NCBI GenBank assembly: GCA_002269645.1
Contig: NIVC01000266.1
Coordinates: 62,001-126,000 of the forward strand
DNA length: 64,000 nucleotides
Direction of reading: 5' to 3'
Source of the DNA: Macrostomum lignano
Taxonomy: Eukaryota
Below are positions 1 through 64,000 of the stretch, in pieces (the stretch's first letter is position 1; every line of letters starts with the position of its first letter). Made by a program: the position numbers and the translations under genes. The notes under the pieces are model-generated. The model searched no databases. It was not told where the DNA came from and was given only the letters and a program-made list of their open reading frames with translations.

Positions 1-418
1 AACCCGCTCCCGCGGTGGGATATGCCCAGATTCCCGCACGGAAATCCCCTTCAACTTCCTCTTTGCGACGGGAAAATTATAGCCGCAGAGAAAAACATTT
101 TCCTCTTCATCATTCGAATCCAGAATTGGTCGATAATGCGAGAAGGACTTCGATTGATCCTGAGGTAGCGGAGGAGTCTCTACTACGGATCAGGCAGGGT
201 TTCGGTGGCTGGGAGCGCTGCTTAGTCATTTGTTTGTGTTGGCCTGCCTGCCGCTTAGCGGTATCGATCGGTGGCGGAATCAAAATGGGTCTCCGTTTGA
301 TGGTGGAATGGGTAGGGGAGTCTGGGAGACCACCAGACTGGGAGATCGGGTGCTCAATGCCCCTGTATGAACTCCAACCTGCTGTAAATAGCAATGATTG
401 GCATTTGAGTCACTTAGC

Positions 419-1007
<589 letters not shown>

Positions 1008-1753
1008 GCATCTATAAATACACCCAGATGCTCGTGAGCGGCCAGCAAAGTCCAAAATAAACTTTATCCAGCCTCATCAAAACAATTTCGCGGCAGAGTT
1101 CCCCATCCTCAGATTCCCAAATGCCGAGCCTCGGCCACTTCATCAAAGCCGCATCATTCGAAGCCGTCAAAACTGATCCAGAATCCCCTCGCACTGACAG
1201 CTGGAAGAGGCGGCCGGCTGCAAGAGAAGGGGGGTCGGGCAGATTTCTCAGCAGGGGGTCGAGGATCCGAAGCCGCTGAGAAGAGGCTACTGAGAAGTTT
1301 TCAAATATTTCCGACGGTCCCATCTGGATGGATGGCAAAGCTCCAGCTCACTCGCTACTGTTCCCACTCTCTTCATCGTCTCGTTTTTATCCCTAATGAG
1401 AAGCCGCTGGTGAGAGAAGTCGAACTTCTGCCGGTTTTGAAAACCGCCGCAACCTGCAGGCAAGGCAAGCTGAAAGCAGAAAGCAGAAGCAGAGGACAGC
1501 AGAAACAATGGAGAAGCGTGGAGCCTGCAGAAGCGACAGGCCCACTTGTGAGTCCAAGTGCTCTGATGAGAGCGGCAGAGCGCTCGCTCATAATCAAACT
1601 AATCAAAGGAGTTCGGCGAACTGCTGCTGTCTGAGAATAGAGACAGAGCTCCAACTCGTTACCGACGTCTGGGCCGGTGTGGGTCTGAGTTGAGTCATTT
1701 GGAGAGGTATGACAATGGCGAGAGGGGGTGGGAAAAGAGAGAATGAGTTAAGA

Positions 1754-3299
1754 TCTAGACAGGAGAGGGTAGACAGGAGATGGTAGACAGGAGAGGGTAG
1801 ACAGGAGATGGTAGACAGGAGATGGTAGACAAGAGAGGGTAGACAGGAGATGGTAGACAGGAGATGGTAGACAGGAGAGGGTAGACAGGAGATGGTAGAC
1901 AGGAGATGGTAGACAAGAGAGGGTAGACAGGAGATGGTAGACAAGAGATGGTAGACAAGAGAGGGTAGACAGGAGATGGTAGACAAGAGATATTAGACAT
2001 AAGAGGGTAGACAGGAGATGGTAGACAAGAGGTGGTAGACAAGAGAGGGTAGACAGGAGATGGTAGACAGGAGATGGTAGACAAGAGATGATAGACAAGA
2101 GAGGGTAGACAGGAGAGGGTAGACAGGAGAGGGTAGACAAGAGATGGTAGACAAGAGATGGGGTAGACAAGAGAGGGTAGACAGGAGAGGGTAGACAAGA
2201 GAGGGTAAACAAAAGAGGGTAGACAAAAGAGGGTAGACAAGAGAGGGTAGACAAGAGAGGGTAGACAGGAGATGGTAGACAGGAGAGGGTAGACAGGAGA
2301 TGGTAGACAAGAGAGGGTAGACAGGAGATGGTAGACAGGAGATGATAGACAAGAGATGGTAGACAAGAGAGGGTAGACAGGAGAGGGTAGACAAAAGAGG
2401 GTAGACAGGAGATGGTAGACAGGAGATGGTAGACAAGAGATGATAGACAAGAGATGGTAGACAAGAGATGATAGACAAGAGATGATAGACAAGAGAGGGT
2501 AAACAAAAGAGGGTAGACAGGAGATGGTAGACAGGAGATGGTAGACAAGAGATGATAGACAAGAGATGGTAGACAAGAGAGGGTAGACAGGAGATGGTAG
2601 ACAGGAGATGGTAGACAAGAGAGGGTAGACAGGAGATGGTAGACAGGAGATGGTAGACAAGAGATGATAGACAAAAGAGGGTAGACAAGAGAGGGTAGAC
2701 AGGAGATGGTAGACAGGAGATGGTAGACAAGAGATGATAGACAAGAGATGGTAGACAGGAGAGGGTAGACAGGAGAGGGTAGACAGGAGATGGTAGACAG
2801 GAGATGGTAGACAAAAGAGGGTAGACAGGAGATGGTAGACAAGAGATGATAGACAATAGATGGTAGACAAGAGAGGGTAGACAGGAGATGGTAGACAGGA
2901 GATGGTAGACAAGAGATGATAGACAAAAGAGGGTAGACAAGAGAGGGTAGACAGGAGATGGTAGACAGGAGATGGTAGACAAGAGATGATAGACAAGAGA
3001 TGGTAGACAGGAGAGGGTAGACAGGAGAGGGTAGACAGGAGATGGTAGACAGGAGATGGTAGACAAAAGAGGGTAGACAGGAGATGGTAGACAAGAGATG
3101 ATAGACAAGAGATGGTAGACAAGAGATGATAGACAAGAGAGGGTAAACAAAAGAGGGTAGACAAGAGAGTAGACAAGAGAGGGTAGACAAGAGAGGGTAG
3201 ACAGGAGATGGTAGACAGGAGAGGGTAGACAAGAGATGATAGACAAGAGATGATAGACAAGAGAGGGTAAACAAAAGCGGGTAGACAGGAGAGGGTAGA
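1754..3299. repeat. 14-bp minisatellite TAGACA(G/A)GAGA(T/G)GG
   Basis: About 110 tandem units; repetitive ORFs in three frames are artefacts. Confidence 0.95.
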
Positions 3300-4273
3300 T
3301 TTGGGACTGTTTCGTCGAAGGCGTTGCGCCATGGAGGCTCCCGCTCTGCTGCAATTATTAATATTAAACTTCAATCTGCTTGTTGATTCGCTGTTGCAGA
3401 GGGTATCGGTGTCAACTGCTCTGCTCAGTGTCAACTGCCAACCAACGTGGAGAGAAAAGACACCTGCCTGTAAACAGCTCGCCTGACCTGTCAATTGTTT
3501 GACAGCGTAAACAATGAACCGCTGTGACAGATAGAAGGGAGAATGTGTCTAATTCCGATGCCTTGCAAACAGAATTATTCCCTTTTTTGGGGATCTAATA
3601 ATGAAGGCAAGGAGGGGAGATATTGCTCGAGGCAACCCCAGAGGAGGGGAGAGAGGACCGTGGATATTCCACTAAATAATTGCATCAGTTAGGCTGAGAC
3701 ACCTAAACCGAGTCTCTCTGTCGCACTGACGGAGACATGATAGCCAAGAAGGTTGCGTCACACTGGCTAACGAAGTCAAGCCCCTTGAACTGGCGCGCAT
3801 GCTTGGCTCTTAGTTGGCAGATTTCTATAGAAGAACCCCGGGGCGGGGCCTCCGTGTTGCAAATTTGCTCGCTACTTCGGTAATCAGTTGTCCCGAGCTA
3901 ATGGAGCCGGAGGCGGAGGGGGTGGTAACTGGCTTTTTTCGCAACTCACTGGACTAAACGAATTCTTTTGCGCACCAAATCGAAATGCAATTTCGGATAC
4001 TCGAATGATTATCAGTGAGCGCGCGACAGGATTATTCGGGTGTGCAGTTATGCGGGATTGAGATTGACCGCTTGCATCGGATTATAAATTTACAAAATTG
4101 ATTTGGCAAAATCGTGTATAAAAATACTTGACTCAGTCTGTCAGTGCCTTCGTTTTCTCCGCTTGTAGGTAGCTTTCTGCATGGTCAGAGTCCTGCTGGC
4201 AATGTGACCTGCAGGCTATTGGCTTTGGTGTGAAGGCGAATGAGCCTCTGCATGATTCAACATATCTCATTCA

Positions 4274-4640
4274 CCTCTCCCTCTCTGCCTCTCCCTCTCT
4301 CCCCTCTGTCTATCCCTCTCTCCCTCTCTCCCTCTCCCTCTCTCCCCTCTCCCTATTCCCCTCTGCCTCTCCCTCTCTCTCTCTCTCCCTCTCCCTCTCT
4401 CCCTCTCTCCCTTTCTCCCTCTCCCTCCTTCCCTCTCTCTACCCCTCTCCCTCTCTCCCTCTCACCCTCTCTACCTCTTTCCCTCTCTCCATTCCTCTCT
4501 CCCTCCCTCTGTCCCTCCCTCCCTCTACCCCTCCCCTCCCGCCCTTGTTCTATCTCTCCCTCTCTCCCACTCTCCCCTCTTCTATTCCCCATAACTCACT
4601 CTCCCCTGTACCCGTCCTCCTCACTACTTTCCTCCCCTAC
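4274..4640. repeat. CT-rich low-complexity tract
   Basis: Almost pure C/T sequence. Confidence 0.85.
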
Positions 4641-6195
4641 TCTTAAGAGCGTAGAACATCAATGTCTCCTCAAATTCCTCAATTATCCCCCATTCTCAAC
4701 GCGTTGTGCTGCACCTTCCCACTTTATAATGCATGCTGGCAGGCCTGTCATGCATCCGCCCCTCAGGTCGGGGGAGGGAGAATAATCCCCCTATCAATTT
4801 GATTGTGAAAGAATAATTTCCCAGGACTAGGCAGGACTAGGCATAAAAGTTATCCCAAAGAAGGCTGGGATAAAATCCCAAACAGATTGGTTGGAGGTAC
4901 TTGAGAACAGAAAAAACCCGTATGATAAAATATGGATCTCGTAAATTCGAAATTCACTCGCTAATTTTGTCCCCACCTATTCAGCAGCACTCAGAACCCC
5001 CTCACTGATGGAGGCGGTTCTGTCAGAGTTTTTTTTAATCAGCAAATTATCATCGATGACGCAATTTCTGACAAATTTTGTTGATTTTAGAAATCTATTT
5101 TTTACTGAATTCGTCACGAAATTTTCTATTAATTTAAAAAAAAACACCTTGGCAACCAGCAAAGTAGGAAATGAACAACTGAAATTGGCGGTCATGTGAC
5201 CTCACAAACAGCTCCCATATGGACACCTGGGAAGGTGAGATGACACGGGGACTGCCACCTCCCCTCTCTCAGTCTGTGTGTCTCAGAACCAGCTCCCCCA
5301 GTGCTAGGGGCAGCTGATTAGCGGCTCCTCATGTTTCCCTGTTGTCACGACCGACCGCTAAACTGAGATCCCATCGCGTGACAAAATGACTAAAAATTTT
5401 CGGGCGAAACAGATTGAAACCAAGACTTACACCTTTAATATAAAGAAGTCTTTGTTCGAAATTGGAGAGTTTCTTCCCTTTTAAAGATCTTCCTATGCTA
5501 ATGAGTCTTCACCGAAACCCCTCTTTGCCCTCGAGCCAGCACTCCTCTGAGAGATGAGACGACATGGGATATCGGATTTCAGACAGCGGATCTGTGCGGC
5601 CTCTCTCTGCTGTCAACGGCAGAGTCGTCTTCAGACGGGGGCTAAAAAAGCCGTCGTTGGCAAGTTCGAATTTGACTTGACCGAATATGACTGGCTAAAA
5701 GCATTTCTAAGTAGTCATCACTTCTCAGCACAACAAGAATGAATAAATCCAAGTCACTTCCGACTGAGTTGGGGGGGGGGGTTGAACCCCATTTGGATTG
5801 CGCAACCGTCAGTGCGCCCAGCCCCGTGTGTGCGGAACGTGTCGAGAGATGGACAGCTCGCACTGCAGGCAGATTGGCCTGTGGAATCCGAGCCGAGGTG
5901 GGAGGCGGCCGACGCCGACCTCAACTGGGATCTGGGACCCCCCGCCCGAAGGGGAAGGCGGGAGGTCCGCCCACCTTCCACAGCCGCCAGCCTCAAGGAG
6001 CTTCGGCCGAATCGCCCAGATCGGGTTGCAGCCCCGGGAGGCTCCCATTGGACAGCCGTCAAGCAGCCAATGACTGAGAGAAGGCAGACAGACAGAAGGA
6101 CCTAAAGAGACCAGCTAAATCTGAGGTGCGAACAGGAAAGACGCAGAAGGCCCAGTTTAATCCGCCCACACCCTGAGCTCCCCTTCACATTCGCA

Positions 6196-7251
6196 ATGAA
6201 CGAGGACAATGCAACTGCTTCCATCGCTTCGTCACCTCCGCAGCGAGTTGACGCCGAAGACGTTGAAGCCTCCGAGAAGCTGCTCTCGAATTGCCGCACC
6301 GCGGCGTCTCCCACCGGCTCATCGACCAGCTCTGGGAAGAACAATAACCATAGCAACGGCGTCGGAAATGGGAACGGAAAACTGCAAGTGGAGAGCGGCG
6401 GCGAGTCTACCGATGGCCGAAGGTCCTGTCCGGCCGCCTCGGCCGTTCTCGCCGTCCTGCTCTGCTGCTTCGTCGCCGGCTTCGGCGTCATGGCATTTCT
6501 CTACGTGCAGGCCGCCGCCGCGCCGGCCGGAGTTCCGCAGTCGTCGCCGCTGAGTCACGCCGCCGCGGCAGCCCTGCTGTCCTCGACATCCGCGTCGAAG
6601 TCCTGCGACGTTGAAGCCGACGGCTCCGAGCTGACTCGCCTGGCCGACTTCGGCGCCGATCCTTGCGGCAGTGGCAGCGGCAGCGGCGGCTTCGAGCAGT
6701 TCGCCTGCGGCGGCTACTCGAACTCGGCGACCCTGGGCTGGGGCGAGTCGGCCCGCTCGATGGCCGGAGATCGGAACCGGCGCGTGGCCGCGCTGCTGGA
6801 GGAGCGCCTGCTGTTTGGCGTCGATGCCGACCAGCCCGCCTGGCTGACGGCGCTGTCGAATTTCAGTCGAACCTGCGCCGCCGCCGGGGCCGCCTTTCCG
6901 CTGGAGTCGCTGAGGCGCGAGTTCGGCCGGCCGGCCGGTGGCCGGTTCGCCCCGATCAGCTTCTTCAGCCAGAGCTCCTTCACCTGGAACGACAGGTTCA
7001 CCTACGAGCAGGCTCTGGCGCAGCTGGCGGCGCACGGCGTGCCTGTTGCCATCGAGGTCGGCCTGCCGAACTCAACGTCGACCTGGCGAGGCTCCGTCGG
7101 TGACCAGCAGGGCGGCGGCCCGCTGCCGTGGATTCTGCGGCCGGCGGCTCCGCTGATCTCGCCGGATATTGATGTGGACAGCCTGGTGCAGCTGGTGAAG
7201 TCCGCGTTCAGCCTGATTGACAAGGGCATACCGCACCTGATTGCCACTCAG
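6196..7251 (+). CDS. Neprilysin/ECE (peptidase M13)-like type II membrane protein, exon 1
   Basis: Cytoplasmic N-terminus, a TM helix (AVLAVLLCCFVAGFGVMAFLYV), then the M13 N-terminal motif ADPC...FEQFACGGY. Donor CAG|GTGAG at 7251/7252, phase 0. Confidence 0.85.
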
Positions 7252-7309
7252 GTGAGAGAGGCTGCTGGCCATTGTGAGCCATTGGTCATGTCTGCGGTTT
7301 GAGTCATAG

Positions 7310-7680
7310 AGCTCATGTACTGTCATAGGGATGGTCATAACTTTATGGTCATAGTGGTGGTCATAGCTTAATGGTCATAGCCTGGTGGTCATAGCCTGGT
7401 GGTCATAGCTTAATGGTCATAGCCTGATAGACATAGCTTGATGGTCATAGATTTCATGGTCATAGCTTTGATGGTCATAGCTTGATGGTCATAGCTTTGA
7501 TGGTCATAGCTTTGATGGTCATGGCTTGATGGTCATGGCTTGATGGCCATAGATTTGATGGTCATAGCTGATAGTCATAGCTTGATGGTCATAGCTTTGG
7601 TGGTCATAGCTTGATGGTCATAGCTTGCTTGATGGTCATAGCTTTGATGGTCATAGCTTTGATAGTCATAGCTTGATGGA
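7310..7680. repeat. Intronic 14-15-bp minisatellite (GGTCATAGCTTGAT)
   Basis: Tandem array filling the single intron of the M13-like gene. Confidence 0.9.
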
Positions 7681-7752
7681 TTGTCGATAAGGCATGTTCA
7701 GAGTCATGACTGCATATTTGAAGTCAAACCAGAGTCGAACCTGGCCCCGCAG

Positions 7753-9039
7753 ATGGCCTATTTCCATGGCAACGCCAGCCGCCTTCTGCGAGACTCCACC
7801 GACGACCAGCAGCAGCAGCAGCCGGAAGTCATCAGCTTTGAAGAAGCCCGCAACCTCTTCGCCGACGCCGGAAGCTCCAGCGGAAACCGATGGGAAAGAT
7901 TCCGCAACGAGCTGCTCCCAGCGGATGCGGCCTGGCCCGAAGGTCGGTACAGCGGACTTCTGGTCAGTCGCCGAAGGACTCTCGCCCGACTGCTCCGCCT
8001 GACTGCCCGGCTTGACTCCGACGTGCTGATGGCGTACGGCTTCGTGAACTCGCTGGTCAAGCTGGCCCCGTTCAATCCGCAGCTGCGCCGGTTCTTCGCC
8101 GCTCAAACCCTGGTTGCTAAGCAACCGATGGTGCTGCTGTCATCAAGGCGGAAATCGACAGCAAAACCAAGCAGACCTATCGGAGTTGTTAAGCGTTGCC
8201 TAGCAACCGCCTATCAGGTGCTGCCTCAGCTGGTTGCCAAGACATTCGCAGACAGTCCAGGCCTCCGAGGCCGGGGACCGCTGGCTGCCGCCATCTGGCA
8301 CCACCTGGCCGAGCGAATCGCCAGAAATTCGACATTCATGGCATCGCCCGACCTGGAGTCTGTCTGGCCCGCCTACCTCGGCCAGGAGCTGCACTTCATC
8401 AACGCCTACGGCCAGCTGAGGATTCTGGGCGACTTCGAAGGCGGCGGCGGCGGCGGCGGTCAGGCTGGAGGCGCCTTCCTGGCCGCGCTGCTGGACGCCA
8501 GTAGGTTCTCTCGCCAGTCGGCATTCCTGATGGCCGCCCAAATCGGCTGGGCCGGCGTCGGTCAAGGACCACCATTCGAAGCTTCAACTGACTCGACCGT
8601 TGGCGTCCCTGACGACAGCGAATTATTGGACGACTTTGAGCTGAGCTTCCCGATTCAGTTTCACCTGCCGCTGCTGGGCGCGGGCGGGGCGGCAGAGCGG
8701 ATTGCTAGACTGGGCTACTTGGCTGCCAGGCGAGTTCCAGCCAAGACCGGCCACGTCGATGATTGTCGAAGTCGACTAGCGGCGATTCGAACGGCGTTCG
8801 GCCTGCTGACCGACCCGACAGCTGAAGCTGGCGCCGCACCCGGCGGGAAGTCGCTGACAGCCGGGCAGGCCTTCCTGCTGGCCAACGCCCAGCTGGGCTG
8901 CCGCAAGGTCGCGCCGGGAGTCGCCGGCACTGCGTCGTCCACGCAGGCCCGGCTGGTGTCGAAACTGCCGGAATTTGCCGTCGCTTTCGGCTGCCGAGGT
9001 CGCTACGCGACGGTCGACAAGGACGCGACCTGCGGCTGA
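7753..9039 (+). CDS. M13-like protein, exon 2; predicted catalytically inactive (joined product about 780 aa)
   Basis: Acceptor CCCCGCAG|ATG at 7752/7753 is in frame. C-terminal M13 signatures: INAY, ERIAR (ENIAD-equivalent), QAFLLANAQLGC, PEFAVAFGC, terminal C. No HExxH. The acceptor could lie slightly further upstream. Confidence 0.8.
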   Translation: MAYFHGNASRLLRDSTDDQQQQQPEVISFEEARNLFADAGSSSGNRWERFRNELLPADAAWPEGRYSGLLVSRRRTLARLLRLTARLDSDVLMAYGFVNSLVKLAPFNPQLRRFFAAQTLVAKQPMVLLSSRRKSTAKPSRPIGVVKRCLATAYQVLPQLVAKTFADSPGLRGRGPLAAAIWHHLAERIARNSTFMASPDLESVWPAYLGQELHFINAYGQLRILGDFEGGGGGGGQAGGAFLAALLDASRFSRQSAFLMAAQIGWAGVGQGPPFEASTDSTVGVPDDSELLDDFELSFPIQFHLPLLGAGGAAERIARLGYLAARRVPAKTGHVDDCRSRLAAIRTAFGLLTDPTAEAGAAPGGKSLTAGQAFLLANAQLGCRKVAPGVAGTASSTQARLVSKLPEFAVAFGCRGRYATVDKDATCG

Positions 9040-9257
9040 CTTCTCGGGTGTAAATAGTGGCTGCTTCATCAATGTGGGTGGCTTCAAATGTTTTGAAAAC
9101 TTGAAAAACGATAAGAAAGTTTTATGATTTCTCGTTACATTTTCACTGCTTCTCCACTTAAGTGTTCTAGTCCTTTGTGTGAAATTGCTTATATATTTTT
9201 TCAATTAGTTTTAGTTTGTCAAAGTCAAATTTTAACGTGAAGGCGTTGATACTTACT

Positions 9258-9646
9258 GGGGTGGCGCCGTTCATTATGGGGGTGGCGCCGTCCATTATGG
9301 GGGTGGCGCTGTCCATTATGGGGGTGGCGCTGTCCATTATGGGGGTGGAGCCGTTCATTATGGGGGTGGCGCCGTTCATTATGGAGTGGCGCCGTTCATT
9401 ATGGGGTGGCGCCGTTTATTATGGGGGTGGCGCCGTCCATTATGGGGGTGGCGCTGTCCATTATGGGGGTGGCGCCGTTCATTATGGAGTGGCGCCGTTC
9501 ATTATGGAGTGGCGCCGTTCATTATGGGGTGGCGTCGTTCATTATGGGGGTGGCGCCGTTCATTATGGAGTGGCGCCGTTCATTATGGGGTGGCGCCGTT
9601 CATTATGGAGTGGCGCCGTTCATCATGGGGTGGCGCCGTTCATTCT
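9258..9646. repeat. 20-21-bp minisatellite GGGGTGGCGCCGTTCATTATG
   Basis: Direct tandem array. Confidence 0.93.
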
Positions 9647-10124
9647 TAGGATGGCACAGGCACTGTTTAAGTCTGTGTAAAAAGAACTTAAAAAATGTAA
9701 TTAAACATCAGTTTTGTTCAGGTATTTTGTCTGTTTTTTAAAAGCAATCTTTAACAATTTTTGTCTTAATATTTAAAACACAAATTTTGTGTATAATTAT
9801 TTACTCATAAACATTTTCTATAAAAGCAGAATTTCTCAGGCAATTTTTTAAGTTTCTTTGCCAAGAAATGACCAGCTGTTTTTTAAATTCTCTTTTGATA
9901 TTAGTAAAATTTGTTACTTTTTTGTTTTATAATATTGGTTTTTTTACTTCACCGCTTACCGTGTAAATCTCGTGATGAAGTGCATTGTGTACTAATTTGT
10001 TTGCTGTTAGCTAAAATTGTTTCAGGTTATAAATAAAGCATAACTCCTGTGTTGTAGAAATAATTAGTTAAGAGATTTTGAAAGTGCATTTCCTCTGTGT
10101 TTATAGGCCAGCTTTTAAATACCT

Positions 10125-10190
10125 TACGTGCTTGGTGCGCTATCGCATCGTTCTTGAGACCGAGAGGACCCGGGTTCGAGTCCTTGTTCA
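10125..10190 (+). other. Degenerate tRNA-like/SINE head (Pol III B box)
   Basis: Perfect B box GGTTCGAGTCC at 10173-10183 with a weak A-box-like TTGGT upstream. Cloverleaf stems are imperfect, so this is not a functional tRNA. Confidence 0.35.
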
Positions 10191-10589
10191 ACCGGACTAA
10201 TAATTTCGGCCTGCAATTATCCTGAGCCGAAGCCCCCCCCCTGAGAATTTAATTAGTCAGCCCAGATTTTCACCCAGGGAAAAATTGGTTTGATCCCCTC
10301 GCCGACGGCATGAAGATAAAGCGAAACTGCAATTTGGGGTCAACGATTTCCAGCGAGGACAAGAGGCTGCTGGCTGATGAAGATTCGATGATGCCCGCCA
10401 ATTTGAGATGGGGATCGATGCCTCATCTTTTTAGATTCGCCTCCGGTATCTCTTGGCTGAAATCTCACCCTGTGTTTTTCTGCTTTGTTGATTTCATTCG
10501 ATATTCTGCTGAACTCTGCGCGCGTATTTCACAAGGTGGTTGACTGGGTAGGCAATTCCGTACTGACCTCACTGTGCCTCTGTTGCACC

Positions 10590-10765
10590 TGCCTCCCTCT
10601 GCATCTCCCTGCCTCCCTCTGCATCTCCCTGCCTCCCTCTGCATCTCCCTGCCTCCCTCTGCATCTCCCTGCCTCCCTCTGCATCTCCCTGCCTCCCTCT
10701 GCATCTCCCTGCCTCCCTCTGTACCTCCCTGTCTCTCTCTGCATCTCCCTGCCTCCCTCTGCAGC
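10590..10765. repeat. 20-bp minisatellite GCATCTCCCTGCCTCCCTCT
   Basis: Direct tandem array. Confidence 0.92.
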
Positions 10766-11062
10766 ATTCTTGACCTTAAAATTTGTCCGGTAAACCCGAA
10801 CCTCAGTCATTTTTGTAGTCAAATATCCCAAACAGGTGCGATAGCCAGGTGTTAATGCATTATTTACGATGCAAAAAACTGGATGAATTTCTGCCATATG
10901 GTGTGACCTGGCGGCTGTGGTGTCTACGAACTGGGGCATAAGCGGGTTTGCAGTTGTCAAACTTTGCTTAGAAGCTTATGGAAAATTTAAATAGATAGTG
11001 TAATGATGCCCTGGTGACCTTCTTATTCTGTAGATTGTACTTGCTACTGTGTCCCCAGTAGG

Positions 11063-11420
11063 ATTAGGGATTAGGGATCAGGGATCAGGGATCGGGGATC
11101 GGGGATTGGGGATCGGGGATGGAGGATTGGGGATCAGGGATTGGGGATCGGGGATCAGGGATCAGAGACCAGGGATCGGGGATCAGGGATCGAGGATCAG
11201 GGATCGGGGATCAGGGATCGGGGATCAGGGATCAGGGATCAGGGGTCGGGGATCAGGGATCAGGGATCGGGGATCGGGGATCGGGGATCTGGGATCGGGG
11301 ATCGGGGATCAGGGATCAGGGATCAGGGGTCGGGGATTAGGGATCAGGGATCAGGGATCAGGATCAGGGGTCGGGGATTAGGGATCAGGGATCAGGGGTC
11401 GGGGATTAGGGATCTGGGAT
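11063..11420. repeat. 7-bp repeat (GGGATCA/GGGATCG)n
   Basis: Direct tandem array. Confidence 0.92.
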
Positions 11421-11849
11421 CAGCAGGAGAAGCAGAGGGTAAGGATTCCACGGCTCTCCACTATTTGATCAAAGTGGTCGGTGGGGAGCAGAGATGCGAT
11501 AACAATCTAAGCGGGGGGAAGCCGGTGCAGATCCATTACAGCGGCAGCATTGTGTACTCAATATGTTTTGATTAGAACAAGTTGTTTAATAAGAGTCTCT
11601 TTTTGCAGAAGCAGCGGTACTGACTGAGGATTTGCTTGCTGTTGAAACCAGACGGGCAAACAGAGGACAGCTGGAGCAGAGCGTAGGGAGCTCCTGAAAT
11701 CCGATCTGATGCTCAGACAGACCGGCATTGCCGCTGACGCTAACCGGATTTTCTGATTTTTTTATGAAATTGTGACGTTTGGTGTTTTACATTCTCTTTG
11801 TTCTCCTGTGGAATGGGCTGTTGGCAGCAAGAGGAGAGCGAGAATGGCG

Positions 11850-12212
11850 AAAGTGGAGAGAGGGGAGGGAGGGGAGGGAGGGACAGAGGAAGGAAGAGAG
11901 GAAGAGATGAAGGGGGAGAGGGAGAGAGGAAGGGAGAGAGGAAAGGAGAGAGGGAGAAAGGAAGGGAGAGAGGAAAGGAGAGAGGGAGAGAGGAAAGGAG
12001 AGAGGGAGAGAGTGAGAGAGTTAGAGAGGAAGGGAGAGATGGAGAGAGAAAGGGAGAGAGGGAGAGAGAAAGGGAGAGAGGGAGAGAGAAAGGGAGAGAT
12101 GGAGAGAGAAAGGGAGAGAGGGAGAGAGAAAGGGAGAGTGGGAGAGAGAAAGGGAGAGAGGGAGAGAGAAAGGGAGAGAGTGAGAGAGGAAGGGAGAGTG
12201 GGAGAGAGGAAG
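11850..12212. repeat. GA-rich low-complexity tract (target of LINE insertion; continues at 20662-20720)
   Basis: Purine-rich tract flanking both ends of the LINE. Confidence 0.85.
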
Positions 12213-12500
12213 GCACGCGAAGGCGTATTCAGCATGCCAGTGAAGTATGAGACAGACTAGGCCTACGAGCTAAGGTCTGCGATGCTTCACGCCTGCCCCT
12301 ATCTTCAGCAGGTCAAGGCTGGTGGGAGGTCTGCACCCTCTATTTGCCTCTGGCAGCCGCAGACCCCCCCCCCACGCTGTCTCGCAAGTCGACCCAGGGG
12401 TACTCGTCCCCGCGTGTGTTCAAGGCAGACCCTAGGGCTGCTGGACAGACTGGGCTCCGGCGCTGGCGACCCTATCCAGTGGCTTCGGCCGAATTTGGGT
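12213..12500 (+). ncRNA. HDV-like self-cleaving ribozyme at the LINE 5' end
   Basis: P1 GCACGCG(12213-19):CGCGTGT(12411-17) with G1.U wobble; P2 ACCCAG(12392-97):TTGGGT(12495-500); P3 GGG(12398-400):CCC(12408-10); L3 TACTCGT; P1.1 AC(12402-03):GT(12418-19); J4/2 CGAAT with C at 12490; 172-nt J1/2. Folded by eye, not tested. Confidence 0.75.
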
Positions 12501-12705
12501 ATGCGGGTCTGGCTCGCCAGCCTGCAGGCCGTGGTACTGCTTAACGTACCCTCTAATGCCTAAGGTGTTTGACCGTGCCGATGGGCTGGAAGGCCGGGGA
12601 GTAGTCCGGTCGCTAGCGGTCCTTTTTTCAAACCGGCTGGCTTGAGGTGTCGGCCAGTCGGGTACTCAACTCGCATAACGAGTAGCCCTCCCCCGCTTTT
12701 CAGCT

Positions 12706-14229
12706 ATGGCCACTAACGCCACCATCTCTAAAGAAACTGACCCGGTCGCCTCTGGCCCACCGGGATCAGCCGCTCCGGTAGCTACCACTGGTAGCACCAA
12801 CGCCCAACTGGTCCAACCGGGCCAGCTGACGCTGCCGCGAGCACCCTGGCCGCCAGTCTAGCCGACCGCGCACGGCCGAGTCTCGACGACAGCGAAACAT
12901 CCGCCGCAACCGTAAGCGGCAGGAGAAGCGGGCTGCTACTGCGTCTGAGGAGGGCGGGCAAGCCACGGTGAGGCCTTCGGGAGCCACCGCAGCGGGGAGG
13001 CCTCTGGGGAGTCCGGTGGCGCGGCTGGGCCGTCAGGAACCGCCGTGTCCTCGGGCTCTCAGGGGGGCAACCCTGCCGGCCTACCGCCTTCCAAGGACAA
13101 AGCGGCCCCGCTCAAGACCTCCGAGTCCTACGCCTCCAAGGTCAAGCAGCCGCTGCAACCCGCCGTGATGATCCTCGGCGGGGATTTCGACCTGACGCCC
13201 GAGCAGCTCGACGTCGCGTGGCGTACCATCGACGAGGGCTTGCTCAATCTAACCCTGGAGGGCGTCTTCGTGGACATCGTCAAGTCCACCAAGGCGAACG
13301 GGTGCATCCTACTGTGGTGTAAATCCGAGGAAAGCACCCAGCTCCTGCGGGATCAGCTGCCAAGTTCGACTGGCCACAGCGACCTGGGCCAGCTGACCTT
13401 CGCCTTGGAGAGCGAGCGGCCGAAGACCATCCGCCATCGGATTTGGGTCCCGGCCGACAGTGCAATCAAGTCCGGGGAGCAGCTGCGGCAGCTCCTGCTC
13501 AAGCGGCACCCGGATCTCGACGCCAGTGTCTTGTGTACCACAGCACGGTCCGCAAGGGCACGACCGGGGCCACAGTCATCCTCGGCCTGACGGAGGGATG
13601 GGCCAAGCGGCTACCGCACGGCACAAACCTCCACCTTGGTCTCCATCAACTGACCATCCTCCGCTGTGAGGAGGGCAGGGTGGAGACCAAGAAAGACGGG
13701 AAGCGCGCCGCTCCCGGAGCTGGGGCTCATGCCCCGCCGGCCAAGCGGCAGCAGCAACCCGATCCCGAGCCTAACAAGGCTATTCGCGCTGCTGAGTCCG
13801 CCTCGCGCGGACGTAGACCCGCCCGCAGTAACCGGCGGTCCGGTCTAATCCAGCGCGCACTTGACGAAGCTCAGTCTCTGAGACTTCACCTCGAGCAGAC
13901 TCGTGTCGCTCGCAAAGACACTGAAAGCCAGCCGAGGGAACTGGACGACGGCACGGCTCAGCCTTCCAACTGGTGGGATTACCACCAGGAGGACGCTGCC
14001 GGCCGAGCTCAGACTCCCGACGGCGGGGCGCAAGGCGAAGGCAGCAGCCGTACCCAGTCGCTGGGAGGAGGAGGGCGGTGTAGCGCGGCTAGGTGACTCA
14101 CCTGCCGTGGGCGCCGTGTCCGCCTCCGCGGCGGCTGGGGAGGCGGCTGAGCCTGAGCCAATGGAAATTGGCGACTCAACTCTCACCGATGAGGCTGAGA
14201 ATGAGTTGCTTTTCTCCTCCCCTGGACAG
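12706..14229 (+). CDS. LINE ORF1 (DUF4780-like nucleic-acid-binding protein), several frameshifts
   Basis: Frame pieces (12968, 13045, 13443, 13903) join into a protein sharing YAxxV, LLxxxPDL and GxxxxW motifs with the 56370 ORF1. The natural stop TAG is displaced to 16843 by the LTR insertion. Confidence 0.7.
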
Positions 14230-14434
14230 TGTTGTGGGTGCGCGACCATACGTACTTAACTCTGTGTTCAGTTTGCGGCCCGTCGGGCACGTTGATTTGC
14301 GAAACGTGTTACGCAATAATCTAACATCCAATTTTTCTCACAGCGTGCATGTTAATATATAAATACAGACCGTGGTCCGGCGAGACTCACTAAGTTTTTT
14401 CTAGCAACCAAACCTACGCGTTCAATACACAACA
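14230..14434 (+). repeat. 5' LTR
   Basis: TGTTG...CAACA; contains TATAAATA; identical to the 3' LTR. Confidence 0.95.
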
Positions 14435-14446
14435 TTGGCGACGAAG

Positions 14447-16572
14447 ATGGCAGACCTCAGTCTCAACCCACCAACGCCGTACCTGGCTAGCCCGGGCGAG
14501 CCAAGCTGCCCGTGGCCAAGGTGGAAAAGTCAGTTCGCGATCTATTCAACAGCAACGGAACTGGACAAAATGTCGGAGGCGAGACAAATGGCCGTCCTTC
14601 GACACTGCCTCGGGCCGGAAGGCCAAAGGCAGGCGGAAAGCGTGGAGGCGAACGACATGAAGAAGCTGCTCGAAGAACTGGACAAAATTTTCGTGCGAAC
14701 AAGAGCGTCATCGGAGCTCGCTACAGGTTTCGGTGCAGGGAGCAGCGACCAGGGGAGCCGGTGCAGCAGTTCGTCAGAGATCTGCAGCAGCTCGCGGCCG
14801 ATTGCGCGTTCAAGGACCTGACGAAGGAAATGGTCCGCGATCAGCTTATCGAGAAAACGTGCATGCCACGTATCCGTGAGAGGCTGCTGATGGAACCAGA
14901 CGACCTGACACTGGAGAAGTCCCTGCAGCTCGCCAACCAAATCGAGACAGCCATCAACGAAGCCAAGGTCCTCAACGGCACATCAGGGGCGTCTCAAAAG
15001 ACAGTGCACGCCGTCTCAAAGCAGAAAGTCAGAGCCAAGCCCAAAACGCGCAAGGACAGCGAGAAGTGCAGGCGATGCGGCGGCGACTACAGCAAGGAGC
15101 ACAAGTGCCCAGCAATTGGAAAAAAGTGCAACAACTGCAATAAGCCGAACCACTTTGCCGCTGTATGCCGAAGCAACACGGTGGCGACTGTCGGTGAAGA
15201 GGTGAGCACCATTCTGCAAGTCGCGAACCAGGATTCGACTGCCGCCCACACCATCGAATGCGCGGTCCACGACGAGCTGCTGACGCTGACGCTGGACAGC
15301 GGTGCCTCCGTGTCGGTGATCAGCGCGTCCGACTTCCAGAGAGTTCGACGACACGCAACCAAGGGAAGCGGACCACCAGCACGGCTTGTGGCCTACGGAG
15401 GCTCGCACATTCGGACCTATGGGACAGCGACGCTCCCGGTCATGTACAAGGACAAGACGGCCTCGGTCTGTTTCCAGATCACAGAGGGCAGCTCAAGCCT
15501 TCTTGGGCGCTCCGACTTCTCGAAGTTTGGCGTGTCTCTTCAAATTAACCATCTCGGTGACGAGGGCTCACAACTTCAGGACAACTCCAAGGACTTCTTC
15601 GAGCCGATCAGGCAACAGCCGAGCACGCCAGCAGGAGCCTGGCAGGAGCTGCAGCTCGACATCTGCGGAGAGTTCAGAGCGGCGCCGCGTCACCAGCGAT
15701 TCGCGATCGTGCTCATCGATCAATTCAGCCGATGGCCAGAAGTCGCGCTCGTAGAATTGGTCACAACCAAGGTAGTCGTCGACTTCCTCGAGGTCATCTG
15801 GTCGAGGTGGGGCATCCCGAAGAGCATCACAACCGACAATGGACCCCAGTTCGGCCGAGAGTTCGACGAGTACCTTGCGAGCCTGGCGATCGAACACAAG
15901 CGAACGGCGGTGTACTGCCCAGAACAAAACGGCAACGTCGAACGGTTCAACCGCACTCTCGGCGAGGGCGTGACAGCGCACTTGGTCACCGGGTGGAGCT
16001 TCTGCAAGGCCGTCCGAGCTGTCGTCGCGGCCTATAGGGCGACCCCAACGCACGTCACGGGTTCGAGTCCACACGAGCTCATGACTGGCCGACCAATGCG
16101 CACCCCGCTGCTCGCACTCCAACCGGACTCGGAAGCCAAGCGGCCGACGTCGGCTCATGACCGGGTCGCCACGGCAAAGCAGCGAGCAAAGAGCGACACC
16201 GACCGTCGGCGGCATGCATCGGCGACGCGGACCGCGGTCATCCAAGACGGCTCCTGGGTGCACATCTCCAAGCCGGTGGCACCTGGCAAGCTGGAGCCGA
16301 AGCTCGCTGGGCCGTTCCGGGTTCGCAAGCGATTCAAGACAACTGTGCTGCTCGAAAACGGCAAGCGGTGGCACCTGCGGCGCTGCGTGCCGGCCGGACC
16401 TGGCAAAGGAAGCGACGACGACGGCGACGCGCAGCTCGACGAAGGTGGCGGCGGCCCGGAGCTGGATCCGCCACGACCGCCTGATGATCTCGCTGGGGAC
16501 CCGCCGGCACCCCCGCCGGTGCTGAGAAGGTCAGAGCGCGAGCGTCGCCCGCCAATGCGCTACCCGAACTGA
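14447..16572 (+). CDS. Gag-protease-integrase polyprotein (one frameshift near 14692)
   Basis: Gag (WPRWKSQF, RYRFRCREQ, MVRDQL), two Cys/His knuckle motifs, aspartic protease LDSGAS, then directly the integrase core (LDIC, TDNGPQF, NGNVERFNRTL). No YxDD or RNase H between them. Confidence 0.88.
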
Positions 16573-16632
16573 ACCGTCTATGATGCACTGAACTGACATG
16601 CGATTACTTAGGGGAATCTCATGTGGGGAGGA

Positions 16633-16837
16633 TGTTGTGGGTGCGCGACCATACGTACTTAACTCTGTGTTCAGTTTGCGGCCCGTCGGGCACGTTGATT
16701 TGCGAAACGTGTTACGCAATAATCTAACATCCAATTTTTCTCACAGCGTGCATGTTAATATATAAATACAGACCGTGGTCCGGCGAGACTCACTAAGTTT
16801 TTTCTAGCAACCAAACCTACGCGTTCAATACACAACA
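16633..16837 (+). repeat. 3' LTR
   Basis: Identical copy of 14230-14434, followed by TSD GACAG. Confidence 0.95.
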
Positions 16838-16847
16838 GACAGTAGAC

Positions 16848-19800
16848 ATGACTGTCTCCCAGGGCATCCATTGCTTGCAGGTCAACCTGCAGCACAGCAT
16901 TGCTGCTTCAGTCAACCTCTTGAAGCACACTGACCAATACGCGCCAGGGATTATCCTTATCCAGGAACCTTGGACGCTTAGGGGCAGGCCCCAACATGTC
17001 CCCACCGGCTACCAGTGTTTAACCGCTGGTACCCGGGAGGGAAACCTGGCACCAAGATCCTGCATCATGGTGTCCAGTTCTATTAACGCATGGCTCAGAT
17101 CAGACCTGTCCACCAGGGACATCTGTGTCATCCAGTCTGAAGACATACTCCCTGGGAGGACTACCCTCATCGCCTCGGTTTACCTACCGGGCGACGGCGA
17201 GATGATCCCAGTAGAGCTTTCACACTGGTCGAGCTCTGCTCCACCAGAAACTATGAGCTGCTCGTGGCAGGTGACATCAATGCCCACCACACCCACTGGG
17301 GCAGTTCTGATATAAACCAGAGAGGTGAAGACTTCCTGGCTTATATTGCTACTACAACCCTTGAGTTCTGTAACTCGGGTAGTACCCCTACCTTCAATAA
17401 CGGACGCCGATCGGAGGTGCTGGATGCCACCCTCGCCACGCCCAGGCTCTTCCGGAGCACTAGGGAGTGGCGGGTGCTTCCTGAGGCGTCCCTCTCCGAT
17501 CACAAGTTCATCTCTTTCACGCTGGCCAGCGCCCGTAACGCAGGCCAGCTTTACTGGAAACGAAATGCTAGGAATACTGACTGGACCGCCTTCAGGCTTG
17601 CCCTGGAGGAGACCTATCGTTGCACTAGCACTCCAGTCTCCATCAACACCTGCGAAGAAGCAGACGAATTTGCGGCCGCACTTACGGACTCGCTCACTGC
17701 TGCCTTCGAAGCCTCATGCCCACTAAAGGCATACAAAGGCAAACAGTCGGCCCCATGGTGGAACCCGCAGCTTGGCGACCTCCGTCGCAGAGCCAAAAGG
17801 CTTCACCGCAGGGCCCAAAAAACTAAAAACCCGGCCGACCAAACCGCCTACCTGAACTCTATCCACGAGTTCAAGAGGCAGGTTAGGAACGCCAAAACCA
17901 ACAAGTGGCGCGAATACTGTGAGGAACTTGAGGGCTCCCGCCCCACCTCCAGAATCGTTAAAGCCTTCACCCTGGACAAAATGTCCAAACTCTCCTCAGT
18001 CAAGAGAGCCGACGGCTCGCTCACTGAGAACCCAGGAGAAACACTGGAAGCGATGCTAACAGCGTTTTTCCCGAACGAGCCAGCCAGGCCGGACCCCCCT
18101 GATCACTCAGTGGGCGGACACGTACTGGCTGACTCAATCATCACGGAGGACCGCGTTACTAAAGCTGTCTCCTCCTTCAAACCCTTCAAATCCCCAGGAC
18201 CGGACGGCGTTGTGCCAGCCTTCCTGCGGGAGGCGGTGAAATGCACCGGTTTCCTGCGGAACCTTTGCCGGCTTCTGAAAGCTTGCATTGTTCTCGGCTT
18301 TGTTCCGAAACCCTGGACCGAGGCCAAGGTGGTCTTTATCCCCAAGCCTGGCCGACCGGACTACCGGTCCATTAAATCCTTCAGACCAATTAGCCTCACC
18401 TCCTCATTGGTGAAGCTGTTAGAGAGACTGGTGCTCTGGCGCCTCCTCTCTGTGGAACTGAAGAACAAGCCGCTCAGTGAGAACCAGCATGCCTTTCGGG
18501 CAGGCAGGTCCACGGAGAGCGCGCTTCACGTTCTGGTTGACATGCTGGAGAAAGCCGTTCTTGGTAATGGCTACGCTCTCGCTGTCTTCCTCGACATTGT
18601 TGGAGCCTTTGATAATGTCCTCTTTGAGGCTTTTGACAGAGCTCTACGTGCTAGAGGAACCCACTCGCACCTCACCCGGTGGATCATGTATATGATCAGC
18701 CACCGTACTGCCACCGCACACCTGTTGGGCCACCAACGGACGGTAACCGTCTGCAAAGGCAGCCCCCAGGGCGGTGTCCTCTCTCCAGTTCTCTGGAACA
18801 TGGTCATCGATGAGCTCCTCCAGGACAGCCATCTTGACCCCATCCTCAAGGTCGGTTACGCCGATGATGTCACAGCCGTGGCATCCGGACCGTCACCTGA
18901 AACCCTTAGAGATCTTTTGCAAAACTTCATTCGCTCTGCTGAACGTTGGGCGGACAGGTGCGGCCTCAGGCTCTCCGAGACCAAAACTGTCGCGATCATG
19001 TTCACCAGCAGGGTAAACTGGCGTATTCGCCCACTAAAGCTTTACGGGGTGGAAATTCCATCCTGCAAGCAAACCAAGTGTCTCGGCGTTACGCTGGACC
19101 ACCGGCTGAGCTGGTCCACCCACGTCCAGGCCAAAACCAAAAAAGCCCTCGCGATTCTTGCGCAGCTGCGCAGAGCCGTCGGCACCACCTGGGGCCTCAC
19201 CCCAAAGCGGCTCTGGTGGATCTATACCGCAATGGTCCGACCGGCCGTTACTTACGCCGGCCTGGTCTGGACCAGCGCCTTGCAGATTAAAACCTGCCAC
19301 GAAGCCCTCAAAAAGGTGCAGGGACGTGCGTGCCGCATGATCCTGAATGCCCCGCTCTCTGCTCCCTTTGACGGCCTCAACGCCTTTCTTTGCCTCCCGC
19401 CTCTGGACATCTTTGTCCGTCGCGAGGCTGCTAAAACCACCCGCCGGCTCATCGAGGCTGGCGCTAGCTTCAAGCCACAAAGAGCGATGGCGAAGCGCAA
19501 GCTCCTGCCGCACTCTGACCTGTGCCTTAAAGTTCTGGAGGAGAGTGGGAGTGCGGCTGTCCTTTCGGACGCTGAACCGCGCTCCCTCAATCTCTACCAA
19601 CGCTTCAAGGTCACTATCCCCTCCAGGGAGAACGCCAACGACAGCTGGGCCCCTCAGGAGGTTCACTGCTTCACTGACGGATCCTCCAAAGACGGTTTAT
19701 CCGGCTTTGGAGTCTGCATCCTTATCAACGGCCGCGTGATTGCTACTCACGCCCAACACACTGGCAGACTCTCCAGCGTCTTCCAGAATGAAGTCCTTGC

Positions 19801-20551
19801 CATCAGCTCCTGTGCAGCTGAGCTCCACTGCAAGGACTTCAAGGACAGAAGAATCTTCTTCCACTCTGACAGCCAGGCCGCTTTACAGGCCCTGTGTCAC
19901 ACCACTACGAACTCCCGAACAGTCCGCGACTGTATCGGGCAGCTCAACAAGCTGGCTCGGAGGAACACCGTCCGGCTCACGTGGATCCCAGGACACGCCG
20001 GCTTCAAAGGTAACGAGCTCGCCGACTCCCTTGCTAAGGCGGGCTGTTCCGGCTCGCCCCTTGGCCCCGTGCCCCTGGCCCCCATCCCCGCCACAGTCAT
20101 TAATCGTCAGATTAACGACTGGGCGGACATCCTGCACTTGCGCAGATGGGATGGCATCTCCAACTGCCGCCAATCTCGTGCGGCAGTGCCCAATCCGTCC
20201 CTCAAGCTGCGGAGAATCCTTTTGAATCAAAATCGAAAAGATATCCGCGCTCTCACTATGACCTTCACAGGTCACGGTTGCTTTGCCAGGCACTGCTTCC
20301 TCCGATGTATTCGCCGGAGTGAACTCTGCCCTTTCTGCAACCTCGAGAACGAAGACGCCAAGCACTTCGTCTGCTACTGCCCGGCCTTCAACCGAGACCG
20401 GCTCAACCACCTCGGGCCCAACCCGTCCCTGGACGACGTTTGCCGGCCCGAGAACATCCCACGGCTCATCCGGTTCCTCCGGGCCACCAAGCGAGCCTCC
20501 GTCTTCCCCACCGAAGACAACGCTGCAGACAGGACCGGCAGACCTCCCTGA
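16848..20551 (+). CDS. LINE ORF2: AP endonuclease - reverse transcriptase - RNase H - CCHC (frameshift near 17222)
   Basis: APE (QVNLQH, IQEPW, GDINAHH, SDH), RT (SPGPDG, FRPISL, PQGGVLSP, YADD), RNase H (CFTDGS, SDSQAAL, GHAG..GNELAD), C-terminal CPFC...H...C. Confidence 0.93.
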
Positions 20552-20903
20552 CCGGCCCCGCGCCCTAGCCTTTGCGGGTCTTTCAGGGATTAGCGGAATG
20601 GGCGACGCTCGCCTCCCCGCTGCGTCTTCGGACCGCCCTGCAGCTAAGTCAAGTAAGTCAAGGGAGAGAGGAAGAGAGAGAGGAAGAGAGAGTGGGAGAG
20701 AGGAAGGGAGAGAGGGAGAGACAATGAAAAGCAGGGCACATCGGTAGCATCATCGCACAAAATCTCAATTACAGTAAGCAAGTCAACAGAACAATACACA
20801 TGTATTTGAAAAAAATTCAAAGTAAAACTGTAAAAAGGTCATCAGGAACTTTCACTACAGCAGCCAATATCGCACACGCATCCAGTGAATGCTAAATGTT
20901 GAT

Positions 20904-21383
20904 TCAAGAAGCCCCAGACTCGGTGGCGCCAGCTCCGCTGCTCTCAAATCGCCACTCAATTCCGGGCGCGAACTCGCGGACACCATCGACATAGTCGGCC
21001 AGCCAGTCGAATCCTGACTGCAGCTTCACGGCGCTCTGCGAGGCCAACTCGAAGTCCAGGCCGCTGCTCAGGTCGGCCTCGTCTCCGTCCACCTCCACGG
21101 CGGCCAGCAGGCAGTGGTCCAGCTCGCAGATCAGCCGGCTCTGCCGCCAGTCGATTCTCCAGCTGATGGCCGAATGGATCGCGGCCGACAGGCAGGCGAA
21201 CAGCGCCGGAGGCGTCGGGCGTCCAGCCGGACAGGCGCGCAGGCTGGCCCGGCCGGTCTGCGGACAGCCGGCCGAGACGGAGCGCCAGGTGGCAGCGAAG
21301 TCGTCCTCGGAGTCCGGCAGCGGCTCGGGCATCAGGTGCGGCACGGTGAGCACCGGGCGGCTGTGCAGACCCGGCTGGGGCAC
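20904..21383 (-). CDS. ROCO (LRR-ROC-COR, MFHAS1-like) exon 5, last exon
   Basis: Acceptor CTCTCTCAG|GTG at 21383, phase 0; 480 nt to TGA at 20904. Confidence 0.75.
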   Translation of the reverse strand: MPQPGLHSRPVLTVPHLMPEPLPDSEDDFAATWRSVSAGCPQTGRASLRACPAGRPTPPALFACLSAAIHSAISWRIDWRQSRLICELDHCLLAAVEVDGDEADLSSGLDFELASQSAVKLQSGFDWLADYVDGVREFAPGIEWRFESSGAGATESGAS

Positions 21384-21419
21384 CTGAGAGAGCGGCAGAG
21401 GTGAGAGGTGACTACTTGC

Positions 21420-21920
21420 CTTCTGGGATATTAATTCCTGAGACTGTAAGGTGTCATTTGGGATAAACTTCCCATCAGTGTCATTGGGATAAAGTTCCCC
21501 TTTTAGTATCAATTGGCATAAAATTTTCCCTTAGTGTCGTTTGGGATAAAATTCCCCATTAGCATCGTTTGGGATAAAAATTCCCTTTAGTGTTATTTGG
21601 GATCAAATTCCCCATTAGTGTTATTTGGGATCAAATTCCCCATTAGTGTCATTTGGGATCAAATTCCCCATTAGTGTCATTTGGGATCAAATTCCCCATT
21701 AGTGTCATTTGGGATCAAATTCCCCATTAGTGTCATTTGGGATCAAATTACACATTAGTGTCTTTTATGATAAAATTTTCCATTGGTGTCATTTGAATAA
21801 AATCCCCCCTTTAGAGTCATTCGGGATAAAATTACCCATTAGTATCATTTGGGAAAAATTTCCCCGTTAGCATCGTTTGGGATAAAATTCCCATGAGTAT
21901 CATTTGGAATAAACTTCTTC
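21420..21920. repeat. Intronic ~28-bp minisatellite (GGGATCAAATTCCCCATTAGTGTCATTT)
   Basis: Tandem array, degenerate at its edges, in ROCO intron 4. Confidence 0.88.
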
Positions 21921-21988
21921 ATTTGTGTTATTGCGGATAAAACTCCCCAACCGCCAAAATGGGGATAAATCTCCATAACGCCGCCCAC

Positions 21989-23167
21989 CTGAGGCGGCAT
22001 GGTGCAGCAGGCGAGCTCCAGCAGCTCCAGGCAGTGCAGCGCCTCGACCAGCGCCTGCCGCTGACCACCACGGCCGAAGGCGAGGCAGCGCACCAGCGGC
22101 CAGGACAGCTGGCCGCGGCTCAAGGCCGCCTCGCGAGCCTCCTCGTACTCGGCGGCGGACATCCGGCCGCAGGCGCGGAACAGGGCGTTCTCGTTGTAGT
22201 CGACAAGAAAGTCGGCCAGGCTGACCGGCAGCAGGCGGCCGAGAAAGTCGGCCAGCTTGTCCAGCCGGTGGAGCACGAAGTTCCTCAGGCGGCGGTGCCG
22301 CCGCAGCCACAGCAGCTGGCCGCTCTCGTGGTAGAACTCCAGACAGTCGATCAGCTGAGCATCCCGGATGTTCCGCTGGTCGGCGAACTCGACCAACCAA
22401 TCCCATTCGATGTAAAGCCCGTCCTGCTGCTTCACCTGCTCCATGAAAGGCTGCCAGTTGGTGGGCACGTACTTCTGCAGGTGCGGCATGGCCTCCCTGT
22501 TGGTGCTCAGCCGCTCCAGATCGTCACGAAGTGTCAGAAGGTCCGGCTGAGCCGGCGGGCCCACCGCCGACACCAGGTGGATCCGGGGCTGAAGCCGCAG
22601 CTCGGGATTCGAGTCCGCTCGAAGCTGCTCGAGGCACCGCGCCAGATCCTCGTCCAGGCTGTCCCGAAGGCGCTGCACCGCGGCCTCGGCCGTCGACTCC
22701 GCAGCCAGAGCCGCCTCGACTTCGGAGACTTCGGCCAGAATCTCGTCCGCGGAGGTCTCCGTTGTCATGGAGATGGTATCCAACTTAGTGCCGATCAGTT
22801 GCACCCGAGCTCCGGGCAGGTGGGCGGCCAGCAGCCGCAGCCACCGGCTGACCACATCGAACCCGAGCTGCTGATACTCGGCGATGTCGAAGACAACGCA
22901 GTGAAGCGCCTTCGGGTCCAGCAGCTTCGCCAGCAGAGGCGCGTAGATCGGGTGACCGCCGGCCTCCAGCAGCACGAACGGGCAGCGGTTCTCGGAGCGC
23001 CAGGAGCTCAGCTGGAAGCCGCGGGTCAGCCCTGACCCGTCCGACTTTGTCGGTGCCGCGTGTCCGAGACGGAGAAGGCGGGCCAGGGAGGTCTTGCCGC
23101 TGCCCAAGTCACCAAGGAACACCAGCTTGCAGGGGCGAAGCTTTGGGGCGTTCTGGATAGCCATGCG
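21989..23167 (-). CDS. ROCO exon 4: ROC GTPase plus COR domain
   Basis: P-loop GDLGSGKT, G3-like LEAGG, G4 GTKLD, G5 VSA, then COR-like W/YHESGQLLW. Acceptor CCGCAG|CGC and donor CAG|GTGGGC; 1179 nt, phase 0/0. Confidence 0.9.
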
Positions 23168-23299
23168 CTGCGGGGACAGAGGGGTTCAGTGTGAAGGCTT
23201 GGAGCTGGTACGTCCTAGGGTTCAGCAAGTCCTTCATGTACTTCTCCTCAAGTCACCGTCCATTCAGCCCCTTCTGTCTGCCTATATCATTCTCCTCTC

Positions 23300-24672
23300 T
23301 CCCCTCTCTACTTCTCACTAAACACTTGTCTCCCCTCTCTACTTCTCACTAAACACTTGTCTCCCCTCTTTACTTCTCACTAATCACCTGTCTCCCCTCT
23401 ACTTCTCACTAATCATCTGTCTCCCCTCTCTACTTCTCACTAATCCCCTGTCTCCACTCTACTTCTCACTAATCATCTGTTTCCCCTCTACTTCTCACTA
23501 ATCATCTGTCTCCCCTCTCTACTTCTCACTAATCATCTGTCTCCCCTCTCTACTTCTCACTAATCCCCTGTCTCCACTCTACTTCTCACTAATCATCTGT
23601 CTCCCCTCTACTTCTCACTAATCCCTGTCTCCCCTCTACTTCTCACTAATCCCCTGTCTCTCCTCTACTTCTCACTAATCATCTGTCTCCCCTCTCTACT
23701 TCTCACTAATCATCTGTCTCCCCTCTCTACTTCTCACTAATCCCCTGTCTCCCCTCTACTTCTCACTAATCATCTGTCTCCCCTCTACTTCTCACTAATC
23801 CCCTGTCTCTCCTCTACTTCTCACTAATCCCCTGTCTCTCCTCTACTTCTCACTAATCATCTGTCTCCCCTCTCTACTTCTCACTAATCCCCTGTCTCCC
23901 CTCTACTTCTCACTAATCATCTGTCTCCCCTCTACTTCTCACTAATCACCTGTTTCCCCTCTACTTCTCACTAATCATCTGTCTCCCCTCTCTACTTCTC
24001 ACTAATCATCTGTCTCCCCTCTCTACTTCTCACTAATCCCCTGTCTCCACTCTACTTCTCACTAATCATCTGTCTCCCCTCTACTTCTCACTAATCCCCT
24101 GTCTCCCCTCTACTTCTCACTAATCCCCTGTCTCTCCTCTACTTCTCACTAATCATCTGTCTCCCCTCTCTACTTCTCACTAATCATCTGTCTCCCCTCT
24201 CTACTTCTCACTAATCCCCTGTCTCCCTCTACTTCTCACTAATCATCTGTCTCCCTCTACTTCTCACTAATCCCTGTCTCTCCTCTACTTCTCACTAATC
24301 CCCTGTCTCTCCTCTACTTCTCACTAATCATCTGTCTCCCCTCTCTACTTCTCACTAATCCCCTGTCTCCCCTCTACTTCTCACTAATCATCTGTCTCCC
24401 CTCTACTTCTCACTAATCACCTGTTTCCCCTCTACTTCTCACTAATCATCTGTCTCCCCTCTCTACTTCTCACTAATCCCTTGTCTCCCCTCTACTTCTC
24501 ACTAATCACCTGTCTCCCCTCTACTTCTCACTAATCACCTGTCTCCCCTCTACTTCTCACTAATCATCTGTCTCCCCTCTCTACTTCTCACTAATCCCCT
24601 GTCTCCCCTCTACTTCTCACTAATCCCCTGTTTCTCCTCTACTTCTCACTAATCATCTGTCTCCCCTCTACT
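23300..24672. repeat. Intronic 29-31-bp minisatellite (CTACTTCTCACTAATCATCTGTCTCCCCT)
   Basis: Tandem array in ROCO intron 3. Confidence 0.95.
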
Positions 24673-24751
24673 ATCAATTTAATATAATTTCAATTTTAGA
24701 ACGTTAATTTATCAATAAATATTAGTGCCAATAAGTATCTGACCAACTCAC

Positions 24752-25298
24752 CTCCATGTGCGCCCAAATCTTGGCGGGATCCCAGGTGTTCCAAACCTTG
24801 GCCGGTGGCTTGTCGATGGGATTATTGTGCAGCCACAGGCCTCGCTTGAACAGCCCGCTAAACTGGTGCGCTCGGTCCAGCCCGGCCAGGCCAGCCATCT
24901 CCGGCGGGATTGAAGTCAACCGGTTCCCAGTGAGGTCCAGAGTTTGAAGCTGATCACCCAGGCTGCACAGCGACTTCGGCAACGCATCCAAGCGGTTGCC
25001 AGGCAGCAGGAGGGCGGTGAGCTTGGTCAGCTGTCCGATATTGTCCGGCAGTTTGGCGATGCAATTGAAGCCCAGATCGATGCGTTCGAGTTCGGTGAGG
25101 TCGGCCAGCGAGTCCACGAAGGTGAGCTGGTTGTGCCGGGCCAGCAGCACCCGGAGGCTTCGGAGATCCTTCAGCGCCGGCGGCAGCGTCTTGAAGCCGT
25201 TGCGGGACACATCGAGTAGGGTGAGCTGGCGGAGAGAGCAGACCGCCTCGGGAAAGGCTGGGAAATAATTCGCCGCGATGTTCAGCTCAACCAGCGAC
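24752..25298 (-). CDS. ROCO exon 3: leucine-rich repeats
   Basis: LxxLxLxxNxL repeats. Acceptor CCCCCAG|G and donor GAG|GTGAGT; 547 nt, phases 2/0 match neighbouring exons. Confidence 0.9.
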
Positions 25299-25309
25299 CT
25301 GGGGGTGTT

Positions 25310-27058
25310 GGTTCCGGAGTGACTTTATTCTGTGCGCTGCTGGCGGTTCCAGAGTGACTTTACTCTGTGCGCTGCTGGCGTTTCCGGAGTGACTTTACTC
25401 TGTGGGCTGCTGGCGGTTCCGGAGTGACTTTAATCTGTGGGCAGCTGCTGGTTTGTTCCAGAGTGACTTTATTCTGTGGGCTGCTGGTTGTTCCAGAGTG
25501 ACTTTATTCTGTGGGCTGCTGCTGGTTTGTTCCAGAGTGACTTTATTCTGTGGGCTGCTGGTTGTTCCAGAGTGACTTTATTCTGTGGGCTGCTGGTTTG
25601 TTCCAGAGTGACTTTATTCTGTGGGCTGCTGGTTGTTCCAGAGTGACTTTATTCTGTGGACTGTTGATTGTTCCAGAGTGACTTTATTCTGTGGGCTGCT
25701 GGTTTGTTCCAGAGTGACTTTATTCTGTGGGCTGCTGGTTTGTTCCAGAGTGACTTTATTCTGTGGGCTGCTGCTGATTGTTCCAGAGTGACTTTATTCT
25801 GTGGGCTGCTGGTTGTTCCAGAGTGACTTTATTCTGTGGACTGCTGGTTTGTTCCAGAGTGACTTTATTCTGTGGGCTGCTGGTTGTTCCAGAGTGACTT
25901 TATTCTGTGGGCTGCTGGTTTGTTCCAGAGTGACTTTATTCTGTGGGCTGCTGGTTGTTCCAGAGTGACTTTATTCTGTGGACTGTTGATTGTTCCAGAG
26001 TGACTTTATTCTGTGGGCTGCTGGTTTGTTCCAGAGTGACTTTATTCTGTGGGCTGCTGGTTTGTTCCAGAGTGACTTTATTCTGTGGGCTGCTGCTGAT
26101 TGTTCCAGAGTGACTTTATTCTGTGGGCTGCTGGTTTGTTCCAGAGTGACTTTATTCTGTGGGCTGCTGGTTGTTCCAGAGTGACTTTATTCTGTGGACT
26201 GCTGGTTTGTTCCAGAGTGACTTTATTCTGTGGGCTGCTGGTTGTTCCAGAGTGACTTTATTCTGTGGGCTGCTGGTTTGTTCCAGAGTGACTTTATTCT
26301 GTGGGCTGCTGCTGATTGTTTCAGAGTGACTTTATTCTGTGGGCTGCTGCTGATTTGTTCCAGAGTGACTTTATTCTGTGGACTGTTGGTTGTTCCAGAG
26401 TGACTTTATTCTGTGGGCTGCTGGTTGTTCCAGAGTGACTTTATTCTGTGGACTGTTGGTTGTTCCAGAGTGACTTTATTCTGTGGGCTGCTGGTTATTC
26501 CAGAGTGACTTTATTCTGTGGACTGCTGCTGGTTTGTTCCAGAGTGACTTTATTCTGTGGGCTGCTGGTTTGTTCCAGAGTGACTTTACTCTGTGGGCTG
26601 CTGGTTGTTCCAGAGTGACTTTATTCTGTGGGCTGCTGGTTGTTCCAGAGTGACTTTATTCTGTGGACTGCTGCTGATTTGTTCCAGAGTGACTTTATTC
26701 TGTGGGCTGCTGCTGGTTTGTTCCAGAGTGACTTTATTCTGTGGGCTGCTGCTGATTGTTCCAGAGTGACTTTATTCTGTGGGCTGCTGCTGGTTTGTTC
26801 CAGAGTGACTTTATTCTGTGGACTGTTGGTTGTTCCAGAGTGACTTTACTCTGTGGACTGTTGATTGTTTCAGAGTGACTTTACTCTGTGGACTGTTGGT
26901 TGTTCCAGAGTGACTTTATTCTGTGGGCTGCTGGTTGTTCCAGAGTGACTTTATTCTGTGGACTGTTGATTGTTCCAGAGTGACTTTACTCTGTGGACTG
27001 TTAATTGTTCCAGAGTGACTTTATTCTGTGGGCTGCTGGTTGTTCCAGGGTGACTTTT
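25310..27058. repeat. Intronic 35-39-bp minisatellite (GTTCCAGAGTGACTTTATTCTGTGGGCTGCTG)
   Basis: Tandem array occupying nearly all of ROCO intron 2. Confidence 0.95.
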
Positions 27059-27096
27059 TTGTCGATCCCGCAGAACCGGCCCCGTTCCCAGCTCAC

Positions 27097-27727
27097 CTGG
27101 TCAGACTCCTGGGCAACGCGTTCACCTTGCAAGCCTCCAAGTCCATCTCCAGCAGCTGGGGAATGTGAAACACCACGGACGGTATGTGCTCGGAGGTGAG
27201 TTGCTGCCTCTGCAGCATGCCATCGGTTTCAGCGTCAACCCCGGACGCGAACACGCGATAGTTGATGTGCAGCGTGTGCAGCCGGTTCAGCTCCCGCAGG
27301 CTGTCCGGCAGCGAGTCGATGGGGTTCCCGAACAGCAGAAGGCTCTCCAGAGCGTCGCAGCAGACGATCTCCTCCGGCAGAGTCTTGATCCCAGTCTGCG
27401 TGGCGTTCAGGTGAACCAGCCGCTCCAGCTTCATGATGTCCGACGGGATGGCGCCGACTTTGTTCCGGCTGATGTCGAGTTTCTCCAAGCCGACGATGGA
27501 CCAGACGGCCGGGGGGATGTGCATCAGGCTGCACTCGGACAGCAGGAGCTCGCGCAGCTCGGCCATCGTCTCCATCTCCTTTGGCAGGCTGGTGAAGTCC
27601 CTGGGATGAGCGCAGCGAAGTCCGTTGCGGCTGAGGTCGAGGTGCCTCAGCTGGGTCAGGTTGCTGATCTCAGGTGGCAGGCCGCGGATGTTGTTGGAGC
27701 TCAGGTTCAGCACAGTGATGTGCGTCT
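27097..27727 (-). CDS. ROCO exon 2: leucine-rich repeats
   Basis: LRRs (VLNLSSNNIRGLP, HLDLSRNGL, KLDISRNKV). Acceptor AACCAG|AG and donor AG|GTGAGC; 631 nt, phases 1/2. Confidence 0.9.
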
Positions 27728-28037
27728 CTGGTTTGGGGTGGAGCGCAGTGCGAACTGATGTTGAACTCTCAGCAGCCATAATGAGCTGTGCACGCGTTGT
27801 TAGTCCCCGGTAACTCTCACTCCTACCCATCTCATTTTCTCTCCCTCTCCTTCTCTGTCTCCCTCTCCTTCTCTCTGTCTCCCTCTCCTCACTGTCTCCC
27901 TCTCCTCTCTGTCTCCCTCTCCTCTCTCTCTCTCTCTCTCTCTCTCGCTCCCTCCCTTTCCTATCTCCCTCTTTATCCCTCTCTTCCTCTCCTTCTCTGT
28001 CTCCCTATGCTTTCCTAACCTACTACTAACCTAACCT

Positions 28038-28880
28038 CCCATCCCCAAGCTACTTCTCTCCTCAATCCACAAGCTACTTCTCTCCTCAATCCCCAAGCTA
28101 CTTCTCTCCTCAATCCCCAAGCTACTTCTCTCCTCAATCCCCAAGCTACTTCTCTCCTTAATCCACAAGCTACTTCTCTCTTCAATCCCCAAGCTACTTC
28201 TCTCTTCAATCCCCAAGCTACTTCTCTCCTCAATCCCCAAGCTACTTCTCTCCTCAATCCCCAAGCTACTTCTCTCTTCAATCCCCAAGCTACTTCTCTC
28301 CTCAATCCCCAAGCTACTTCTCTCCTCAATCCCCAAGCTACTTCTCTCCTCAATCCACAAGCTACTTCTCTCCTCAATCCACAAGCTACTTCTCTCTTCA
28401 ATCCCCAAGCTACTTCTCTCCTCAATCCCCAAGCTACTTCACTCCTCAATCCCCAAGCTACTTCTCTCCTCAATCCCCAAGCTACTTCTCTCCTCAATCC
28501 CCAAGCTACTTCTCTCCTCAATCCCCAAGCTACTTCTCTCCTTAATCCACAAGCTACTTCTCTCCTCAATCCCCAAGCTACTTCTCTCCTCAATCCACAA
28601 GCTACTTCTCTCTTCAATCCACAAGCTACTTCTCTCCTCAATCCACAAGCTAATTCTCTCTTCAATCCCCAAGCTACTTCTCTCCTCAATCCCCAAGCTA
28701 CTTCTCTCCTCAATCCCCAAGCTACTTTCTCTCCTCAATCCACAAGCTACTTCTCTCTTCAATCCCCAAGCTACTTCTCTCCTCAATCCCCAAGCTACTT
28801 CTCTCCTCAATCCCCCAGCTACTTCTCTCCTCAATCCCCAAGCTACTTCTCTCCTCAATCCCCAAGCTACTTCTCTCTCC
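28038..28880. repeat. Intronic 24-bp minisatellite (CTACTTCTCTCCTCAATCCCCAAG), preceded by a CT-rich tract (27830-28010)
   Basis: Tandem array in ROCO intron 1. Confidence 0.95.
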
Positions 28881-28925
28881 CAATCCAAACCTCTTCTCCC
28901 CCAGCCTGGCGCAGCCCGAACTCAC

Positions 28926-29130
28926 TGGCGAACAGAGAGCTCGGTGCCATGGTGAGGCCCTGACTTGAGAAGTCCAACTCGTCCCGGCTCCGCCCCTCCG
29001 ACTGTCCGATCATCTCGGACTGCCGCCTGGAGCCGGCCGCTCGCTCTCCAGCATCCGACTGCGCAGCCTCATCTTCAGCGTTATTTTTATCAACCACAGC
29101 TTCATCGTTCGCCTCGCCTACAGATTCCAT
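28926..29130 (-). CDS. ROCO exon 1 (ATG at 29130); joined protein about 1013 aa
   Basis: Ends ELDFSSQGLTMAPSSLFA with donor A|GTGAGT (phase 1). The join gives a continuous LRR (...SLFAKTHITVLNLSSN...). Confidence 0.8.
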
Positions 29131-29552
29131 ATATCTCTCTCTGAGCTCTTGCCAGCTTAGAAAATGTTCCTCAAGCTAAATGGCAAGCGTCTATACCAAC
29201 CCCTCTCTATCTCTCCTTTTTATTAAATACCCTTACTAAGAGGCGGCGAGTGAGGCTAGCAAATCTCAATAGACAGGTCAGCAGGGCAGAGGGAGAGGCG
29301 GAGCAGGTCTGAATGAATGCAAAATGAGCAAAGGGGTTTCTATATGCGTTGTGTGTAGACTTGCCCTGTCCTGCGCCTGTACAGCAGTTGTGTACTCAGA
29401 GAGTTGCTGTGCGCGCAGACGCCAACCCCTGTTGCCAATATCAACAGATAGAGGAGTGTCAGTTAACAAAGTTTGTCATTTAGTACACTATACTATACCT
29501 GCAAACTGCAAAGCATTTCGGCCATTAATAATGTTTCTTTAACTGGAGCTAA

Positions 29553-30223
29553 ATTCAGATCATGCCATAGACAGCTGCTGCGTTCACGCAAAACGTTGCA
29601 CCCCAGTTTGCAGAACACTTCGTGCCCCAGGACTAGAGACAGTTTAAGAATCATCTAGCGATTCTGGGACGACTCTTGCGACTTTTTACCGACTCAACCG
29701 ACTGTAATGCACCGGAGAGGCGACTGTCGAGTCACGAGCCTATCACGTCAGTTACAGAATCGTAAAAGAGTCGTTGCGATAGCGCTTAACTTTCTACTAA
29801 CTCAAGTAGACTAAATAGAGTTTTTTCATAAATGTGAAATGCGATTCTAATTCATAAAGTGACGTAGATGCGCTTTAGACGCAGCTCTACAGATTCTACA
29901 GCGACTCTGGCACCCCTCAGATACGACTCTGCGGCCCCAGAATCTTTGTAGAAGCCCCCAGAGTCGTTTCAGAGTCGCAGATATTAAAGCACCTCAAATG
30001 TATACTCTTTAGCGACATTTGGTGACTTGAACCGTGACATCTCGTCGCTTTAGAGTCGTCTAGAGTCACTTCTTTCCTATTTTTACCTGCGTCATCTGCA
30101 ATGACTCTGAAACGACTCTGGGGAGTTGGCCCGTGATTGAGTCAATCGGGTTGGGACGAAGTGTCCTGCAAACTGGGATGCAACGTTTTGCGTACACGCA
30201 GCTGTCTATGGCATGATCTGAAT
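29553..30223. mobile_element. MITE-like inverted-repeat element (671 bp, ~70-bp TIRs)
   Basis: 29553-29623 is the reverse complement of 30156-30223, with 4 mismatches and a 3-nt indel. The interior is non-coding with many GAGTC/GACTC motifs. No TSD resolved. Confidence 0.75.
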
Positions 30224-30260
30224 CAGGCGTCAGCAAACTTTTTCACCTTGAGGGCCAGAT
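30224..30260 (+). mobile_element. hAT (Charlie-like) transposon terminus
   Basis: CAGGCGTCAGCAAACTTTTT...AGGGCCAGATA resembles remembered hAT-Charlie left ends (CAGGGGTCGGCAAACT...). No matching right end seen. Confidence 0.55.
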
Positions 30261-31342
30261 AGAAAGGCACGTCTCATCTATAGCTAATGGTTGTGGGCCA
30301 GATAGAAAGGCACGTCTCATCTATAGCTAATGGTTGCGGGCCAGATAGAAAGGCACGTCTCATCTATAGCTAATGGTTGCGGGCCAGATAGAAAGGCACG
30401 TCTCATCTATAGCTAATGGTTGCGGGCCAGATAGAAAGGCACGTCTCATCTATAGCTAATGGTTGCGGGCCAGATAGAAAGGCACGTCTCATCTATAGCT
30501 AATGGTTGCGGGCCAGATAGAAAGGCACGTCTCATCTATAGCTAATGGTTGCGGGCCAGATGTAAAGGCACGTCTCATCTATAGCTAATGGTTGTGGGCC
30601 AGATAGAAAGGCACGTCTCATCTATAGCTAATGGTTGCGGGCCAGATAGAAAGGCACGTCTCATCTATAGCTAATGGTTGCGGGCCAGATAGAAAGGCAC
30701 GTCTCATCTATAGCTAATGGTTGCGGGCCAGATAGAAAGGCACGTCTCATCTATAGCTAATGGTTGTGGGCCAGATAGAAAGGCACGTCTCATCTATAGC
30801 TAATGGTTGCGGGCCAGATAGAAAGGCACGTCTCATCTATAGCTAATGGTTGCGGGCCAGATAGAAAGGCACGTCTCATCTATAGCTAATGGTTGCGGGC
30901 CAGATAGAAAGGCACGTCTCATCTATAGCTAATGGTTGCGGGCCAGATAGAAAGGCACGTCTCATCTATAGCTAATGGTTGCGGGCCAGATAGAAAGGCA
31001 CGTCTCATCTATAGCTAATGGTTGTGGGCCAGATAGAAAGGCACGTCTCATCTATAGCTAATGGTTGCGGGCCAGATGTAAAGGCACGTCTCATCTATAG
31101 CTAATGGTTGTGGGCCAGATAGAAAGGCACGTCTCATCTATAGCTAATGGTTGCGGGCCAGATAGAAAGGCACGTCTCATCTATAGCTAATGGTTGTGGG
31201 CCAGATAGAAAGGCACGTCTCATCTATAGCTAATGGTTGTGGGCCAGATAGAAAGGCACGTCCCATCTATAGCTAATGGTTGCGGGCCAGATAGAAAGGC
31301 ACGTCTCATCTATAGCTAATGGTTGTGGGCCAGATAGAAAGG
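30252..31342. repeat. 43-bp minisatellite, about 25 near-identical copies
   Basis: Unit GGGCCAGATAGAAAGGCACGTCTCATCTATAGCTAATGGTTGC; differences are mostly a C/T variant plus a TGTA variant. Confidence 0.97.
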
Positions 31343-32269
31343 AATAGAAAATGAGAGATTAGAGAAGAGAGGAGAGGCGATAGAAGGAATGAGAGAAAAT
31401 ATAGAAGAGGAGAGAAGAGGGGAGAAAGGAGAGAATAGAGAGAGAGAGTTGAGAAGAGACAGAAGCCTTGAGAGCGGGGCCGGATTGCCATTGTGAAGTG
31501 TCTTTGTGTAAACAGGAAGCTTTGCCTGTTCAAATTTTTCGAAAAGCAGAAATCATTAAGCCTGGCATTTCCGCGTAAAGAGATCAGTGTGATGCGTGCA
31601 GGCTGATGAAGCTGGAACTGAAGATTTTTGTTATTCTTTTGAAGCACCCCTCGTTATATTCGAGTAAAGTTGTAAATCTAGGATTAAGAACAATTAAAAA
31701 CAACAAAGATAGAATTTTTATGGCTTTCTAGCTTACAAGTTAGAAAAAAAACATGTTTCGTTTGTTTATTTGATTGGCCAATTTGGTTTGTTAGCACAAG
31801 CACTGATTTTGTGTTTATTTATATTGTGTAAATTATTTACGAATTTAATAAATTACATGTACGCACACGCATAGAATACATGCTAGCCGTGCTGGCTACA
31901 ATACGGTAAAGAGAAAGGGAGGGGAAGGGAGGTCAGGGTGGGTAGAGGGATGAGAGAGGGAGAGATAAGGTAGGGTGAGAGAGGGAGACATAAGGAGGGT
32001 AGAGAGAGGGCGATAAGGTAGGAAGAAGAAGAAGATAGAAACAAACCCATGTAGACTGCGAGTAGATCGACAAGCAAAAGCAGAAAATACGCGAAACAAC
32101 TTTGAGTGCAGCTGCGCTGCGCGGGCAAAAAAGCGAAGCGAAACAATTTTTGCAATGCGATGAGAAGCGAATGCAGTGCAAGCGAACTGAATCACCAACT
32201 TGTGGCTTTGGTGATCAACATTATTTATTTAGGTGTGCCTTGTCTGAGGCGATTTTGAAGTTCAGAGGC

Positions 32270-34200
32270 CGATGCTTAAGTGTCTGTAGGGTGGTGCTAA
32301 AGTGCCTGTAGGGCGATGCTTAAGTGTCCGTAGGGCGATGCTTAAGTGTCTGTAGGGCGGTGCTTAAGTGTCTGTAGGGCGATGCTTAAGTGTCTGTAGG
32401 GCGATGCTTAAGTGTCTGTAGGGCGATGCTTAAGTGTCTGTAGGCCCATGCTTAAGTGTCTGTAGGGCGATGATTAAGTGTCTGTAGAGCGATGCTTAAG
32501 TGTCTGTAGGCCCATGCTTAAGTGTCTGTAGAGCGATGATTAAATGTCTGTAGGGCGATGATTAAGTGTCTGTAGGGCGATGCTTAAGTGCATGTAGGCC
32601 CATGCTCAAGTGTCTGTAGGCCCATGCTCAAGTGTCTGTAGGCCCATGCTTAAGTGTCTGTAGGCCCATGCTCAAGTGTCTGTAGGCCCATGCTCAAGTG
32701 TCTGTAGGCCCATGCTTAAGTGTCTGTAGGGCGATGATTAAGTGTCTGTAGGGCGATGCTTAAGTGCATGTAGGCCCATGCTCAAGTGTCTGTAGGCCCA
32801 TGCTCAAGTGTCTGTAGGCCCATGCTCAAGTGTCTGTAGGCCCATGCTTAAGTGTCTGTAGAGCGATGATTAAGTGCCTGTAGGGCGATGCTTAAGTGTC
32901 TCTAGGCCCATTCTTAAGTGTCTGTAGGCCCATGCTTAAGTGTCTGTAGGCCCATGCTTAAGTGTCTGTAGAGCGATGATTAAGTGTCTGTAGGGCGATG
33001 ATTAAGTGCATGTAGGCCCATGCTCAAGTGTCTGTAGGCCCATGCTCAAGTGTCTGTAGGCCCATGCTCAAGTGTCTGTAGGCCCATGCTTAAGTGTCTG
33101 TAGGCCCATGCTTAAGTGTCTGTAGAGCGATGATTAAGTGCCTGTAGGGCGATGCTTAAGTGTCTCTAGGCCCATTCTTAAGTGTCTGTAGGCCCATGCT
33201 TAAGTGTCTGTAGGCCCATGCTTAAGTGTCTGTAGAGCGATGATTAAGTGTCTGTAGGGCGATGATTAAGTGTCTGTAGGGCGATGCTTAAGTGCATGTA
33301 GGCCCATGCTTAAGTGTCTGTAGGCCCATTCTTAAGTGTCTGTAGGGCGATGATTAAGTGCCTGTAAGGCGGTGCTAAAGTGCATGTAGGCCGATGATTA
33401 AGTGTCTGTAGGCCCATGCTCAAGTGTCTGTAGGCCCATGCTTAAGTGTCTGTAGAGCGATGATTAAGTGCCTGTAGGGCGATGCTTAAGTGTCTCTAGG
33501 CCCATTCTTAAGTGTCTGTAGGCCCATGCTTAAGTGTCTGTAGGCCCATGCTTAAGTGTCTGTAGAGCGATGATTAAGTGTCTGTAGGGCGATGCTTAAG
33601 TGCATGTAGGCCCATGCTTAAGTGTCTCTAGGCCCATTCTTAAGTGTCTGTAGGCCCATGCTCAAGTGTCTGTAGGCCCATGCTTAAGTGTCTGTAGAGC
33701 GATGATTAAGTGCCTGTAGGGCGATGCTTAAGTGTCTCTAGGCCCATTCTTAAGTGTCTGTAGGCCCATGCTTAAGTGTCTGTAGGCCCATGCTTAAGTG
33801 TCTGTAGAGCGATGATTAAGTGTCTGTAGGGCGATGCTTAAGTGCATGTAGGCCCATGCTTAAGTGTCTCTAGGCCCATTCTTAAGTGTCTGTAGGCCCA
33901 TGCTCAAGTGTCTGTAGGCCCATGCTTAAGTGTCTGTAGAGCGATGATTAAGTGCCTGTAGGGCGATGCTTAAGTGTCTCTAGGCCCATTCTTAAGTGTC
34001 TGTAGGCCCATGCTTAAGTGTCTGTAGGCCCATGCTTAAGTGTCTGTAGAGCGATGATTAAGTGTCTGTAGGGCGATGATTAAGTGTCTGTAGGGCGATG
34101 CTTAAGTGCATGTAGGCCCATGCTTAAGTGTCTGTAGGGCGGTGCTTAAGTGCCTGTAAGGCGGTGCTAAAGTGCCTGTAAGGCGGTGCTAAAGTGCCTA
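32270..34200. repeat. 22-bp minisatellite (GATGCTTAAGTGTCTGTAGGGC / CATGCTTAAG...) with 242-bp higher-order blocks
   Basis: Tandem array; the variant pattern recurs at 33421, 33663 and 33905. Confidence 0.95.
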
Positions 34201-34865
34201 AAATCTATTTTCAAACGGTCATTTTCAACAAAATTTCCACTTGGAAAATGAGAACAAAGTCGCATTGCCGAATTTCGATTTAAGAAGCACAGAATTCACT
34301 AAGGCAGCAAATATTGACAGACAAAATTCATAAGCCTACTATAAAATCAAGAACCTGAATTAGTCTAATAATTAACTGCACAAAAGCGAATAATTAGCAT
34401 AGCCAGTTAGCTGAGCGACACACAGGAGACGACAATTTTGAGCACCTCAACGCGGGAGAAAACTGATTATCAGATCGTTTTGATACAATAATTAAAAATT
34501 GAATTTATAATTAACAAGCAACAGACAGGCAGTAACAAAGCAGTGCAGACGAATTCGACAATTTGAAATTTAATTTAACGCGGAAGAAAAAATGCAAAGA
34601 AGCAGTTAAAAAAACTGTTAAAAAATTTATGCACAATTTATAAGCAGTAATGCCATAAGTACATGTTTATATATGTACAAATATTTAAGCACATTTACAC
34701 AATTTTCATACTTTTCATAAAAGTCAGGTAAACTAGTCTTGAACTGGCGTGAAACTGTTTAGTTTGTTTAAAACAACAATTGTTGCGTTACTGATTAGTA
34801 GAGATTTTGAAAAAAACATTTTGCAAAATAAATTGCTGACCTCAACCAACTCGAGCCGAGTTTCT

Positions 34866-37800
34866 CAGGGAGGTGGCGATTCTTAGGGGGGGGGTTGCGA
34901 TTCTCAGGGGGTGGCGATTCTCAGGGGGTGGCGATTCTCAGGGGGTGGCGATTCTCAGGGGGTGGCGATTCTCAGGGGGGTGGCGATTCTCAGGGGGGTG
35001 GCAATTCTCAGGGGGGTGGCGATTCTCAGGGGGTGGCGATTCTCAGGGGGTTGCGATTCTCAGGGGGTGGCGATTCTCAGGGGGGTGGCGATTCTCAGGG
35101 GGTGGCGATTCTCAGGGGGGTGGCGATTCTCAGGGGGTGGCGATTCTCAGGGGGGTGGCGATTCTCAGGGGGTGGCGATTCTCAGGGGTGGCGATTCTCA
35201 GGGGGTGGCGATTCTCAGGGGGGTGGCGATTCTCAGGGGGTGGCAATTCTCAGGGGGGTGGCGATTCTCAGGGGGTGGCGATTCTCAGGGGGTGGCGATT
35301 CTCAGGGGGTGGCGATTCTCAGGGGGGTGGCGATTCTCAGGGGGTGGCGATTCTCAGGGGGTGGCGATTCTCAGGGGTGGCGATTCTCAGGGGGTGGCGA
35401 TTCTCAGGGGGTGGCGATTCTCAGGGAGGTGGCGATTCTCAGGGGGGTGGCGATTCTTAGGGGGGGGGTTGCGATTCTCAGGGGGTGGCGATTCTCAGGG
35501 GGTGGCGATTCTCAGGGGGTGGCGATCCTCAGGGGGTGGCGATTCTTAGGGGGTGGCGATTCTCAGGGGGTGGCGATTCTTAGGGGGGGGTTGCGATTCT
35601 CAGGGGGTGGCGATTCTCAGGGGGGTGGCGATTCTCAGGGGGTGGCGATCCTCAGGGGGTGGCGATTCTTAGGGGGTGGCGATTCTTAGGGGGGGGTTGC
35701 GATTCTCAGGGGGTGGCGATTCTCAGGGGGTGGCGATTCTCAGGGGGTGGCGATTCTCAGGGAGGTGGCGATTCTTAGGGGGGGTTGCGATTCTCAGGGG
35801 GTGGCGATTCTCAGGGGGTGGCGATTCTCAGGGGGTGGCGATCCTCAGGGGGTGGCGATTCTTAGGGGGTGGCGATTCTTAGGGGGGGGGTTGCGATTCT
35901 CAGGGGGTGGCGATTCTCAGGGGGTGGCGATTCTCAGGGGGTGGCGATTCTCAGGGAGGTGGCGATTCTCAGGTGGCGATTCTCAGGGAGGTGGCGATTC
36001 TTAGGGGGGGGGTTGCGATTCTCAGGGGGTGGCGATTCTCAGGGGGTGGCGATCCTCAGGGGGTGGCGATTCTTAGGGGGGTGGCGATTTTCAGGGGTGG
36101 CGATTCTCAGGGGGTGGCGATTCTCAGGGGGTGGCGATTCTCAGGGAGGTGGCGATTCTTAGGGGGTGGCGATTCTCAGGGGAGGTGGCGATTCTCAGGG
36201 GGTGGCGATCCTCAGGGGGTGGCGATTCTTAGGGGGTGGCGATTCTTAGGGGGGGGGTTGCGATTCTCAGGGGGTGGCGATTCTCAGGGGGTGGCGATTC
36301 TCAGGGGGGTGGCGATTCTCAGGGAGGTGGCGATTCTCAGGGAGGTGGCGATTCTTAGGGGGGGGGTTGCGATTCTCAGGGGGTGGCGATTCTCAGGGGG
36401 TGGCGATCCTCAGGGGGTGGCGATTCTTAGGGGGGTGGCGATTTTCAGGGGTGGCGATTCTCAGGGGGTGGCGATTCTCAGGGGGTGGCGATTCTCAGGG
36501 AGGTGGCGATTCTTAGGGGGTGGCGATTCTCAGGGGAGGTGGCGATTCTCAGGGGGTGGCGATTCTCAGGGGGGTGGCGATTCTTAGGGGGTGGCGATTC
36601 TTAGGGGGGGTTGCGATTCTCAGGGGGTGGCGATTCTCAGGGGGGTGGCGATTCTCAGGGAGGTGGCGATTCTCAGGGGGGTGGCGATTCTCAGGGAGGT
36701 GGCGATTCTTAGGGGGGGTTGCGATTCTCAGGGGGTGGCGATTTTCAGGGGGTGGCGATTCTCAGGGGGGTGGCGATCCTCAGGGGGTGGCGATTCTTAG
36801 GGGGGTGGCGATTTTCAGGGGTGGCGTTTCTCAGGGGGTGGCGATTCTCAGGGAGGTGGCGATTCTTAGGGGGGTTGCGATTCTCAGGGGGTGGCGATTT
36901 TCAGGGGGTGGCGATTCTCAGGGGGGTGGCGATCCTCAGGGGGTGGCGATTCTTAGGGGGGTGGCGATTTTCAGGGGTGGCGATTCTCAGGGGGTGGCGA
37001 TTCTCAGGGAGGTGGCGATTCTTAGGGGGTGGCGATTCTCAGGGGTGGCGATTCTCAGGGAGGTGGCGATTCTCAGGGGTGGCGATTCTCAGGGGGGTGG
37101 CGATTCTCAGGGGGTGGCGATTCTCAGGGGGTGGCGATTCTCAGGGGGGTGACGATTCTCAGGGGGGTGGCGATTCTCGGGGAGGTGGCGATTCCTAGGG
37201 GGGTTGCGATTCTCAGGGGGTGGCGATCCTCAGGGGGTGGCGATTCTTAGGGGGGTTGCGATTCTCAGGGGGTGGCGATTCTCAGGGGGGTGGCGATTCT
37301 CAGGGGGGTGGCGATTCTCAGGAAGTGGCGATTCTCAGGGGGTGGCGATTCTCAGGGGGGGGGGTGGCGATTCTCAGGGGGTGGAAATTCTCAGGGGGAG
37401 GGTGGCGATTCTCAGGGGGGTGGCGATTCTCAGGGGGGTGGCGATTCTCGGGGAGGTGGCGATTCCTAGGGGGGGTTGCGATTCTCAGGGGGTGGCGATC
37501 CTCAGGGGGTGGCGATTCTTAGGGGGGGTTGCGATTCTCAGGGGGTGGCGATTCTTAGGGGGGGTTGCGATTCTCAGGGGGTGGCGATTCTCAGGGGGTG
37601 GCGATTCTCAGGGGGTGGCGATTCTCAGGAAGTGGCGATTCTCAGGGGGTGGAAATTCTCAGGGGGAGGGTGGCGATTCTCAGGGGGGTGGCGATTCTCA
37701 GGGGGGTGGCGATTCTCGGGGAGGTGGCGATTCCTAGGGGGGGTTGCGATTCTCAGGGGGTGGCGATCCTCAGGGGGTGGCGATTCTTAGGGGGGGTTGC

Positions 37801-38265
37801 GATTCTCAGGGGGTGGCGATTCTTAGGGGGGGTTGCGATTCTTAGGGGGGGTTGCGATTCTCAGGGGGTGGCGATTCTCAGGGGGGTGGCGATTCTCAGG
37901 AAGTGGCGATTCTCAGGGGGTGGCGATTCTCAGGGGGGGGGGTGGCGATTCTCAGGGGGTGGAAATTCTCAGGGGGAGGGTGGCGATTCTCAGGGGGTGG
38001 CGATTCTCAGGGGGTGGCGATTCTCAGGGGGGTGGCGATTCTCAGGGGGTGGAAATTCTCAGGGGGTGGCGATTCTCAGGGGGTGGCGATTCTCAGGGGG
38101 TGGCGATTCTCAGAGGGGTGGCGATTCTCAGGGGGGTTGCGATTCTCAGGGGGGTTGCGATTCTCAGGGGGAGGGTGGCGATATTCAGGGGGAGGGTGGC
38201 AATATTCAGAGAAGGTGACGATTTCAGGGGGGGGGTGGCGATTCTCAGGGGGTGGTGATTCTCAG
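34866..38265. repeat. G-rich 18-20-bp minisatellite (GGTGGCGATTCTCAGGG(G)n), 3.4 kb
   Basis: Tandem array; the VAILRG/GGDSQ ORFs are artefacts. Confidence 0.97.
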
Positions 38266-38413
38266 TAGTAACTCATAAGCATTGCTAATCAAATCAATAA
38301 ATATAATTGGAGCAAGGCGATTTACTAATTATTTATGATCAGCAGCGAGAACACATCGCAAACTAATAATCCATTTCTGCAACACAAGTGACTAAATTTG
38401 AATCTCAGTTGGT

Positions 38414-39197
38414 TCAAGCCTCATCATTAGCTTTGCTGTAGCTCTGCCGCCTGATGCCGCCTCCGCCGCCACTGCCCGTGTCGCTTCCGATGCTGCCGCC
38501 GCCTCCGCCGAGCTGGCCAACGCCAGGGCCCACCTTGCTGTTATTCAAGGAGGCGGAACCGCCGCTACAGACGCTGTAGTGATAAGTTGATGACGGCGGG
38601 TCCAGCGAGGAGTAGGCAGGCGAGCCAGCGTCCAGGTGGGTGGCCGCGGCTGGTCGGTAGGGATGCTGGTGAGGATGCTGATGCTGATGATGATGAAGCG
38701 GATGCTGCAGCGATGAAGAGCCGGATCCTGGCGCGGACATGAGCGAGACCAGCTGCTTGTCCGGCTCGGGTTTCTGGTTAGCGCAGCCAAGGTGGTTGCT
38801 GGGGCTGATCATCTTGGAGGCGTAGGGCAGCGAGTAGGTCAGCGGCTTGGACCGCTCGGCCGCCAGGCGGCCGCTGCCGCTGCCGATGCTGCCTCGGCCG
38901 CCGCCGCCACTGCCGCTGCCGCCTCCGTTGCCACTGGAATCCGAGTCCAGACTAAGCGAGGGCTTGTGCTGCTGCTGCTGCTGCAGGTGATGTTGCTGAA
39001 GCAGAGGCATCTGGTAGCGGTCTGACTCCGGCAGGACGTCAAACCCGCCGCAGGAGTCTTTGTCACCCTGCAGGCAGGCCTTCTCCTCGGGCAGAGTGAA
39101 CAGCGTGGGGTCCGTCTGGTTGCTGGAGTTGCACACAATCACAGGCGTTTTGGATGATGCCAGGCCGGGGTGGCCGCTCTTCGTGTCCAGGCCGTAT
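38414..39197 (-). CDS. ADAM-like gene, last exon (low-complexity cytoplasmic tail)
   Basis: Acceptor CCCCGCAG|A (phase 2); 784 nt to TGA; poly-Q/G/H tracts. Confidence 0.78.
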
Positions 39198-39274
39198 CTG
39201 CGGGGTCGGGGAGAGAAACTCAAAATTTACTTCTGATGTTCATTTGTTCTACTGACAGTAGGCTATGTGTGAAC

Positions 39275-39480
39275 TAAAACCAACTCAAGATACTAGTAAA
39301 ACCAGCTCAAGCTACTAGTAAAGCCAACTCAAACTGCTAGTGAAACCAATTCAAAAAGCTACTAGTAAAAGCAACTCAAGCTACTAGTAAAACAAACTCA
39401 AGATACTAGTAAAAGCAACTCAAGCTACTAGTAAAGCCAACTCAAAAGCTACTAGTAAAACCAACTCAAGCTATTAGTAA
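39275..39480. repeat. Intronic ~22-bp minisatellite (AAGCTACTAGTAAAACCAACTC)
   Basis: Tandem array in an ADAM intron. Confidence 0.85.
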
Positions 39481-39516
39481 AGCAGCTTTCTACTCAACCA
39501 GCGCACAGATTCGCAC

Positions 39517-39712
39517 CTGCTATGCAGATCCTCATCATACTCGTCATCCAGGGTGGACAGGGAGCCGGACAGGCCGATCTGCTGGTTCAGCAGGTTGGCC
39601 ATCTCTTGCAGTTCGCCGACCTCTTTGTTCCGCAGGATGCCCTTTTCGGGCGGCGGCGGCTCAGCGGACGGAGCGAAAAGCGGCGGTGGAGACGCTCCCG
39701 CCAGCTGCTGCA

Positions 39713-39743
<31 letters not shown>

Positions 39744-39973
39744 CTGCTGCTGCTGCAACAAGAACTGGTTGCTCTGCGGCGACTCTACCGATCGCTTGTA
39801 ACCGCTGCCAACGTAAGACACAGGCGACGCATCGCCGGCACTGCTGCCGCCACCGCCGCCGCCGCGACCAGACGGTGCAAAAGTGATGGTGCGCTGCGGG
39901 TAACTAGAAAAGTCCTGGCCATCGCTCAGGTTATTGCGGCACAGGTCCTCCCGCTTGCGGTGCTTGCCGCGGC
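39517..39973 (-). CDS. ADAM-like gene, cytoplasmic exon (poly-Q)
   Basis: Acceptor CGCCAG|GC and donor AG|GTGCGA; 457 nt, phases 1/2 match neighbouring exons. Confidence 0.78.
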
Positions 39974-40109
39974 CTGGCGACAGGGAGGGGGTGGGGAGAA
40001 ATCGGGCGTTTTTTATATGGCTGATTCATTAATGGCCCCAATGGAGGGGCAAATTGGCTAGTCTAATATACTAAAAAGTTATTTCTAGTGTAGTGTCTGT
40101 AGTGTGTCT

Positions 40110-40545
40110 AAACTACTTAGGTCTCAGTTGTCTTAAGTGTCTCTGGTGTGCCCAAAGTGTTCCAGGTGTGTCCAAAGTATCCAAGGTGTGTCTAAAGTGC
40201 CTCAGATATATCTAAAGTGTTTCAGGCGTGTCCAAAATATCTCAGGTGTATCTAAAGTAGCTCAGATATGTCTAAAGTATCTCTGATATGTCTAAAGTTT
40301 CTCAGATGTGTCTAAGTGTCTCAGATGTGTCTGAAGTGTCTCAGATGTGTCTAAAGTGTCTCAGATGTGTCTAAAGGGTCTCAGATGTGTCTAAAGTGTC
40401 TCAGATGTGTCTAAAGGGTCTCAGATGTGTCTAAAGTGTCTCAGATGTGTCTAAAGTGTCTCAGATGTGTCTAAAGTGTCTCAGATGTGTCTAAAGGGTC
40501 TCAGATGTGTCTAAGTGTCTTAGGTGTTTCGAAAGTGTTCTAGGT
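40110..40545. repeat. Intronic 20-bp minisatellite (TCTCAGATGTGTCTAAAGTG)
   Basis: Tandem array, degenerate at the left edge. Confidence 0.9.
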
Positions 40546-40598
40546 GTGTCAAAAACAATTTGAGCAAAATGAACAATCAATAATCATCATTGGCCAAC

Positions 40599-41251
40599 CA
40601 TTTGAGCCGCCGCCTGGGCCGCCGCCTCCAATAGGATGACCGTTGGCGCTGGACGAGGAGGAGCCGCGCGACCGGCAGCAGAACACCACGACGGCGATGA
40701 CCAGCAGCAGCGCCAGCGCCACGGCACCGACAATCCCGATCAGAATGACGGTCGTCACTGTCGGGTCGGGCTTGCCGGAGCCGTTGGCGCCGGCTCCCAT
40801 ACCGTTGCTGGAGTCGCGCATTCGCCAGTAGACCGTCTGCAACGGAGTGGCAGCGGCGACGGCGGCGGCTCTGGAGCAGGCAGGGCCGGACCAGCCTGGC
40901 CGACACAGGCAGTCACCGGCGCTAGTGCACACGCCCCGTTCCAAGCACGCCGCGCCAGCTGTCGACGCCGTCGAGGGCGATGTCGATGAAGAAGAATCGT
41001 CATCGACAACTGCAATGTCGCTGTCGCTGTGTCGGCATTTGTCGGTGACGCCGCCGGAGCGACTCGTTGCGGCGACAAACTCAGACATGGGTCTGCACTG
41101 GCCGGCCAGACAGGCGCCCGGTTCGGCGCCATTGAGCTGGCAGAGGGTGCCGTTAGCCACGGGCACGTTTGGGCGGAGAAATTTGCAGGTAACTGAGCTG
41201 CTCTTCTGGGCCTGCTGAATGGACCAGGAGTTCGTCACCGAGCCGGAGTAT
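40599..41251 (-). CDS. ADAM-like gene: Cys-rich end, EGF domain, transmembrane helix
   Basis: NGTLC...GACLAGQC; EGF CLERGVCTSAGDCLCRPGWSGPAC; TM VILIGIVGAVALALLLVIAVVVFCC. 653 nt, phases 2/1. Confidence 0.88.
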
Positions 41252-41332
41252 CTGGGGGGGGGGGCAAGGTGGATTTAATTTTTTTATAAGGCTTACACGG
41301 TTTACGCAGATGTGCAGCAAATGCAATTCTCG

Positions 41333-42424
41333 CAAAACTGGCACTGTCTCCTCTCTCTGTGTGACAATAAACTGGCACTGTCTCCTCTCTCTGTGTGACA
41401 ATAAACTGGCACTGTCTCCTCTCTCTGTGTGACAATAAACTGGCACTGTCTCCTCTCTCTGTGACAATAAACTGGCACTGTCTCCTCTCTGTGTGACAAT
41501 AAACTGGCACTGTCTCCTCTCTCTGTGACAATAAACTGGCACTGTCTCCTCTCTGTGTGACAATAAACTGGCACTGTCTCCTCTCTCTGTGACAATAAAC
41601 TGGCACTGTCTCCTCTCTGTGTGACAATAAACTGGCACTGTCTCCTCTCTGTGTGACAATAAACTGGCACTGTCTCCTCTCTGTGTGACAATAAACTGGC
41701 ACTGTCTCCTCTCTGTGTGACAATAAACTGGCACTGTCTCCTCTCTCTGTGTGACAATAAACTGGCACTGTCTCCTCTCTCTGTGTGACAATAAACTGGC
41801 ACTGTCTCCTCTCTCTGTGACAATAAACTGGCACTGTCTCCTCTCTGTGTGACAATAAACTGGCACTGTCTCCTCTCTCTGTGTGACAATAAACTGGCAC
41901 TGTCTCCTCTCTCTGTGTGACAATAAACTGGCACTGTCTCCTCTCTCTGTGTGACAATAAACTGGCACTGTCTCCTCTCTGTGTGACAATAAACTGGCAC
42001 TGTCTCCTCTCTGTGTGACAATAAACTGGCACTGTCTCCTCTCTCTGTGACAATAAACTGGCACTGTCTCCTCTCTGTGTGACAATAAACTGGCACTGTC
42101 TCCTCTCTGTGTGACAATAAACTGGCACTGTCTCCTCTCTGTGTGACAATAAACTGGCACTGTCTCCTCTCTCTGTGTGACAATAAACTGGCACTGTCTC
42201 CTCTCTCTGTGTGACAATAAACTGGCACTGTCTCCTCTCTCTGTGTGACAATAAACTGGCACTGTCTCCTCTCTCTGTGACAATAAACTGGCACTGTCTC
42301 CTCTCTGTGTGACAATAAACTGGCACTGTCTCCTCTCTCTGTGTGACAATAAACTGGCACTGTCTCCTCTCTGTGTGACAATAAACTGGCACTGTCTCCT
42401 CTCTGTGTGACAATTAACTGGCAC
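41333..42424. repeat. Intronic 32-34-bp minisatellite (ATAAACTGGCACTGTCTCCTCTCTGTGTGACA)
   Basis: Tandem array; the 359-428-aa ORFs here are artefacts. Confidence 0.96.
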
Positions 42425-42439
42425 CAAAAATAAACTCAC

Positions 42440-42999
42440 ATGGGATTCGCGGGGCCGCCATCACCATCGTGATGGCAGATGAGGTTGGTGCAAGGATTCC
42501 AGACCGTGTTGGTGTAGCACTCCTGAGCGCCGGCCCGAGCCCCCGGCCCCCAGACGGCGCGGCACTGAGCGGCCAGGTCCGAGCAGGAGCCGCCGTGGCA
42601 GACGCCGGACCCGTCGGGGCACATCTGACCGTCGGCGAAGCGCAGATCGGCGGGGCACCGACTGGAGCGGCCGTCGCAGACTTCGGGCAGGTCGCACTGG
42701 CTGTTGGGCTGGCGGCACACGTGGCCAGCAGGGCGGAGCCGGCAGCCGGAGCAGCACTCGCCGCGGCGGCAGTTGGCCCAGTGGCTCAGCAGGCACAGGC
42801 TGGGATCGCAGCAGGGGTCGCCGGCGCTTCCCCGATGGACGGGTCGCATTCTTCGCTGCGCTCCAGCCGGCCGTTGCCGCAGTGCGGCTCCGGGCGGGGC
42901 TGCTCGGGAAAGCGGAGACAATCGGCGATCTTTGTCTGCAGGGCCGCTTCCAGACGGCGGACGTTGGCAGGCAGTTGGAACAGCTGGTTCAGGTCGCAC
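42440..42999 (-). CDS. ADAM-like gene: disintegrin/Cys-rich exon (1-nt frameshift at 42830-42833)
   Basis: CGNGRLERSEECD, PCCD...GECC...C, CDLPEVCDGRSSRCPAD. The exon is 560 nt but splice phases require 561; one extra G in the G4 run restores the frame. Confidence 0.88.
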
Positions 43000-43029
43000 C
43001 TGAGGAGTGGGGTGTGCGGCAAAAATGAG

Positions 43030-43895
43030 ATTAGGGTGAGACTACGATGAGGCTGGGGTTAGACTAGAATGAGACGGGGTGAGACTTGGGTGAGACCGGG
43101 ACGAGACTTAGGTGTGAATAGGATGGTGCTGGGTTGAGACTAGGGTAAGACTGGGGTGAAATGCGAGTGAGACTAGGATGAAATTGGGTTAAGATGGAGG
43201 TGAGACAGGGTTGAGATGAGATGAGATAGATGAGATAAGACTGGGATTAGATAAGATAAGATGAGACTGAAATGATGAGATGAGATAAGACTTAGATGAA
43301 ATGAGACGAGATGAGACTGGGATGAGATGAGATAGTTGAGGCTCGATGAGACTGGGATGAGATGAGATAGGTGAGAAGAGATGAGACTGGGATGAGATGA
43401 GATAGTTAAGGCTCGATGAGACTGGGATGAGATGAGATAGGTGAGAAGAGATGAGACTGGGATGAGATGAGATAGGTGAGAAGAGATGAGACTGGGATGA
43501 GATGAGATAGGTGAGAAGAGATGAGACTGGGATGAGATCAGATAGGTGAGACTCGATAAGACTGGGATGAGATGAGATAGGTGAGAAGAGATAAGACTGG
43601 GATGAGATAAGACTGGGATGAGATGAGATAGGCGAGAAGAGATGAGACTGGAATGAGATGTGATAGGTGAGAAGAGATGAGATGAGATAGGTGAGAAGAG
43701 ATGAGACTGGGATGAGATGAGATAGGTGAGACTCGATAAGACTGGGATGAGATGAGATAGGTGAGAAGAGATGAGACTGGAATGAGATGTGATAGGTGAG
43801 ACTCGATAAGACTGGGATGAGATCAGATAGGTGAGAAGAGATAAGACTGGGATGAGATCAGATAGGTGAGAAGAGATGAGACTGGAATGAGATGT
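43030..43895. repeat. Intronic GATGA/GAGAT-rich compound repeat
   Basis: Degenerate purine-rich tandem array. Confidence 0.88.
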
Positions 43896-44734
43896 GAATG
43901 CAAGAGCGCCAGAGAGGGAGCTGCTGAAGCCACATTCACTGCAACCCCCCAGCATGAACTGAGCTCAAAAGTAGCGCTGGGCTACAGAAAAGTGCAGATT
44001 CAAAGCAGCTCAGGTGAGCGCTCAGTTCTGGCAAGCACAAGTCCAAGCCAATATTCGATATAAGCCGGCTTTCGCTACTCTCAAAGCAAATCCCCAGCTT
44101 TCCTGTTCAAACAACACAGAAAACCACAGAGAGCGCCATTTTAGGATTAACGTGTTATCAATCAAGCAGCCCCCCCGCCTGCCTAGAAGACAGTTCTCAG
44201 AGGATGGAAAAGTTTAAACTTAGAAAAAAAATCGAATGCTGCAACAAAAACAACAACAAAAAAATGGATACAAAAATCCACCGTCAAAGAAGAAATGTCG
44301 GGGCCATTAAAGCCGGTTTTTTTCTGGCTTACACGCAATTCGATGTTTTATAACTCCCCGATACAGCGGATGGCGCTGGGGGAGGCGGGGGATGGGGGTG
44401 GGGAGAAACATCCCCCGTCCTCGCTGTTTTCTTTGCATTTCCTCTTATTCATCATCAACTGCTTCGGCTGGAGGGCGGAGGATTCCTCTAGCGTATTACT
44501 GAACCTGGGCTTAAACACACACAGACAGAGGAAAAGGGGGAGCGGAAGGCAGAGTGGGGTGATAGGTTTTTCACTTATTTTTCCTATTTTTCCTTTTTCC
44601 GTCTTTCTCTCTCTCAATATTTTTCAATTCACGACCCGCAGGCCTTCAAAACGCGAGAGGTCAGGTCACGGGTCCAAAATATTGTAGATTTGCGAGCTGC
44701 CTGAATGGAGTTGCTTAGTGTAGTGCATAACTGA

Positions 44735-45068
44735 CTGACCGAGCCCCTCCTGACACCCCAACCTCAAGAGGCTCACCTGACACTCCAACCTCAAGAGCCC
44801 CTCCTGACACCCCAAACTCAAGAACCCGTCCTGACACCCCCAGCCTCAAGAGCCCCTCCTGACACCCCAAACTCAAGAACCCGTCCTGACACCCCCAGCC
44901 TCAAGAGCCCCTCCTGACACCCCAAACTCAAGAACCCGTCCTGACACCCCCAGCCTCAAGAGCCCCTCCTGACACCCCAACCTCAAGAACCCGTCCTGAC
45001 ACCCCCAACCTCAAGAGCCCCTCCTGACACCCCCAACCTCAAGAGCCCCTCCGGACACCCCAACCTCA
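44735..45068. repeat. Intronic 28-29-bp minisatellite (CTCAAGAGCCCCTCCTGACACCCC), partly alternating dimer
   Basis: Tandem array close to the donor at 45091. Confidence 0.9.
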
Positions 45069-45091
45069 GAGCAGAACCAAAGGCCACTCAC

Positions 45092-45522
45092 TCGCTGTCG
45101 CTGGCGCAGGGAAAGGCCAGCATGCCGAACTGCTCAGCAACTGCCAGAGACATCAGTTTGGCAACGTGCAGCTCGTCAGCCAGATTGGTGACTTGGACAA
45201 CACTGACGGCCCGGCTGGTGCACACGCTGTCCGGCACGCTCAGGTGCTCGGTGTTGGCCACGAACACCTGCGAGCTGAGCAGCAGCAATGAGTCGAATGT
45301 CCGATCGCGCTCCCGGGCAGTCTCAGCCAGGGAATAGTTTAAAAGGCCGTGCAGCGTAGCCCGAATATCGCTGCTGATTGGGAATTGATCCTCGAGGTTC
45401 CAAACTTCTACTAGAAGCAGGGAGACTGCAACACGGGTTGGGGCAAAGTATTTCCCCATCAGGTTGGTGAGCCGGCCGCTCAGCAACTGGGATCTGTCCA
45501 TTGTCCGGTCGAGACTGGAGAA
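45092..45522 (-). CDS. ADAM-like gene: reprolysin (M12B) domain exon without the zinc motif
   Basis: VEVWNLEDQ, FDSLLLLS, SVCTSRAVSVVQ; LMSLAVAEQFGMLAF lies where HExxHxxGxxH is expected. 431 nt, phases 0/2. Confidence 0.85.
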
Positions 45523-45589
45523 CTGCGGAGTGGGATAAAGATCCAAAAAATTGAAATTTTTTGGTTTACTGAGGTCAAGAGCTTTCTCG

Positions 45590-46060
45590 ACTGTGGGAGG
45601 GTCAACTGAGCCCCTTGTAGTTGTAGCTTTCTACAACTAAATTGTGGGAGGGCCAACTGACCCCCTTTTAGTTGTAGCTTTCTACAACTAAATTGTGGGA
45701 GGGCCAACTGACCCCCTTTTAGTTGTAGCTTTCTCGACTGTGGGAGGGCCAACTGACCCCCTTTTAGTTGTAGCTTTCTACAACTAAATTGTGGGATGGT
45801 CAACTGACCCCCTTTAGCTTTAGCTTTCTACAACTAAATTGTGGGATGGTCAACTGACCCCCTTTAGCTTTAGCTTTCTACAACTAAATTGTGAGATGGT
45901 CAACTGACCCCCTTTAGCTGTAGCTTTCTTCAACTAAATTGTGGGATGGTCAACTGACCCCCTTTAGCTGTAGCTTTCTTCAACTAAATTGTGGGATGGT
46001 CAACTGACCCCCTTTAGCTGTAGCTTTCTTCAACTAAATTGTGGGATGGTCAACTGATCA
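45590..46060. repeat. Intronic ~50-bp minisatellite (GTCAACTGACCCCCTTTAGCTGTAGCTTTC...)
   Basis: Tandem array. Confidence 0.9.
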
Positions 46061-46194
46061 CCTTGGGGTTTTTGCTTTCGTTATTATTGCAGGGTTGCCT
46101 GACCCCCTAGTCTAATTGAGGGAAGGTCAACTGACCCCCTCAGGGTTGCAGCTGTCTCGATTGAAGGAGCAACTTAGATCAAGCACTGCCTCAC

Positions 46195-46651
46195 CAGCTG
46201 GTGGTCCACAATGATTCCAAGCCGCAGTTTGAAGTCCTTGGACGGTATCTGGCCAGGCTGCCAGCCGAGCTTGAGCCGGTCCAGAATCTGCTCGGGCACA
46301 ATCCGGGGCTCGCTGAGAGCGGTGAATGAAGTGTAGAAAATCTGCACATTGGGATCCCGGGTGATGTTCTGATTCAATCGCGGATCAGCCAGGCCGTAGC
46401 GCATCACAAAATACGGCTTGTAGGGCCGGCACTGGGTGCACAGAACTGGCAGGATGACGTACTCCAAGCCCTGATAGGTGAAGTAGCCGTGCATGATTTT
46501 CTTGCACAGGTCAACATAAGCTGAGCCTTGGTAACGGCCGTGCTGCTTCACTCGGCCAGTGTAATAGCAGTGCGGCATGCTGCCCGAGACCATGATGCTG
46601 CCGCGGACTCGCCAGTGGCGCACTTGGAATTTGTCCGAGATGTCCAGCACC
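46195..46651 (-). CDS. ADAM-like gene: prodomain exon (upstream exons not resolved)
   Basis: Prodomain motif HCYYTGRV...SAYVDLC...GYF...YVILP. Acceptor ACTCCAG|G and donor CTG|GTGAGG; 457 nt. Confidence 0.82.
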
Positions 46652-47301
46652 CTGGAGTAAGGAATAGATAGCAAAATAGGTAAACAGCCAGAGTAATTTG
46701 AATGCCTTTGTAAGGCCTAATGCCTCGCCAGCTTAGTAGTGTAAAAAATTGTCTGCAGGTAAACAGCGAGAGTAACGCGCTTGTTGTTACCCTATCAGAT
46801 GCTTCGTCATCTTATTAGACGAGTTGATTTCAAGGTCGGCAATTTAACGTTTTTACCGAAACGAAGAGAAGCTGAAGTGGAATTTTGAACTTAAGAGAAA
46901 ACTTCCTTCAGTAAGTAATTAGTCTTAAGTATCGTTTCTTGATTTTGATTTGAGCAATTTGCTGAGCAGGGTGCGGGGCCATAGGAAAAGTCGCTAGCTG
47001 TGAGTCACTCAATTCGCATATAAAAGCCTTTTTGAAAGCAGCACGAAGAGAAAAAAGAAGTCTAGGTTCAAATTACCTGCTGAATGTTCCCCACTTCGAT
47101 TCACCCTGAACTGAACAGGAGCCTCCAATTAAAGTTCAATTTTGCCTTAACAATGTAAATAATTGGCTACATTAAACCACTATAATGAGGCTGCGGTTGC
47201 AAGTATTTAATTATGCATGAAGCCGAATCAGACAATAAAGTTTATCTCTTTGTATGCATCTTGCTAACTTCAAGGATCTCTGATAGCTGTCATCTGGACT
47301 G

Positions 47302-48226
<925 letters not shown>

Positions 48227-49142
48227 ATAGCCAATGACCAGTGTATTATAGTCAGAGTTCATATATGTTAATTAGGTATTAGAGAAAAGGTGATCAGAAA
48301 CCGAGTGCAGTGCAGTTGCGAGTGGACGTAGATAATAGAGAAAAACCATAGCTGCCCAGGGATTTCTATTAATCAGTCCTTTAATCCCACTCTCTTTAAT
48401 TTGGCTGCCGATTAAATGGGACTGGATGCGGGATGATAGAAACGTTGCCATAGTATCAATTTAATCAAGATTAATAATAAAAAGCTGTATACATACAGGG
48501 GACTCAGTATTGCAGCCGGTAGCTCGCTTATCAGCATACTGCATCTCTTAAATTTTATAAGCCAACTTGCCAGTATAGGAAAGTCTCGAATCAAAAGGCA
48601 AGGAAGGCCAGGATGACTCAAGAGCTGGCGCCTACACAGTTTGAGAAACAAAGAACTAAGAAGAATTCGATGAGTAATATTACAGTTCTTATTCTACTTC
48701 TAGACTGAACTCTGTCATTCAAGTTCGATGCGAGCGGGAAATCTGGGAGGTGGGGCGGGGGGCAGAACGTACAGATGCGTCCCTTGGCCCCCATCAAGGA
48801 CAAGCGGGCAGACCGTTTCTGTTCAACCGCAGAATTTTGTCTGGGGTCTCCGGGTCTGAAGGCGTCTGGGGAAGAAGGAGATTATCAAGTCAGGCTGCGT
48901 CCTGCCCAGTCCAGGGTTCGCAATAAAGAATAAAGATTATCCACTGAGCGAGCAAGTCTTTATCCAGGGCCTCCGGGGCTTAGCGTATTTCTATGGCATA
49001 TTAAATAATCTATGAAGAGAAGTTTAAAAAGTTTTAAAGCTATTACAACTTTGTCTTCTTATTACTACAATGATGCATGAAAACTGTCGTATCTAGACCT
49101 GCACTGGAAGTGATTCGAGGGAAAACTTCTTTCTAGGACCCG

Positions 49143-49416
<274 letters not shown>

Positions 49417-50410
49417 AGACAGTCTTCAGAAATCTGTAGATTTTTGCGCATCTCCTGTGTGCACCTTTCCAATTCATGAATTTATTACTTTTGAACCGAA
49501 TTTTATATAGAATTGGCATTTGTTTATTCGCCAAAACACGGATATTGCAGGTGCGCAGGTGGGTTCGCACAGCTTAATGATTTACCAAATACCAGAGGCC
49601 TCTCGGAGTCAAGATAATATACGGTGAATATAAATGAGGAAAATGGCAAAAAGATACTAAACCAAAACTCCCGCCTGGAAAGTAAATTATCCAAAGTCTA
49701 AAGTGCAGCATAACAACGCGTGCGCATATTGGACTACGTGCTAGCAACTAGACCAAATAGACCGCAATGTGTCTGATAGAGAAAATATAGATTATCACTG
49801 TTTATGCACAGTCGTGCAGGAGTGAATGTGGGAGGAAATGCCCCGAGTGGCTTTCAGTTGAGAGGCAGGCTGCTTGCCACCGCAAAAGTCGCTCCCATCC
49901 AATCCTAACAGTTACCAAAATAGCTAAACTGTATACACAGATACACAGGAACTGAGGAACCAGTGGTTTCAGTGAGGAAAAGTTTTTTGTGGTTCAGGCA
50001 TTTAGTTCAGGCTTAAGAATTGATGTAACCACGCTCTGGTCGCGGGATAGGGCATGGGAACTTTTTCGAAAGTGCCTCCTATCCCGTGCACCCTCTGCAC
50101 AGAGCTGTCGAGACTCGGCCAGGTCTCCGACCGGGCCTGGAGACTCCCGCTCTGCTGCACCTCTCCTGCTGCCTTGGTCCCGTCTCTCCTGCCGCCACAC
50201 CTGCCTTTCCGGAGCCCCTACCCCTTTCTGTACCTCCCCCTCTACCCTATCTCTTCTGTTCCCGCCCTATTCTTCCTGTACTTTCTCTACCTCCTCCTTT
50301 TTTTGTCTCCCTCTGCACTCTTTTCCTGCGCTGTCCCCTCTTTCCCTGTGTCTACTTACAGTACTTTGTGTGCTCACCGTCTCCCCATCCCCTCTCAAAC
50401 TCCCAAACGG

Positions 50411-50960
50411 TGACGCAAGTCGTGTGACCCCTTCTCCCCCTCGGTGACTCATCGATGACTCATCCCCCTCTCTTGCGCAACCTTTTCTCACGCTATTGTT
50501 CTCCTTCCCAAATTTCTCATGTGACACCCACCCACCTCCGCTTCTATTGTTCTCGTTTTTGCTTCTTTTGTTCTCTCGACCCCCACCAATTATCACATTT
50601 TCTCCGATTTTCTCTTTCTTTTGTTCTCGTTTTCGCACCTAATTATCACCTTTTCTCCAATGTTTACTTTTCCATTGTTCTCAGTTTTCCCCAATTATCC
50701 CCGATTTCCAATTCCTTTGTTCTCGACCCCAGCCCTATTGTTCTCAATGTTTGCTTGCGCAACACTTTCGCGACCACCCGCTGCGCCAATTATCCCCCAC
50801 CCCACCTCCGGATTGCGCAATTTCCCGATTTCTCATGTTGCTATGCCGGTCTCATGCTTCTCATCATGACTCATTCTGACGTCATTCTGCCGGCAGCCAA
50901 TCAGAGAGAGGGAGCCATGGTAACGACCTTGAGGAGGCGGCTGTGAGGTCTATAAAAGGA
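50411..50960 (+). promoter_or_regulatory. Candidate Pol II promoter/enhancer: bZIP-site cluster, CCAAT box, TATA box
   Basis: TGACTCA at 50445, 50456, 50867; TTGCGCAA at 50473, 50755, 50813; TGACGTCA at 50877; CCAAT at 50897; TATAAAAG at 50951. Function is inferred. Confidence 0.5.
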
Positions 50961-52249
50961 AGCGATTTCGGCATGAGAATACTCAACTGAGTTTATCTCT
51001 GTTCCTCTCCTCGTCCTTCTTTGGACTTGCTGTCAGATTGAGTTCTGACCCATTCGTCTATAAGACGAATCCCTGCCGGTCCGCGGTCTGTTACCGCCAA
51101 GTTATCCTTAGCTCCCCAAGTGAGCTCGCCTATCGGCCAGCGGTCTGATACCGCCCAGCATCATCAGCATCGCCTGATCTACATCAGCGCCTCGTCGCTC
51201 CAGCGCATCGCCGCTTCACCGTCTGCCTGACTGCAGCCTACAGCCGCCCTCGGTCACTCCGTCTCTCTCTCTCTCTGTGCAGCTGCCGGTACGTTCCTGC
51301 TACTAATTTGTGCTCTAATTGCCTTTGCTTATCCGGGGTTTGCCTATTTTCCATTGTCTGATTAGAGAGCTGAGCCAATTGTGATACCGTATCTTTTGCT
51401 GTATTTTACTCAATAGTGAAGCCGCCTAATTGCCTGACTATTTGCCTAAGGGCCTAATTATTAACCATTAACTAACTTCATCATTATTCAATCTTTCACC
51501 ATCATTTCACTCATGGCTTGCTAAGCCTTTCTCCCGGGGTGGCAAAGCATAAGGAAGTTTGGGTAAGCTAATGGCCTCTCCCCGTGCAAAGCCCGCCTGT
51601 GAGTGCGTGCTGCGGGGCCGCGTGTGCGTGCAGTAGAGGGATTAGCGAGTCTTGGCACAGAATGGCAGTAGGAAGGTTGCACCCCCATGCTAACGCGTCC
51701 CTTCGCCCTGAGCAATCTAAACTGTAGACAGTACATGTTCGCCTCATACTACTCTTAGTAATCAAAGTCGCAAGTCAGCCTCGCTCACAGCCACAAAGGA
51801 TCCCCTGCTGAGAAATCCTCCAGGATTGAGCCCAGAGTTCCCGATCATGCCCCAAGCAGAGTCCCTGTACTCGGCTGCATGCGTCTCCCCTGTTAGCCTA
51901 AATCCCCTGGTAACCAATCCAGGCGGGGCTCTAGCCTCGAGAGGTCTGGTAGAAAGATCCAGGTGCGCCAGGTCACATAGAGTGGTGGCAGCCACTCGGT
52001 CATACTATGACCGAGTGACCAACTATTGCACCTTGGCTACAGGTGGGGTCCATGTGGGTCCTTGGCCCTCTGGTCACGAAGCGCTACCAAAGCTACTAAT
52101 CATGTGGGCGGGACAGTCTGGTGCTGGAGGTCCGTCAGGTCATTGCCCGGTCATAGGCAGCCTACGGTCATTGCCCCCTCTAGTCATGCGTTCGTCTCTC
52201 TACGGAGCGGACAGGCGACAAGGGCGGTTACATCAGAATCAGATATGGT

Positions 52250-54180
52250 ACTTCAGGAGTGGAGAAACTTCGGGAGTGGAGAAGCTTCATGAGTGGAGAG
52301 GCTTCATGGGTGGAGAAGCTTCAGGAGTGGAGAAGCTTCAGGAGTGGGGGAAAGCATCAGGGGTGGGGGAAAGCATCAGGAGTGGGGGAAGCTTCAGGAG
52401 TGAAGAAGCTTCAGGAGTGGGGGAAAGCATCAGGAGTGGGGGAAGCTTCAGGAGTGAAGAAGCTTCAGGAGTGGGGGAAAGCATCAGGAGTGGGGGAAAG
52501 CATCAGGAGTGGGGGAAAGCATCAGGAGTGGGGGAAAGCATCAGGAGTGGGGGAAAGCATCAGGGGTGGGGGAAAGCATCAGGAGTGGGGGAAGCTTCAG
52601 GAGTGAAGAAGCTTCAGGAGTGGGGGAAAGCATCAGGAGTGGGGGAAAGCATCAGGAGTGGGGGAAAGCTTCAGGAGTGGGGGAAAGCATCAGGGGTGGG
52701 GGAAAGCATCAGGAGTGGGGGAAGCTTCAGGAGTGAAGAAGCTTCAGGAGAGGGGGAAAGCATCAGGAGTGGGGGGAAACATCAGGAGTGGGGAAAGCTT
52801 CAGGAGTGGGGAAAGCATCAGGGGTGGGGGAAAGCATCAGGAGTGGGGAAGCTTCAGGAGTGAAGAAGCTTCAGGAGTGGGGGAAAGCATCAGGAGTGGG
52901 GGAAAGCATCAGGAGTGGGGGAAAGCATCAGGAGTGGAGAAGCTTCAGGAGTGGGGGAAAGCATCAGGGGTGGGGGAAGCTTCAGGAGTGGGGGAAAGCA
53001 TCAGGAGTGAAGAAGCTTCAGGAGTGGGCGAAAGCATCAGGAGTGGGGGAAGCTTCAGGAGTGAAGAAGCTTCAGGAGTGGGGGAAAGCATCAGGAGTGG
53101 GGGAAAGCATCAGGAGTGGGGGAAAGCATCAGGAGTGGGGGAAAGCATCAGGAGTGGGGGAAAGCATCAGGAGTGGGGGAAGCTTCAGGAGTGAAGAAGC
53201 TTCAGGAGTGGGGGAAAGCATCAGGAGTGGGGGAAAGCATCAGGAGTGGGGGAAAGCTTCAGGAGTGGGGGAAAGCATCAGGGGTGGGGGAAAGCATCAG
53301 GAGTGGGGGAAGCTTCAGGAGTGAAGAAGCTTCAGGAGAGGGGGAAAGCATCAGGAGTGGGGGAAACATCAGGAGTGGGGGAAAGCTTCAGGAGTGGGGG
53401 AAAGCATCAGGGGTGGGGGAAAGCATCAGGAGTGGGGGAAGCTTCAGGAGTGAAGAAGCTTCAGGAGTGGGGGAAAGCATCAGGAGTGGGGGAAAGCATC
53501 AGGAGTGGGGGAAAGCATCAGGAGTGGAGAAGCTTCAGGAGTGGGGGAAAGCATCAGGGGTGGGGGAAGCTTCAGGAGTGGGGGAAAGCATCAGGAGTGA
53601 AGAAGCTTCAGGAGTGGGCGAAAGCATCAGGAGTGGGGGAAGCTTCAGGAGTGAAGAAGCTTCAGGAGTGGGGGAAAGCATCAGGAGTGGGGGAAAGCAT
53701 CAGGAGTGGGGGAAAGCATCAGGAGTGGGGGAAAGCATCAGGAGTGGGGGAAAGCATCAGGAGTGGGGGAAGCTTCAGGAGTGAAGAAGCTTCAGGAGTG
53801 GGGGAAAGCATCAGGAGTGGGGGAAAGCATCAGGAGTGGGGGAAAGCTTCAGGAGTGGGGGAAAGCATCAGGGGTGGGGGAAAGCATCAGGAGTGGGGGA
53901 AGCTTCAGGAGTGAAGAAGCTTCAGGAGAGGGGGAAAGCATCAGGAGTGGGGGGAAACATCAGGAGTGGGGGAAAGCTTCAGGAGTGGGGGAAAGCATCA
54001 GGGGTGGGGGAAAGCATCAGGAGTGGGGGAAGCTTCAGGAGTGAGGAAACTTCAGGAGTGGGGAAGCTACAAGAGTGGAGGAAGCTTCAGGAGTGGGGGA
54101 AGCTTCAGGAGTGGGGGAAGCTTCAGGAGTGGGGAAGCGAAGCTTCAGGAGTGGAGAAGCTTCAGGAGTGGGAGGAAGCA
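52250..54180. repeat. G-rich 19-21-bp minisatellite (GAAGCTTCAGGAGTGGGGGA / AAAGCATCAGG...) with a ~590-bp duplicated block
   Basis: Tandem array; the variant pattern at 52861 recurs at 53451. Confidence 0.95.
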
Positions 54181-55334
54181 AACTAGGACCGTATAAACCG
54201 ATCATAATGAATACCATTGGAAAAATTCAGAAACCTAATTGTACAGAAAGCACTCGACAGATAGGAAGTCAAAGAGAAAAAAAGGTAAAAATTGAAAAAA
54301 AAATCGAGAAAAAAGCAAGCAAGAAAAGTGATGCAGTCCTTTCCATTAAAAATTAGATCAATTTGCGAGTTAACACGCTAGCCACAGATTCTCCGAGCGC
54401 CCGGATAGGAAGTTGACTTTACTTCATGCCCATTGCCAGCTCACACTGCTGCTGCTGCATGCATCCGGGGCATCAAACAGTTCCGTCAACAACAGAAAAG
54501 CATTAGCATTAGCACGGTAATAATGTATATTCCCCCACATATATTCTGCTTAGAGAAAAGGCCCAGACAGAAGGTGCTTTAGTGACGACTGACGAGATGA
54601 GAACGCTTGCCGCTTCAAAGCTTCCGTTATAATATAGTATGACTCACGCTCAGCCTCCCAGCACTGGGATAGCGAGGGACAGAAAGAGAGATTGACTTCG
54701 TGTCCGTCAGGCCGCGCCACGAAAAGCTTGCCAAATCCAATGCCAAGTCAGTAGAGAAGAAAAGATTATAAATTGACTAGAAACTCATATTTAGGCAGAT
54801 CGGAAATCTTGCCTCGACAAAAATAGCGACCAAGGACCAACGCGGGTTCTCTATGACAGAAACCACATCGGACAGAGAACGGAAACTGATAGTTAATAGC
54901 ATATCAACAGACAGAACCAGAACCAACGCGCAGTCCTGATCCCCCTGACTACGAGTATTCGGCGAAATTGTATCCCAGTAATTAGCCATACGCTGGGGTA
55001 TTTATCCCGTCAGTCAGAAACTGACTGCGGTCTGTCAACTGGCCGCGTCACTGTCGATTTTCAAACACTTGCTCGTTCGCTGCCGAAATCCCCAATCAAA
55101 ATCTGACTTTCGCCTCTGGATAAGTTTTGGGTCGAAATTCGCGTTCGAGTAGGTTCTGCCTTGGGACAAAAAACGATTATAAAATTGCCTAACACATTTA
55201 AAATTATGCCACGAACAAAAACACTCGGAGTCCTGCTGTCCAACATCAACAATTAATTTTGTTTGGAGTGGCGCAAATGTACGAGGGTCATCACGAGGGC
55301 CAACGGACTGACATCACAACAAGAAGTCGATTTT

Positions 55335-55730
55335 TTACAGGGATTCAAAATAGGATACAATGAATTCAATGGTTCTTTTCCAGAAGAAGTCGGACGATCT
55401 GAGAGAATTCGGTGGATGCTGGATGAAGGAATTTCACTAAGTTCTGCCATTTTTTCGGACGTCCATCGGGGATCAATTTCCAGCAAACCACAGATTAGCT
55501 CAATGTCGCTCTCGGTCCGCACTTTTCTGGGTCTCCCAGATCTCGGCTCGTCCAGGGTCGAAGTGCAGCCGCTCTTGAACCGATCCTATCATTTGCACAC
55601 AGCGCGCTGGCACAGTGAATCTTTGCCGTACGCATCTACAAGCTGCCGTTGGACTTGTGCAGCTGGCGTTTCTCGCAGCCATTCAGTTGTAATGTAACAC
55701 CGCTGCTTGTTCTGCGGGTATCTCCCAACA
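55335..55730 (-). pseudogene. Mariner transposase remnant
   Basis: QRCYITTEWLRETPAAQVQRQLVDAYGKDSLCQRAVCK**DRFKSG...DEPRSGRP...IHRILSD (HTH region, two in-frame stops), fused out of frame to the C-terminal-like WKRTIEFIVSYFESL*. The DD34D core is deleted. Confidence 0.8.
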
Positions 55731-56231
55731 CCGCGACGTCGGCCGAGGAGGGAAAACAGTGGTGAGGAGAATCGCGGTTGTGACGATAAGAAAATTCCAA
55801 AAATCTTAAGTGCGCAGGAGGGGGGCAAACGGCAACTTAAACCGAGGGACTCTGTGACATCCGCCAGCTTTTCGTTTTTCGAGGAGGCTCTTCCCCCTCC
55901 TTTTCGTTCTGGCCTGGCGTGGAAGCGGCTAGCTTCCTCGTCTTGGTCTGCTGGTGGGGGACGGATCCCCCCTGCTGCTTTTTTGCGGGGCAGGTGGCTG
56001 CTAAGTAGTTGGCTGCTGGCTAAGCGCCAACTACCCATCGACAGCCCTTAGTTGCAACTGGTACCACACGGGTTCTCGAGGGCCGCTCTTGTGGGGGAGG
56101 GCTCGGGCGTCGGCTGTCAACTCGACCTGGCGCCTGTGTCCCAAGCCCGCAGCCGGCCTCCCGCCCCCTGATCTTGCAGAGTGTGGACCGGGGGCCTGCC
56201 GGAGCCTCGCCTGGGAGCAATCCTGGGATAA

Positions 56232-61107
<4,876 letters not shown>

Positions 61108-61629
61108 TCCTTGTGCTCTTTTACCTTGGGGTTGCGATAGGGGCCTCGCGGCCTATTCGCGGCGCCTGCGCCCCCCGTCAGTAGTAAGTAAGTAAGTGCG
61201 CAGGAAATGATTGCTGCTAGCCGCAGGTCAGCTGTGGTGACAGTTGCAGCCACTAGAGCGATGTCTGTGGTCGAAATCGATCGATTGCACGAACTTTTGG
61301 GATGCCCCTCGTACAAGTAGGTCTGGACTGGCCATCATACACGGAATATGTGTTCGTGTGCGCTTTTGCCAGCATAAATTTGTTGCCACGAGGCTGGCTT
61401 ATACGCGGCCTCGTAAATGCATCCAACGATCTTATCGAAGTTTTCCACTCTAAGCGAATTCAGGATGCCGACTTTACAGTCGGGCAGGTTAATAGCATTA
61501 GCCAAGATATGCGAGCTGTTAATTGCGAGAGTGCCGCTGACAGCGGGACAGGAAAAGTGAATATCACTGTAGTGCGGTGGAGTGGTTGGAGATAAAACTG
61601 AGTTACAATGCTAGTTAGGCCTGACCAAG

Positions 61630-62105
61630 CTTGCACGGCGAGTCAGTGGCGATTCTTTAATTCGAATCAGCGGCAATTCTTTAATTCGAGAGTCAGCGGC
61701 GGTTTTTTAATGCGAATCAGCGGCGATTCTTTAATGCAAGATTCAGCGGCGATTTTTTATTGCAAGAGTCAGTGGAGATTTTTTAATGAGAGTCAGCGAC
61801 GATTCTTTAATGCGAGAGAGTCAACGGCAATTATTTAATGCAATAGTCAGCGGTGATTTTTTATTGCAATAGTCAGCGGTGATTTTTTATTGCAAGAGTC
61901 AGTGGGATTCTTTAATGCCAGAGTCAGCGGCGATTCTTTAATGCCAGAGTCAGCGGCGATTCTTTAATGCCAGAGTCAGCGGCGATTCTTTAATGCCAGA
62001 GTCAGCGGCGATTCTTTAATGCCAGAGTCAGCGGCGATTTTTTAATGCAAGAGTCAGTGGCGATTCTTTAATGCCAGAGTCAGCGGCGATTCTTTAATGC
62101 AAGTC
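61630..62105. repeat. 26-bp minisatellite (GAGTCAGCGGCGATTCTTTAATGCCA)
   Basis: Tandem array, degenerate at the left edge. Confidence 0.9.
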
Positions 62106-63219
62106 AATTTTAAGAAGTCTCTTTTGATGGTGCTTTGAACTTTACGATTCTTAAAAAGCCAACAAGGAAAGCAAGTATTCAGACCCAGACTGGTCAGAAG
62201 CGATGCTCAGTGGCGGTCAGAGGCAATTCTCGCACAAGCAGGCGAGAGTGGCCATCCCTGTTCTGTACAGATTCAGTGGAGGACCTTTCCCAAGAGAGGA
62301 CAACGGCATTGTTGTTCTGTCTAATTTTATAAAACTTTTCTCTTTTAAAACCTTGACAGCTGACTAGCTAAATAAACACTATTATTGATTCCCACAGGAA
62401 ATCGTTGATACGGCTCGTATCTCTATAAAAATATGCATAAAAGTTCTTCATCGTTCTTCATAAAACCGCAGCCAGCCAGCACCCGCTGGGCCTTATCAGT
62501 GGAGCTGTCAGTTAAACCCCGGACCAAAGCGCAAAGTCGTCCAAAGAAAATCAGAAGAAACCTCTGCGGCAGCGGCCAACGTAGATTTTATATCCGCGCA
62601 ATCCATTTCAATATTAACTACTAAGAAATTTCATTAAGAACAGTCCATTAGTAAGATACTTATCATCGGCCCGTAGCGTTTGCCAGGAAAATAAAGCCTG
62701 AAGATGAAGTCAGAGATTTGCGCTTCAATAATCCTTCGGAGAGAGAGAGAGAGAGAGAGTGAGAGAGAGAGAGAAGACGGGTTTTTAGCCGTTGTTAATT
62801 TTTTTACAATCTTTTCACCTTGCCATTCATTTTCTAGCCGAGCCAAACCTGACCAAGCCGATCCCGCATTTCGTGGCCCAGTTTCAAACTCTCTTCATCA
62901 ATTCTCGCCCGGAACGAGTACCTGCATAGCCTGCCAGTCCGCTTAAGGAATCTTCGCAATTTCTCTCTTTCTTTCTTACGTGTGCTACGCGGAGATTCCG
63001 CAGCCGCCTTCCTGCAGCTACCAGTTGTTAGCTGAAGTTTTCGTTTTTCTTTTCCGTGAACCGCCTCCCCTTCCCGCGGCGCGCACCTGCGCTGCTTGAC
63101 CCCCACCTCGCCTGCTTAGCCGCATCTCCTCTCTCTGCCTCGTATCTCTCCTCTCAGGCTGCGATGCGCACCCTATTGAACTCTGCCTACGCCTGCTACC
63201 TCTCCCCTCAAACTCCCTC

Positions 63220-63625
63220 GCCCTCCCTCCTCTGCTTAGTCTTCCTATCTACCTCTCTTATCTCCCTCACCCTCTCCACATGTACCTCCCTTAGCTCCTT
63301 CGCCCTCTCCACATCTACCCCTCTTATCTCCCTCGACCTCTCCCTATCTACCTCCCTCTCTTATCTTCCTAGCCCTCTCTCTATTTACACTTTCTCTTAT
63401 CTCCCTCACCCTCTCCACATCTACCTCCCTCTCATCTCCCTCACCCTCTCCACATCTACCTCCCTCTCATCTCCCTCACCCTCTCCACATCTACCTCCCT
63501 CTCATCTCCTTCACCCTCTCCACATCTACCTCCCTCTCATCTCCCTCACCCTCTCCACATCTACCTCCCTCTCATCTCCCTCACCCTCTCCACATCTACC
63601 TCCCTTAGCTCCCTCACCCTCTCCT
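63220..63625. repeat. 35-bp CT-rich minisatellite (CTACCTCCCTCTCATCTCCCTCACCCTCTCCACAT)
   Basis: Tandem array. Confidence 0.88.
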
Positions 63626-64000
63626 CTACCCCGGGGCTACTACCTCACCTATCCTAATTAGTCCTCTTTTATCTCTGCAGGTCAATCTTATCTCCCATTC
63701 TCAATCCCTTGTAGTAAAACTTGGCATCTTGAAAAGTGAAAACAATTAGTAAAGCGCATTACGTCATACAATCGATTTTTCTACCTGCCTTTATTAATTC
63801 ATTCATCACTTGACTTTGGTTAGGTCAGGATTATCGCCTACCAAATGTGTGTGTATGCATACTGATGTGTGTATATATACTGAAGCGCTGATATCAAATT
63901 ACCGAAACCGCAGCTGATGGTAGCCAACAATCAATGCCTGTATGGGCCGACTGTCCGTCATCGCAAGCCCCCCCCCCAGAGTTTGAAGGAGTTTCTACAT

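What the first reader, a model, noticed from the sequence alone, without database searches (positions are those of the whole stretch)
12213..12500. HDV-like self-cleaving ribozyme fold starting exactly at the first base of a LOA-like LINE
Seen in the sequence: all elements of the nested double pseudoknot occur in the right order. P1 is GCACGCG:CGCGTGT with the canonical G1.U wobble; P2 is ACCCAG:TTGGGT; P3 is GGG:CCC closing a 7-nt L3 (UACUCGU); J4/2 is CGAA(U) with the candidate catalytic C at 12490. P1.1 shows a compensatory A-U pair (AC:GU instead of CC:GG). G1 (12213) is the base immediately after the independently derived 13-bp TSD, across a 172-nt J1/2 insert. Established: HDV-like ribozymes define the 5' ends of R2, RTE, L1Tc and some LOA/R1-type elements, and R2 versions can have long J1/2 inserts. 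Inference: this family frees its RNA from host read-through transcripts by self-cleavage. Weak points: J4/2 has one extra U, the multibranched P4 lacks an obvious closing stem, and C12490 could pair in an adjacent C-UUCG-G hairpin.
Basis: partly seen in the sequence, partly recalled or inferred. Interest (0 to 1): 0.85.

Follow-up and report, generated by a model that had tools for sequence, protein, structure and literature searches.

The report
HDV-like ribozyme heading a flatworm LINE

Summary
My own descriptor finds this site as the only plus-strand hit in 64 kb. Shuffled windows give 0.37 hits on both strands, and 0 of 3000 shuffles of the 5' UTR start at base 1. The 13-bp target-site duplication is real: it breaks the 13+7 phase of the host minisatellite.

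The ORF2 matches a Macrostomum lignano protein at 99% identity. One related LINE with DNA was available (L001, ORF2 62% identical). Its contig begins exactly at the equivalent G and has the same fold. Across 16 core pairs, 10 are unchanged, 1 changed on one side, 5 are compensatory (two of them in P1.1) and none is broken. The 172-nt J1/2 insert is a conserved, closed three-hairpin domain.

The conserved partner is CUGGG at 12450-12454, after a compact P4. That puts the likely catalytic C at 12446, three bases before P2 as in HDV.

Rfam models find nothing, and cleavage itself is untested. HDV-like ribozymes at LINE 5' ends are already known (R2, R4, RTE, baggins, L1Tc), so this is a new member of a known kind.

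The parts
12200..12212 (.). 5' copy of the 13-bp target-site duplication GGGAGAGAGGAAG
   Evidence: The duplicated 13-mer breaks the 13+7 phase of the 20-bp minisatellite.
12213..20661 (+). Whole LINE: 5' UTR, frameshifted ORF1, nested LTR element, ORF2 (APE-RT-RNase H), and a 3' tail ending CUAAGUCAAGUAAGUCAA
   Evidence: ORF2 is 99% identical to a Macrostomum lignano protein. L001 ends with the same GCAGCUAAGUCAA.
12213..12219 (+). P1 5' strand GCACGCG. The predicted cleavage site is immediately 5' of G12213.
   Evidence: It aligns with L001 bases 1-6, GCCUGC, which are the first bases of that contig.
12220..12391 (+). J1/2 peripheral domain: a closing stem plus three hairpins
   Evidence: The same architecture is predicted independently in the window and in L001. 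Seven compensatory pairs in the pairwise consensus. Sequence-conserved block GUAUGAGA...GCUAAGGUCUNCGAUGC.
12393..12397 (+).
12398..12410 (+). P3 (GGG/CCC) closing L3 UACUCGU. U12401 and G12406 sit at the positions of HDV U20 and G25.
   Evidence: L001 has GGG-UCUCCGU-CCC.
12411..12417 (+). P1 3' strand CGCGUGU
12418..12423 (+). J1/4: G12418 and U12419 pair with C12403 and A12402 (P1.1), followed by UCAA
   Evidence: both P1.1 pairs are compensatory against L001 (AC:GU versus CU:AG). L001 has GCAA after P1.1.
12424..12442 (+). Compact P4 hairpin GGCAG-A-CC-CUAG-GG-CUGCU
   Evidence: L001 has a very stable P4 hairpin at the same place (z = -5.2).
12443..12449 (+). J4/2 GGACAGA. C12446 is the favoured catalytic cytosine.
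   Evidence: Aligns with L001 GCUGC (C228). In both, the C lies three bases before P2.
12450..12454 (+). Favoured P2 3' strand CUGGG
   Evidence: MAFFT aligns it with L001 CUGAG. One compensatory pair, C-G to U-A. Duplex energy -6.7 kcal/mol.
12490..12500 (+).
   Evidence: Present in the window but with no counterpart in L001. C12490 can pair in a GGC-UUCG-GCC hairpin.
12706..14229 (+). ORF1, starting at ATG 12706 and broken by several frameshifts and stops
14230..16837 (+). Nested LTR retrotransposon remnant: two identical 205-bp LTRs, an integrase ORF, and a 5-bp duplication GACAG. It is not part of the ribozyme.
16850..20551 (+). ORF2: AP endonuclease, reverse transcriptase and RNase H, with one frameshift near 17200
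20662..20674 (.). 3' copy of the target-site duplication

Best explanation
Bases 12213 to about 12454 are the DNA copy of an HDV-like self-cleaving ribozyme. It forms the 5' end of an APE/RT/RNase H LINE family of Macrostomum lignano.

Mechanism (inferred): when the element is transcribed as part of a longer host or read-through transcript, the RNA folds into a nested double pseudoknot.
- P1: 12213-19 with 12411-17.
- P2: 12393-97 with 12450-54.
- P3: 12398-400 with 12408-10.
- P1.1: 12402-03 with 12418-19.
- P4: 12424-42.

The 172-nt J1/2 domain is closed by its own stem and holds P1 and P2 together. A cytosine in J4/2, most likely C12446, then catalyses cleavage just 5' of G12213. The element's RNA therefore starts at its own first base, and full-length retrotransposed copies begin at that G next to the target-site duplication.

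Shown here: the fold, its position at the element's first base, and its conservation with covariation in one relative. Inferred: catalysis, the identity of the catalytic C, and the biological role. This particular copy is dead, with a frameshifted ORF1 and a nested LTR insertion. The claim is about the family. The core of this copy looks intact.
For: - Fold and chance: all helices are present in the right order, and this is the only plus-strand hit of the descriptor in 64 kb. Shuffled windows give 0.37 hits, and none of 3000 5'-UTR shuffles starts at base 1.
- Position: G12213 directly follows a target-site duplication that breaks the phase of the host minisatellite.
- Relative L001 (ORF2 62% identical): the contig starts exactly at the homologous G and carries the same fold. 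Only 2 of 2000 shuffles give a hit at base 1.
- Covariation across 16 core pairs: 10 unchanged, 1 one-sided, 5 compensatory (2 in P1, 2 in P1.1, 1 in P2), 0 broken.
- L3 keeps U at position 1 and CG at positions 5-6 in both sequences.
- The J1/2 domain folds the same way in both sequences, with 7 compensatory pairs.
- Energetics: the constrained nested fold plus P2 is about as stable as the unconstrained minimum.
  - Window: -86.5 and -6.7 against -95.1 kcal/mol.
  - L001: -122.3 and -6.5 against -128 kcal/mol.
- L001's unconstrained minimum already contains P1 and P4.
- Literature: 5'-terminal HDV-like ribozymes are established in R2, R4, Dong, RTE, baggins and L1Tc (PMC3774820, PMC6765202). 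J1/2 inserts range from 23 to over 700 nt (PMC3774820). Structured J1/2 domains accelerate cleavage (PMC4908430).
Against: - There is no cleavage data.
- No Rfam family matches, even at E<=10 or E<=1 in the relatives. A 172-nt insert and two pseudoknots would be expected to defeat those models.
- Only one informative relative could be obtained, so covariation rests on two sequences.
- J4/2 (GGACAGA; GCUGC in L001) is not the canonical CGAA, and L001 has no adenines after the C.
- L001 has G1-C rather than the usual G.U wobble.
- In L001 the J4/2 bases can instead extend P4.
- The window's unconstrained minimum-energy fold does not contain P1.
- More distant relatives (35-39% ORF2 identity) and the second LINE in the window show no convincing HDV-type P3/L3.
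- My descriptor was designed after seeing the candidate.
Confidence: 0.68

Rival explanations
1. It is an HDV-like ribozyme folded exactly. P2 is ACCCAG 12392-97 with UUGGGU 12495-12500. P4 is a 70-nt multibranched region (12420-12489). J4/2 is CGAA(U), with C12490 as the catalytic base.
For: - The pairing exists and passes the strict descriptor.
- CGAA is the canonical J4/2 of genomic HDV (my own knowledge, not tested here).
- The duplex energy is -6.8 kcal/mol, equal to the alternative.
Against: - It is not conserved. L001 has no complement of its P2 5' strand anywhere downstream of position 238.
- The homologous L001 stretch reads CUAAACCGGGU.
- The proposed P4 folds no better than shuffled sequence (z = +0.32) and has no closing stem.
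- C12490 can pair in a UUCG hairpin.
- The C sits four bases before P2, not three.
- During transcription the 12450-54 strand appears 45 nt earlier and would pair first (inference).
Confidence: 0.12
2. It is a conserved but non-catalytic 5' UTR structure. The long-range helix, hairpins and pseudoknot would serve another role, such as binding the element's proteins, ribosome entry, or an internal promoter read at the DNA level. The 5' end would then be set by transcription initiation at G1.
For: - The J1/2 domain is conserved in sequence as well as structure, more than a mere spacer needs.
- More distant relatives begin with a long-range helix but lack an HDV-type P3/L3. Examples are L004 bases 1-11 with 151-161, and L248 about 744-750 with 888-894.
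- J4/2 is non-canonical and no Rfam family matches.
- In L1Tc the same 77 nt act both as promoter and as ribozyme (PMC3383444), so promoter function at a LINE 5' end has precedent.
Against: - This reading does not explain the features specific to the HDV active site.
- One such feature is a 3-bp P3 directly abutting the P1 3' strand.
- Another is a 7-nt L3 that keeps U...CG.
- A third is a two-pair P1.1 maintained by double compensatory change.
- A fourth is a pseudoknotted P2 with a C three bases upstream.
- All four are kept between two elements whose ORF2s are only 62% identical.
Confidence: 0.15
3. It is a chance match of a permissive motif in GC-rich sequence.
For: The descriptor gives about 0.37 hits per shuffled 64-kb window on both strands, and one unrelated minus-strand hit occurs in the real window.
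Against: - The hit starts at the exact first base of the element (0 of 3000 shuffles).
- It recurs at the homologous position in L001 (2 of 2000 shuffles).
- It has five compensatory pairs and none broken.
Confidence: 0.04

Closest known systems
[quoted passage not shown]
   Same: - Nested double-pseudoknot topology.
- The cleavage site coincides with the element's first base, next to the target-site duplication.
- P1 of 6-7 bp, P2 of at least 5 bp, P3 of 3 bp and a variable P4.
- Few conserved bases apart from L3 and one C.
- Presumed role: freeing the element's RNA from a co-transcript.
   Different: - The host is a free-living flatworm, Macrostomum. I found no paper on ribozymes in this genus.
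- J4/2 is GGACAGA or GCUGC rather than CGAA-like.
- No Rfam model recognises it.
- Activity is untested.
Large HDV-like ribozymes with structured J1/2 domains: drz-Agam-2-1, and silkmoth and honeybee R2 (PMC4908430, PMC3774820)
   Same: A long insert (172 nt here) between P1 and P2. It closes on itself with a stem, the arrangement shown to bring P1 and P2 together and speed cleavage.
   Different: Here the insert is conserved in sequence and in three-hairpin architecture between elements only 62% identical in ORF2. Silkmoth R2 J1/2 loops share only small regions of identity (PMC3774820).
Genomic HDV ribozyme and the CPEB3 ribozyme
   Same: - L3 pattern U-N-N-U/C-C-G-N.
- A G.U wobble at the base of P1 in the window copy.
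- A two-pair P1.1.
- A (G/U)CAA stretch after P1.1.
- A C three bases before P2.

The comparison with the HDV sequence is from my own knowledge, not a tool result.
   Different: - P1.1 is AC:GU or CU:AG instead of CC:GG.
- A very large J1/2.
- No CGAA in the favoured J4/2.
- No detectable match to the Rfam models.
Twister-variant ribozymes of Schistosoma mansoni LINEs (PMC8501958)
   Same: They are self-cleaving RNAs linked to non-LTR retrotransposition in a flatworm.
   Different: A different ribozyme class and fold. No twister or other Rfam ribozyme matches here.

Membership tests
HDV-like self-cleaving ribozymes | Nested double pseudoknot with strand order P1-(J1/2)-P2-P3-L3-P3'-P1'-(J1/4)-P4-(J4/2)-P2' | tested here: met
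   Descriptor hit at 12213. The same order occurs in L001.
HDV-like self-cleaving ribozymes | P1 of 6-7 bp starting at the cleavage site, usually with G1.U at its base, and its 3' strand directly following P3' | tested here: met
   The window has 7 bp with G12213.U12417. L001 has 6 bp with G1-C194, so it lacks the wobble.
HDV-like self-cleaving ribozymes | 3-bp P3 closing a 7-8-nt L3 that carries the conserved U, C and G | tested here: met
   GGG-UACUCGU-CCC in the window and GGG-UCUCCGU-CCC in L001. PMC3774820 names the conserved C and G of L3.
HDV-like self-cleaving ribozymes | P1.1: two pairs between L3 positions 2-3 and the first two bases after P1' | tested here: met
   AC:GU in the window and CU:AG in L001. 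Both pairs are compensatory.
HDV-like self-cleaving ribozymes | Pseudoknotted P2 of at least 5 bp | tested here: met
CCCAG:CUGGG in the window and CUCAG(A):(U)CUGAG in L001, with one compensatory pair.
HDV-like self-cleaving ribozymes | Catalytic cytosine in J4/2, typically followed by purines/adenines that dock in P3 | tested here: inconclusive
   A C lies three bases before P2 in both sequences (C12446, C228). The following bases are AGA in the window and UGC in L001. Which C acts, if any, cannot be decided in silico.
HDV-like self-cleaving ribozymes | Helices supported by covariation across relatives | tested here: met
   5 compensatory, 1 one-sided and 0 broken among 16 core pairs, plus 7 compensatory pairs in J1/2. 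This rests on only two sequences.
HDV-like self-cleaving ribozymes | Match to curated covariance models (the Rfam HDV, CPEB3 and drz families) | tested here: not met
   No hit at gathering score, at E<=10 on 12150-12750, or at E<=1 on L001 and other relatives. This is expected with a 172-nt J1/2 insert and unmodelled pseudoknots, so it is a weak negative.
HDV-like self-cleaving ribozymes | Mg2+-dependent site-specific self-cleavage giving a 5'-OH on G1 | not testable with these tools
   Needs an in vitro transcription and cleavage assay.
5'-terminal ribozymes of non-LTR retrotransposons | G1 is the first base of the element (full-length copies end there, next to the target-site duplication) | tested here: met
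   Duplication at 12200-12212 and 20662-20674. The L001 contig starts at the homologous G. Only two copies were examined.
   Pfam hits Exo_endo_phos_2, RVT_1 and RNase_H in that order. The order is also found in other clades, so it is not diagnostic.
   No clade reference sequences were available in the tools. Database relatives are unnamed.

The most novel reading that the evidence does not exclude
The conserved ~165-172-nt J1/2 domain may be more than a clamp. It could be a second functional module, for example an internal promoter or a binding site for the element's own proteins.

Together with the four related segments X-X'-X-X', it could switch the RNA between a cleaving fold and a non-cleaving fold. 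The segments are the 5' end, bases 10-15, the 3' end of J1/2, and the P1 3' strand. That would make this a regulated HDV-like ribozyme particular to a flatworm LINE lineage.
Probability: 0.1. Interest if true: 0.55.

Novelty: new member of a known kind. Interest (0 to 1): 0.33.

Why it matters
- If active, it would extend 5'-terminal HDV-like ribozymes to an APE-type LINE of a free-living flatworm. Schistosome LINEs were reported to use twister variants instead.
- It would give Macrostomum lignano, a transgenic model worm, a native self-cleaving RNA.
- It would add a case where the large J1/2 domain is itself conserved, which is useful for studying how peripheral domains tune this ribozyme.
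- For genome annotation, it gives a precise marker for full-length 5' ends of this LINE family.
- It does not change the general picture, which has been established since 2009-2013.

Tried and rejected
- Rfam at gathering score, at E<=10 on the region, and at E<=1 on six relatives: no relevant hit.
- Self-BLAST of the LINE against the window: no second copy, only a 120-bp match at 73% to a different LINE. The scratch query file was deleted afterwards.
- Homologue search with L001's ORF1: only itself and one M. lignano protein without DNA.
- Second ORF2 search with P0001: no further close relatives with DNA.
- The DNA of P0002's contig (58% identity) was not retrievable.
- L002 and L003 lack the 5' UTR.
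- I scanned the metagenome and genome collections for the conserved 16-base motif GCTAAGGTCTNCGATGC. This was a mistake.
  - The motif is too short for collections of that size, and the hits look like chance matches. The named genome hits are bacterial or archaeal.
  - Only one hit has even a loose match to the second motif nearby, and it is not related.
- Four more distant LINEs (L004, L245-L248) and the window's second LINE: no convincing HDV-type P3/L3. The second LINE's G-run start gives only low-specificity matches.
- RNAalifold on the pairwise MAFFT alignment does not recover the pseudoknotted fold and pairs the 5' end locally instead.
- Ruminski et al. 2011 and Webb & Luptak 2011 are not held in the paper library.

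Full report
**What is at the site**

The window looks eukaryotic. An ORF at 17264-20551 carries AP-endonuclease, reverse-transcriptase and RNase H domains in that order. It is 99% identical to part of a Macrostomum lignano gene model (P0003), so the window is very probably from that flatworm.

The LINE runs from 12213 to 20661.
- Its 3' end is CUGCAGCUAAGUCAAGUAAGUCAA.
- ORF1 starts at ATG 12706 and is broken by frameshifts.
- A 2.6-kb LTR-retrotransposon remnant sits inside it at 14230-16837. It has identical 205-bp LTRs, an integrase ORF and a 5-bp duplication GACAG.

This copy is therefore dead.

**The 5' boundary**

The element lies in a GA-rich minisatellite with a 20-bp period. By eye the unit is a 13-mer plus a 7-mer. 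GGGAGAGAGGAAG occurs immediately before 12213 and immediately after 20661. On the two sides of the LINE the array reads [13]-LINE-[13]-[7]. That breaks the phase, as a true 13-bp target-site duplication should. The first base that is not G or A is C12214. G12213 is assigned to the element because the downstream copy continues with A, and because the relative described below begins with the same GC.

**Checking the observation**

I wrote a descriptor requiring the following:
- a 7-bp P1 starting with G;
- a 6-bp P2;
- a 3-bp P3;
- a 7-8-nt L3;
- a Watson-Crick P1.1;
- a C in J4/2;
- J1/2 up to 250 nt and P4 up to 120 nt.

Results:
- It finds this site as the only plus-strand hit in 64 kb, plus one unrelated minus-strand hit inside ORF2.
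- Shuffled windows give 0.37 hits on both strands.
- Of 3000 shuffles of the 5' UTR, 8 gave any hit and none a hit at base 1.

The descriptor was fitted after the fact. The agreement with the independently defined first base is the strong part.

Rfam finds nothing, either at gathering score or at E<=10 on the region.

**Comparative evidence**

The protein database held few close relatives. One came with usable DNA: L001, a 6492-bp contig from sequencing run ERR14788467, with ORF2 62% identical.

- Its 3' end has the same GCAGCUAAGUCAA and is followed by about 530 bases of unrelated sequence.
- At the 5' side the contig stops exactly at GCCUGC, the counterpart of GCACGC.
- From that first base it has the same fold.
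  - P1: GCCUGC with GCAGGC.
  - P2: CUCAGA with UCUGAG.
  - P3 and L3: GGG-UCUCCGU-CCC.
  - J1/4: AG.
- Only 2 of 2000 shuffles of its 5' UTR give a hit at base 1, even with a looser descriptor.

Pair by pair, across 16 core pairs:

| Outcome | Pairs |
|---|---|
| Unchanged | 10 |
| Changed on one side (G.U to G-C) | 1 |
| Compensatory | 5 (2 in P1, both P1.1 pairs, 1 in P2) |
| Broken | 0 |

L3 keeps U at position 1 and CG at positions 5-6 in both sequences.

**The 3' half needs redrawing**

The window offers two partners for the P2 5' strand.
- The alternative: CUGGG at 12450-12454, preceded by ACAGA.

MAFFT aligns the second with L001's P2 3' strand, and the pair C12394-G12453 becomes U171-A236. 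The distance from P1' to P2' is then about the same in both sequences (32 nt in the window, 37 in L001). P4 becomes a compact hairpin, 12424-12442 in the window and a very stable 201-226 in L001 (z = -5.2). A cytosine lies exactly three bases before P2 in both (C12446, C228), as C75 does in HDV (my knowledge).

- It has no counterpart in L001. No complement of CUCAG exists downstream of 238.
- It needs a 70-nt P4 that folds no better than shuffled sequence.
- It puts the C four bases from P2.
- C12490 can pair in a GGC-UUCG-GCC hairpin.

Its one advantage is the canonical CGAA. I favour 12450-12454 and C12446 at roughly 3 to 1, given that the RNA is a ribozyme at all.

**The J1/2 insert**

Folded alone, 12220-12391 and L001 7-170 give the same architecture: a closing stem and three hairpins. 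The pairwise consensus has 7 compensatory pairs. One hairpin is also conserved in sequence (GUAUGAGA...GCUAAGGUCUNCGAUGC).

The literature supports this arrangement.
- R2 ribozymes have J1/2 of 23 to over 700 nt, and in silkmoth part of it is required for cleavage (PMC3774820).
- Structured J1/2 domains act as a 'pinch' that brings P1 and P2 together and raises the rate by nearly three orders of magnitude (PMC4908430).

**Energetics**

| Sequence | Constrained nested fold (P1, P3, free P2 strands) | P2 duplex | Unconstrained minimum |
|---|---|---|---|
| Window | -86.5 kcal/mol | -6.7 | -95.1 |
| L001 | -122.3 kcal/mol | -6.5 | -128 |

With P2 and P1.1 added, the ribozyme fold is competitive. 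L001's unconstrained minimum already contains P1 and P4. The window's does not contain P1.

**Limits**

- There is no biochemical evidence.
- Covariation rests on two sequences.
- J4/2 is non-canonical, and L001 has no adenines after the C.
- L001 lacks the G.U wobble.
- In L001 the J4/2 bases can extend P4 instead.
- More distant LINEs (35-39% ORF2 identity; L004, L245-L248) and the second LINE in this window (55820-61197) show no convincing HDV-type P3/L3. L004 and L248 do begin with a long-range helix.
- 'LOA-like' could not be tested.

**Comparison with what is known**

HDV-like ribozymes that define the 5' end of non-LTR retrotransposons are established for R2, R4/Dong, RTE, baggins and L1Tc (PMC3774820, PMC6765202, PMC3185411). 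A planarian R2 is among the predicted cases (PMC3774820). For Schistosoma mansoni LINEs, twister variants were reported instead (PMC8501958). I found no paper linking Macrostomum to ribozymes.

This is therefore a new member of a known kind. It has a redrawn 3' half and an unusually well-conserved J1/2 domain. It is not a new mechanism.

**Verdict**

- Probability that the family encodes an active HDV-like ribozyme: about 0.7 to 0.8.
- Interest is modest.

Noticed in passing
window 14225-16842: An LTR-retrotransposon remnant is nested inside the LINE. It has two 100% identical 205-bp LTRs (14230-14434 and 16633-16837) with TG...CA ends, a 5-bp duplication GACAG, and an ORF with an integrase core domain. 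The only Pfam hits in its long ORF are integrase, so it looks internally deleted but recently inserted.
   Followed up: partly
window 55808-61205: A second, different LINE (ORF1 56370-57293; ORF2 with APE, RT and RNase H). It has a duplication GCGCAGGA (55812-55819 and 61198-61205) and a (TAAG)n-like tail. It starts with GGGGGGC at 55820. That G-run can pair with several C/U-rich stretches, but no convincing HDV-type fold was found.
   Followed up: partly
window 12213-12226, 12381-12385, 12412-12417; L001 1-15, 157-162, 189-194: Four related segments lie in the order X-X'-X-X': the 5' end, bases 10-15, the 3' end of J1/2, and the P1 3' strand. They allow two exclusive folds. One is P1 plus the J1/2 closing stem. 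The other is a local 5' hairpin plus a short hairpin around P3. The same C-to-U and G-to-A differences occur in all four segments between the window and L001. The alternative fold is weak in the window (4 + 3 bp).
   Followed up: partly
L004 1-161; L248 about 744-894: Two distant LINE relatives (35-39% ORF2 identity) begin with a G-started long-range helix to a site 135-150 nt downstream, followed in L004 by a clean hairpin. The helices are GUGGGCCCGUC with GACGGGCCCAC in L004, and GGGGUGC with GCACCCU in L248. Neither has an HDV-type P3/L3. They could be variant or unrelated 5' structures.
   Followed up: partly
L245 about 66-88; L247 about 262-284: Two distant LINE 5' UTRs share a hairpin with a conserved 12-nt loop and a covarying stem: UCCGC-AGGUGGCGGAUA-GCGGA and UCCCC-AGGUGGCGGAUC-GGGGA. 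Function unknown, and no Rfam match.
   Followed up: no
window 11061-11423, 11855-12213 with 20661-20721, and 21451-21949: Three tandem arrays flank the LINE: (GGATCAG)x52, the 20-bp GA-rich minisatellite that the LINE split, and a 28-bp repeat x18 (GTGTCATTTGGGATAAAATTCCCCATTA).
   Followed up: no
window 21845-23164 (minus strand): A 439-aa ORF with weak, sub-threshold similarity to Ras/Roc small-GTPase domains. It may be a host gene exon just downstream of the LINE.
   Followed up: no
L001 1 and 5949-6492: The L001 contig ends exactly at the predicted ribozyme G1 but reads about 530 bases past the element's 3' end. A repeat-boundary break in a DNA assembly would be expected at the 3' end too. 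This asymmetry is what a 5'-cleaved, 3'-read-through transcript would give, if the run is RNA-seq. The run's type and species could not be checked.
   Followed up: no
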